DNA of 64,000 bases from Escherichia coli (GTDB lineage: Bacteria; Pseudomonadota; Gammaproteobacteria; Enterobacterales; Enterobacteriaceae). How positions within the stretch are numbered: position 1 is the stretch's first letter; every line of letters begins with the position of its first letter. Where the stretch lies: NCBI RefSeq assembly GCF_003334385.1, contig NZ_QOWN01000002.1. One strand, 5' to 3'. The translations under genes were made by a program, and so were the position numbers. This document shows positions 1 through 64,000 of this stretch, in pieces. Under the pieces are notes generated by a model. That model was given only the letters and a program-made list of their open reading frames with translations, ran no database searches and was not told where the DNA came from.

Positions 1-57
1 CTCCTGAACGGCGAGGATGTAACGCTGCCATAACGGATTTAAAGTCGAATCAAACAT
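1..57 (-). CDS. cyuA: L-cysteine desulfidase CyuA (YhaM), first 19 codons only; gene continues beyond window start
   Basis: Reverse strand from ATG at 57-55 reads MFDSTLNPLWQRYILAVQE, the N-terminus I recognise for YhaM/CyuA; sits directly downstream of cyuP as in the cyuPA operon. Confidence 0.6.
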   Translation of the reverse strand, partial: MFDSTLNPLWQRYILAVQE

Positions 58-84
58 ATTAAAAACCTTAAAATTTCAGGTAAA

Positions 85-1416
85 TCAAGAAAATGCCAGG
101 AACGGAGAAACACACAGCAACAAACCAGTGACGATAATCAGGTACAGAGACATCCCTTTGTATTTGTGCAATGCTGGTACTTTGTAAACCAGCCACGCCG
201 GGATCAGGCACCCTACCATGCCGAAAATCGGGCTACAGATAGAGGTGAAGCTCAACACCGGTGCGTTCAGTACGATGGCGCTCCAGGCCAGCAAAATGGC
301 GAAAATCATGATGCCGCGCTGAACGAGATTTTCGTTAATCTTCTCGGCAGGCATCTTGCGACGCAGGATGTTCATTACGATCCCTTGCGTTGCTTCGCGA
401 AAGCCTAAATAGACGCCAAAGAATGCAGTCATGACAGCAAAGATATTGAGAATGACGCTGACCACTTTCACCCACGCTGCGCCGTCACCGCTAATAAACT
501 GTGCGGCAATCGCCAGCGCGGAAATATTCTGCTCATAGGCTTTTACCGCTTCGTCATGTCCCATCGCCAGCGTGAACGACACGGCGTAGAAAAAGACGGT
601 GACAAACAAAATGCCAAACGCGATATTCATTGCCCGCAATGCTTTATGCCGCGCCACTTCAATTGATTTTTCCCGCGAGCGATAAGAGATCACCATCGGA
701 CTTAACGTCTGGATAAACAGAATCGACGTCAGGGTAAACGGCAGCGTAATAATGGCGTTTTTCACCAGCAGCCCCAGCGGCGGTAGCGAACCGACGTTAT
801 ACAGATGCCACATTCCCACCATCGACACGCCCAGCGCCGCGACCACCAGCAACTTGGTCAGCACCATGCCGGTCGAAATTTTGAATAACAATTTCTCGCC
901 GCGTGAGGAGATCGCCACCAGAATGCAAATCAGTACCAGACCATAAAAGGGACTGTCTGACAGCAACCCTTCCGTCACGCCGAAGGTATGCAGGTAGGAA
1001 GCACTATCGTTGGTGATGGCGGTGGAATAGACGAACATCCAAATCACCAGCATTACGAAATAGAGCGCACCTAACAGGATGCCCCAGTTTTTACCTAAAT
1101 AACCGCTAATGACGCTCGGGTAATCTTTACATTCTGGTGATTCTGCCAGCGTATTAATAAACAATCGCTGAAACAGATACATTGCCGGGTAACCAATCAC
1201 CGATGAGAGCAAAAATACCCACAATCCCATCAAACCGACCTGCACCGGGAGAAAAACAATCCCCGCGCCAATCGCCATCCCGATACTCATAATCACCCAG
1301 CCGGTGTCAGTACTGTCGAATTTGATCGCTTCTCGCCACTCGCTCTCACTCATTCCAGCACGACCCGCCGGGGTCGAAGCGTCTGCAATGACGCCTTTAT
1401 TCGATGCAATTTCCAT
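85..1416 (-). CDS. cyuP: Serine/cysteine transporter YhaO (CyuP/DlsT), HAAAP family, 443 aa
   Basis: 443-aa ORF with multiple hydrophobic segments; paralogous in length and sequence to TdcC in this window (both 443 aa); expected position next to tdcG. Confidence 0.9.
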   Translation of the reverse strand: MEIASNKGVIADASTPAGRAGMSESEWREAIKFDSTDTGWVIMSIGMAIGAGIVFLPVQVGLMGLWVFLLSSVIGYPAMYLFQRLFINTLAESPECKDYPSVISGYLGKNWGILLGALYFVMLVIWMFVYSTAITNDSASYLHTFGVTEGLLSDSPFYGLVLICILVAISSRGEKLLFKISTGMVLTKLLVVAALGVSMVGMWHLYNVGSLPPLGLLVKNAIITLPFTLTSILFIQTLSPMVISYRSREKSIEVARHKALRAMNIAFGILFVTVFFYAVSFTLAMGHDEAVKAYEQNISALAIAAQFISGDGAAWVKVVSVILNIFAVMTAFFGVYLGFREATQGIVMNILRRKMPAEKINENLVQRGIMIFAILLAWSAIVLNAPVLSFTSICSPIFGMVGCLIPAWLVYKVPALHKYKGMSLYLIIVTGLLLCVSPFLAFS

Positions 1417-1690
1417 AATTTCTCGCTCAATATTTTGTAGGGCTTATTATTTTTTTCCGAGCCGCATCAAGGCGATATGCGGTCTACGTTTTTGCAGGCG
1501 AGTTATTAGAATAAAGAAATGATACGCGCGAGGTCAGAGAAAATCTTCACAATCAAGACTTTGAAATAACGGAGATGGATAAGAATTTTCTACTAAATTA
1601 ATCGCAGGAGAATATTCATTCTCTATTTGCGGCAGATCACAAAAAAAAGGTGCACATTTGTGCACCCAAGGATGAAAGCTGACAGCAATG

Positions 1691-3055
1691 TCAGCCGCAG
1701 ACCACTTTAATGGCCAGTCCTCCGCGTGATGTTTCGCGGTATTTATCGTTCATATCTTTGCCGGTTTCATACATCGTCTCGATCACTTTATCGAGTGAAA
1801 CACGCGGTGCCGAGGTGCGGCGCATCGCCATCCGCGCGGCGTTTACTGCTTTCACGGCATTAATGGCATTACGTTCAATGCACGGGATTTGTACCTGTCC
1901 GGCAACCGGATCGCAGGTCAGCCCAAGGTTATGCTCCATCGCGATTTCCGCCGCATTGCATACCTGCGCCGGACTGCCGCCCAGTAGTTCAGTTAACCCT
2001 GCCGCCGCCATTGAACAGGCCACGCCAATCTCCCCCTGACAGCCGACTTCCGCGCCAGAGATGGAGGCGTTCATTTTATACAGCGCGCCAATAGCCCCCG
2101 CGGCCAGAAAATAGCGGGCAATTGACCGCTCGTTTACCGGACGACGGAACTTATCGTAATAAGCCAGTACTGCCGGAATAATGCCGCACGCACCGTTAGT
2201 CGGTGCCGTTACCACGCGCCCGCCAGCTGCGTTTTCTTCACTAACCGCCAGCGCGTACATGTTGATCCAGTCGATGACATTCATCGGATCGTTAGAGATG
2301 TTATCGCTGGAAACCAGCTGACGACGCAGCGCTACGGCACGGCGCGGCACATTGAGCGGACCAGGCAGCACGCCTTCAGTGTTCATCCCACGTTCAATAC
2401 CGTCATGCATCACTTGCCAGATACGGGCAAAACCGGCGTCAATTTCCGCTTTGCTGCGCAGCGCTAGCTCGTTGTGCATCATCAGACCAGATATAGACAG
2501 GCCGTTGTAATCACACATTTTCAGCAGTTCACCTGCTGAGTGGAAATCGTAAGGTACGGACGTTTCGACATCGTGCGACAGGCCGAAGTGTTCTTCTTCG
2601 ACAATAAACCCGCCGCCGACAGAGTAATAGGTTTTACTTAATAGCTCTTCCTGTCCCTTCCAGGCAGTGATCCGCATTCCGTTCTCATGGCGAGGCAACA
2701 TTTCGGGATGGAAGATAATGTTCTTTGCTACAGGAAAATCAACAATATGCGCACCAGATGCCACTGGCAGCCGCCCGCTGCGCGTTACTAACTCTATAAA
2801 TGCAGGGATCTCATCAATGACAACATCCTGCGGACTGTTTCCTGCCAGTCCCATGATGATGGCGACATCCGTGGCATGGCCTTTGCCCGTCAGTGACAAC
2901 GACCCGTACAGATCGACCACAATATGGCTCGTCGCGGTTAATAAGCCGCTACTTTCCAGCCGATCAATAAAACTTTTTCCGGCATTCATTGGCCCCACGG
3001 TATGCGAACTGGAGGGACCAATCCCAATTTTGAAAATATCGAATGCACTAATCAT
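1691..3055 (-). CDS. tdcG: L-serine dehydratase TdcG (iron-sulfur dependent)
   Basis: Translation [23 protein letters not shown]... is the L-serine dehydratase N-terminal signature; start trimmed 2 codons from the track ORF to give 454 aa. Confidence 0.9.
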
Positions 3056-3126
3056 ATCCACACCCTCGGATTGCCGTTCAGTGAAGTGGAGCGGAACGAC
3101 CTTACGACCGTCCCGCTCACGAGGCT

Positions 3127-3516
3127 TTACGCACTACGTACTGCGATGGCTTCAATTTCCAGCTTCACATCTTTCGGCAAACGCGCGACCTGCACACAGC
3201 TCCGGGTCGGATAGGTCGCCTGATGCTCATCGAAGAACTGCTTATAGACTTCGTTGATGGTGGCAAAATCATTCAGATCGGTGATAAACACGGTCATCTT
3301 GATGATATCGCCCACGCTCAGCCCGGCAGCAACCACGATCGCTTTGACGTTTTCGAGGCTTAAACGCGCCTGATCTTGCACATCAGCCGGGATCTCACCG
3401 GTCTGTGGGCAAACCGGTATTTGCCCGGAGGTGAAGACCATGCTGCCTAAATCAACGCCCTGAACATAAGGGCCGATTGCGCCTGGGGCACGTTGCGTTT
3501 CGATAATCTTTTTCAT
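3127..3516 (-). CDS. tdcF: Enamine/imine deaminase TdcF (RidA/YjgF family), 129 aa
   Basis: Internal start MKKIIETQRAPGAIGPYVQG... within the 150-aa track ORF; RidA-family N-terminus; tdc operon position. Confidence 0.9.
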   Translation of the reverse strand: MKKIIETQRAPGAIGPYVQGVDLGSMVFTSGQIPVCPQTGEIPADVQDQARLSLENVKAIVVAAGLSVGDIIKMTVFITDLNDFATINEVYKQFFDEHQATYPTRSCVQVARLPKDVKLEIEAIAVRSA

Positions 3517-3529
3517 ACATCCTCCGGCG

Positions 3530-5824
3530 TCAGAGCGCCTGGGTAAAGGTACGTGAAATAACATCCTGTTGCTGTTCACGGGTCAGTGCGTTGAAGCGCA
3601 CGGCGTAGCCAGAGACACGGATTGTCAGGTTAGGATATTTTTCCGGGTGCTCGATGGCATCCAGCAGCATTTCCCGATTCATTACGTTGACGTTGAGGTG
3701 TTGACCGCCTTCGACATCCGCTTCGTGGTGGAAATACCCATCCAGCAGGCCGACAAGGTTGGTTTTACGTACTGGATCTTCTTTGCCCAGCGCCGCAGGA
3801 ACGATTGAGAAGGTGTACGAGATCCCATCTTTGGCGTAGGTGAACGGCAGTTTCGCCACCGACGTCAATGAGGCCACGGCACCTTTGCGGTCACGACCAT
3901 GCATCGGGTTAGCGCCCGGCGCGAACGGTGTTCCGGCGCGACGACCGTCCGGCGTATTACCGGTTTTCTGGCCGTACACCACGTTAGAAGTGATAGTCAG
4001 AATCGACTGGGTAGGGACGGCGTTGCGATAGGTTGGCAGCGCTTTAATTTTCTTCATAAAGCGTTCAACCAGGTCGCAGGCAATGCTGTCTACGCGCTCG
4101 TCGTTGTTGCCGTACTGCGGATATTCACCGTCGATTTCAAAGTCCACCACCAGGCCGTTTTCGTCACGGATTGGTTTCACGCGGGCATATTTGATGGCAG
4201 ACAGGGAGTCCGTCGCCACCGACAGGCCCGCGATGCCGCATGCCATAGTGCGATAGACATCACGATCGTGCAGCGCCATCAGCGAAGCTTCGTAGCTGTA
4301 CTTGTCGTGCATGTAGTGAATGATATTCAGCGCGCTGATGTACTGCACCGCCAGCCAGTCCATGAAGTGATCGAGGCTGTCCATCACTTTGTCGTAATCC
4401 AGCACGTCGTCCATCAGCGGTGCTGTTTTCGGCCCGACCTGAATCTTCAGCTTCTCGTCCACCCCGCCGTTAATTGCGTAGAGCAGCGTTTTCGCCAGGT
4501 TAGCGCGTGCACCAAAGAACTGCATTTGCTTACCAATCACCATTGGGCTGACGCAGCAGGCAATCGCGTAATCGTCGCTGTTGAAGTCAGTACGCATCAG
4601 ATCGTCATTTTCATACTGCAAGGAAGAGGTGACGATCGACACCTGCGCGGCATATTTTTTGAAGGCAATCGGTAATTCTTCCGACCAAAGAATGGTCAGG
4701 TTAGGTTCCGGTGCCGGCCCCATAGTGTGCAGGGTGTGCAAATAGCGGAAGGAGTTTTTGGTCACCAGCGTACGACCGTCCAGCCCCATCCCGCCGATCA
4801 CTTCCGTCGCCCAGATTGGGTCGCCGGAGAACAGCGAATCAAATTCCGGTGTACGCAGGAAGCGTACCATACGGATCTTCATGATGAAGTGATCGATCAG
4901 TTCCTGTGCCTGCTGCTCATTGAGTACGCCAGCTTTAAAGTCGCGCTCAATGTAGATATCGAGGAACGATGCCGTGCGGCCCAGCGACATCGCGCCGCCA
5001 TTTTGCGATTTCACTGCCGCCAGATAAGCGAAGTAGAGCCACTGCACCGCTTCCTGCGCATTCTGCGCCGGGCGAGAGATATCAAAGCCATATTTCGCCG
5101 CCATTTCCTGAATCTGCAACAGCGCATGACGATGCTCTGCCAGCTCCTCACGCAGACGGATGGTGGCTTCCAGATCCTCGCCTTTTTCCAGACGAGACTG
5201 GAGATCGGCAAATTGCAGTTCGCGTTCACGTACCAGATAACTGATGCCATACAGCGCTACGCGGCGATAGTCACCGATAATGCGCCCACGGCCATAGCCA
5301 TCTGGTAAACCGGTCAGCACGCCAGATTTACGGCAGCGCAGCATATCCGGTGAGTAAACATCAAATACGCCCTGGTTATGGGTTTTACGCAGATCGGTAA
5401 ACAGATATTCAAATTCACTGTCCATTTCTCGGCCATAGGCGTGGAATGAACTTTTAATCATATTAATGCCACCGAACGGGTGTAGCGCACGTTTCAACGG
5501 CGCATCCGTTTGCAGGCCAACAATTTTTTCCAGCGGCTGGTTAATATATCCCGCATCATGAGCGGTAATTGTGGTGGCAATATTGGTATCGAAATCAACC
5601 GGCGCGTGGGTTGCATTTTCGATACGGATGCCTTCCATTACTTTTTCCCACAATTCCGTGGTGGCAGGCGTCGCTTCGGCGAGGAAAGATTCATCGCCTT
5701 CATACGGTGTATAGTTATGTTGAATAAAATCGCGGACATTAATTTCGTTTTTCCAGTCCGTACCTTTAAAGCCAAGCCATGCGTCGGCGTACAGCTTATC
5801 GCTGGTATCAATATCTACCTTCAT
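3530..5824 (-). CDS. tdcE: 2-ketobutyrate/pyruvate formate-lyase TdcE (glycyl radical enzyme), 764 aa
   Basis: 764-aa ORF ending ...[29 protein letters not shown], the glycyl-radical C-terminal motif of PFL-type enzymes; tdc operon context. Confidence 0.95.
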
Positions 5825-5857
5825 GAAAAATAATCTCTCTACAATACTTCAACTAAA

Positions 5858-7066
5858 TTATGCAAATTCTGCGGGCGCGTTAACTTTGCCTAAATGAATG
5901 GCATCCAAAGCAATCATTTTTTCTTCGTTAGTCGGAATAACGGCACAAATGACACGCGCATTTTCACTGGAAACAATTCGCTCACCACAGGAGTTAGAGC
6001 GATTATTCATTTCTGTATCAATCTCTAAGCCTAATACAGCCAAATGTTCCATGACCAGACGACGAATTAAGCTTGAATTCTCTCCTATTCCGCCGGTGAA
6101 TATAATTCCATCCAGGCGACGTAATGAAGCTGCGTGTCCGGCAATATGACGGGCAATTCGGTGAACAAAGGTTTTAATTGCCAGTTGCGCGCGTTCGTGA
6201 CCTTCATGCCAGGCTTTTTCCAGAACACGTAAATCCGAAGAAAGACCGGAAATACCTAATAATCCCGACTCTTTATTCACTACGCGTTCCAGGTCACCCA
6301 GGCTCTGGTTGGTTTGGCTGGCGACCCAGGACATCGCACCAAAGTCGACATCGCCACTGCGGGTACCCATCATCAAGCCTTCCAGCGGCGTCATTCCCAT
6401 TGAGGTATCAACACTCTGACCGTTGCGAACCGCGCAGATTGACGCGCCATTGCCAAGATGCGCCACAACCAGGCCGGAGTCATCTTCCGCCAGATTCAGC
6501 AGCGAATGTGCGCGCTGGGAAACATAGCGGTGCGACGTGCCGTGGAAACCATAACGGCGTACACCTAACTCTTCATAATATTTCCACGGCAGGCCGTATA
6601 AATAAGCTTCCGGAGCCATCGTCTGGTGGAAACTGGTATCAAATACCGCCACCTGAGTTACGCCCGGAAATAATTGCTGCGCCGATTCAATACCACTTAA
6701 ATTGGCGTAATTATGCAGGGGTGCCAGTGGAGAAACGCGACGGATATTATCAATGACTTCATCGGTAATAATGGCGGACTCGGTAAAAATACTGCCGCCG
6801 TGAGCGATGCGGTGGCCAATTAAGGCCACACTGTCATTTAAATTCCGTTTTTCCAGTTCAAATGCAATTGCCTTCAATGCACCTTCGTAGCTGTGGTGAG
6901 CCAGCGGTGCTGGCTCTCCCCCATTTACGGATAAGAATGCATTTTCCGAGTTAATACCGTCGGCAATACCTGACATTAATACTTCACAGTCGCTGGCATC
7001 GAGCACGGAAAACTTAATCGAAGACGAACCACAGTTAATAACCAAAACAACCGGAAATTCATTCAT
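5858..7066 (-). CDS. tdcD: Propionate/acetate kinase TdcD, 402 aa
   Basis: [23 protein letters not shown]... acetate-kinase family N-terminus; start trimmed 4 codons from the track ORF. Confidence 0.9.
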
Positions 7067-7091
7067 CTCTTTTCTCATCCTGAGTTACGGA

Positions 7092-8426
<1,335 letters not shown>

Positions 8427-8444
8427 CTATCCTCAACGAATTAA

Positions 8445-9434
8445 TTAAGCGTCAACGAAACCGGTGATTTGAGAGACGCGAGAAAGATCGATATTGCCGC
8501 CGGAAATAATACTGACGGTTTTTCTGTTTTGAATATATTGGTCTAATTTACCGCTTAATAATGCAGCACATGCCAGAGCGCCTGCGCCTTCGGTGACGAC
8601 TTTATTGCGCTGAATTAAGGCAATCATACTGTTTCTGATTTCGTCTTCGCTGACCAGCACGATGTCATCGACTAATTCACGAACGATTTCGTAAGTTAAA
8701 TTACCCGGGCGGGAGACATCACAACCATCCGCCAGGGTGCCGGTAGTTCGGTGCGTGGTTATTTCTCCGGAGTGGAAAGAAGCCGCCATGCCGTGAACGT
8801 TTTCAGACTGTACGCCAATAACACGAATGGTCGGGTTAATAGATTTAATTGCCACCGCAATACCAGCAATTAAACCGCCACCACCAATTGGCACAATCAC
8901 GTTATCGACATCATAGAGATCTTCCATAATTTCCAGACCAATCGTTCCCTGGCCAGCAATCACTTTCGGATCATCGTAAGGTGGGATAAAAATACGGCCT
9001 TCCATTTCGACAATTTCGCTCACTTTAGCGATAGTGTCGTTGAAGTTATCACCATGCAGAACGACTTCTGCGGAGTAGTCGCACGTTGCCGCTACTTTGG
9101 ATTTTGGCGCACCTTTTGGCATCACCACTTTACCGTCGATACCCAGCATCGCGCAGGAGAGGGAAACCCCTTGCGCATGGTTGCCCGCAGAACAGGCCAC
9201 CACGCCTTTGCGTTTTTCCGCATCGGTCAGTGAACTTAATTTATTAAATGCGCCACGAATTTTAAATGAACCCGTACGCTGCATATTTTCAAACTTCAGG
9301 AATATTTCACCTTTGCAACGTTCACTAAAATAGTTGGAGCGAGGCATGCCTGTTTTATAAATTCGCCCAGCCAGTCGTTGTTTCGCTTCAATAATGTCAT
9401 CAATAGCAACCGGCAGATCGTATGTAATATGCAT
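8445..9434 (-). CDS. tdcB: Catabolic threonine dehydratase TdcB (PLP-dependent), 329 aa
   Basis: 329-aa ORF containing the PLP-lysine motif region ...[11 protein letters not shown]...; tdc operon position. Confidence 0.95.
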
Positions 9435-9532
9435 TATAAAACCTCTTCGCCTGAATTAAATATGTAGGTAACCGTAACCGACACCTGCAAGACAGACAGG
9501 TGGATTATTTATGTTTAAATAAAAACAAATAA

Positions 9533-10471
9533 CTAACCAACTTCTATTAATTGCCTTCGTCTACACCCATTATAAGATGAATACTCTTTGGCTAATTCCA
9601 CCAAAACCGATGCTGCTTTTTTAATACGATAATTTTTCGACCATACCGCGGCATATTGTGCCACAGGTAATGTTTCTTCAACCGGAATAGTAATAAATTG
9701 ATTAGAACCAAAAGGTGACGTCATATCACAAGGAATTACAGTTAAGAAATCAGCATTGAGAACAAGATTATAAATTGTCACGACTGAGTCGGTTTTAACG
9801 ATGTTTTCAATACTGATGCCATTTCTTTGTAACGTAGTAAGCAGTTCGCTGTAGTACCCCATATTAGTTTGTGGCAACACCCACTGTTCGTTCTTCAACG
9901 ACTCCAGCGTGGTGGTGCCGGTGCATGTTCGGGACTTACTGGCTACCAGCACAAACTCGGACTCGAACAGCGGCTCAACATGTAAATCCTGAAGCTTCAT
10001 TTCTGCACTTAACGTACCAATCGCAAAATCCAGTCGACCGTCGCGGATTGCCGGTAAGAACGAAGACAGTTGCGCTTCATACATAGAAACCTGCGCTTTC
10101 GGGAACACCTCTTTGAACTTGTTGATCATCCCTGACATAAAAGTAAAACCAATCAATGAAGGAAAACCAAATGAGACTTCCACCACCGCCTCAGAAGACA
10201 TACCGCTTATCTCATTAACCATATTTTTCATTTCACGGGTAATGGATTCGGAACGGGAGAGTAACAATTGACCGGCAGGTGTTAATGTTACACCGGTATT
10301 TTTCCGCACCACTAATTCCACACCAAAATAATCTTCAATATCGTTAATGATTTTACTGACGGCCGGTTGAGTTAACCCTAATTCTTTTGCAGCCGAGCCG
10401 ATAGAACCACTTCTAATGACTTCCTGAAAGACTACCAGGTGCTGCGTTTTCGGAAGAAGAATAGTGCTCAT
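9533..10471 (-). CDS. tdcA: LysR-type transcriptional activator TdcA, 312 aa
   Basis: N-terminal HTH (…GSIGSAAKELGLTQPAVSKII…) typical of LysR regulators; first gene of the tdc operon. Confidence 0.95.
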   Translation of the reverse strand: MSTILLPKTQHLVVFQEVIRSGSIGSAAKELGLTQPAVSKIINDIEDYFGVELVVRKNTGVTLTPAGQLLLSRSESITREMKNMVNEISGMSSEAVVEVSFGFPSLIGFTFMSGMINKFKEVFPKAQVSMYEAQLSSFLPAIRDGRLDFAIGTLSAEMKLQDLHVEPLFESEFVLVASKSRTCTGTTTLESLKNEQWVLPQTNMGYYSELLTTLQRNGISIENIVKTDSVVTIYNLVLNADFLTVIPCDMTSPFGSNQFITIPVEETLPVAQYAAVWSKNYRIKKAASVLVELAKEYSSYNGCRRRQLIEVG

Positions 10472-10647
10472 AACGACCTACGTTAATTACCTCATTGACG
10501 GCATGAAGTGTATCAAAATGAAATGAACAGGATATGTGCGACCACTCACAAATTAACTTTCAATACTTTCCAGAGTATCGTTGTTACAATTAAATACCTT
10601 TAAATATCAACAAGTTAAAGTATAAAAATCAGCATAAACCCTGATTT
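10472..10647. promoter_or_regulatory. Divergent tdcA / tdcR control region (tdc promoter; CRP, IHF and FNR dependent by established knowledge)
   Basis: 176-bp AT-rich gap between divergent tdcA and tdcR; individual binding sites not resolved by eye. Confidence 0.45.
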
Positions 10648-10659
10648 TTGTCAAAAAAA

Positions 10660-11004
10660 ATGACGGGGATAACCATATTTTATGGCGATAACATCATTCG
10701 TTATGTGGTTAATACAAAAAAGGGGCTGAGACCATATTTCAAGCAATTACCGGATAATTACCAAGCAAAATTTGAGTTAAATTTAATGAGCAAGTTCTCA
10801 AATTTTATTATAAATAAACCATTTTCAGTGATAAATAATGCGGCATGTCACATTTTTTCACGCTATTTGTTGGAGAACAAACATTTATTTTATCAATATT
10901 TTAAAATTTCGAATACATTTATTGATCATCTCGAACAATTGATTAACGTCAACTTTTTCTCTTCTGACAGGACGTCATTTTGTGAATGCAATCGTTTTCC
11001 ATAA
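10660..11004 (+). CDS. tdcR: Threonine dehydratase operon activator TdcR (small, AT-rich gene)
   Basis: ORF divergent from tdcA reading MTGITIFYGDNIIRYVVNTKKG...; very low GC; start choice (10648 vs 10660) uncertain. Confidence 0.6.
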   Translation: MTGITIFYGDNIIRYVVNTKKGLRPYFKQLPDNYQAKFELNLMSKFSNFIINKPFSVINNAACHIFSRYLLENKHLFYQYFKISNTFIDHLEQLINVNFFSSDRTSFCECNRFP

Positions 11005-11259
11005 ATTCTTCTCCCCTCATAGGCGACGAATAGCATTTTGTGTTGAGGATCACAAAACGAATAATTGCTGATCGCCGCGATAAGGTCAGACAAAGACAAC
11101 AAGGGAAATTTTCACAGAGCTTTTGATCGGCGTAGGCCACAGAATGTTGCTTCGTTTACTGTAACGCCGGGTAAATGAGCGTTTTTTGATAGTGCGAAAG
11201 AACCCTGCGAGGAAAATAAGCATCTATTATTGTTTGTCATGATGACAAGGCAGGCATCA

Positions 11260-11799
11260 ATGAAAGGCTTCCCAATTGCGCATATTTTTCACCCTTCAAT
11301 CCCGCCAATGCACGCAGTGGTTAACAATCACAATAGAAATATTGATTATTGGACGGTAAAAAGAAAGTTTGCAGAAATTGTCTCCACCAATGACGTTAAT
11401 AAAATTTACAGTATAAGTAATGAACTGCGGAGAGTATTATCTGCAATAACTGCATTGAATTTCTATCATGGCGATGTTCCTTCTGTCATGATCCGAATCC
11501 AACCGGAAAATATGAGTCCATTCATTATAGATATTTCTACAGGAGAACATGATGATTATATCATACAAACATTAGATGTAGGCACTTTTGCACCTTTTGG
11601 TGAACAATGTACTTGCTCAGCCGTCAATAAAAAAGAGCTGGAATGTATTAAGGAGACGATTTCTAAGTATTGTGCAAAATTCACCCGAAAAGAAGCCATC
11701 TTAACCCCCCTTGTGCACTTTAATAAAACCAGCATTACTTCAGATTGTTGGCAAATTCTCTTTTTTTCACCCGATCATTTTAATAATGATTTTTATTGA
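11260..11799 (+). CDS. yhaB: Uncharacterised protein YhaB
   Basis: AT-rich ORF downstream of tdcR; start placed at MKGFPIAHIF... (track ORF begins 10 codons earlier); no recognisable domain. Confidence 0.7.
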   Translation: MKGFPIAHIFHPSIPPMHAVVNNHNRNIDYWTVKRKFAEIVSTNDVNKIYSISNELRRVLSAITALNFYHGDVPSVMIRIQPENMSPFIIDISTGEHDDYIIQTLDVGTFAPFGEQCTCSAVNKKELECIKETISKYCAKFTRKEAILTPLVHFNKTSITSDCWQILFFSPDHFNNDFY

Positions 11800-11820
11800 T
11801 TATTTATAAAGGATAAAATA

Positions 11821-13008
11821 ATGTTCCCTGTTTCATCAATTGGTAATGATATTAGTAGTGATTTAGTCCGTCGAAAAATGAATGACCTTCCTGAAAGCCC
11901 AACAGGAAATAACCTCGAAGCACTAGCACCAGGTATAGAAAAACTAAAACAGACCTCTATTGAAATGGTCACTTTACTTAACACGTTACAACCTGGTGGA
12001 AAATGCATTATCACTGGTGATTTTCAAAAAGAATTAGCGTACTTACAAAATGTAATTCTTTATAATGCCTCGTCTCTTCGTCTGGATTTTTTAGGTTATA
12101 ACGCCCAAATTATTCAACGATCGGACAATACTTGTGAACTTACCATTAATGAACCGTTAAAAAACCAGGAAATATCCACAGGTAATATCAATATTAATTG
12201 CCCATTAAAAGATATTTACAATGAAATCAGGAGGTTAAACGTAATTTTTAGTTGTGGGACTGGAGATATCGTTGATCTATCCTCTCTGGACTTACGTAAT
12301 GTCGATTTAGATTATTATGATTTCACAGATAAACATATGGCTAATACTATTTTAAATCCTTTTAAATTGAATTCAACAAATTTTACTAATGCCAACATGT
12401 TTCAGGTTAATTTTGTTAGTTCAACACAAAACGCCACAATCTCCTGGGATTATTTACTAAAAATAACGCCTGTTTTAATAAGCATTAGCGATATGTATTC
12501 TGAAGAAAAAATCAAGTTTGTCGAAAGTTGTTTAAATGAGCCTGGAGACATTACCGAAGAACAATTAAAAATTATGAGATTTGCAATTATAAAATCTATA
12601 CCAAGGGCAACTCTTACAGATAAATTAGAAAATGAATTAACAAAAGAAATATATAAAAGCTCATCGAAAATCATCAATTGCTTGAACAGAATTAAATTAC
12701 CAGAGATGAAAGAATTCTCATCAGAAAAAATATATGATTACATCGATATAATCATTGAAGATTATGAAAATATCAAAGAAAATGCTTATCTGGTCGTCCC
12801 CCAAATTAATTATACTATGGATTTAAACATAGAAGACTCTAGCTCAGAAGAGTTACTTTCAGATAATACCCTCGAGAAAGACGAAAATTCTCCGGACAAT
12901 GGCTTTGAGGTCGGGGAATATAACACATATGAAGCATATAACTCAGAGAAGCAATATTTTACCAGAGAGGACTATACGTATGATTACGACCTTTTAAATG
13001 CAATATAG
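11821..13008 (+). CDS. yhaC: Uncharacterised pentapeptide-repeat protein YhaC, 395 aa
   Basis: 395-aa AT-rich ORF; middle region shows 5-residue periodicity (SLDLR NVDLD YYDFT ... NTILN PFKLN STNFT NANMF QVNFV); acidic Tyr/Glu/Asp-rich C-terminus. Confidence 0.8.
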   Translation: MFPVSSIGNDISSDLVRRKMNDLPESPTGNNLEALAPGIEKLKQTSIEMVTLLNTLQPGGKCIITGDFQKELAYLQNVILYNASSLRLDFLGYNAQIIQRSDNTCELTINEPLKNQEISTGNININCPLKDIYNEIRRLNVIFSCGTGDIVDLSSLDLRNVDLDYYDFTDKHMANTILNPFKLNSTNFTNANMFQVNFVSSTQNATISWDYLLKITPVLISISDMYSEEKIKFVESCLNEPGDITEEQLKIMRFAIIKSIPRATLTDKLENELTKEIYKSSSKIINCLNRIKLPEMKEFSSEKIYDYIDIIIEDYENIKENAYLVVPQINYTMDLNIEDSSSEELLSDNTLEKDENSPDNGFEVGEYNTYEAYNSEKQYFTREDYTYDYDLLNAI

Positions 13009-13127
13009 ACTTAATAACTTCTTACAAAGTCTATTATTAATACCGTAGATATTTATTCATCTTACCCTGTGCACCAAAAGCAAAAACTCACTGACGCGGG
13101 TTTGAAACTGATGGCAACCGCAAAAAT

Positions 13128-13225
13128 GCCTGATGCGCTACGCTTATCAGGCCTACGCCATCTCTGCAATATATTGAATTTGCGTGCTTTTGTAGGCAGG
13201 ATAAGGCGTTCACGCCGCATCCGGC
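13128..13225. repeat. REP/BIME palindromic elements (two inverted REP units)
   Basis: gcctgatgcgctacgcttatcaggcctac and taggcaggataaggcgttcacgccgcatccggca, the canonical E. coli REP consensus in opposite orientations. Confidence 0.6.
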
Positions 13226-13254
13226 ATGAATAAAGCGCACTCAACAATCTGAAA

Positions 13255-13621
13255 CCCGCCGGAACGGTTTATTACGTACATCAGGTAAAACTGACCGATA
13301 AGCCGCTTTCTTTTGGGTATAGTGTCGTGGACAGTCATTCATCTTTCTGCCCCTCCAAAAGTAAAAACCCGCCGAAGCGGGTTTTTACGTAAAACAGGTG
13401 AAACTGACCGATAAGCCGCTTTCTTTTGGGTATAGTGTCGTGGACAGTCATTCATCTTTCTGCCCCTCCAAAAGCAAAAACCCGCCGAAGCGGGTTTTTA
13501 CGTAAACCAGGTGAAACTGACCGATAAGCCGCTTTCTTTTGGGTATAGCGTCGTGGACAGTCATTCATCTTTCTGCCCCTCCAAAAGCAAAAACCCGCCG
13601 AAGCGGGTTTTTACGTAAATC
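13255..13621. repeat. About 3.25 direct tandem copies of a 113-bp unit downstream of rnpB; each carries a terminator-like hairpin and a copy of the rnpB 3' end
   Basis: cccgccgaagcggg recurs at 13255, 13368, 13481 and 13594 (period 113); each unit repeats caggtgaaactgaccgataagccg...gtcgtggacagtcattcatct, the 3' terminal rnpB sequence. Confidence 0.85.
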
Positions 13622-13998
<377 letters not shown>

Positions 13999-14005
13999 GG
14001 CGCGC

Positions 14006-14033
14006 AGTATAGAGGGTTTGCGCGCCCTTGTCA
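14006..14033 (-). promoter_or_regulatory. rnpB promoter (-10 TATACT, -35 TTGTCA-like) inside the 3' end of garK
   Basis: On the reverse strand TGACAA-16 nt-TATACT lies 8-13 nt upstream of the mature rnpB 5' end. Confidence 0.5.
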
Positions 14034-15176
14034 CCCCGCGTTGCGCATTCCAATCGCCAGTGTCGCGGCGATATTACGTGAAGCACGGCAGATATTGTCA
14101 TAAGCCCCGCGGAATGCTTCGTCCAACGTACCTATGCTGGTCAATACGCTGAAGACCGCATCAATGCCATGCTGATGTACAACGCCAACATCATCGGTCA
14201 GGCTACCCGCAATGCCAATCACCGGTTTATGGTACTTCTTCGCCACGTTTGCGACACCAATCGGTACCTTCCCGTGAATACTCTGGCTGTCAATACGCCC
14301 TTCACCGGTGATCACCAGCGTACAATCGTGAATATGTTCCTCCAGATTCAGCGCCGTAGTGACGATTTCAATACCACTTTTCAGTTCCGCACCAAGAAAC
14401 GCCATTAGCGCCGCGCCCATACCACCCGCAGCTCCTGCACCGGGGACATCTTTCACATCAACATGCAGCGCTTTTTTAATGACCTCGGCATAGTGAGAGA
14501 GGTTATTGTCCAGCTCAACAATCATCGCTTCACTGGCTCCCTTTTGTGGGCCAAAGATGCGCGATGCGCCGTTATCGCCCACCAGCGGATTGGTGACATC
14601 ACAAGCGACGCGAATGACGCAATCTTTTAAGCGCGGATCGAGGCCGGAAATATCAATATCATTCAGAGTATTAAGACTACCGCCGCCAAAACCAATTTCA
14701 TTGCCGTTGGCGTCGCATAATTTCGCCCCCAGCGCCTGTACCATGCCTGCGCCGCCATCATTTGTAGCGCTGCCGCCAATGCCGATAATAATGTTTGTCG
14801 CACCGCTCTCCAGCGCCTGCAGGATTAACTCGCCTGTGCCGCGTGAAGTGGTCACGAGTGGATCGCGTTTTTCCGCAGGTACCAGCTCCAGCCCACTGGC
14901 CGCCGCCATTTCAATAAACGCGGTTTTGCCATCGCCGGAGATCCCCCAACTGGCATTCACTTTCTCGCCCAGCGGCCCTGTAACCCAGGCGTGACGTTCA
15001 GCCCCCTGGGTGGCTGCAATCATCGCTTCCACCGTTCCTTCGCCACCGTCGGCAACCGGAACAGAAACGTACTGTGCATCAGGAAAAATTTCCCGAAATC
15101 CTTTTTCTATCGCCTGCGCAACCTCGCTGGCAGATAAACTTTCTTTATAAGAGTCTGGGGCGATTACGATTTTCAT
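14031..15176 (-). CDS. garK: Glycerate 2-kinase GarK, 381 aa
   Basis: MKIVIAPDSYKESLSASEVAQAIEKGF... glycerate-kinase N-terminus; start trimmed from the track ORF, which is extended upstream. Confidence 0.9.
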   Translation of the reverse strand: MKIVIAPDSYKESLSASEVAQAIEKGFREIFPDAQYVSVPVADGGEGTVEAMIAATQGAERHAWVTGPLGEKVNASWGISGDGKTAFIEMAAASGLELVPAEKRDPLVTTSRGTGELILQALESGATNIIIGIGGSATNDGGAGMVQALGAKLCDANGNEIGFGGGSLNTLNDIDISGLDPRLKDCVIRVACDVTNPLVGDNGASRIFGPQKGASEAMIVELDNNLSHYAEVIKKALHVDVKDVPGAGAAGGMGAALMAFLGAELKSGIEIVTTALNLEEHIHDCTLVITGEGRIDSQSIHGKVPIGVANVAKKYHKPVIGIAGSLTDDVGVVHQHGIDAVFSVLTSIGTLDEAFRGAYDNICRASRNIAATLAIGMRNAG

Positions 15177-15272
15177 ACCTATGCCTGTTACCACATGACG
15201 CCGGAGGGCGTTTCTCTTATTCGGCCTGGATTCCAGGCCCGGATTGCAATACGCCATCCGGGCACGACGTCA

Positions 15273-16157
15273 TTAACGAGTAACTTCGACTTTCGCCAGT
15301 TTTTCGTAGTAGCACGCCAGGGCGCTATGATCCGCCGTTCCTAAACCATCTGCTCGCAGTGCCTGCATCATCTCCATAACCGCAGCTGTGAGCGGCAGTT
15401 GTGCGCCGACGCCGTGAGAAGTATCCAGCGCATTCGCCAGATCCTTAATATGCAGATCAATACGGAAGCCCGGCTTGAAGTTGCGGTCCATCACCATCGG
15501 CGCTTTGGCATCCAGCACGGTACTGCCCGCCAGTCCACCGCGAATTGCCTGATAAACCAGGTCCGGGTTAACGCCCGCTTTAGTTGCCAGCGTTAACGCT
15601 TCTGACATCGCGGCAATATTCAGCGCCACAATGACCTGATTTGCCAGTTTGGTGACGTTACCTGCACCGATTTCCCCGGTATGCACCACGGAACCCGCCA
15701 TCGCTTTCATCAAATCATAGTATTTGTCGAAAATAGCCTTGTCGCCGCCCACCATCACTGACAGCGTACCGTCGATGGCTTTCGGTTCACCGCCGCTCAC
15801 CGGAGCATCCAGCATATCAATGCCTTTCGCTTTCAGCGCTTCGCTGATTTCACGGCTTGCCAGCGGTGCGATAGAACTCATATCGATCAATACCGTACCT
15901 GGCTTCGCGCCTTCAATAATGCCATTCTCACCCAGCGCCACCTCTTTCACATGAGGGGAGTTTGGCAGCATGGTTATGATGACGTCGCACTGTTCAGCGA
16001 TCGCTTTAGCCGTAGACGCTGTTTCTGCACCTGCAGCAATCACGTCAGCAATAGCTTCTGGGTTACGGTCAGCAACCACCAGCGAGTAACCTGCTTTCAG
16101 AAGGTTTTTACTCATTGGTTTACCCATAATCCCCAGGCCAATAAAACCAACTTTCAT
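15273..16157 (-). CDS. garR: Tartronate semialdehyde reductase GarR
   Basis: MKVGFIGLGIMGKPM... NAD-binding GxGxxG N-terminus of the 3-hydroxyisobutyrate dehydrogenase family; start trimmed 5 codons. Confidence 0.9.
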   Translation of the reverse strand: MKVGFIGLGIMGKPMSKNLLKAGYSLVVADRNPEAIADVIAAGAETASTAKAIAEQCDVIITMLPNSPHVKEVALGENGIIEGAKPGTVLIDMSSIAPLASREISEALKAKGIDMLDAPVSGGEPKAIDGTLSVMVGGDKAIFDKYYDLMKAMAGSVVHTGEIGAGNVTKLANQVIVALNIAAMSEALTLATKAGVNPDLVYQAIRGGLAGSTVLDAKAPMVMDRNFKPGFRIDLHIKDLANALDTSHGVGAQLPLTAAVMEMMQALRADGLGTADHSALACYYEKLAKVEVTR

Positions 16158-16192
16158 AGTCATATCAATCATCTCTCTTGTTGCGGTGGTGG

Positions 16193-16963
16193 TTATTTTT
16201 TAAAGGTATCAGCCAGTTTCTGAGTGGCAGAGCGGAAGACGCCGAGATCGCTGCCGACAGCCACAAACGTCGCGCCCCATTCCAGATAACGACGCGCATC
16301 GGCTTCGACCGGCGCGAGGATACCGCTGGGTTTGCCGTGCGCGCTGGCACGGTTAAAAATGTGCTGAATTGCTTTTTGTACATCCGGGTGTGATGCATTG
16401 CCGAGATGGCCTAATGCCGCGGCCAGATCGCTGGGGCCGACGAAGATGCCGTCTACGCCTTCGGTAGCGGCAATGGCATCGACGTTATCTACGCCCTGCT
16501 GACTTTCTATCTGGACCAGAATAGTGATGTTCTTGTTCGACTGAGCGAAATAATCCGCCACGGTGCCAAACATATTGGCGCGGTGAGAAACGGAGACGCC
16601 GCGAATGCCTTCCGGTGGGTAACGGGTTGATGCCACCGCCAGCTCTGCTTCCTCTTTTGTTTCTACAAAAGGAATCAGGAAGTTATAGAAACCGATATCC
16701 AGAAGACGCTTAATAATTACCGGCTCGTTGGTCGGCACTCGCACTACTGGCGCGCTGGCGCTGCCTTTCAAGGCCATTAACTGCGGAATAAACGTGGAGA
16801 TATCGTTTGGCGCATGTTCGCCATCCAGCACCAGCCAGTCAAACCCAGCCAAACCAAGAACTTCAGTGCTAATCGGGTTAGAGAGTGCTGACCAGCAACC
16901 AATTTGTACCTGTTTCGCAGCCAGTGCGGCTTTGAATTTATTCGGGAAAACATCGTTATTCAT
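16193..16963 (-). CDS. garL: 5-keto-4-deoxy-D-glucarate aldolase GarL, 256 aa
   Basis: 256-aa HpcH/HpaI-type aldolase ORF in the garPLRK operon order. Confidence 0.95.
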
Positions 16964-16978
16964 CGCTTATACCTTTGC

Positions 16979-18313
16979 TTATTTCTGCAATTCCATACGT
17001 TTAATGTCGCCAACTACGAAGAGGTAGCAGACCATCGCCATCAGCGCTGAACATCCCACGAAAACCAGTGCTGCATTGAAGGAGTGCAGTTCACTTACCA
17101 GGTAGCCAATCACCAGTGGAGTGACAATGGAGGCAACATTGCCAAAGACGTTAAAGACGCCGCCGCAGAGGCCAACAATCTCTTTCGGCGCGGTGTCAGA
17201 AATCACCGGCCAGCCCAGCGCACCAAATCCTTTGCCAAAGAAAGCCAGCGCCATCAGCATGACCACCAGCGTGGTGTTGTTGGTGTAGTTACATAAGATG
17301 ATGGTGGAAGCCAGCAACATTCCCAGCACAATCGGTAGCTTACGTGCCAGGGTCAGGGATAAACCGCGTTTGATCAGATAATCCGAGAAGACACCTCCCA
17401 GCACGCCGCCCGCAAAACCACACAGTGCTGGAATCGAGGCGACCAGACCCACTTTCAGAATCGACATGCCTTTTTCCTGCACCAGATAAATCGGGAACCA
17501 GGTGAGGAAGAACCAGGTGATGGTGTTGATAAAATATTGTCCGAAAAATACGCCCAGCATCATGCGGTTAGAGAGCAATTGCTTGATGTAATGCAGTTTG
17601 GGTCCGCTTGCTGCCGCACTGCCCGGCTTTTTGTGGTCCATATCGACCACCGCGCCATTTTCAGAGATAAACTTCAGCTCTTCCGCAGACATACGTGGGT
17701 GATCTGTCGGGTTATGAATCAACTTGATCCACAGCGCCGTCAGCACAAAACCAATCACCCCCATAACGGTAAAGACGTGCTCCCAGCCCCAGGCGAAAGT
17801 CAGCCAGCCAAGCAGCGGCGAAAAGAGCGCCAGCGAGAAATATTGCGCCGAGTTAAAGATGGCGGAGGCAGTACCACGTTCTTTCGTCGGGAACCAGGCG
17901 GCGACAATTCGGGCGTTCGCCGGGAATGATGGCGCTTCCGAGAAGCCGAGCATAAAGCGCATAAAGAACATGGAGATCCCTGCCCAGGCCAGCGGGAACA
18001 TATCAACAAAGCCTTGCAGGAAGGTGAATAGCGACCAGAAAAAGAGGCTGTAGGTGTAAACTTTTTTCGAGCCAAACTTATCAAGCAGCCAGCCGCCGGG
18101 GATTTGCATCAGCAAGTAGGCCCAGCCAAAAGCGGAGAAGATGTAACCCATCGAAACCGCACTTAACTGCAACTCTTTTGCCACTTCGGTACCAGCAATA
18201 GACAGCGTTGCACGATCGGCGTAGTTAACGGCGGTAACAATAAAAATAATCAGTAATATTAAATAGCGGGTATGCACGCCTTTCTTTTTTTCGTCAACGG
18301 TGTCCAGAATCAT
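16979..18313 (-). CDS. garP: Glucarate/galactarate MFS transporter GarP, 444 aa
   Basis: 444-aa 12-TM-like hydrophobic ORF; first gene of garPLRK. Confidence 0.95.
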   Translation of the reverse strand: MILDTVDEKKKGVHTRYLILLIIFIVTAVNYADRATLSIAGTEVAKELQLSAVSMGYIFSAFGWAYLLMQIPGGWLLDKFGSKKVYTYSLFFWSLFTFLQGFVDMFPLAWAGISMFFMRFMLGFSEAPSFPANARIVAAWFPTKERGTASAIFNSAQYFSLALFSPLLGWLTFAWGWEHVFTVMGVIGFVLTALWIKLIHNPTDHPRMSAEELKFISENGAVVDMDHKKPGSAAASGPKLHYIKQLLSNRMMLGVFFGQYFINTITWFFLTWFPIYLVQEKGMSILKVGLVASIPALCGFAGGVLGGVFSDYLIKRGLSLTLARKLPIVLGMLLASTIILCNYTNNTTLVVMLMALAFFGKGFGALGWPVISDTAPKEIVGLCGGVFNVFGNVASIVTPLVIGYLVSELHSFNAALVFVGCSALMAMVCYLFVVGDIKRMELQK

Positions 18314-18687
18314 TTTATTTACCTCGGGTACTTATGCTGATTTTTATTATTATGGGGAAGGTGTTATTTATGAGTTTCATTTATGCCGTAACGACAATGA
18401 ACTCGGGAATTAGTATAAGCAGCGCGAGAATAATAATCATTGTGCAAATGCTAATTTAATTAATACTATTTAAATATTATTTTGAGCATATGCACATAAG
18501 GTTGCGCGCTAAAGCACAGATTTGCGCTTTACCTTACCGGGCGGCACTGCAATCCCTGAAATGATTGACATTGATCACATTTCTGCGTTTAAACTCCTGA
18601 CATTCTTATTTCACCCAATGAAGTCATTTATTTTTAAATGAGACCAGGTCCTCATTTTAATAACCCCTGGCTGGAGAATATTGCACA
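18314..18687. promoter_or_regulatory. Divergent garP / garD promoter region (CdaR-regulated by established knowledge)
   Basis: 374-bp AT-rich gap between divergent garP and garD; sites not resolved by eye. Confidence 0.4.
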
Positions 18688-20259
18688 ATGGCCAACATCG
18701 AAATCAGACAAGAAACGCCAACTGCGTTTTATATAAAAGTTCACGACACAGATAATGTGGCAATTATTGTTAATGATAATGGCCTGAAAGCAGGAACGCG
18801 TTTTCCGGATGGGCTGGAATTAATTGAACATATTCCCCAGGGGCATAAAGTCGCATTGCTGGACATTCCGGCTAATGGTGAAATTATTCGTTATGGCGAA
18901 GTGATTGGTTACGCCGTGCGTGCAATCCCACGCGGAAGCTGGATCGACGAATCAATGGTTGTACTACCGGAAGCGCCGCCGTTACACACGCTGCCACTGG
19001 CAACCAAAGTCCCGGAACCCTTACCGCCGCTGGAAGGATACACCTTTGAGGGCTATCGCAATGCCGATGGCAGCGTGGGCACCAAAAACCTGCTCGGTAT
19101 CACCACCAGCGTCCACTGTGTGGCAGGCGTGGTGGACTATGTAGTAAAAATCATTGAACGCGATCTGCTACCGAAATACCCGAACGTCGATGGCGTGGTG
19201 GGGCTGAATCATTTGTACGGTTGTGGCGTGGCGATTAACGCACCGGCGGCAGTTGTACCTATCCGTACCATTCACAATATTTCGCTGAATCCTAACTTTG
19301 GCGGCGAAGTAATGGTGATTGGCCTGGGTTGTGAAAAGTTGCAGCCTGAGCGCCTGCTGACTGGAACGGATGATGTGCAAGCTATTCCAGTAGAAAGCGC
19401 CAGCATTGTCAGTTTGCAGGATGAAAAGCATGTCGGTTTTCAGTCCATGGTCGAGGATATTTTGCAGATCGCCGAACGCCATCTACAAAAACTGAATCAA
19501 CGGCAGCGAGAAACCTGCCCGGCTTCAGAACTGGTCGTTGGTATGCAGTGCGGTGGCAGCGATGCGTTTTCTGGTGTAACGGCAAACCCGGCGGTTGGCT
19601 ATGCGTCTGATCTACTGGTGCGCTGCGGCGCAACGGTGATGTTTTCAGAAGTAACGGAAGTGCGTGACGCGATCCATCTGCTGACACCACGCGCAGTGAA
19701 CGAAGAGGTCGGCAAACGGCTGCTGGAGGAGATGGAGTGGTACGATAACTATCTCAATATGGGAAAAACCGACCGCAGCGCCAACCCTTCGCCGGGCAAC
19801 AAGAAAGGCGGTCTGGCAAACGTGGTAGAGAAGGCACTCGGCTCCATTGCTAAATCGGGTAAAAGCGCAATTGTTGAAGTGCTGTCGCCCGGTCAACGCC
19901 CGACTAAACGCGGATTAATTTACGCCGCGACGCCAGCCAGCGATTTTGTCTGTGGCACGCAACAGGTGGCTTCGGGTATCACAGTGCAAGTGTTTACGAC
20001 CGGTCGTGGTACGCCGTACGGCCTGATGGCGGTACCCGTCATTAAAATGGCAACCCGCACCGAGCTGGCGAACCGCTGGTTTGATTTAATGGATATTAAT
20101 GCGGGCACCATCGCTACCGGCGAAGAAACTATTGAAGAGGTGGGCTGGAAGTTGTTCCACTTTATTCTCGACGTCGCCAGCGGGAAGAAGAAAACCTTCT
20201 CGGATCAATGGGGGCTGCATAACCAGCTGGCGGTGTTTAACCCGGCACCGGTGACCTGA
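18688..20259 (+). CDS. garD: Galactarate dehydratase GarD, 523 aa
   Basis: 523-aa ORF (SAF N-terminal domain, altronate/galactarate dehydratase family) divergent from garP. Confidence 0.95.
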
Positions 20260-20282
20260 TTTCTTTTGGAACGTCCCTCGCA

Positions 20283-20310
20283 AAACATGGCCTTAGTGCC
20301 ATGTTTTTAT
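20283..20310 (+). terminator. Rho-independent terminator after garD
   Basis: aacatggc-cttagt-gccatgtt hairpin followed by TTTTAT. Confidence 0.55.
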
Positions 20311-20407
20311 TGTTTAAAGCCCCCACGTCCATTAATAATGCATTTGCATTACCTTAGTTCAAGCTTATAATTTGAGCAGAAAACAGGCTGTAAAAGGACA
20401 GTGAATC

Positions 20408-20743
20408 ATGCCCGCTAATGCTCGCTCTCACGCTGTACTGACCACTGAATCAAAGGTCACGATACGCGGACAAACAACTATCCCCGCGCCAGTGCGTGAG
20501 GCCTTAAAACTGAAGCCAGGCCAGGACAGCATTCATTACGAAATTCTGCCTGGTGGGCAAGTATTTATGTGCCGACTGGGAGATGAACAGGAGGATCATA
20601 CTATGAATGCATTTTTGCGTTTTCTGGATGCAGATATCCAGAACAACCCGCAAAAAACTCGTCCATTCAACATTCAACAAGGAAAGAAACTTGTCGCTGG
20701 CATGGACGTCAACATTGATGATGAGATTGGCGACGACGAATAA
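20408..20743 (+). CDS. prlF: Antitoxin PrlF (SohA), AbrB/SpoVT-fold, 111 aa
   Basis: 111-aa ORF with acidic C-terminus (…DDEIGDDE); stop TAA overlaps the yhaV ATG (TAATG). Confidence 0.9.
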   Translation: MPANARSHAVLTTESKVTIRGQTTIPAPVREALKLKPGQDSIHYEILPGGQVFMCRLGDEQEDHTMNAFLRFLDADIQNNPQKTRPFNIQQGKKLVAGMDVNIDDEIGDDE

Positions 20744-21207
20744 TGGATTTTCCACAAAGGGTTAATGGTTGGGCGCTATATGCTCATCCCTGTTTTCAGG
20801 AAACCTACGACGCTTTAGTTGCCGAAGTCGAGACATTAAAGGGAAAAGATCCTGAAAATTATCAGAGAAAAGCCGCCACAAAGTTATTGGCGGTAGTCCA
20901 TAAAGTGATTGAGGAGCATATCACGGTCAATCCATCATCACCGGCATTCCGTCATGGCAAGTCGTTAGGCTCTGGGAAAAATAAAGACTGGTCACGGGTA
21001 AAATTTGGTGCTGGTCGTTATCGTCTCTTCTTTCGTTATAGTGAAAAAGAGAAAGTCATCATTCTGGGATGGATGAACGATGAAAACACTCTGCGCACCT
21101 ACGGTAAAAAAACAGATGCCTATACCGTATTCAGCAAAATGTTAAAAAGAGGACATCCTCCTGCCGACTGGGAAACCCTCACCCGAGAAACAGAAGAAAC
21201 CCATTGA
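20743..21207 (+). CDS. yhaV: Ribonuclease toxin YhaV (RelE/ParE superfamily), 154 aa
   Basis: 154-aa ORF translationally coupled to prlF. Confidence 0.9.
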   Translation: MDFPQRVNGWALYAHPCFQETYDALVAEVETLKGKDPENYQRKAATKLLAVVHKVIEEHITVNPSSPAFRHGKSLGSGKNKDWSRVKFGAGRYRLFFRYSEKEKVIILGWMNDENTLRTYGKKTDAYTVFSKMLKRGHPPADWETLTRETEETH

Positions 21208-21261
21208 TGGTGTTCACAATGCCCGCCGAACGCATTCGTGTTGACCAGCGGGCATCCTTTC

Positions 21262-22071
21262 TCACTCCCCGACCAGAATCACTTCAACCCCAGCCTTTCG
21301 CAGTCCTTCCAGGCTATCCGCAGGAATGCCTTCATCAACAATGATCATGTCGATACGTTGAGTATCAATGATCTTATGTAAACTGGAACGATTGAACTTA
21401 CTGGAATCGGTGACCACGATGATCCGTTCCGCAACTTCGCACATCCGACGGTTTAAACGAGCTTCATCTTCATTATGTGTGCTGACGCCGCGCTCCAGAT
21501 CGATCGCATCTACACCAAGAAACAGCATATCGAAGTGGTAATTTTGCAGCGATTGCTCAGCCTGATCGCCGTAAAAAGATTGCGACTGACGGCGCAAATG
21601 CCCGCCGGTCATCAGCAGCTCAACGCCTTCCGCTTCCAGCAACGCATTAGCCACGTTCATACCGTTGGTCATCGCAATTACGTCAGTGTGCTTGCGCATC
21701 AGACGAGCAATCTCAAAAGTGGTGGTCCCGGAATCGAGGATAACCCGATGACCTGGCTGAATCAACTCAACGGCAGCTTTCGCAACGCTGCGTTTCATCG
21801 CGGTGTTCAGTGCGCTTTTATCTTCCACTGATGGCTCGACTGACGGCGTCGTGCTATCGCAGATCAACGCGCCACCATAGGCACGCACAGCGATCCCCTG
21901 CTTTTCCAGAAACGCCAGATCGTTGCGGATCGTCACAGTAGATACGCCATACAATGCCGACAGATCGTTAACCTGCACACTCCCTTGCTGTCGCAGACGC
22001 TGAATGATCTGTTCTCGTCGCTCGCTGGTGCCAGTCACTCGCTTCTCACCTGAAGCGTCGGTATTACTCAT
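21262..22071 (-). CDS. agaR: DeoR-family repressor AgaR, 269 aa
   Basis: N-terminal HTH (…[39 protein letters not shown]…) plus DeoR C-terminal sugar-binding domain. Confidence 0.95.
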
Positions 22072-22084
22072 AGTAAGTCCTTTC

Positions 22085-22295
22085 GTAAAACTTTCGTTTC
22101 ATTTCGTTTTGCCTATTAACGCCTTTCTATTAAGCAAATGCAAGCCCACCTTGCCCATTGACGCAAGCTACTCTCGTTTCAGTGACTTTCATTATGTTTC
22201 TTTTGTGAATCAGATCAGAAAACTATTATCTTTCGTTTTATTTTTATCTCACCATGACGCAGTATCAACTGAAACAAAACGAAAGATTAATATCG
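22085..22295. promoter_or_regulatory. agaR / kbaZ divergent promoters with repeated CTTTC-GTTT (AgaR operator-like) motifs
   Basis: ctttcgtttcatttcgtttt (22091), ctctcgtttcagtgactttc (22171), ctttcgttttattttt (22229) and inverted aaacaaaacgaaag (22271). Confidence 0.5.
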
Positions 22296-22319
22296 CAGTA
22301 ATCTGAACTGGAGAGGAAA

Positions 22320-23600
22320 GTGAAACATCTGACAGAAATGGTGAGAGAGCACAAAGCGGGCAAAACAAATGGAATTTATGCCGTTTGTTCCGCACATCCG
22401 CTGGTGCTGGAGGCTGCAATCCGCTACGCCAGTGCAAACCAAACGCCGTTACTGATTGAAGCAACCTCCAATCAGGTAGACCAGTTCGGCGGTTATACCG
22501 GAATGACGCCCGCCGATTTTCGCGGCTTTGTTTGTCAGCTCGCCGACTCGTTGAATTTCCCGCAGGATGCGTTGATTCTGGGTGGTGACCATCTGGGGCC
22601 AAACCGCTGGCAAAACCTGCCGGCCGCTCAGGCAATGGCCAATGCCGATGATTTGATTAAAAGCTACGTTGCGGCAGGATTCAAAAAAATCCACCTTGAT
22701 TGCAGCATGTCCTGTCAGGACGATCCGATTCCCTTAACTGATGACATCGTGGCTGAACGCGCCGCCCGTCTGGCGAAAGTGGCGGAAGAAACCTGTCTTG
22801 AACACTTTGGCGAAGCCGATCTGGAGTATGTCATTGGTACCGAAGTGCCGGTACCTGGCGGCGCGCATGAAACCTTAAGCGAGCTGGCGGTCACCACGCC
22901 GGATGCCGCCCGCGCCACGCTGGAAGCCCATCGTCACGCCTTTGAAAAGCAAGGTTTGAATGCCATCTGGCCACGCATCATTGCCCTGGTGGTTCAACCC
23001 GGCGTCGAATTCGATCACACCAACGTTATTGATTATCAGCCCGCCAAAGCGAGCGCCTTAAGCCAGATGGTCGAAAACTACGAAACGCTGATTTTCGAAG
23101 CGCACTCTACCGATTATCAAACGCCGCAATCGCTGCGCCAGCTGGTGATTGACCACTTTGCCATTCTGAAAGTTGGCCCAGCGCTGACCTTCGCCCTGCG
23201 TGAAGCTCTGTTCTCTCTGGCGGCGATTGAAGAAGAACTGGTGCCAGCGAAAGCCTGTTCTGGTCTGCGTCAGGTGCTGGAAGACGTGATGCTCGACCGC
23301 CCGGAATACTGGCAAAGCCACTACCACGGTGACGGCAACGCGCGTCGTCTGGCGCGTGGTTATAGCTACTCGGATCGCGTGCGCTATTACTGGCCGGACA
23401 GCCAGATTGATGACGCTTTCGCTCATCTGGTACGTAATCTGGCGGATTCACCAATTCCGCTGCCGCTGATCAGCCAGTATCTGCCGCTGCAGTACGTGAA
23501 AGTTCGCTCCGGCGAGCTGCAGCCAACGCCACGGGAACTCATTATCAACCATATTCAGGACATCCTGGCGCAGTACCACACAGCCTGTGAAGGCCAATAA
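22320..23600 (+). CDS. kbaZ: Tagatose-bisphosphate aldolase non-catalytic subunit KbaZ (AgaZ), 426 aa
   Basis: 426-aa ORF of the GatZ/KbaZ family, first gene after the agaR operator region. Confidence 0.95.
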
Positions 23601-23622
23601 GCAAAACAAAGAGGAACACGCT

Positions 23623-24096
23623 ATGCCAAATATTGTTTTAAGCCGGATTGATGAACGCTTGATTCACGGTCAGGTCGGCGTTCAATGGGTCGGATTTGCG
23701 GGGGCAAATCTGGTGCTGGTAGCCAACGATGAGGTTGCCGAAGATCCGGTACAACAAAACCTGATGGAAATGGTACTGGCAGAAGGGATCGCCGTACGTT
23801 TCTGGACGCTGCAAAAAGTTATCGACAACATTCATCGCGCCGCCGATCGACAGAAAATCCTGCTGGTTTGTAAAACACCCGCCGATTTCCTGACGCTGGT
23901 GAAAGGTGGCGTTCCGGTGAATCGCATTAACGTTGGCAATATGCACTACGCCAATGGCAAACAACAAATCGCCAAAACGGTTTCTGTGGATGCGGGCGAT
24001 ATCGCAGCATTTAACGACCTGAAAACCGCTGGGGTGGAATGCTTCGTTCAGGGCGTCCCGACAGAGCCTGCTGTGGACCTCTTTAAATTACTTTGA
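23623..24096 (+). CDS. agaV: PTS N-acetylgalactosamine-specific EIIB (AgaV), 157 aa
   Basis: MPNIVLSRIDERLIHGQVG... mannose-family EIIB N-terminus with the phospho-His; start trimmed 12 codons from the track ORF. Confidence 0.9.
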   Translation: MPNIVLSRIDERLIHGQVGVQWVGFAGANLVLVANDEVAEDPVQQNLMEMVLAEGIAVRFWTLQKVIDNIHRAADRQKILLVCKTPADFLTLVKGGVPVNRINVGNMHYANGKQQIAKTVSVDAGDIAAFNDLKTAGVECFVQGVPTEPAVDLFKLL

Positions 24097-24106
24097 GGGA
24101 TTCATC

Positions 24107-24886
24107 ATGGAAATCAGCCTGTTGCAGGCATTTGCGTTGGGCATTATCGCCTTTATCGCTGGCCTGGATATGTTTAACGGCCTAACCCATATGCACCGCC
24201 CGGTGGTCCTCGGCCCGTTGGTCGGGCTGGTACTTGGCGATCTGCATACCGGAATTTTAACCGGCGGTACGCTGGAACTGGTGTGGATGGGGCTGGCCCC
24301 GCTGGCGGGCGCACAGCCGCCTAACGTGATTATCGGTACTATCGTCGGCACGGCGTTTGCCATTACTACTGGCGTGAAACCCGATGTCGCAGTAGGTGTC
24401 GCCGTACCTTTCGCTGTCGCAGTACAGATGGGGATTACCTTCCTGTTCTCGGTGATGTCCGGCGTGATGTCTCGCTGCGACCGGATGGCGGAGAACGCCG
24501 ATACTCGCGGCATTGAACGCGTGAACTATCTGGCACTGCTGGCACTCGGCATTTTCTATTTTCTCTGCGCTTTCCTGCCTATCTACTTCGGCGCGGAACA
24601 TGCAAAAACCATCATTGATGTCCTGCCGCAACGATTAATCGACGGCCTCGGCGTCGCGGGCGGCATCATGCCAGCAATCGGTTTTGCCGTGCTGCTGAAA
24701 ATCATGATGAAAAACGTCTACATCCCCTACTTCATCCTGGGCTTTGTTGCCGCCGCCTGGCTCAAGTTACCAGTGCTGGCTATTGCTGCCGCTGCGCTGG
24801 CGATGGCGCTGATCGACTTGCTGCGTAAATCTCCTGAACCGACTCAACCTGCGGCACAGAAAGAGGAATTTGAAGATGGCATCTAA
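24107..24886 (+). CDS. agaW: PTS N-acetylgalactosamine-specific EIIC (AgaW), full length 259 aa
   Basis: 259-aa polytopic ORF, paralog of AgaC (30396-31199); full length, unlike the truncated K-12 allele. Confidence 0.9.
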   Translation: MEISLLQAFALGIIAFIAGLDMFNGLTHMHRPVVLGPLVGLVLGDLHTGILTGGTLELVWMGLAPLAGAQPPNVIIGTIVGTAFAITTGVKPDVAVGVAVPFAVAVQMGITFLFSVMSGVMSRCDRMAENADTRGIERVNYLALLALGIFYFLCAFLPIYFGAEHAKTIIDVLPQRLIDGLGVAGGIMPAIGFAVLLKIMMKNVYIPYFILGFVAAAWLKLPVLAIAAAALAMALIDLLRKSPEPTQPAAQKEEFEDGI

Positions 24887-25754
24887 TCAAACCACCCTGC
24901 CGAACGTCAGTGAAAACGAAGAAACATTGCTGACTGGCGTCAATGAAAACGTGTATGAAGATCAGAGCATTGGCGCGGAGCTGACGAAAAAAGATATCAA
25001 CCGCGTCGCCTGGCGTTCCATGCTGTTACAAGCGTCTTTTAACTACGAACGTATGCAGGCTTCTGGCTGGTTGTACGGTCTGCTGCCTGCTCTGAAAAAG
25101 ATCCACACTAATAAACGCGACCTGGCGCGCGCCATGAAGGGGCATATAGGTTTCTTCAATACCCATCCGTTTCTGGTGACGTTTGTTATCGGCATTATCC
25201 TTGCGATGGAGCGTTCTAAGCAGGACGTTAACAGTATTCAGAGCACCAAAATTGCCGTCGGTGCGCCGCTTGGCGGGATTGGCGATGCAATGTTCTGGCT
25301 AACGCTACTGCCGATTTGTGGCGGGATTGGAGCCAGTCTGGCATTGCAAGGCTCCATTCTTGGCGCAGTCGTCTTTATTGTGCTGTTCAACGTGGTACAC
25401 CTGGGGCTGCGTTTTGGTCTGGCGCATTATGCTTACCGCATGGGCGTGGCGGCGATTCCACTGATTAAAGCGAATACCAAAAAAGTCGGCCATGCTGCGT
25501 CTATCGTTGGGATGACGGTAATCGGTGCGCTGGTGGCAACCTATGTTCGTTTAAGCACCACGCTGGAAATCACGGCGGGCGACGCAGTGGTTAAGTTACA
25601 GGCTGATGTTATCGACAAACTGATGCCGGCCTTCTTACCGTTGGTCTACACCCTGACCATGTTTTGGTTGGTACGCCGCGGCTGGAGTCCGCTGCGTCTG
25701 ATTGCAGTTACCGTGGTTCTCGGCATCGTCGGTAAATTCTGCCATTTCCTTTAA
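24870..25754 (+). CDS. agaE: PTS N-acetylgalactosamine-specific EIID (AgaE)
   Basis: Paralog of AgaD (shared …SFNYERMQA…, …GDAIFWFTLLPI… motifs); start may be 24876 (MASNQ…); absent from K-12. Confidence 0.85.
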   Translation: MKMASNQTTLPNVSENEETLLTGVNENVYEDQSIGAELTKKDINRVAWRSMLLQASFNYERMQASGWLYGLLPALKKIHTNKRDLARAMKGHIGFFNTHPFLVTFVIGIILAMERSKQDVNSIQSTKIAVGAPLGGIGDAMFWLTLLPICGGIGASLALQGSILGAVVFIVLFNVVHLGLRFGLAHYAYRMGVAAIPLIKANTKKVGHAASIVGMTVIGALVATYVRLSTTLEITAGDAVVKLQADVIDKLMPAFLPLVYTLTMFWLVRRGWSPLRLIAVTVVLGIVGKFCHFL

Positions 25755-25771
25755 ATACAATGAGGTATTAG

Positions 25772-26206
25772 ATGTTAAGTATTATTTTGACAGGGCATGG
25801 CGGGTTTGCCAGCGGCATGGAAAAAGCAATGAAGCAAATTCTCGGTGAGCAATCGCAGTTTATCGCCATCGATTTTCCGGAAACCTCAAGCACCGCGCTG
25901 CTTACATCGCAGCTTGAAGAGGCCATCGCCCAACTGGATTGTGAAGACGGCATTGTTTTTCTGACGGATTTGCTGGGCGGCACGCCGTTTCGCGTAGCTT
26001 CAACGCTGGCGATGCAAAAACCGGGCTGTGAAGTGATCACCGGCACCAATTTGCAACTGCTACTGGAGATGGTGCTGGAGCGCGAAGGGTTAAGCGGTGA
26101 AGAATTCCGTGTACAGGCGCTGGAGTGTGGACACCGAGGGCTGACCAGTCTGGTGGACGAGTTAGGCCGCTGCCATGAAGAATGTCCGGTCGAGGAAGGA
26201 ATATGA
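25772..26206 (+). CDS. agaF: PTS N-acetylgalactosamine-specific EIIA (AgaF), 144 aa
   Basis: 144-aa mannose-family EIIA ORF (MLSIILTGHGGFASG…); absent from K-12. Confidence 0.85.
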   Translation: MLSIILTGHGGFASGMEKAMKQILGEQSQFIAIDFPETSSTALLTSQLEEAIAQLDCEDGIVFLTDLLGGTPFRVASTLAMQKPGCEVITGTNLQLLLEMVLEREGLSGEEFRVQALECGHRGLTSLVDELGRCHEECPVEEGI

Positions 26207-27336
26207 CACACGTTCTGCGCGCCAGAAGGCTGCTGACTGAAGAGGGATGGCTCGATGACCATCAGTTGCGTATTGCTGACGGTGTCATCGCAGCAATCGA
26301 ACCGATTCCAGCGGGCGTGACTGAACGCGATGCGGAACTGCTCTGCCCTGCTTACATCGACACCCATGTACACGGTGGTGCGGGCGTTGATGTAATGGAT
26401 GACGCGCCGGATGTACTCGACAAGCTGGCAATGCACAAGGCACGCGAAGGTGTCGGCAGTTGGTTACCGACCACCGTAACCACGCCGCTTAATACCATTC
26501 ATGCGGCGCTGAAACGTATTGCTCAACGTTGCCAACGCGGCGGACCTGGTGCGCAAGTGCTGGGGAGTTATCTCGAAGGACCGTACTTCACGCCGCAGAA
26601 TAAAGGCGCGCATCCGCCGGAGTTGTTTCGCGAGCTTGAAATTGCCGAGCTGGATCAGTTGATTGCCGTTTCTCAGCACACCTTACGTGTGGTAGCGCTG
26701 GCACCGGAAAAAGAAGGGGCATTGCAGGCCATCCGCCATCTTAAACAGCAAAACGTAAGGGTGATGCTGGGGCATAGCGCGGCGACCTGGCAACAAACCC
26801 GCGCCGCATTTGATGCTGGTGCCGACGGCCTGGTGCATTGCTATAACGGGATGACAGGTTTACATCACCGCGAACCGGGAATGGTTGGCGCGGGATTAAC
26901 GGACAAGCGCGCCTGGCTGGAACTGATAGCCGATGGTCATCATGTGCATCCGGCGGCAATGTCGCTGTGTTGTTGCTGTGCGAAAGAGAGAATCGTACTG
27001 ATCACCGACGCGATGCAGGCAGCTGGGATGCCGGATGGTCGCTATACGTTATGTGGTGAAGAAGTGCAGATGCACGGTGGCGTTGTCCGTACCGCGTCTG
27101 GTGGGCTGGCGGGCAGTACGCTGTCTGTTGATGCGGCAGTGCGCAATATGGTCGAGTTGACGGGCGTAACGCCTGCGGAAGCCATCCATATGGCGTCGCT
27201 GCATCCGGCGCGAATGCTGGGTGTTGATGGTGTTCTGGGATCGCTTAAACCGGGCAAACGCGCCAGCGTCGTTGCGCTGGATAGCGGGCTACATGTGCAA
27301 CAAATCTGGATTCAGGGTCAATTAGCTTCGTTTTGA
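26203..27336 (+). CDS. agaA: N-acetylgalactosamine-6-phosphate deacetylase AgaA (NagA family), full length
   Basis: MTHVLRARRLLTEEGWLDDHQLRIADGVIAAIEP… with metal-binding HVHGG motif; start overlaps agaF stop; intact, unlike the K-12 pseudogene. Confidence 0.9.
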   Translation: MTHVLRARRLLTEEGWLDDHQLRIADGVIAAIEPIPAGVTERDAELLCPAYIDTHVHGGAGVDVMDDAPDVLDKLAMHKAREGVGSWLPTTVTTPLNTIHAALKRIAQRCQRGGPGAQVLGSYLEGPYFTPQNKGAHPPELFRELEIAELDQLIAVSQHTLRVVALAPEKEGALQAIRHLKQQNVRVMLGHSAATWQQTRAAFDAGADGLVHCYNGMTGLHHREPGMVGAGLTDKRAWLELIADGHHVHPAAMSLCCCCAKERIVLITDAMQAAGMPDGRYTLCGEEVQMHGGVVRTASGGLAGSTLSVDAAVRNMVELTGVTPAEAIHMASLHPARMLGVDGVLGSLKPGKRASVVALDSGLHVQQIWIQGQLASF

Positions 27337-27375
27337 TAGTTTGCTCCTTTATTGGGCCTTCACTTCCCCCGTAAG

Positions 27376-27648
27376 GCCTTTCTTTTTCTTTCGTTTTGAT
27401 CTGTGCAGCGGTGTCGGATGCGACGCTAACGCGTCTTATCCGACCTACAGTTGGTGACCGCAAGGCCGGATAAAGCGTTTGCGCCGCATCCAGCAATCCC
27501 TTTTGCTTCCTTTATCTTTTCTTTCAACGATCACAAATTTCGTTTTATTTCTTTTTTCTCCATTGAACTTTCAGTTTCTTTTCTATAGATTTTAATCAAC
27601 GAAAGACATCACCAAGTGAAATGAAACGAAAGGCAAGTGAAAGCGACA
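27376..27648. promoter_or_regulatory. agaS promoter region with AgaR operator-like CTTTC/GTTT repeats and an embedded REP/BIME pair (about 27412-27495)
   Basis: tttctttcgttttgatc, atttcgttttatttc, tcagtttcttttc, gaaatgaaacgaaagg; REP units gatgcgacgctaacgcgtcttatccgacctaca and ccggataaagcgtttgcgccgcatcc. Confidence 0.5.
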
Positions 27649-27686
27649 ACGCCCGACGTCAAGTTCATCAGACTAAGGATTGAGTT

Positions 27687-28841
27687 ATGCCAGAAAATTA
27701 CACCCCTGCTGCCGCCGCAACCGGTACATGGACTGAAGAAGAGATCCGCCATCAGCCTCGCGCATGGATCCGTTCACTCACCAACATCGACGCGCTACGT
27801 TCCGCGCTCAATAACTTCCTTGAACCGTTACTGCGCAAAGAGAATCTGCGGATCATCCTGACCGGAGCCGGAACGTCGGCATTTATCGGTGACATCATCG
27901 CGCCGTGGCTCGCCAGCCATACCGGTAAAAACTTCAGCGCCGTACCGACCACCGATCTGGTCACCAATCCGATGGACTACCTGAACCCAGCTCATCCGCT
28001 GCTGTTGATCTCCTTCGGTCGATCCGGCAACAGCCCGGAAAGCGTCGCAGCCGTGGAACTGGCAAATCAATTTGTACCGGAATGCTATCACCTGCCGATC
28101 ACCTGCAACGAAGCGGGCGCTCTTTACCAAAACGCGATCAACAGCGATAACGCGTTTGCCCTGCTGATGCCCGCAGAAACGCACGATCGCGGCTTTGCGA
28201 TGACCAGCAGCATTACCACCATGATGGCCAGCTGCCTCGCGGTTTTCGCACCTGAGACGATCAACAGCCAAACCTTCCGCGACGTGGCGGATCGTTGCCA
28301 GGCGATCCTGACCTCACTGGGCGATTTCAGCGAAGGTGTGTTTGGTTACGCACCGTGGAAACGGATCGTTTATCTCGGTAGCGGTGGCTTACAGGGCGCA
28401 GCACGCGAGTCGGCGCTGAAAGTGCTGGAACTGACGGCGGGTAAACTGGCGGCCTTTTATGATTCTCCAACCGGATTCCGTCATGGACCAAAATCGCTGG
28501 TCGATGACGAAACGCTGGTGGTGGTATTTGTCTCCAGCCACCCTTACACCCGTCAGTATGATCTTGATCTGCTGGCTGAACTTCGCCGTGACAACCAGGC
28601 AATGCGTGTAATCGCCATCGCCGCGGAAAGCAGCGACATCGTCGCTGCCGGTCCACATATCATCCTGCCACCGTCACGTCACTTTATCGACGTTGAGCAG
28701 GCATTTTGCTTCCTGATGTACGCCCAGACGTTTGCACTGATGCAGTCGCTGCACATGGGCAATACGCCGGATACCCCATCAGCCAGTGGCACCGTTAACC
28801 GCGTGGTGCAAGGCGTAATCATTCATCCGTGGCAGGCATAA
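27687..28841 (+). CDS. agaS: Galactosamine-6-phosphate deaminase/isomerase AgaS (SIS domains), 384 aa
   Basis: 384-aa ORF with tandem SIS-domain character after the operator cluster. Confidence 0.95.
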   Translation: MPENYTPAAAATGTWTEEEIRHQPRAWIRSLTNIDALRSALNNFLEPLLRKENLRIILTGAGTSAFIGDIIAPWLASHTGKNFSAVPTTDLVTNPMDYLNPAHPLLLISFGRSGNSPESVAAVELANQFVPECYHLPITCNEAGALYQNAINSDNAFALLMPAETHDRGFAMTSSITTMMASCLAVFAPETINSQTFRDVADRCQAILTSLGDFSEGVFGYAPWKRIVYLGSGGLQGAARESALKVLELTAGKLAAFYDSPTGFRHGPKSLVDDETLVVVFVSSHPYTRQYDLDLLAELRRDNQAMRVIAIAAESSDIVAAGPHIILPPSRHFIDVEQAFCFLMYAQTFALMQSLHMGNTPDTPSASGTVNRVVQGVIIHPWQA

Positions 28842-29714
<873 letters not shown>

Positions 29715-29880
29715 TCATTAGTTTTTTATGATTTATCCCAATGTACTTCCCGATTAATATCGGGGAGTGCCTTAATGGAAAAGGAGATAACTAAACCTTA
29801 ATAAATACATCACTACAATATCGCAACAATAATATATTTAAAAAAATTATATTATTCAACTTTATGGTGAGGATTACACA

Positions 29881-30357
29881 ATAACCAGTCCAAATATTCT
29901 CTTAACCCGTATTGATAACCGTCTGGTTCACGGTCAGGTTGGCGTGACCTGGACATCCACCATCGGTGCAAATCTGCTGGTAGTCGTGGATGATGTTGTC
30001 GCTAACGATGATATTCAACAGAAATTAATGGGTATTACCGCGGAAACCTACGGCTTTGGCATTCGTTTCTTTACTATCGAAAAAACCATTAACGTCATCG
30101 GCAAAGCTGCACCACATCAGAAGATCTTCCTGATTTGCCGTACGCCACAAACGGTACGTAAATTGGTAGAAGTTGGTATTGACCTGAAAGATGTCAACGT
30201 CGGCAATATGCATTTCTCGGAAGGGAAAAAGCAAATCAGCAGTAAAGTTTATGTCGATGACCAGGATCTCACGGACTTACGTTTTATTAAACAACGTGGC
30301 GTGAATGTTTTCATTCAGGACGTCCCTGGCGATCAAAAAGAACAAATCCCTGACTAA
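29881..30357 (+). CDS. agaB: PTS galactosamine-specific EIIB (AgaB); conserved N-terminus begins at an in-frame ATA, first canonical start is GTG 29944
   Basis: In-frame ITSPNILLTRIDNRLVHGQVGVTWT… aligns with the AgaV N-terminus; GAGGA SD 8-12 nt upstream of 29881; no ATG/GTG/TTG in frame before 29944. Confidence 0.75.
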   Translation: MTSPNILLTRIDNRLVHGQVGVTWTSTIGANLLVVVDDVVANDDIQQKLMGITAETYGFGIRFFTIEKTINVIGKAAPHQKIFLICRTPQTVRKLVEVGIDLKDVNVGNMHFSEGKKQISSKVYVDDQDLTDLRFIKQRGVNVFIQDVPGDQKEQIPD

Positions 30358-30395
30358 ATCTAAAATCGCCTTAATATTGGTTTGAGGTAATAAAA

Positions 30396-31199
30396 ATGCA
30401 TGAAATAACCCTACTTCAGGGATTATCCCTGGCGGCGTTAGTTTTTGTTCTGGGGATTGATTTTTGGCTGGAAGCCTTATTTTTATTCCGCCCGATAATC
30501 GTTTGTACCCTAACTGGCGCTATTCTCGGTGATATTCAGACTGGCTTAATTACCGGTGGTCTGACAGAGTTGGCTTTCGCCGGATTAACCCCTGCAGGTG
30601 GTGTTCAGCCGCCCAACCCGATTATGGCGGGTCTGATGACCACCGTCATTGCATGGTCTACGGGCGTTGATGCCAAAACAGCAATTGGTCTTGGCCTGCC
30701 GTTTAGTTTGTTAATGCAGTACGTCATTCTGTTCTTCTATTCCGCTTTCTCATTATTTATGACCAAAGCCGATAAATGCGCGAAAGAGGCGGATACGGCA
30801 GCGTTTTCCCGGCTTAACTGGACAACGATGCTCATCGTCGCTTCAGCGTATGCGGTGATTGCTTTCCTCTGTACTTACCTGGCACAGGGGGCGATGCAGG
30901 CGCTGGTGAAAGCGATGCCCGCCTGGCTGACCCACGGCTTTGAAGTGGCTGGCGGTATTCTGCCTGCCGTTGGTTTTGGCTTGCTGCTGCGCGTAATGTT
31001 CAAAGCGCAATATATCCCTTACCTGATCGCCGGTTTCCTGTTTGTTTGCTACATCCAGGTCAGCAACCTGTTGCCGGTTGCCGTACTGGGCGCAGGCTTT
31101 GCGGTGTATGAGTTTTTCAATGCGAAATCCCGGCAGCAAGCGCAACCGCAGCCCGTTGCCAGTAAAAATGAAGAAGAGGACTACAGCAATGGGATCTGA
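30396..31199 (+). CDS. agaC: PTS galactosamine-specific EIIC (AgaC), 267 aa
   Basis: 267-aa polytopic ORF, paralog of AgaW. Confidence 0.95.
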   Translation: MHEITLLQGLSLAALVFVLGIDFWLEALFLFRPIIVCTLTGAILGDIQTGLITGGLTELAFAGLTPAGGVQPPNPIMAGLMTTVIAWSTGVDAKTAIGLGLPFSLLMQYVILFFYSAFSLFMTKADKCAKEADTAAFSRLNWTTMLIVASAYAVIAFLCTYLAQGAMQALVKAMPAWLTHGFEVAGGILPAVGFGLLLRVMFKAQYIPYLIAGFLFVCYIQVSNLLPVAVLGAGFAVYEFFNAKSRQQAQPQPVASKNEEEDYSNGI

Positions 31200-31980
31200 A
31201 ATCAGTAAAAAAGATATCACCCGTCTGGGCTTTCGTTCGTCGCTGCTGCAAGCGAGCTTTAACTACGAAAGGATGCAGGCGGGCGGTTTTACCTGGGCGA
31301 TGTTGCCGATCCTGAAAAAGATTTATAAGGACGACAAACCGGGCTTAAGCGCGGCGATGAAAGATAACCTCGAATTTATTAATACCCACCCGAATCTGGT
31401 CGGATTCCTGATGGGGTTATTAATTTCGATGGAAGAAAAAGGAGAAAACCGCGACACCATTAAAGGCCTCAAAGTGGCACTGTTTGGCCCAATCGCCGGG
31501 ATTGGCGATGCGATTTTCTGGTTTACTTTGTTGCCGATTATGGCGGGAATTTGCTCATCATTTGCCAGCCAGGGAAACCTGCTGGGGCCGATTCTATTTT
31601 TCGCCGTTTACCTGCTTATCTTTTTCCTGCGCGTCGGCTGGACCCACGTCGGTTATTCAGTCGGCGTGAAGGCGATCGATAAAGTGCGAGAGAACTCGCA
31701 GATGATTGCCCGTTCGGCAACCATCCTCGGGATCACGGTAATCGGCGGGCTGATCGCTTCGTATGTGCATATTAACGTGGTGACATCGTTTGCCATCGAC
31801 AATACCCACAGCGTTGCGCTGCAGCAGGATTTCTTCGATAAAGTCTTCCCGAACATTTTACCGATGGCCTACACCCTGCTGATGTATTACTTCCTGCGGG
31901 TGAAAAAAGCGCATCCGGTGCTGTTAATCGGCGTGACTTTTGTGCTCTCTATTGTTTGTTCCGCATTCGGCATTTTGTAA
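31189..31980 (+). CDS. agaD: PTS galactosamine-specific EIID (AgaD), 263 aa
   Basis: MGSEISKKDITRLGFRSSLLQASFNYERMQA…; start overlaps the agaC stop; track ORF extended upstream. Confidence 0.95.
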   Translation: MGSEISKKDITRLGFRSSLLQASFNYERMQAGGFTWAMLPILKKIYKDDKPGLSAAMKDNLEFINTHPNLVGFLMGLLISMEEKGENRDTIKGLKVALFGPIAGIGDAIFWFTLLPIMAGICSSFASQGNLLGPILFFAVYLLIFFLRVGWTHVGYSVGVKAIDKVRENSQMIARSATILGITVIGGLIASYVHINVVTSFAIDNTHSVALQQDFFDKVFPNILPMAYTLLMYYFLRVKKAHPVLLIGVTFVLSIVCSAFGIL

Positions 31981-32736
31981 ATGGAACGAGGCACTGCGTC
32001 TGGTGGTGCCTCTTTACTTAAGGAATTTCATCCTGTGCAAACCCTTCAGCAAGTTGAAAACTATACGGCGTTAAGTGAACGTGCCAGCGAATATTTATTG
32101 GCCGTGATCCGTAGCAAACCGAATGCCGTGATTTGCCTGGCGACCGGAGCCACGCCATTACTGACGTATCATTATCTGGTAGAAAAAATCCACCAGCAGC
32201 AGGTTGATGTCAGCCAGCTCACCTTCGTGAAGCTCGACGAATGGGTGGATCTGCCATTAACGATGCCAGGCACCTGCGAAACTTTCCTGCAACAGCATAT
32301 CGTGCAGCCGCTGGGGCTACGTGAAGACCAGCTCATCAGCTTTCGCTCCGAAGAGATAAATGAGACAGAGTGCGAACGGGTAACGAACCTGATTGCGCGC
32401 AAAGGCGGTCTGGATTTATGCGTTCTCGGATTGGGGAAAAACGGTCATCTTGGGCTGAACGAACCGGGAGAAAGCCTGCAACCGGCCTGCCATATCAGTC
32501 AACTTGATGCCAGAACACAGCAACATGAGATGTTAAAAACCGCGGGTCGCCCCGTGACTCGTGGGATCACCTTAGGCCTGAAGGATATTCTCAATGCCCG
32601 CGAAGTTTTGTTACTGGTGACTGGCGAAGGAAAGCAGGATGCGACAGATCGTTTTCTCACGGCTAAAGTCTCTACCGCTATCCCGGCTTCATTTTTATGG
32701 CTGCACAGTAACTTTATTTGTTTAATTAACACCTAA
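31981..32736 (+). CDS. agaI: Putative galactosamine-6-phosphate deaminase/isomerase AgaI (NagB family), 251 aa
   Basis: 251-aa ORF starting directly after the agaD stop; NagB-like. Confidence 0.9.
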   Translation: MERGTASGGASLLKEFHPVQTLQQVENYTALSERASEYLLAVIRSKPNAVICLATGATPLLTYHYLVEKIHQQQVDVSQLTFVKLDEWVDLPLTMPGTCETFLQQHIVQPLGLREDQLISFRSEEINETECERVTNLIARKGGLDLCVLGLGKNGHLGLNEPGESLQPACHISQLDARTQQHEMLKTAGRPVTRGITLGLKDILNAREVLLLVTGEGKQDATDRFLTAKVSTAIPASFLWLHSNFICLINT

Positions 32737-33136
32737 CCAGATGAAAAATTTGCTCAAAATGTTTAAATTAACTTATGTAACAGTCACGCATTATATTAAA
32801 TAACATTTGACTGGGTTGAACATAACGCCGATAGCAAAAGGAGTTATGTTCAACAATTTAATTTTAGATATACATATAACTTGTTCTATTAATAAATCAC
32901 CTCGTATTCTGACTCGCCCCCTGGCGCAGCAAAGTCAGGCATTTATACTCTTTTGAATACATAGAAAATTGATATCAATATAATGAAAATATCAAATATT
33001 TGCATATAAATATAATCTTAAAGTTCAGTCTATTTAATGTTCAATGAAATATTTCTGCCTGTATAATCTTTAAAGATGTTGAACATATATTCACATTAAA
33101 TATGATTATGTACTTGTTACAAGGATAAGGTTATAT
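32737..33136. promoter_or_regulatory. AT-rich 400-bp region upstream of yraH (probable H-NS-silenced fimbrial promoter)
   Basis: Very low GC with A/T tracts; promoter elements not individually resolved. Confidence 0.35.
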
Positions 33137-33721
33137 ATGAATAAAGTTACAAAAACAGCTATTGCGGGCTTACTTGCGCTTTTCGCAGGTAATGCCGCTG
33201 CAACCGATGGTGAAATAGTTTTTGATGGCGAGATTTTAAAATCCGCTTGTGAAATCAATGACTCTGATAAGAAAATTGAAGTTGCTCTTGGTCACTATAA
33301 TGCCGAACAGTTTCGTAATATTGGCGAGCGTAGCCCAAAAATTCCATTCACTATTCCTTTAGTTAACTGCCCAATGACTGGGTGGGAGCACGATAACGGC
33401 AACGTTGAAGCGTCTTTCCGTCTATGGCTGGAAACGCGAGATAATGGCACCGTCCCTAACTTCCCTAATCTGGCAAAAGTAGGCTCTTTTGCTGGCATAG
33501 CGGCAACAGGTGTGGGTATCCGTATTGACGATGCGGAAAGCGGAAACATTATGCCACTGAATGCTATGGGCAATGATAACACGGTTTATCAGATCCCGGC
33601 GGAATCCAATGGTATTGTCAATGTTGACCTCATCGCTTACTACGTATCAACCGTAGTTCCATCAGAAATCACCCCAGGGGAAGCAGACGCTATCGTTAAC
33701 GTAACGCTGGATTACCGTTAA
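33137..33721 (+). CDS. yraH: Fimbrial major subunit-like protein YraH, 194 aa
   Basis: Signal peptide MNKVTKTAIAGLLALFAGNAAA then fimbrial subunit-like sequence with C-terminal aromatic residue. Confidence 0.9.
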   Translation: MNKVTKTAIAGLLALFAGNAAATDGEIVFDGEILKSACEINDSDKKIEVALGHYNAEQFRNIGERSPKIPFTIPLVNCPMTGWEHDNGNVEASFRLWLETRDNGTVPNFPNLAKVGSFAGIAATGVGIRIDDAESGNIMPLNAMGNDNTVYQIPAESNGIVNVDLIAYYVSTVVPSEITPGEADAIVNVTLDYR

Positions 33722-33726
33722 TACGT

Positions 33727-33765
33727 TAGGGCGTTATCTGACCTGTCAGATAACGCCCTTTTCCT
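33727..33765 (+). terminator. Rho-independent terminator/attenuator after yraH
   Basis: agggcgttatctga-cctg-tcagataacgccct perfect hairpin followed by TTTTCC. Confidence 0.6.
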
Positions 33766-33800
33766 TCCTCTTTCTCGTTGTATCAGGTTGAAAAATAACT

Positions 33801-34496
33801 ATGTCAAAACGAACATTCGCGGTGATATTAACCTTGTTGTGTAGCTTCTGTATTGGCCAGGCGCTTGCAGGAGGAATCGTTTTACAGCGAACGCGAGTGA
33901 TCTATGATGCCAGCCGCAAAGAGGCTGCGTTACCTGTCGCAAACAAAGGCGCAGAAACGCCTTATTTACTGCAATCATGGGTAGATAATATAGATGGTAA
34001 AAGCCGTGCCCCATTTATTATAACCCCACCGCTATTTCGTCTTGAGGCTGGCGATGACTCATCACTGCGAATTATTAAAACAGCTGATAACCTGCCTGAA
34101 AATAAAGAGTCGCTGTTCTACATTAATGTTCGTGCCATTCCAGCAAAGAAAAAATCAGATGATGTTAATGCTAACGAGTTGACGCTGGTATTTAAAACAC
34201 GGATCAAAATGTTTTATCGCCCCGCACACCTGAAGGGACGGGTAAACGATGCGTGGAAATCACTGGAATTTAAACGTAGTGACCATTCACTCAATATATA
34301 TAACCCAACTGAATATTACGTCGTATTTGCCGGACTGGCAGTCGATAAAACCGATCTCACAAGCAAAATTGAATATATCGCGCCCGGAGAACATAAACAG
34401 TTACCACTTCCTGCATCTGGCGGAAAGAACGTGAAATGGGCTGCGATCAATGATTATGGCGGCAGTTCCGGGACAGAAACTCGTCCACTGCAATAA
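33801..34496 (+). CDS. yraI: Periplasmic fimbrial chaperone YraI (PapD-like), 231 aa
   Basis: Signal peptide plus PapD-family chaperone-like sequence; position between subunit and usher. Confidence 0.9.
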
Positions 34497-34524
34497 AAAA
34501 TATAAAAACACAGGTCATCAGGGA

Positions 34525-37041
34525 ATGCCACAACGACACCACCAGGGACATAAACGCACACCGAAACAGTTGGCGCTCATCATCAAACGTTGTTTGCCGA
34601 TGGTGCTCACTGGCAGCGGCATGCTTTGCACTACCGCTAACGCCGAAGAGTATTATTTCGACCCCATTATGCTGGAAACCACAAAAAGTGGTATGCAAAC
34701 AACCGATCTGTCGCGTTTTTCAAAAAAATATGCACAACTACCAGGAACTTATCAGGTTGATATCTGGCTGAATAAAAAGAAGGTTTCACAGAAAAAAATT
34801 ACATTTACCGCCAATGCAGAGCAACTTCTGCAGCCACAGTTTACGGTAGAACAACTACGTGAGCTGGGGATTAAGGTGGATGAAATCCCGGCGCTGGCTG
34901 AAAAAGATGACGATAGCGTGATCAACTCGCTTGAACAAATCATTCCCGGTACAGCTGCTGAATTTGATTTCAATCATCAGCAACTTAATTTGAGCATTCC
35001 CCAAATTGCACTGTACCGTGATGCAAGAGGTTACGTCTCCCCTTCTCGTTGGGACGATGGTATACCAACGCTGTTTACCAACTACTCGTTTACAGGTTCT
35101 GATAACCGTTACCGCCAGGGCAATCGTAGCCAACGACAGTACCTGAATATGCAAAATGGTGCTAATTTTGGCCCCTGGCGATTACGCAACTATTCCACAT
35201 GGACACGCAACGATCAGACATCAAGCTGGAATACCATCAGTAGTTATTTACAACGTGATATCAAGGCGTTGAAGTCTCAGTTGCTTCTGGGAGAAAGCGC
35301 CACCAGCGGCAGTATTTTTTCCAGCTACACCTTTACTGGCGTGCAACTCGCTTCCGACGATAATATGTTGCCAAACAGCCAGCGCGGATTTGCCCCAACG
35401 GTACGCGGTATCGCAAACAGTAGTGCAATCGTGACTATCAGGCAAAATGGTTATGTGATCTATCAAAGCAACGTGTCAGCGGGTGCCTTTGAAATTAACG
35501 ATCTCTACCCCTCTTCCAACAGCGGCGATTTAGAAGTCACGATTGAAGAAAGTGACGGTACACAACGTCGCTTTATCCAGCCTTATTCTTCATTACCCAT
35601 GATGCAGCGACCTGGGCATCTAAAGTATAGCGCGACCGCTGGACGCTATCGCGCTGATGCAAACAGTGATAGCAAGGAACCCGAATTTGCTGAAGCCACG
35701 GCAATATATGGTTTGAATAATACTTTTACGCTGTATGGCGGCCTGCTCGGTTCTGAAGATTATTATGCGCTGGGGATCGGTATCGGCGGCACACTTGGCG
35801 CACTGGGCGCGTTGTCGATGGATATCAACAGAGCTGACACCCAATTCGATAACCAGCACTCTTTTCATGGCTATCAATGGCGTACGCAGTACATCAAAGA
35901 TATCCCGGAAACCAACACCAATATCGCTGTCAGCTACTATCGCTATACCAACGATGGCTATTTTAGTTTTAATGAAGCCAATACCCGCAATTGGGACTAT
36001 AACAGTCGCCAAAAAAGTGAAATTCAATTCAACATCAGCCAGACAATATTTGATGGGGTAAGTCTGTATGCCTCCGGTTCGCAGCAAGACTATTGGGGCA
36101 ATAACGATAAAAACAGGAATATCTCTGTTGGGGTTTCCGGCCAGCAATGGGGAGTTGGTTACAGCCTGAATTATCAATACAGCCGCTACACTGATCAAAA
36201 TAATGACCGCGCACTCTCTTTGAATCTCAGTATTCCGTTAGAACGCTGGTTACCGCGTAGCCGGGTTTCCTATCAGATGACCAGCCAGAAAGATCGCCCA
36301 ACCCAACATGAAATGCGTCTTGATGGCTCACTGCTGGATGATGGTCGCCTGAGCTATAGCCTGGAACAAAGTCTGGATGACGATAACAACCATAACAGTA
36401 GCCTGAACGCCAGTTACCGTTCACCTTATGGCACCTTCAGTGCCGGATACAGCTACGGTAATGACAGCAGCCAATACAATTACGGCGTTACCGGCGGCGT
36501 GGTTATCCATCCTCATGGCGTGACGCTCTCGCAATATCTGGGCAACGCTTTTGCGCTTATCGATGCTAACGGAGCATCTGGCGTGAGGATACAAAACTAT
36601 CCGGGGATTGCTACCGATCCTTTTGGCTATGCAGTGGTTCCTTATCTCACAACTTATCAGGAAAACCGTCTCTCGGTAGATACTACGCAGCTGCCCGATA
36701 ACGTCGATCTTGAACAAACAACACAGTTTGTGGTGCCCAACAGAGGTGCAATGGTAGCGGCGCGTTTCAACGCCAATATCGGTTATCGCGTACTTGTTAC
36801 AGTCAGCGATCGCAACGGTAAACCGTTGCCCTTTGGCGCTCTTGCCAGCAACGATGATACGGGGCAACAAAGTATCGTCGATGAGGGCGGCATACTATAT
36901 CTCTCTGGGATATCGAGTAAATCACAAAGCTGGACTGTACGCTGGGGAAATCAGGCAGATCAACAATGTCAGTTTGCTTTCAGTACACCGGATTCAGAAC
37001 CTACAACCTCTGTATTACAAGGCACAGCGCAGTGCCATTAA
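34525..37041 (+). CDS. yraJ: Outer-membrane fimbrial usher YraJ, 838 aa
   Basis: Large beta-rich ORF with signal peptide and usher-type conserved C-terminal Cys pair; start trimmed from the 863-aa track ORF. Confidence 0.9.
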   Translation: MPQRHHQGHKRTPKQLALIIKRCLPMVLTGSGMLCTTANAEEYYFDPIMLETTKSGMQTTDLSRFSKKYAQLPGTYQVDIWLNKKKVSQKKITFTANAEQLLQPQFTVEQLRELGIKVDEIPALAEKDDDSVINSLEQIIPGTAAEFDFNHQQLNLSIPQIALYRDARGYVSPSRWDDGIPTLFTNYSFTGSDNRYRQGNRSQRQYLNMQNGANFGPWRLRNYSTWTRNDQTSSWNTISSYLQRDIKALKSQLLLGESATSGSIFSSYTFTGVQLASDDNMLPNSQRGFAPTVRGIANSSAIVTIRQNGYVIYQSNVSAGAFEINDLYPSSNSGDLEVTIEESDGTQRRFIQPYSSLPMMQRPGHLKYSATAGRYRADANSDSKEPEFAEATAIYGLNNTFTLYGGLLGSEDYYALGIGIGGTLGALGALSMDINRADTQFDNQHSFHGYQWRTQYIKDIPETNTNIAVSYYRYTNDGYFSFNEANTRNWDYNSRQKSEIQFNISQTIFDGVSLYASGSQQDYWGNNDKNRNISVGVSGQQWGVGYSLNYQYSRYTDQNNDRALSLNLSIPLERWLPRSRVSYQMTSQKDRPTQHEMRLDGSLLDDGRLSYSLEQSLDDDNNHNSSLNASYRSPYGTFSAGYSYGNDSSQYNYGVTGGVVIHPHGVTLSQYLGNAFALIDANGASGVRIQNYPGIATDPFGYAVVPYLTTYQENRLSVDTTQLPDNVDLEQTTQFVVPNRGAMVAARFNANIGYRVLVTVSDRNGKPLPFGALASNDDTGQQSIVDEGGILYLSGISSKSQSWTVRWGNQADQQCQFAFSTPDSEPTTSVLQGTAQCH

Positions 37042-37051
37042 GGATAAAAAA

Positions 37052-38143
37052 ATGAAAAGAGCGCCTCTTATAACAGGTCTTTTGTTGATATCCACATCCT
37101 GCGCTTATGCCTCCTCAGGAGGGTGTGGAGCCGACAGCACTAGCGGTGCGACAAATTACAGCAGTGTGGTTGATGATGTTACGGTGAACCAGACAGATAA
37201 CGTGACAGGACGGGAGTTTACCTCTGCAACGCTAAGTAGCACTAACTGGCAATACGCCTGTTCCTGCTCTGCGGGTAAGGCAGTTAAACTTGTCTATATG
37301 GTCAGCCCCGTACTTACCACCACTGGACATCAGACAGGATATTACAAACTCAATGACAGCCTGGATATTAAAACCACATTACAGGCAAACGACATTCCAG
37401 GACTCACAACCGACCAGGTTGTCTCTGTTAACACCCGATTCACACAGATAAAAAACAACACGGTATATTCTGCTGCAACCCAAACGGGTGTTTGCCAGGG
37501 TGATACGTCTCGTTATGGACCCGTTAATATTGGTGCGAACACCACCTTTACCCTGTATGTCACCAAGCCATTTCTCGGCTCGATGACCATTCCGAAAACG
37601 GATATTGCCGTCATTAAAGGCGCGTGGGTCGATGGAATGGGAAGCCCGTCTACAGGTGACTTCCATGATTTAGTCAAGTTATCGATTCAGGGAAATCTCA
37701 CCGCCCCACAGTCGTGCAAAATTAATCAGGGCGATGTTATTAAGGTTAATTTTGGATTCATCAATGGTCAGAAGTTTACCACCCGCAATGCCATGCCAGA
37801 CGGTTTTACTCCAGTAGACTTTGATATCACTTATGACTGTGGTGATACTTCAAAGATTAAAAACTCGTTGCAAATGCGCATCGACGGTACAACTGGGGTA
37901 GTAGACCAGTACAACCTGGTCGCCAGGCGAAGAAGTTCAGACAATGTGCCCGATGTCGGTATTCGTATTGAAAATCTCGGCGGCGGAGTTGCAAATATTC
38001 CTTTTCAGAACGGTATCCTTCCCGTTGATCCTTCCGGGCATGGCACCGTCAATATGCGCGCCTGGCCAGTTAATCTGGTCGGTGGTGAGCTGGAAACAGG
38101 AAAATTTCAGGGCACAGCCACCATTACCGTCATCGTGCGGTAA
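37052..38143 (+). CDS. yraK: Fimbrial adhesin-like protein YraK, 363 aa
   Basis: MKRAPLITGLLLISTSCAYA signal peptide then two-domain adhesin-like sequence; track ORF extended 86 codons upstream. Confidence 0.9.
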   Translation: MKRAPLITGLLLISTSCAYASSGGCGADSTSGATNYSSVVDDVTVNQTDNVTGREFTSATLSSTNWQYACSCSAGKAVKLVYMVSPVLTTTGHQTGYYKLNDSLDIKTTLQANDIPGLTTDQVVSVNTRFTQIKNNTVYSAATQTGVCQGDTSRYGPVNIGANTTFTLYVTKPFLGSMTIPKTDIAVIKGAWVDGMGSPSTGDFHDLVKLSIQGNLTAPQSCKINQGDVIKVNFGFINGQKFTTRNAMPDGFTPVDFDITYDCGDTSKIKNSLQMRIDGTTGVVDQYNLVARRRSSDNVPDVGIRIENLGGGVANIPFQNGILPVDPSGHGTVNMRAWPVNLVGGELETGKFQGTATITVIVR

Positions 38144-38185
38144 AAGAAGACGTTGCGTTTTGATTAACGCAACGCTTCGGCACTG

Positions 38186-39046
38186 TTACCCCTGCTGCTC
38201 CAGCGCATACTTATACAGCGCATTTTTCTTCACGCCGTGAATTTCTGCGGCCAGCGCCGCCGCTTTTTTCAGCGGCAGTTCTGCCTGTAGCAGCGCCAGC
38301 GTGCGCAGGGCATCGGCGGGTAAGTCTTCTTCCTGTGCTTTATGACCTTCGACAATCAGCACCATTTCGCCTTTGCGACGGTTTTCATCTTCCTTTACCC
38401 ACGCCAGCAGCTCGCCAACGGGCGCGCCGTGAATGGTTTCCCAGGTTTTGGTCAGCTCACGCGCCAGAACCACGTAGCGGGATTCGCCTAATACCGCAAC
38501 GATATCTTCCAGGCTATCTAACAGACGGTGGGTAGATTCATAAAAAATCAGCGTGCGCGGCTCCGCTTCAATGGCTTTTAGCGCATCACGGCGGCCTTTT
38601 GATTTGGCAGGTAAAAAGCCTTCGTAACAGAAACGGTCAGAGGGTAAACCCGCTGCGCTTAACGCAGTGATAGCAGCACACGGCCCGGGTAGCGGCACCA
38701 CGCGGATCCCCGCTTCACGGCAGGTACGCACCAGATGGTAGCCAGGATCGTTAATTAGCGGCGTTCCGGCATCGGAAACCAGCGCAATGTTTTGCCCCTC
38801 TTGCAGCTTCGCCAGCAGCGTTTCAGCTTTTTGTTGTTCGTTATGGTCGTGCAGCGCAAACAACCGGGCATTAATCCCAAAATGTTGCAGCAATAAACCG
38901 GTGTGACGAGTATCCTCGGCGGCAATCAGATCAACGGCCTGTAATACCTCTAACGCACGCTGGGTGATATCCGCCAGATTGCCGATTGGCGTCGGTACAA
39001 TGTAAAGCTGGCCCTGAGAATTATCCGCCGATTGGTGTTGTTTCAT
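38186..39046 (-). CDS. rsmI: 16S rRNA C1402 2'-O-methyltransferase RsmI (YraL), 286 aa
   Basis: 286-aa ORF of the tetrapyrrole-methylase-like family (…[22 protein letters not shown]…). Confidence 0.95.
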
Positions 39047-39110
39047 TGTGTCGTCCGTATTGCCGATTTAATATTGAGCATTGCGTAAAAAAAATATCAC
39101 TGGATACATT

Positions 39111-41147
39111 ATGGTACCCTCAACATTTTCTCGTTTGAAAGCCGCGCGTTGTCTGCCTGTTGTTCTGGCAGCCCTGATTTTCGCCGGTTGTGGCACCCAT
39201 ACTCCCGATCAGTCCACTGCTTATATGCAGGGCACGGCGCAGGCTGATTCTGCCTTTTATCTTCAGCAGATGCAGCAAAGCTCTGATGATACCAGGATCA
39301 ACTGGCAATTACTCGCCATTCGTGCACTGGTGAAAGAAGGTAAAACCGGGCAGGCGGTTGAGTTGTTTAACCAACTACCGCAAGAACTGAACGATGCTCA
39401 GCGTCGCGAGAAAACACTGCTGGCGGTAGAGATTAAACTGGCGCAGAAAGATTTTGCTGGCGCGCAAAACTTGCTGGCGAAAATCACACCTGCCGATTTA
39501 GAACAAAACCAGCAAGCGCGTTACTGGCAGGCAAAAATCGATGCCAGCCAGGGGCGTCCTTCCATTGATTTACTGCGCGCGTTAATTGCTCAGGAACCGC
39601 TGCTTGGCGCGAAAGAAAAACAGCAGAATATTGATGCCACCTGGCAGGCGCTCTCCTCCATGACTCAGGAACAGGCGAATACGCTGGTGATCAACGCCGA
39701 CGAAAATATTCTGCAAGGCTGGCTGGATCTGCAGCGCGTCTGGTTTGATAACCGTAACGATCCCGACATGATGAAAGCCGGGATCGCCGACTGGCAGAAA
39801 CGTTATCCGAACAATCCGGGCGCGAAAATGCTGCCAACGCAGTTGGTTAACGTAAAAGCGTTTAAACCAGCCTCGACCAACAAAATCGCCCTGCTGTTGC
39901 CACTGAATGGCCAGGCAGCGGTATTTGGTCGCACTATTCAGCAAGGCTTTGAAGCGGCGAAAAATATCGGCACTCAGCCAGTGGCAGCTCAGGTAGCTGC
40001 CGCACCTGCCGCAGACGTAGCTGAACAACCTCAGCCGCAAACCGTGGATGGCGTTGCCAGCCCGGCACAAGCCTCGGTTAGCGATCTGACCGGTGAACAG
40101 CCTGCAGCCCAGCCGGTGCCTGTAAGCGCCCCGGCGACAAGCACCGCAGCGGTAAGCGCACCCGCAAATCCATCCGCAGAGCTGAAAATCTACGATACCT
40201 CATCACAACCACTTAGCCAGATCTTAAGCCAGGTTCAGCAGGATGGCGCGAGTATTGTGGTCGGTCCGTTGCTGAAAAATAACGTTGAAGAGTTGCTGAA
40301 GAGCAACACTCCGCTGAACGTACTGGCACTGAACCAGCCGGAGAATATCGAAAATCGCGTCAATATTTGTTACTTCGCGCTTTCACCGGAAGACGAAGCG
40401 CGCGATGCAGCGCGTCATATTCGTGACCAGGGTAAACAAGCGCCGCTGGTGCTGATCCCACGCAGTTCATTGGGCGATCGCGTAGCCAATGCGTTTGCGC
40501 AAGAGTGGCAGAAACTGGGCGGCGGCACCGTTCTGCAACAAAAATTTGGTTCCACCAGCGAATTACGCGCGGGTGTTAACGGCGGTTCTGGTATTGCTTT
40601 AACGGGTAGCCCGATTACTCTCAGAGCGACAACCGACTCCGGCATGACGACCAACAATCCAACGCTGCAAACCACGCCAACCGATGACCAGTTCACCAAT
40701 AATGGCGGTCGTGTCGATGCGGTGTACATTGTGGCAACGCCGGGTGAAATCGCTTTTATCAAACCGATGATCGCCATGCGTAACGGTAGCCAGAGCGGTG
40801 CAACGCTGTACGCCAGCTCCCGCAGTGCGCAAGGGACCGCTGGCCCGGATTTCCGACTGGAGATGGAAGGCTTGCAGTACAGCGAAATCCCGATGCTGGC
40901 AGGCGGTAATCTACCGTTAATGCAGCAGGCACTCAGCGCGGTGAATAACGATTATTCACTGGCTCGCATGTATGCGATGGGCGTCGATGCCTGGTCGCTG
41001 GCAAATCATTTCTCACAAATGCGCCAGGTTCAGGGTTTTGAAATCAACGGTAATACCGGAAGCCTGACGGCTAACCCGGATTGCGTGATTAACAGGAACT
41101 TATCATGGCTACAGTACCAACAAGGTCAGGTAGTCCCCGTCAGTTAA
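39111..41147 (+). CDS. lpoA: Outer-membrane lipoprotein LpoA (PBP1A activator), 678 aa
   Basis: Lipoprotein signal with lipobox …[10 protein letters not shown]-like N domain, Ala/Pro-rich linker, C-terminal binding-protein-like domain. Confidence 0.95.
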
Positions 41148-41500
41148 CCACCAAACAGACCGGCGATGCGTGGGAAGCACAAGCGCGTCGCTGGCTGGAA
41201 GGCAAAGGACTGCGGTTTATCGCCGCTAACGTGAACGAGCGTGGCGGCGAGATCGATCTGATAATGCGTGAAGGCCGGACCACCATTTTTGTCGAGGTAC
41301 GCTATCGCCGCTCTGCGCTTTATGGCGGCGCGGCAGCCAGTGTGACCCGCAGCAAACAACACAAATTATTACAGACTGCCCGCTTGTGGCTCGCGCGTCA
41401 TAATGGGAGTTTTGATACTGTGGATTGCCGGTTCGATGTGGTAGCCTTCACCGGGAATGAGGTTGAGTGGATTAAGGATGCCTTTAATGACCACTCATAA
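41105..41500 (+). CDS. yraN: UPF0102 protein YraN (predicted PD-(D/E)xK nuclease fold), 131 aa
   Basis: 131-aa ORF whose first 14 codons overlap the lpoA 3' end in another frame. Confidence 0.9.
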
Positions 41501-41519
41501 TTAAGGTTTAAGGATTAGC

Positions 41520-42110
41520 GTGCAAGAAAGAATTAAAGCTTGCTTCACTGAAAGCATTCAAACTCAAATTGCGGCGGCAGAGGCGCTTCCGGATGCCATC
41601 TCCCGTGCAGCCATGACGCTGGTTCAGTCTCTGCTCAATGGCAACAAAATCCTCTGTTGTGGTAATGGAACTTCCGCTGCCAATGCACAGCATTTTGCTG
41701 CCAGCATGATCAACCGTTTCGAAACGGAGCGGCCCAGCTTACCTGCCATTGCACTAAATACTGATAATGTTGTCTTAACGGCGATTGCCAACGATCGCTT
41801 ACATGATGAAGTGTATGCAAAACAGGTGCGGGCGCTGGGTCATGCGGGAGATGTATTGTTAGCCATTTCCACCCGTGGCAACAGCCGCGATATTGTTAAA
41901 GCAGTTGAAGCCGCCGTTACGCGTGATATGACCATTGTGGCATTGACCGGCTATGACGGCGGCGAACTTGCAGGTTTGTTAGGGCCACAGGATGTGGAGA
42001 TCCGCATTCCTTCGCATCGTAGTGCTCGCATTCAGGAAATGCATATGCTGACGGTAAATTGCCTGTGCGATCTGATCGATAACACGCTTTTCCCTCACCA
42101 GGATGATTAA
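41520..42110 (+). CDS. diaA: DnaA initiator-associating protein DiaA (SIS domain), 196 aa
   Basis: 196-aa SIS-domain ORF (…[17 protein letters not shown]…). Confidence 0.95.
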
Positions 42111-42119
42111 GGAGAATAC

Positions 42120-42695
42120 ATGAAGGCATTATCGCCAATCGCAGTCCTTATTTCCGCGCTGCTGTTGCAAGGTTGTGTTGCCGCTGCCGTAGTGGGTACC
42201 GCTGCTGTGGGTACCAAAGCCGCAACTGACCCACGCAGTGTCGGCACCCAGGTGGACGATGGTACCCTGGAAGTGCGCGTGAACAGCGCATTGTCGAAAG
42301 ACGAACAGATTAAGAAAGAAGCGCGCATTAATGTAACGGCCTATCAGGGCAAAGTGCTGCTGGTTGGGCAGTCACCAAATGCTGAACTTTCGGCTCGCGC
42401 CAAACAGATTGCTATGGGCGTAGACGGTGCCAACGAAGTGTATAACGAGATTCGTCAGGGCCAGCCGATTGGTCTGGGCGAAGCATCTAACGATACGTGG
42501 ATCACCACCAAAGTGCGTTCGCAGCTCTTAACCAGCGACCTGGTGAAATCGTCCAACGTGAAAGTGACCACCGAAAACGGTGAAGTGTTCCTGATGGGGC
42601 TGGTGACTGAACGTGAAGCGAAAGCGGCGGCAGATATTGCCAGCCGGGTGAGCGGCGTGAAGCGGGTAACTACGGCGTTTACGTTTATTAAATAG
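42120..42695 (+). CDS. dolP: Outer-membrane lipoprotein DolP (YraP), dual BON domain, 191 aa
   Basis: Lipobox …LLLQGCVAAA followed by two BON-like repeats. Confidence 0.95.
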   Translation: MKALSPIAVLISALLLQGCVAAAVVGTAAVGTKAATDPRSVGTQVDDGTLEVRVNSALSKDEQIKKEARINVTAYQGKVLLVGQSPNAELSARAKQIAMGVDGANEVYNEIRQGQPIGLGEASNDTWITTKVRSQLLTSDLVKSSNVKVTTENGEVFLMGLVTEREAKAAADIASRVSGVKRVTTAFTFIK

Positions 42696-42704
42696 CAGCC
42701 CCTT

Positions 42705-42795
42705 GTAATGCCTGATGCGACGCTTGCCGCGTCTTATCAGGCCTACAACGATACAAACCGTAGGTCAGATAAGGCGTTTACGCCGCATCCGACAT
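42705..42795. repeat. REP/BIME elements between convergent dolP and yraQ
   Basis: gcctgatgcgacgcttgccgcgtcttatcaggcctac and taggtcagataaggcgtttacgccgcatccgaca. Confidence 0.6.
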
Positions 42796-42808
42796 GTTTT
42801 CCCTCAAA

Positions 42809-43849
42809 TCAGAACAACAGCGCCAGCCCGCCGACAATCACACCAGACACTGCCACCATCGCCCCTGTCAGCCATAAGGCTTTCGCCGGGAACGCTTTGC
42901 GCAGCATAATCAGTGACGGCAAACTCACTGCCGGGAGCGTCATCAACAATGCCAGCGCCGGAGCGGTTCCCATACCTGCCAGCATCATCGTTTGTACAAT
43001 CGGAATTTCTGCTGCCGTGGGAATGACAAACAAGCATCCTGCTACCGCCATCGCCACCACCCACATCAGGCTGTTATCGACAGCACCATCGGCATGGGGG
43101 AATAACCAGACGCGAGCGGCACCCAACACCAGTACTGCAAGGATGTAAACCGGGATCGTACTCCAGAAAAGCGTCCATAGCGCCCTGCCCCAGCGGCTAA
43201 AAAACCCGCCCTGTGCTTCCGGTATGTCAATTTCGACCGGTGCCTGCGTTTGCGGTGTTTCACGCACCCATTTTTGCACCAGCGTCGCAATCAGCAACAC
43301 CATCACCAGCCCGGCCACCAGACGAATCACCGCAAAACCCCAGCCGAGGACAAAGCCCATAAACACCAGCGTCGCCGGGTTTAACACCGGATTGCCCATC
43401 CAGAATGCCAGCGCACCGCCCATCGACACCTGTTGGCGACGCATTCCCGCCGCGACCGGAGCCGCACAGCAGGTACACATCATGCCCGGCAACGAAAACA
43501 GCGTTCCCAGCAGCGTGCCGCGAAAGCGCGATTGCCCAAGCGTACGCAACAACCAGTCACGCGGGATCAGCACCTGAATCAACGAACCGAGGATCACCCC
43601 CAGCACCGCCGCTTTCCATACCGCGAGGAAATAGATCATCGCGTAATCCAACGCCGCCTGCCATGGGTTAGCATCCGCCTGCGCAAGGATAGATTTACCG
43701 ATACTGTGGGTTTCGGCAGCAGTAAACGCTTTGCCGTAGTAAGGTTCCCATTTCACATACCAGAGACCGGCAATGACAACGAGAAAGAAAAGCGCGGGTT
43801 TCCACCACTGAATGGGCGTTGCCGCCTGAGATGAAGACTGACCAGTCAT
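42809..43849 (-). CDS. yraQ: Putative permease YraQ, 346 aa
   Basis: 346-aa multi-TM ORF; function not established. Confidence 0.9.
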   Translation of the reverse strand: MTGQSSSQAATPIQWWKPALFFLVVIAGLWYVKWEPYYGKAFTAAETHSIGKSILAQADANPWQAALDYAMIYFLAVWKAAVLGVILGSLIQVLIPRDWLLRTLGQSRFRGTLLGTLFSLPGMMCTCCAAPVAAGMRRQQVSMGGALAFWMGNPVLNPATLVFMGFVLGWGFAVIRLVAGLVMVLLIATLVQKWVRETPQTQAPVEIDIPEAQGGFFSRWGRALWTLFWSTIPVYILAVLVLGAARVWLFPHADGAVDNSLMWVVAMAVAGCLFVIPTAAEIPIVQTMMLAGMGTAPALALLMTLPAVSLPSLIMLRKAFPAKALWLTGAMVAVSGVIVGGLALLF

Positions 43850-43921
43850 AGCATTCCCCAGGAATAAGTTATGATAATTGAGCGCGTGAATATTACGCTC
43901 ACTATCAATTCTTGGGAATAA

Positions 43922-45182
<1,261 letters not shown>

Positions 45183-45203
<21 letters not shown>

Positions 45204-45626
45204 GTCGCGTAGCCAAATCATTTTTTTACCAAAGCCCAGCGTGTTGTCGGTGAATTTGATTTCATCGAGCCGGATTTCCCACACCGGGGCCGACAGCATT
45301 CTGGCAACCGGAAAGCGACGATTGTACGCCTTGCGCGCGAGGTCGCTTTCCTCACCTTCCAGCCTGCGGATCTCACCTTTAAACTGCACACCGCGAATTA
45401 ACGCTACCGTTTTCGGCTGACCGTTTACCGTTCCGGCAACCGCAGCCTGCGGCCCACTCATCTGCGCGTGGCGCGTTTTTTCTTCCGTCAAAATGTAGAA
45501 GGCGACTTTCTGCGCATCAAAAAGATAAAAGGCATTAGCGCACCAGAGTTCCCCTTCCTGCTGCACACACCAAGTGACAACATGTTGTTTTGCCAGCCAA
45601 CGGCTGATGGCGATGAGTGTTTCCAT
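45183..45626 (-). CDS. yhbP: UPF0306 protein YhbP (PNPOx-like fold), 147 aa
   Basis: 147-aa ORF convergent with and overlapping the yhbO 3' end. Confidence 0.9.
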
Positions 45627-45676
45627 TGCTGTTCTCTTTTATACTGTGGGCCTGACCTTAACATGCGACGCAGACG

Positions 45677-45979
45677 ATGACACCCTGGTTTCTTTACTTG
45701 ATCCGTACCGCCGACAATAAGCTTTATACCGGGATCACCACGGATGTCGAACGCCGCTATCAGCAGCACCAAAGCGGCAAAGGGGCGAAAGCACTGCGCG
45801 GGAAAGGAGAACTAACGCTGGTGTTTTCCGCGCCAGTGGGCGATCGTTCGCTGGCGTTACGGGCGGAATATCGCGTTAAGCAACTGACCAAACGGCAAAA
45901 AGAGCGTCTGGTAGCGGAAGGCGCAGGGTTTGCAGAGCTGTTAAGCAGTCTGCAAACCCCGGAGATTAAAAGCGATTGA
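45677..45979 (+). CDS. yhbQ: GIY-YIG domain protein YhbQ, 100 aa
   Basis: N-terminal …[27 protein letters not shown]… GIY-YIG motif. Confidence 0.9.
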
Positions 45980-46469
45980 AATGCTCGTGATACTCAACCA
46001 GGCCGGTAACGCCATTCAGCGCGTCATCCGCTAAACGATGTACCTGGAAGGCGCTTTCAGTGCCCGGCCAGCGGCAACGCAGATCGTGATGCGCCGCCAG
46101 TTCAAAGCCGAAACGACTGTACAGCGCCGGATCGCCCAGCGTCACCACTGCGGCATAGCCGAACTCATTAAGCGAATCGAGTCCTTCATAGACCAGTTGG
46201 CGTGCCAGCCCCTGTCCACGGTATTTTTCATCAACCGCCAACGGTGCCATGCCGACCCATTGCAGGTCTTCGCCCTGCACATCAACCGGACTAAATGCCA
46301 CATAGCCAATGACCTGACCTTCGTCATCTGTCGCCACCAGCCCCAGCGTCAGAAAGCCATCTTCACGCAGATCGTGAACCAGCTTCGCTTCCGCATCACT
46401 TTCGAATGAGCGACGCAGCAGGGCATCAATACCCGGCGCATCAATGGGAATTTCTACTCGAATTAGCAT
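45966..46469 (-). CDS. yhbS: GNAT-family N-acetyltransferase YhbS, 167 aa
   Basis: 167-aa GNAT-like ORF (…[13 protein letters not shown]…) overlapping the yhbQ 3' end. Confidence 0.9.
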
Positions 46470-46987
46470 GGTTCACCTACCGATGTCTGTTTGGTTTCAG
46501 GCGCGGTTTTCATTCCCGCCTCAACAAAATCCGCCAGTTGCAGCAGCATCATGCGTAAGGCTTTCGGCATTTGCTCCAGTTCAATGGCGTCCATCAGGTT
46601 TTTCACATACAGCCCCAGCTCCGTATCGCCTTCAATCACCAGCCGACGCTGGAAGAAGAGCGTATCCGGATCTTGTTTACGCGCCGCAATCATCAGCAGA
46701 TCGCTGGCGTCGGCACTAAAACTCACATCAGCTTGCGCGTTCTGGCTAACGACCAGTTTGCCATTCACCACCGAGGTAAACCATTGCAGGTCAATATCAC
46801 GCACATGAATACTTAACCAGCGGCCTTCAAGAAACTCCAGCTCGCCATCATCCAGCGCCTGGCGGAATTGCCAGCTTAAGACCTGCTCAAGAACCTGGCG
46901 TTTTAGCGCAAATGGCGTCAGTTTTACCGGTACACTCAACAGAGATGGCCCCAAATGCACAATACGGGAACGCAGTTTATCCAACAC
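46463..46987 (-). CDS. ubiT: SCP2-domain lipid-binding protein UbiT (YhbT), 174 aa, GTG start
   Basis: SCP2-like ORF; start placed at GTG (MLDKLRSRIVHLGP…); track began at an upstream TTG. Confidence 0.85.
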   Translation of the reverse strand: MLDKLRSRIVHLGPSLLSVPVKLTPFALKRQVLEQVLSWQFRQALDDGELEFLEGRWLSIHVRDIDLQWFTSVVNGKLVVSQNAQADVSFSADASDLLMIAARKQDPDTLFFQRRLVIEGDTELGLYVKNLMDAIELEQMPKALRMMLLQLADFVEAGMKTAPETKQTSVGEPC

Positions 46988-47195
46988 GAGTTTTACTCCC
47001 TGTTTCAACAATCATCCTATTTTGCCATATCAGAAAAATAACATAGCGGTATAAATCAACAATTCCATATGAAATTGCTGCTACCACCAATACAACTTTA
47101 ACTGCCTTAAATCAAAAATTGTCGCAGCAAGGTTAACTAAAATCCCAGTTCGTTAACATTTTTGCGTTTTGATAGCGCAACCTTCAGGAAAAATT

Positions 47196-59052: not shown

Positions 59053-61725
59053 TTAAGCAATGGTACGTTGGATCTCGATGATTTCGAATACTTCGATCAC
59101 ATCGCCAGTGCGGACGTCGTTGTAGTTCTTAACGCCGATACCACATTCCATACCGTTACGGACTTCGTTAACGTCATCTTTGAAGCGGCGCAGGGACTCC
59201 AGCTCGCCTTCGTAGATAACCACGTTGTCACGCAGAACGCGGATCGGGTTGTGACGTTTAACCACACCTTCGGTAACCATACAGCCTGCGATGGCACCAA
59301 ATTTCGGCGATTTGAACACGTCACGAACTTCCGCCAGACCGATAATCTGCTGTTTCAGTTCCGGAGACAGCATACCGCTCATCGCCGCTTTCACTTCGTC
59401 AATCAGGTTATAGATGACGGAGTAGTAACGCAGATCCAGGCTTTCCGCTTCAATCACTTTACGTGCAGAGGCATCAGCACGTACGTTAAAGCCAACCAGG
59501 ATGGCGTTGGACGCCGCAGCCAGGGTGGCGTCGGTTTCGGTGATACCACCTACGCCAGAACCGATGATCTTCACTTTAACTTCGTCAGTAGACAGTTTCA
59601 GCAAGGAGTCGGAGATCGCTTCGACAGAACCCTGTACGTCTGCCTTCAGGACGATATTCACTTCGTGAACTTCGCCTTCGGTCATGTTGGCGAACATGTT
59701 CTCGAGTTTAGATTTCTGCTGACGCGCCAGTTTAACTTCGCGGAATTTACCCTGACGATAGAGTGCAACTTCACGCGCTTTCTTCTCGTCACGTACAACG
59801 GTAACTTCATCACCCGCAGCCGGTACGCCGGACAGGCCGAGGATTTCCACCGGAATGGACGGACCCGCTTCCAGCACTTCCTGACCCAGTTCGTTACGCA
59901 TCGCACGAACACGACCGTATTCGAAGCCACACAGAACGATATCGCCCTTGTGCAGAGTACCTTCACGTACCAGAACGGTAGCAACCGGACCACGACCTTT
60001 ATCGAGGAAGGATTCGATAACCGCACCGCTCGCCATACCTTTACGTACCGCTTTCAGCTCCAGAACTTCCGCCTGCAGCAGGATAGCGTCCAGCAGTTCA
60101 TCGATACCGGTACCCGCTTTCGCAGATACGTGTACGAACTGGCTTTCACCGCCCCACTCTTCCGGCAGGATGCCGTACTGGGAGAGTTCGTTCTTAACGC
60201 GATCCGGATCAGCTTCTGGTTTATCGATCTTGTTCACTGCAACCACCACCGGTACCTGCGCCGCTTTCGCGTGCTGGATTGCTTCGATGGTCTGCGGCAT
60301 CACACCGTCGTCGGCAGCAACAACCAGGACTACGATGTCCGTTGCCTGCGCACCACGAGCACGCATTGAAGTAAACGCGGCGTGCCCCGGGGTGTCCAGG
60401 AAGGTGATCATGCCGTTTTCAGTTTCAACGTGGTATGCACCAATGTGCTGGGTAATGCCGCCCGCTTCGCCAGAGGCCACTTTCGTTGAACGAATGTAGT
60501 CCAGCAGAGAGGTTTTACCGTGGTCAACGTGACCCATGATGGTCACAACCGGCGCGCGCGGTTCAGCCGCAGCACCCGTGTCACGGTCGCTCATTACCGC
60601 CTCTTCCAGCTCGTTTTCACGACGCAGGATAACTTTATGGCCCATCTCTTCAGCAACCAGCTGTGCGGTTTCCTGATCGATAACCTGGTTGATGGTTGCC
60701 ATTGCGCCCAGTTTCATCATCGCTTTGATGACCTGAGAGCCTTTAACCGCCATCTTGTTCGCCAGTTCGCCAACGGTGATAGTTTCGCCGATCACAACGT
60801 CACGGTTAACGGCCTGAGCAGGCTTCTGGAAGCCTTGCTGCAGCGAAGAACCTTTACGTTTTCCGCCTTTACCGCCACGTACTGCTGCGCGTGCTTCTTC
60901 ACGATCAGCTTTTGATTCAGCGTGTTTGTTGCCTTTCTTCGGACGCGCTGCTTTCGCGTTACGACCACGGCCACGGCCGCCTTCGACTTCACGATCGCTT
61001 TCGTCTTCTGCCTGGCGAGCATGTTGAGAAGTAGTGACGTGATAATCGCTGGAATCTTCAGTCGGTTCCGCGTTATCAGTCCATTTGTTTTCTTCCGCCA
61101 TACGACGTGCTTCTTCAGCAACGCGACGTGCTTCTTCTTCGAGTTTACGACGCGCTTCTTCTTCAGCTTTACGCTTGAGCTCTGCAGCTTCCTGCTCACG
61201 GCGGGCTTTTTCAGCCTGGGCGTTTTTAGTCATATCGTCTTGTTGATTGCTCACTTTGTCTTTTTCCGCAGCTTCACGTTTCGCTTGTTCAGCAGCTTCA
61301 CGCTTAGCTTGTTCTGCGGCCTCACGTTCAGCTTTTTGTTGCGCCTCGCGTTTAGCCGATTCTTCTGCCTCACGACGGGCTTGCTCTTCCGCTTCACGCT
61401 GCGCTTGCTCTTCCGCTGCAAGGCGTTCAGCCTCTTGCGGATCGCGTTTCACAAAGGTGCGTTTCTTGCGGACTTCGATTTGTACCGATTTGCTTTTTCC
61501 ACCGGTACCAGGAATGTTAAGGGTGCTGCGTGTTTTACGTTGCAGCGTCAATTTGTCCGGGCCTGAATTTTTCTGATTCAGGTGGTCAATCAAAGTCTGT
61601 TTCTCTTGTGCAGACACAGAGTCGTCAGCAGACTTCCGGATACCTGCATCAGCAAATTGCTGTACCAGGCGTTCCACGGAGGTCTGTCGCTCTGCGGCCA
61701 GCGTTTTAATCGTTACATCTGTCAT
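59053..61725 (-). CDS. infB: Translation initiation factor IF-2, 890 aa (internal in-frame starts for IF2-beta/gamma at codons 158 GUG and 165 AUG)
   Basis: GTPase motifs [18 protein letters not shown]; Ala/Glu/Lys/Arg-rich repetitive N-terminal domain; V158 and M165 present. Confidence 0.97.
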
Positions 61726-61749
61726 GCTGTTCCTTCCTGCTACAGTTTA

Positions 61750-63237
<1,488 letters not shown>

Positions 63238-63264
63238 CGCGGGCTTTTCACCTCATCCAGACTA

Positions 63265-63717
63265 TTAAAAGTGGGGAACCAGGTTCGCCTTCTGGATATT
63301 ACTCAGCGCGAACACTTCATCTTTACCTTCGACGGTAACTGTGATCATTTCACCGTCTACCGCTTTGATAACGCCCTGCCATTTACGACGGTTTTGTACC
63401 GCCATACGGAGAACCAGAGTCACCTCTTCTCCGACAAAACGGGCGTAGTGTTCAGCCGTGAACAGTGGGCGATCGAGACCCGGTGAGGAGACTTCCAGGT
63501 TATAAGCAACGGTGATGGGATCTTCAACATCCAGCACAGCACTTACCTGGTGGCTCACATCAGCACAATCATCAACATTGATGCCATCTTCACTATCAAT
63601 ATAGATGCGCAGTGTGGATGTGCGACCGCGAATAAATTCGATGCCAACCAGTTCAAAACCCAGGGCCTCAACTGGCGCAGTAATCATCTCTGTTAATTTT
63701 TGCTCTAATGTGGACAA
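63265..63717 (-). CDS. rimP: Ribosome maturation factor RimP (YhbC), 150 aa, UUG start
   Basis: TTG-initiated [28 protein letters not shown]…; first gene of the nusA-infB operon after metY. Confidence 0.9.
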
Positions 63718-63735
63718 GCCCACCCCCAAGACATA

Positions 63736-63800
63736 AAAAAAGGGCCTAAAGCCCAGTTATTCTGTAGTCAGATAACAAAAAACCCCGATAAATCGGGGCT
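63736..63800 (-). terminator. Two rho-independent terminator-like hairpins between metY and rimP
   Basis: Reverse strand agccccgat-tt-atcggggt + TTTTTT (about 63774-63800) and gggcttta-ggccc + TTTTTTT (about 63736-63760). Confidence 0.5.
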
Positions 63801-63923
63801 TTATATAACTGAACCCTATAACCGCAACTGCGGTCTGGAGCACTTTCCAGAAGGATTTTTTCAAATCCCACTACGAAGGCCGAAGTCTTCACAGTATATT
63901 TGAAAAAGGACTCTAAGGGAAAG

Positions 63924-64000
<77 letters not shown>

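Follow-up and report, generated by a model that had tools for sequence, protein, structure and literature searches.

Four short genes of Escherichia coli, yhbO, yhbP, yhbQ and yhbS, alternate in strand and overlap tail to tail in two pairs, raising the question of whether this arrangement reflects a joint function of the encoded proteins, mutual regulation by antisense RNA, or neither. The genes lie in a stretch of 64,000 nucleotides, analysed here as a whole and referred to as the window, in which positions 44400-47400 match E. coli K-12 MG1655 with 100% identity. This segment was found in 5425/5426 complete E. coli genomes, with a median of one site each and very seldom outside the chromosome. 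The locus is an ordinary, already annotated stretch of the E. coli K-12 chromosome, and what calls for explanation is its layout.

Gene order and gene ends

Gene coordinates, taken from the RefSeq annotation of the K-12 record and converted to window positions, are collected in Table 1 with the other features of the locus. The RefSeq annotation bore out the alternation of strands described at the outset, yhbO(+), yhbP(-), yhbQ(+), yhbS(-), and the 3′ overlaps of 21 nt (yhbO/yhbP) and 14 nt (yhbQ/yhbS) proved exact, the stop codons of a mechanically generated list of open reading frames being those of RefSeq for all four genes. The extent first given to the block, 45183-46469, covers yhbP, yhbQ and yhbS, but takes in just the last 21 nt of yhbO. 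Nor is yhbS a free-standing member of a four-gene block, as had been supposed: it shares 7 nt with ubiT, which is read from the same strand, and is part of the ubiT operon.

Table 1. Features of the yhbO-yhbS locus and its flanks, in window positions.
Feature	Position	Strand	Description and source
yraR	43922-44557	-	NAD(P)H-binding protein, left flank; RefSeq annotation, tblastn synteny
yhbO	44685-45203	+	DJ-1/PfpI family, 172 aa; RefSeq annotation
yhbO/yhbP tail-to-tail CDS overlap	45183-45203	both	21 nt
yhbP	45183-45626	-	YhbP-family (UPF0306), 147 aa; RefSeq annotation
Terminator-like hairpin and T-run	45463-45485	+	~260 nt past yhbO stop, inside yhbP antisense; consensus scan
Divergent spacer, yhbP start to yhbQ start	45627-45676		50 bp
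yhbQ	45677-45979	+	GIY-YIG, 100 aa; RefSeq annotation
p19-captured RNase III 22-bp dsRNA, ‘yhbQ yhbS’	45944-45967	both	Both strands sequenced; PMC7373196 Table S3
yhbQ/yhbS tail-to-tail CDS overlap	45966-45979	both	14 nt
yhbS = hqbA	45966-46469	-	GNAT acetyltransferase; RefSeq annotation
ubiT/yhbS same-strand overlap	46463-46469	-	7 nt
ubiT (yhbT)	46463-46987	-	SCP2-domain accessory factor, anaerobic ubiquinone synthesis; RefSeq annotation, NF047962
ubiU	47196-48191	+	RefSeq annotation
ubiV	48200-49078	+	RefSeq annotation

Corrected gene ends might have abolished the overlaps, and they did not. Mis-called ends are excluded because the 3′ ends are set by unambiguous stop codons and homology in these frames extends to the C-termini: the profile match to TIGR01382 covers residues 4-171 of the 172 of YhbO, that to NF002900 covers residues 1-146 of the 147 of YhbP, and YhbS is identical to PDB 4RS2 as far as residue 167. 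At the other end of the central pair, the promoters of yhbP and yhbQ must overlap within the 50-bp spacer or sit within the neighbouring gene.

The layout itself is not beyond chance, and is unremarkable. Of 4131 adjacent pairs in E. coli, 75 are convergent CDS that overlap (PMC4161906); by our own arithmetic, approximately 1.4 cases of two convergent overlaps one junction apart are expected per genome under independence. Strand switches separate 15/63 adjacent features of the window, a rate that would yield approximately 14 stretches of five genes alternating in strand in every genome.

The encoded proteins

The initial annotation had presented the four genes as being of unclear role, a description that is outdated for three of them, which have published or database-assigned functions; its protein assignments stood for PfpI/DJ-1, GIY-YIG and GNAT, while that of YhbP as ‘PNPOx-like’ held at the level of fold only, with no Pfam hit.

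YhbO scored 233.6 bits against TIGR01382 (cutoff 139.05), is identical in sequence to the crystallised E. coli YhbO (PDB 1OI4), and has the nucleophile elbow Cys104-His105, with motif AICHG. It is a well-characterised glutathione-independent methylglyoxalase (PMC11987610). YhbS carries a GNAT domain (PF00583, E = 1.1e-11) and is identical over residues 2-167 to PDB 4RS2. It has been renamed HqbA; its binding to the Hfq distal face does not depend on acetylation, the protein trims weak RNA binders, and its gene is the second of the Fnr-induced ubiT-hqbA operon (PMC10710024). RT-PCR has placed ubiT and yhbS on a single transcript, ubiquinone synthesis having no need of yhbS (PMC10470549).

YhbQ consists of a bare, stand-alone GIY-YIG domain (PF01541, E = 4.5e-16, residues 4-76). 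Its homologues number 6790 cluster representatives at E ≤ 0.001 (HMMER), and among solved structures the UPF0213 proteins BH0048 (1ZG2) and EF2693 (1YWL) are nearest to it. Across 51 diverse homologues W4, Y7, Y17, G19, R27, H31, K68 and K75 were invariant and E64 was at least 90% conserved. In a profile alignment that also included SLX1, Y7, Y17, R27 and H31 matched Y6, Y17, R27 and H31 of I-TevI. A loss of catalytic residues, which would have told against the nuclease assignment, was not seen, Y7, Y17, G19, R27, H31 and E64 all being intact. No conserved Asn followed E64 in the alignment of the 51 homologues; a C-terminal Asn is typical of the UvrC/homing-endonuclease lineage, and because it is missing YhbQ is placed, by the criterion of PMC1564403, in the Slx1 lineage. 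Judged from these alignments, YhbQ is a minimal GIY-YIG nuclease of the Slx1/UPF0213 branch, with predicted activity. The RefSeq product name is ‘DNA damage response exodeoxyribonuclease YhbQ’, and one preprint cites the protein as a DNA damage response nuclease.

YhbP matched the NCBIfam ‘YhbP family’ model alone (NF002900, 267 bits); no Pfam match was returned even at E ≤ 10, and the precomputed Pfam field was empty for all 120 of the homologues listed. An AlphaFold2 model built from 37 orthologues (pLDDT 92.3) was compared with the PDB by Foldseek, which recovered PNPOx-like and heme-binding split barrels (best E = 6.6e-8, probability 1.00, TM 0.7-0.79). YhbP is therefore confidently predicted to be a split β-barrel protein, PNPOx-like or HugZ-like at the level of fold only.

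The two pairs share a feature at their 3′ ends. In YhbP the conserved core extends to R140 and is followed by a variable tail of 0-10 residues, of which residues 144-147 are disordered in the model (pLDDT <50); on the yhbP strand, the 21-nt overlap codes just for this unconserved tail, that is, residues 142-147 and the stop. Conservation of YhbQ likewise stops near K75-L79, the C-terminal tail being variable after approximately residue 81 and the homologues ranging from 86 to 107 aa. The termini of the partners, YhbO and YhbS, belong to solved domains (1OI4 and 4RS2). E. coli YhbQ alleles of 89 and 92 aa were considered as truncations that might remove the overlap, and were rejected as such, being internal in-frame deletions in which the overlap is kept.

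Conservation across species

Conservation was assessed in a sample of 80 species-representative loci anchored on YhbQ, found using an alignment of eight YhbQ sequences; eight E. coli proteins were located in these loci by tblastn and each homologue was extended to its stop codon. Among the 80 loci, the yhbO-P-Q-S block was confined to Enterobacterales. No block gene was found within 8 kb of the YhbQ homologue in 24/80 loci (Gilliamella, Aeromonas, Ferrimonas, Marinobacter, Mariprofundus, several MAGs and Serratia oryzae), and no YhbQ homologue outside Enterobacterales had a PfpI, YhbP or GNAT neighbour. A YhbQ partner recurring across lineages outside Enterobacterales was not found among the 24 loci. 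Repeated neighbours outside Enterobacterales took the form of within-genus synteny, in Marinobacter, and of serA/serC-like genes in some Pseudomonadales MAGs.

Even within the order, yhbO was inconstant. A divergent yhbP stood beside yhbQ in 44 loci, of which 24 had yhbO and 20 did not; the gene was missing in E. albertii, several Citrobacter, Kluyvera, Shimwellia, Edwardsiella and others, yhbP then directly preceding yraR. Two strains of Citrobacter youngae differed in its presence, and one locus retained a decayed remnant. The four genes had been called core rather than accessory, which holds inside E. coli; across Enterobacteriaceae it fails for yhbO. The initial annotation had also found the presence of a GIY-YIG protein next to a deglycase unexplained. 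There is no association to explain: yhbP lies between the two genes, and the puzzle dissolves because the adjacency is neither direct nor conserved. Co-occurrence and adjacency of all four genes across lineages, by which a conserved functional cluster would be recognised, were not observed in this sample, and nothing points to joint action of the four genes. More generally, adjacency in one genome, here of a nuclease and a ‘deglycase’, does not establish a functional link without comparative evidence.

The junctions between the genes were conserved to different degrees. The 7-nt ubiT/yhbS overlap was invariant, being found in 51/51 loci with both genes. In 55 loci yhbS converged on yhbQ, and the two overlapped in 47, by 14 nt in 29 loci and otherwise by 4, 10, 17, 28, 32, 35 or 43 nt. 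The eight loci with no yhbQ/yhbS overlap comprised four with inserted genes, two with strongly structured inserts and two with short gaps. The inserted genes occupied 1.5-1.9 kb and encoded a PutP-like symporter (two Edwardsiella loci), a porin-like protein (one locus) and a threonine-dehydratase-like protein (one locus); the short gap of Rahnella bruchi contained a classic A-tract/hairpin/T-tract, with hairpin AAAAGGCCGG-GAA-CCGGCCTTT. Where yhbO was present it overlapped yhbP by 21 nt (8 loci), 15 nt (6 loci) or 4 nt (3 loci), and four Pantoea loci had, in place of an overlap, a gap of 23-37 nt filled by a GC-rich hairpin. The yhbP-yhbQ spacer measured 45-60 bp in 30 of the 44 loci and was partly conserved in sequence.

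Two aspects of this pattern sit less easily with drifting stop codons. Retention of the yhbQ/yhbS overlap in most loci, with the 14-nt form present across several families, may reflect selection for transcriptional coupling in addition to conservation of the YhbS C-terminus. Retention of the divergent yhbP-yhbQ pair with its spacer of approximately 50 bp, in 44/51 loci, hints at shared control.

Antisense RNA and the origin of the overlaps

Because each stop codon sits within the coding sequence of the partner, the mRNAs of each pair are complementary over at least 21 nt or at least 14 nt, and because a terminator cannot fit between the stops, each mRNA runs into the other gene. That convergent overlap entails mutual antisense transcription, as was proposed from the layout, agrees with published data for both pairs: yhbO-yhbP and yhbQ-yhbS are named among the 165 convergent excludons of MG1655 in an RNA-seq-derived excludome (PMC12288877, ExcludonFinder, NAR 2025), entry into which requires that a pair be seen in 50% or more of the 58 RNA-seq data sets. 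The same excludome lists two more convergent pairs from the 64-kb window, agaR-yhaV and cyuA-yhaL. Double-stranded RNA has moreover been captured at the yhbQ/yhbS junction (PMC7373196, mBio 2020). The 22-mer of this p19 duplex maps uniquely to 45946-45967, at the 3′ end of yhbQ and reaching 2 nt into the yhbS stop codon; the duplex is perfectly paired and was represented by 584 and 274 reads (6.8 and 3.2 RPM), one of thousands in that capture, in which dsRNA from convergent 3′ overlaps was far scarcer than that from divergent 5′ overlaps (PMC7373196). Antisense transcription here is real, already published and common in E. coli, and the overlaps themselves are already known. A regulatory consequence of the antisense overlap seems rather unlikely.

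A consensus scan returned no terminator in either overlap, and its total of 7 hits did not exceed that in shuffled sequence (4.3 ± 2.1). The terminator-like hairpin inside the yhbP antisense (Table 1) was weighed as a conserved terminator and discarded, since it occurs in K-12-like sequences only and is absent or degenerate in other yhbO-positive species. An Rfam scan of 43500-47500 found no family; a sub-threshold match to CRISPR-DR22 in the ubiT-ubiU spacer (E = 0.32) was taken as chance.

The overlaps are most probably a matter of compaction, stop codons having drifted in a piece of the genome that holds four independent transcription units; drift of this kind, following terminator loss, has been proposed as a general mechanism for convergent overlaps (PMC4161906). 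The units, of unrelated function, under separate regulation, characterised separately and carried on a vertically inherited chromosome, would be yhbO (encoding a stress-induced glyoxalase), yhbP, yhbQ and the Fnr-induced ubiT-yhbS (hqbA). An intergenic terminator hairpin, such as some relatives still carry, would have been lost first, and the weakly constrained tails of YhbP and YhbQ would then have extended into the conserved 3′ end of the gene converging on each. Wherever both genes are transcribed a sense/antisense duplex would form and be cut by RNase III; the duplex would be a by-product of compaction, as in well over 100 other E. coli pairs, and no dedicated device would link the four proteins. 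Gene identities, the overlaps, the overlapping transcripts with their dsRNA and the lability of the arrangement in evolution are established by the present results or by published ones; we infer the order of events, with hairpin loss preceding overlap, and the absence of a regulatory role. The 14-nt form probably persists largely through conservation of the C-terminal codons of YhbS, the antisense of which contains the TGA of yhbQ. Read in this way, the locus would be a textbook example of tail-to-tail overlaps arising from drifting stops in unconstrained protein tails.

Could the pairs instead be functional excludons, in which transcription of each gene represses its convergent partner, polymerases colliding and RNase III cleaving the duplex? 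Under anaerobic conditions, ubiT-hqbA driven by Fnr would then lower yhbQ, stress-induced yhbO would lower yhbP, and expression within each pair would be mutually exclusive. This is unlikely. The listing of both pairs in the excludome, the RNase III duplex at the yhbQ/yhbS junction, the lack of a conserved intrinsic terminator in or near either overlap and the frequent retention of the yhbQ/yhbS overlap (47/55 loci) are all consistent with it, but overlap length and sequence vary between species, and several lineages have swapped the overlap for a terminator hairpin, for structured repeats or for entire genes, no compensation being seen. The scarcity of the yhbQ/yhbS duplex among the thousands captured, and the low yield of dsRNA from convergent 3′ overlaps generally, argue in the same direction. 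A related proposal, that the overlaps, above all the widely retained one between yhbQ and ubiT-hqbA, are a selected device through which anaerobic, Fnr-driven read-through of ubiT-hqbA silences YhbQ by collision and RNase III, with the spacer of approximately 50 bp co-regulating yhbP and yhbQ, is unlikely.

Compaction also accounts for the layout with far greater probability than would a damage-control cluster, in which, for example, YhbO and YhbQ, helped by YhbP and YhbS, would repair nucleic acids that are glycated or damaged. RefSeq names do mention nucleic-acid deglycation for YhbO and a DNA damage response for YhbQ, and the four genes are physically adjacent in E. coli; yet yhbO is missing from 20 of the 44 yhbP-yhbQ loci, the block genes are not near YhbQ homologues in 24 other loci, and the genes form four separate transcription units on alternating strands. 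Moreover, YhbS acts on Hfq (PMC10710024), its phenotype was unaffected by deletion of yhbQ or yhbP from the library plasmid, and YhbO is a small-molecule glyoxalase in recent biochemistry (PMC11987610). Such a cluster is very improbable and already largely refuted by the phylogenetic pattern of the genes. That the overlaps stem from faulty annotation, or that the block is a mobile or defence island, is scarcely conceivable, the small size of the genes and the nuclease domain being its sole support and the reading being refuted by the unambiguous stops with homology to the C-termini, the near-universal presence of the locus in E. coli, typically at one place and almost always on the chromosome, the lack of PADLOC family matches for YhbO, YhbP, YhbQ and YhbS, and the lack of an Rfam family in the region.

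Among known systems, yhbO-yhbP and yhbQ-yhbS resemble the other convergent excludons of MG1655 in having overlapping convergent transcripts in published data, and differ in that the overlap extends beyond the UTRs to the coding sequences. An excludon in the strict sense implies reciprocal regulation, whereas what is documented for these two pairs is transcript overlap.

The proteins, too, have close counterparts. YhbQ is like Slx1/YhbQ proteins (UPF0213, COG2827) in its minimal GIY-YIG domain with Tyr, Tyr-x-Gly, Arg, His and Glu; it differs from eukaryotic Slx1 in being without a RING/PHD finger and without an Slx4 partner, and from some Firmicutes relatives in that the methyltransferase neighbour or fusion seen there is not found at E. 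coli yhbQ. The predicted fold of YhbP is that of PNPOx-like FMN-binding split barrels, including the heme-binding proteins HugZ, ChuZ and HutZ, although identity to its structural matches is 9-20% and there is no sequence-level membership of a PNPOx family. YhbO agrees with the YhbO/PfpI class of DJ-1 superfamily glyoxalase III in its Cys-His elbow and in its conversion of methylglyoxal to lactate; ‘protein/nucleic acid deglycase’ is a database name, whereas biochemistry supports glyoxalase activity (PMC11987610). Finally, yhbS at this locus is the characterised hqbA, co-transcribed with ubiT in the ubiT-hqbA operon beside the divergent ubiUV operon.

Convergent junctions

In Pantoea and Rahnella bruchi loci where the convergent yhb genes do not overlap, a GC-rich hairpin, for example AAAAGGCCGGGAACCGGCCTTTG, lies inside a 23-59 nt gap. 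These hairpins look like bidirectional terminators, and their presence in the gaps of non-overlapping loci suggests that the overlapping state in E. coli came after loss of such a hairpin. The yhbQ/yhbS junction has also taken in unrelated genes, of 1.5-1.9 kb, in four species: a threonine-dehydratase-like protein with a small winged-helix-like ORF in one and a 417-aa porin-like protein in another, while the two Edwardsiella species have a PutP-like symporter of 468 aa. Shorter inserts of 113-135 nt, possibly REP-like, lie in the yhbQ/yhbS gaps of two further species and are highly structured (about -44 to -51 kcal/mol).

Two other convergent pairs of the window, agaR-yhaV and cyuA-yhaL, are included in the published E. 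coli excludome (a list of convergent excludons; PMC12288877) despite having no overlap of coding sequences, so that 'excludons' make up half of the eight convergent pairs in the window.

Window positions and loci of the features described (L-numbers are species-representative loci anchored on YhbQ; L083 is the record from which coordinates were converted)
Feature	Window position	Loci or source
Hairpin gap, yhbO-yhbP junction		Pantoea loci L059, L078, L079, L080
Hairpin gap, yhbQ-yhbS junction		Rahnella bruchi locus L047
Gene inserts, yhbQ/yhbS junction		L029, L032, L049, L055
Structured inserts, yhbQ/yhbS gap		L015, L040
agaR/yhaV	about 20.6-21.1 kb	converted from L083
cyuA/yhaL	about 0.7-2.4 kb	converted from L083
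yhbO polymorphism	44558-45203	L003, L004, L007, L008, L010, L017, L018, L024, L026
YhbP	45183-45626	
yhbP-yhbQ spacer (K-12)	45627-45676	inverted repeat in L009-L028, L073
yhbQ	45677-45979	
Sub-threshold CRISPR-DR22 match	47019-47055	Rfam

Variation in yhbO and yhbQ

Comparison of species loci showed that, between yraR and yhbP, yhbO and its 127-bp upstream spacer constitute a presence/absence polymorphism across Enterobacterales. E. albertii lacks the gene, as do several Citrobacter. The two C. youngae-labelled strains disagree (yhbO in L005, none in L007), and a decayed fragment is still present in L010. In genomes without yhbO, a distance of 3-48 bp separates yhbP from yraR and both are on the same strand, an operon-like arrangement.

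Within E. coli, in-frame deletions inside yhbQ occur in some genomes, the protein variants having lost 11 residues (49-59; P0050 and P0052) or 8 residues (P0038). Strain MSB1_9I (genome match H1) has an IS1A element inside the 3-kb matched region, and the sequence of its YhbQ product (P0031) departs beyond residue 84. Given these deletions and the MSB1_9I divergence, damage to yhbQ is evidently tolerated in nature.

Intergenic spacers

The yhbP-yhbQ spacer of many Enterobacteriaceae holds an inverted repeat, GGTG-CGCT-CACC, with the -10-like motifs CATGCTA and TTAACAT on its flanks; E. coli K-12 has a degenerate form, GTGGGCCTGACC. Repeat and motifs could represent an operator or overlapping divergent promoters. 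A sub-threshold Rfam match to CRISPR-DR22 in the ubiT-ubiU divergent spacer, in the same region as published Fnr sites, is almost certainly due to chance; its score is 21.9 bits (E 0.32), where the gathering score is 50.

Predicted fold of YhbP

YhbP matched no Pfam family at all. Its fold is predicted, with high confidence, to be a split barrel, and H53 is invariant among 37 aligned orthologues. The best structural matches of the model included PNPOx-like proteins together with HugZ, ChuZ, HutZ and MSMEG_6519, which are heme-binding and heme-degrading proteins.

Follow-up and report, generated by a model that had tools for sequence, protein, structure and literature searches.

Rare repeat-length alleles flank a conserved internal translation start in the infB gene of Escherichia coli

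The initiation factor IF2 of Escherichia coli is produced in three forms, IF2-1, IF2-2 and IF2-3, through tandem (intracistronic) translation of the infB gene, the shorter forms starting at the in-frame codons GUG158 and AUG165. The short isoforms are without the 157-residue domain I, which binds NusA, and are lost when the two internal start codons are mutated. Published Ribo-RET data show initiation peaks at the internal site, IF2-2/3 increase relative to IF2-1 in cold shock, and IF2-2/3 remain expressed in a deletion that begins upstream of AUG1 and stops 32 nt short of GUG158. The locus described here is this same one, with no difference from it, and the origin of three isoforms from one gene is textbook biology, to which an earlier, sequence-only reading of the window (the whole 64,000-nt stretch of E. 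coli DNA that was analysed) adds nothing new. In-frame internal starts with a truncated second product detected by Ribo-RET are also found in the E. coli genes clpB and mrcB. Like these, infB yields an N-terminally truncated product from a single gene, but here two repeat-coded helices enclose the internal site, which comprises two start codons seven codons apart.

Changes of length in the N-terminal region of IF2 are known from laboratory selection. Two reports (Stokes 2014, PMC4371806; RNA Biol 2023, PMC10486304) describe lamotrigine-resistance alleles of infB, which are spontaneous in-frame deletions and a single short duplication within the N-terminal region that is rich in repeats. As reported there, 20 independent lamotrigine suppressors fell into four classes only (PMC4371806), and the IF2-delta-8 and delta-17 (residues 176-192) variants were viable with wild-type growth (PMC4371806, PMC10486304). 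The natural alleles of repeat block 2 described below (-8, -7 and +7 residues) resemble these in type. The lamotrigine-resistance alleles lie in domain II, in block 2, downstream of the internal starts, and differ in this from block 1, the segment flagged by the sequence-only reading.

Two broader classes of repeat-coded element offer further comparisons. Coding minisatellites, with in-frame repeat polymorphism, include those of the TolA helical domain and of cell-surface proteins. The infB units resemble them in being multiples of 3 nt, in probable rare slippage at microhomologies and in the independent recurrence of the same allele, and differ in that length alleles are very infrequent (about 0.3-1% of complete E. 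coli genomes), that infB is an essential housekeeping gene and that nothing is switched on or off. Single alpha-helix (SAH) spacers of the ER/K type occur, for example, in myosin VI and X. The likeness of the IF2 segment to these lies in its uninterrupted predicted helix, in Glu alternating with Arg/Lys at i+3/i+4 and in length changes by whole units; by contrast, it is less charged and contains more alanine, and the literature calls it a flexible linker or disordered.

The gene occupies the following position in the window, as established by the ORF list, its translation and Pfam matches:
59053..61725, minus strand: infB coding sequence (IF2-alpha, 890 aa)
It is located between nusA (61750-63237) and rbfA, in the operon context metY-rimP-nusA-infB-rbfA-truB, with NusA, RbfA, TruB and RimP ORFs flanking it and a rimP leader and tRNA-Met upstream. 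A Pfam scan recovered the complete domain set of the bacterial initiation factor IF2: IF2_N (1-50 and 314-364), IF2_assoc (56-94) and GTP_EFTU (393-549), followed in the C-terminal part by EF-G_D2 (565-644), IF-2 (665-779) and GTP_EFTU_D2 (810-877); the product also matches the PDB chains 3jcj_f and 1nd9_A. An annotated infB is present in 5,426/5,426 complete E. coli genomes, with nusA annotated adjoining it in every genome retrieved for the allele check. Over the region discussed below, the window allele is identical to that of many sequenced strains, including K-12 derivatives.

Two repeat blocks lie in the N-terminal part of the gene, both identified by Tandem Repeats Finder (TRF), a repeat search and the natural alleles mapping to them, and block 1 also by lag statistics:
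61255..61413, minus strand: repeat block 1, made up of units U1-U7 (24 nt / 8 aa), codons 105-157, the last a partial unit, AEKDK
61087..61170, minus strand: repeat block 2, residues 186-213, units of 21/24 nt, inside a predicted helix at residues 165-216
Block 1 consists of six and a half units with the pattern (E/A)EQA(K/R)REA and ends directly at GUG158. It extends slightly past the originally flagged interval of 61230-61400, with a degenerate unit reaching ~61437. TRF reported two period-24 arrays, one at 61260-61334 with 3.1 copies and 82% matches, the other at 61361-61417 with 2.4 copies and 84% matches, and the repeat search found seven copies in register, spaced by 24 nt, between 61240 and 61416. 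At lag 24, DNA identity was 0.71, compared with 0.38 +/- 0.04 in codon shuffles (z = 8.2; reached by 0/5000 shuffles), and peptide identity at lag 8 was 0.66, compared with 0.20 +/- 0.055 (z = 8.3). The sequence-only reading had placed imperfect tandem DNA repeats coding for a charged block in infB, and all of this holds: the gene is infB, the quoted peptide is present in the 890-aa translation of the minus-strand ORF 59053..61725, and the repeats exceed chance by z of about 8. When codons were resampled synonymously, lag-24 identity was 0.707 against 0.668 +/- 0.023 (z = 1.7, p about 0.06), and the longest exact run at this lag was 15 nt against a mean of 12.4. The resampling suggests that the 24-nt DNA periodicity is essentially a by-product of the 8-residue peptide repeat; lag-24 identity being slightly over the peptide-only expectation, there may be some DNA-level homogenisation of block 1 units. 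Block 2, which is part of all three IF2 isoforms, appears in TRF rows 61090-61137 and 61110-61173; it follows closely downstream on the internal starts and had no part in the sequence-only finding.

Within E. coli, the length of the infB repeats varies, which is the new finding here. Unit-precise, in-frame alleles (-96, -24, -21, +21, +24 or +48 nt) are carried by no fewer than 52 of 5,426 complete genomes. This tally comes from 11 verified junctions only, searched with 40-nt pyrimidine spacers, and is a minimum, since the remaining matches of earlier junction libraries may include further junction types. Among these, 18 genomes carry block 1 alleles, comprising nine DNA alleles that range from -32 to +16 residues, and the natural block 2 alleles are -21, +21 and -24 nt (-7, +7 and -8 residues). 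Microhomology is present at the junctions in N68 (-96 nt), 2824 and N18-04097 (-24 nt each), CNR20191027 (-24 nt), H32 and AH21H025 (-21 nt each), CMZE046 (+21 nt), Al Ain, DETEC-S565 and NR301 (+24 nt each), M15 (+24 and +24 nt) and OkiPb01695 (+48 nt). The carriers of block 2 alleles include H32, AH21H025, AR_0149, CMZE046 and CNR20191027. Every length allele is in frame, with the CDS annotated intact. The same change recurs on different SNP backgrounds, as seen for -21 in H32 and AH21H025 and for +24 at nt 423 in M15 and DETEC-S565, and the protein accession WP_000133053.1 is common to the unrelated assemblies Al Ain and DETEC-S565. Genus-level length differences are also located in block 1 and mostly correspond to whole 8-residue units. 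Repeat-driven indels, which the sequence-only reading had proposed for the flagged block, do occur: the invariant length that it named as a refutation is contradicted by the at least 52 of 5,426 genomes, 18 of them with changes in that block.

The searches behind this tally differed in what they could detect. A plain megablast of the region against the 5,426 genomes surfaced N68 (-96) only, as its weakest row, since matches with 24-nt indels split into pieces that are hidden in identity bands. A first library of 132 hypothetical deletion/duplication junctions, containing no wild-type 28-mer and searched at E <= 1, matched 2,375 records, an excess caused by common-lineage SNPs that recreate hypothetical junction words; it nonetheless revealed the first true length alleles. 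A second library, with 164 junctions set in three SNP backgrounds (E <= 1e-7, 6-nt spacers), gave spurious strong E-values, for example in the CFT073 lineage, because alignments crossed the 6-nt spacers into adjacent segments. Six candidates, HNSQ2209 (G573A), IBS28 and ECP19-598 (both G510A), EC5 (G538A), CFT073 (A417G) and 2018-18.25PC, were rejected as SNP false positives of wild-type length. Also rejected was the interpretation of infB as a phase-variable contingency locus, because all alleles are in frame; the units are of 24 or 21 nt, with no on/off switching.

At the protein level, structure prediction places the repeats in two helices separated by a hinge, the latter delimited by AlphaFold2 (AF2) pLDDT and low mRNA structure:
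61258..61440, minus strand: predicted continuous alpha-helix, residues 96-156 (block 1 and the degenerate leading unit), from AlphaFold2
61234..61257, minus strand: hinge KVSNQQDD, residues 157-164, separating the two predicted helices
With a 27-sequence alignment, AlphaFold2 predicted a helix at residues 96-156 (mean pLDDT of 10-residue blocks 68-89) and another at 165-216, with pLDDT <50 at residues 158-164; the protein homologue search gave mostly fragmentary IF2 N-termini, which sufficed for the alignment but not for statistics on length. The first helix has 24 opposite-charge pairs at i+3/i+4, versus 15.4 +/- 3.1 in shuffled sequences (p about 0.007), and the second has 36, versus 15.1 +/- 2.9 (p <0.0005). 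Leu102 is the sole large aliphatic residue within 100-157. The sequence features of ER/K helices are all present, namely a long predicted helix, charge-pair enrichment and no hydrophobic heptad seam, and residues 96-156 are ~52% charged and 30% Ala. Classical ER/K helices have a higher share of charged residues than this. Modelling predicts that residues 96-156 form one long, salt-bridge-stabilised ER/K-like helix. In the NusA paper, what follows subdomain N1 is called a 'flexible linker', and another paper treats the same region of IF2 as intrinsically disordered.

The internal starts lie at the hinge, directly after block 1:
61252..61254, minus strand: GUG158, the IF2-beta (IF2-2) start, from the sequence and from published g474c, which abolishes IF2-2
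61231..61233, minus strand: AUG165, the IF2-gamma (IF2-3) start, from the sequence and from published t494c, which abolishes IF2-3
61252..61269, minus strand: core of the internal initiation region, GCGGAAAAAGACAAAGUG, ending in GUG158 and forming the partial last repeat unit, from synonymous-site invariance
The two codons are in frame and seven codons apart, and their positions agree with g474c and t494c; the sequence-only reading was right to take V158 (GUG) and M165 (AUG), immediately downstream of the repeat, for the published IF2-beta/gamma starts, and the internal initiation signal that it proposed as a check exists in the published Ribo-RET peaks. The GCG, GAA, AAA and GTG codons of the core are each invariant at synonymous sites in 9/9 Enterobacterales, while nearby codons for other conserved Ala, Lys, Arg and Glu residues vary across the nine, and GCGGAAA...AAAGUG is kept although unit number differs (Val at residue 158-181). 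An equivalent of AUG165 is found in only 5/9 of those sampled. In all natural alleles, at least 48 nt upstream of GUG158 are identical. The best anti-SD duplex for GUG158 is GGAA, about 10 nt upstream (-3.5 kcal/mol), compared with -1.9 for AUG165 and -6.5 for AUG1, and pairing as good or better occurs at 31% (against GUG158) and 66% (against AUG165) of all infB codons. The predicted opening energy of the GUG158/AUG165 region is 3-5 kcal/mol, compared with a median of 11.5 over 447 codon-anchored windows (top 1-2%), so that nothing in the 5' 1,400 nt is more accessible than the start windows; the mRNA at the hinge and just downstream is likewise the least structured stretch predicted in the 5' half of infB.

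Taken together, the observations are best explained, with a probability of about 0.82, by a helical spacer built from a peptide repeat and a separate, conserved start site, the alleles changing the length of the spacer and not the start. The segment codes for the C-terminal half of IF2 domain I, an 8-residue repeat with abundant Glu, Ala, Gln, Lys and Arg, its predicted helix linking the NusA-binding N-terminal subdomain to the remainder of IF2. Exact matches of 8-15 nt between adjacent units would permit occasional replication slippage or unequal recombination, the presumed source of the rare in-frame alleles, with exact units gained or lost, that natural strains tolerate. The IF2-beta/gamma start would be a distinct element, conserved, A-rich, weakly SD-dependent and unstructured, placed in the hinge between two repeat-coded helices. 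Since such an element appears from the literature to need at most about 32 nt of upstream sequence, changes of copy number would lengthen or shorten the spacer specific to IF2-alpha by 8 residues at a time (about 1.2 nm if helical) and leave the start site itself as it is.

A role for the repeats at the mRNA level, in which the flanking purine-rich blocks hold the internal start single-stranded and are retained partly for SD-poor initiation, appears unlikely. Blocks 1 and 2 are indeed 67-68% purine, compared with 56.5% for the whole of infB, of the 447 windows in the first 1,400 nt those at the start site are the most open, and SD-like pairing is weak at both internal codons (-3.5 and -1.9 against -6.5 kcal/mol for AUG1). 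However, 300 synonymous recodings of both flanking blocks left GUG158 open (5.44 +/- 0.51, native 5.12) and AUG165 likewise (3.73 +/- 0.30, native 4.13), and thus gave no sign of codon-level optimisation of start-site accessibility; the openness follows instead from amino-acid composition and the local A-rich sequence. Moreover, the published deletion removes almost all of block 1, and IF2-2/3 are still made.

The sequence-only reading had further suggested that repeat indels could change the isoform ratio; slippage would then alter the sequence context, or the spacing, ahead of GUG158/AUG165, tuning IF2-alpha against IF2-beta/gamma. Unit-number alleles do exist directly upstream of GUG158, and a change of ratio would matter, because an optimal isoform mix is needed for maximal growth according to the literature; IF2-2/3 also increase relative to IF2-1 in cold shock. 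This claim is nevertheless unsupported, and such tuning seems very improbable: the at least 48 nt preceding GUG158 are unchanged in every allele and what lies beyond is a near-identical replacement unit, IF2-2/3 persist after deletion to 32 nt before GUG158, the predicted opening energy of GUG158 is 4.9-5.1 kcal/mol in block 1 alleles compared with 5.12 in the window allele (a shift of at most 0.2 kcal/mol), and the start-site sequence is invariant across genera with Val at residue 158 to 181. Nothing in these sequence comparisons and predictions indicates that repeat number shifts the balance of IF2 forms. That neither repeat nor polymorphism is real, the region being chance low-complexity sequence or an assembly artefact, deserves hardly any credence, and is refuted for the repeat itself, for although the composition is biased (E, A, K, R, Q) and several screen matches were single-SNP false positives, 0/5,000 codon shuffles reach the lag-24 identity and the length alleles are exact unit multiples, in frame, with intact CDS, some sharing RefSeq protein accessions across unrelated assemblies (WP_000133053.1).

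In a phase-separation preprint, removal of the first 294 aa led to fewer IF2 condensates and the IF2 beta isoform lost most phase separation, and recent work ties the N-terminal disordered region to cold-induced condensates. Given the functions known for domain I and the disordered region, and the lamotrigine indels, the natural alleles are ready-made material on spacer length. It is doubtful, though conceivable, that the two repeat-coded helices are naturally tunable spacers whose rare, recurrent unit-number alleles are selected and not the outcome of neutral slippage. If they were, block 2 alleles would mimic the lamotrigine-resistance or cold-phenotype alleles of the laboratory, and block 1 alleles would alter how far the NusA-binding N1 subdomain reaches, or how readily IF2-alpha phase-separates. 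The gain here is a modest one, namely that the length of the infB repeat varies in E. coli, recurrently, without touching the conserved internal start region; if spacer length were without importance, the repeat would be simply a tolerant linker.

The repeat lies in infB, as the sequence-only reading had assigned it: the 890-residue product has the complete domain architecture of translation initiation factor IF2 (Pfam) and matches E. coli IF2 chains 3jcj_f and 1nd9_A (N-terminal subdomain) in a PDB search. The gene is flanked by nusA upstream and by rbfA and truB downstream, with the rimP leader and a tRNA-Met further upstream. Three in-frame starts are known in infB, and IF2-beta and IF2-gamma, which differ by seven residues, both lack the 157-residue domain I. 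The assignment of V158 and M165 as the internal starts also holds, as the published coordinates coincide exactly with these codons of the window, and published ribosome profiling with retapamulin has specific initiation peaks at the known internal site of infB.

Features of infB and its repeats
59053-61725, minus: infB open reading frame, 2,673 nt (by translation)
61255-61413, minus: block 1, 8-codon units, coding nt 313-471
61252-61254, minus: GTG158, directly after block 1
61231-61233, minus: ATG165, seven codons past GTG158
61234-61257, minus: residues 157-164, hinge between two predicted helices
61087-61170, minus: block 2, 21/24-nt units including VAEEARR, just downstream of the internal starts (TRF, repeat search)

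Block 1 is the charged tandem repeat claimed upstream of V158 and M165, and its units read EEQAQREA, EEQARREA, EESAKREA, QQKAEREA, AEQAKREA, AEQAKREA and a partial AEKDK (U1-U7). Its repetitive nature is confirmed by period-24 arrays (TRF), by a separate repeat search giving seven in-register copies at 24-nt spacing, and by a lag-24 DNA identity of 0.71, against 0.38 +/- 0.04 in codon shuffles (z = 8.2, 0/5,000); the lag-8 peptide identity is 0.66 against 0.20 (z = 8.3). Because synonymous resampling of the same peptide already gives an expected lag-24 identity of 0.668 +/- 0.023 (observed excess z = 1.7), the DNA repeat is essentially imposed by the peptide repeat. Units U2-U4 (~61340-61400, minus) carry a GAGG core (CGUGAGGC, CGCGAGGC and CGUGAGGC), a Shine-Dalgarno (SD)-like motif stronger than anything preceding GUG158; no start codon was seen at SD spacing from these cores. 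An out-of-frame GUG (cGUGAa) is present in most block 1 units.

Ordinary BLAST summaries hide 24-nt indels, and libraries of hypothetical repeat-mediated junctions were therefore built, sharing no 28-mer with wild-type infB, so that only allele carriers can seed a megablast hit. Candidates were checked by annotated CDS length and alignment, and a final clean search used only the 11 verified junctions against 5,426 complete E. coli genomes. It matched 53 genomes, one a false positive, leaving at least 52 carriers (~1%; ~0.4% once a clonal series and one duplicate assembly are collapsed), with nine DNA alleles among the 18 carriers in block 1. Slippage-type indel alleles thus exist, and repeat length is not invariant across strains, ranging in E. 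coli from -96 to +48 nt.

Verified repeat alleles and their carriers
Block 1, -96 nt, four units: N68
Block 1, -24, one AEQAKREA unit: 2824
Block 1, -24 at U1/U2: N18-04097, Z1323PEC0008
Block 1, +24, U5 duplicated: O157 Al Ain, WS4437A-1
Block 1, +24, U6 duplicated: DETEC-S565, N10, N25, 23CRST038
Block 1, +24, U4 duplicated: NR301
Block 1, +24, U1 duplicated: XJ5.2, BS74R-D, AST198, IAL7250
Block 1, +24 and +24, U1 and U6: M15, CM185152
Block 1, +48, U5-U6: OkiPb01695
Block 2, -21: H32, AR_0149, AH21H025
Block 2, +21: CMZE046
Block 2, -24: CNR20191027 and the 28-member clonal 'Esc' series

Every junction falls at 5-15-nt microhomology between units. The -21 allele (H32 and AH21H025) and the +24 at nt 423 (M15 and DETEC-S565) each occur on clearly different SNP backgrounds, implying independent origins. 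Between genera, too, the length of this part of IF2 differs within the repeat, in most cases by complete 8-residue units. The common synonymous lineage SNPs A417G, G510A and G573A (infB nt) make one unit resemble another (L004, L013, L015, L017, L026), with the result that they passed for hypothetical recombination junctions in the screen; they could have arisen by chance or through a homogenisation of units akin to gene conversion.

All 5,426 genomes give a match to a 776-nt query taken from the 5' portion of infB, always at annotated infB, with >=99% identity in 5,337. Some genomes have up to five matching places for query 60950-61725 and up to three for 61216-61435, and one match is on a plasmid record; duplication, misassembly or fragmentary sequence may account for them.

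Other features in and around infB
60922-61566, plus: ORF antisense to infB, 214 aa
61247-61576, plus: ORF antisense to infB, 109 aa
58654-60369, plus: ORF antisense to infB, 571 aa
58966-59036, minus: naRNA4 (nucleoid-associated REP-type RNA), infB-rbfA spacer (Rfam, gathering score)
13622-13998: RNase P RNA
56938-57109: SraG
57339-57453: S15 leader
63735-63835: rimP leader
63924-64000: tRNA-Met (metY), ending on the last base of the window

The last five (Rfam/ARAGORN) are expected for the region. Opposite the repeat, the antisense ORFs are rich in Phe, Ser, Ala, Cys and Leu, mirroring GAA/GCN codons, and nothing points to a gene. A heat-evolved strain described in one paper carries an IS10R insertion in the infB-rbfA spacer.

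While the gene, the starts and the slippage alleles of the sequence-only reading stand, its proposed consequence, a changed IF2 isoform ratio, is unsupported, with the start-site flank, predicted accessibility and a published deletion arguing against it. The sequence before GUG158 is unaltered over 48 nt or more in every block 1 allele, and farther upstream a near-identical unit takes the place of the original. IF2-2/3 (beta and gamma) are still made in a published deletion that starts upstream of AUG1 and ends 32 nt short of GUG158. The window allele has a predicted GUG158 opening energy of 5.12 kcal/mol; all block 1 alleles lie at 4.9-5.1 kcal/mol, and a shift, of ~1 kcal/mol, comes from one block 2 allele only. 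No part of the first 1,400 nt is predicted to be more accessible than the start region (its 35-nt windows open at 3-5 kcal/mol, median 11.5; top 1-2%), and SD-like pairing is weak (GUG158 -3.5 and AUG165 -1.9, against -6.5 kcal/mol for AUG1). Accessibility stays the same when the repeat blocks on both sides are recoded synonymously (300 samples), so that there is no sign of codon-level tuning in the flanks. Among nine Enterobacterales (N-terminal-region identity 67-100%), the IF2-beta Val codon is GTG in all nine, and the preceding GCG (-5), GAA (-4) and AAA (-1) show no synonymous variation, with several codons used further upstream for Ala, Lys, Arg and Glu residues of equal conservation; AUG165 has a counterpart in only five. 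The start-site sequence is unchanged among genera with the Val at residues 158 to 181. A small quantitative effect of repeat alleles on the ratio is possible.

Block 1 most likely encodes an ER/K-type single helix, judging from structure prediction and charge pattern. The AlphaFold2 prediction from an alignment of 27 sequences has one continuous helix at residues 96-156, a low-confidence hinge at 158-164, the exact stretch separating the beta and gamma starts, and a second helix at 165-216 that includes block 2. Enrichment in i+3/i+4 opposite-charge pairs is the signature of ER/K-type single helices, and the IF2 repeat regions are likewise enriched (24 against 15.4 +/- 3.1 in shuffles for the first helix, 36 against 15.1 +/- 2.9 for the second). 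The literature terms the region a flexible linker or intrinsically disordered, so that the stable helix is a reading inferred from these data. Gain or loss of block 1 units would alter the length of the alpha-specific connector.

Block 2, with its own natural alleles, sits in the domain where lamotrigine-resistance in-frame indels map. Each of 20 independent lamotrigine suppressors in this domain II carried either an in-frame deletion from one of three classes or the one short duplication, and IF2-delta-8 and delta-17 (residues 176-192) have also been described. The natural -21, +21 and -24 alleles found in genomes are in-frame indels of the same kind. The repeat and internal starts of infB are a long-known feature, to which the within-species catalogue of repeat alleles is a small, useful addition.
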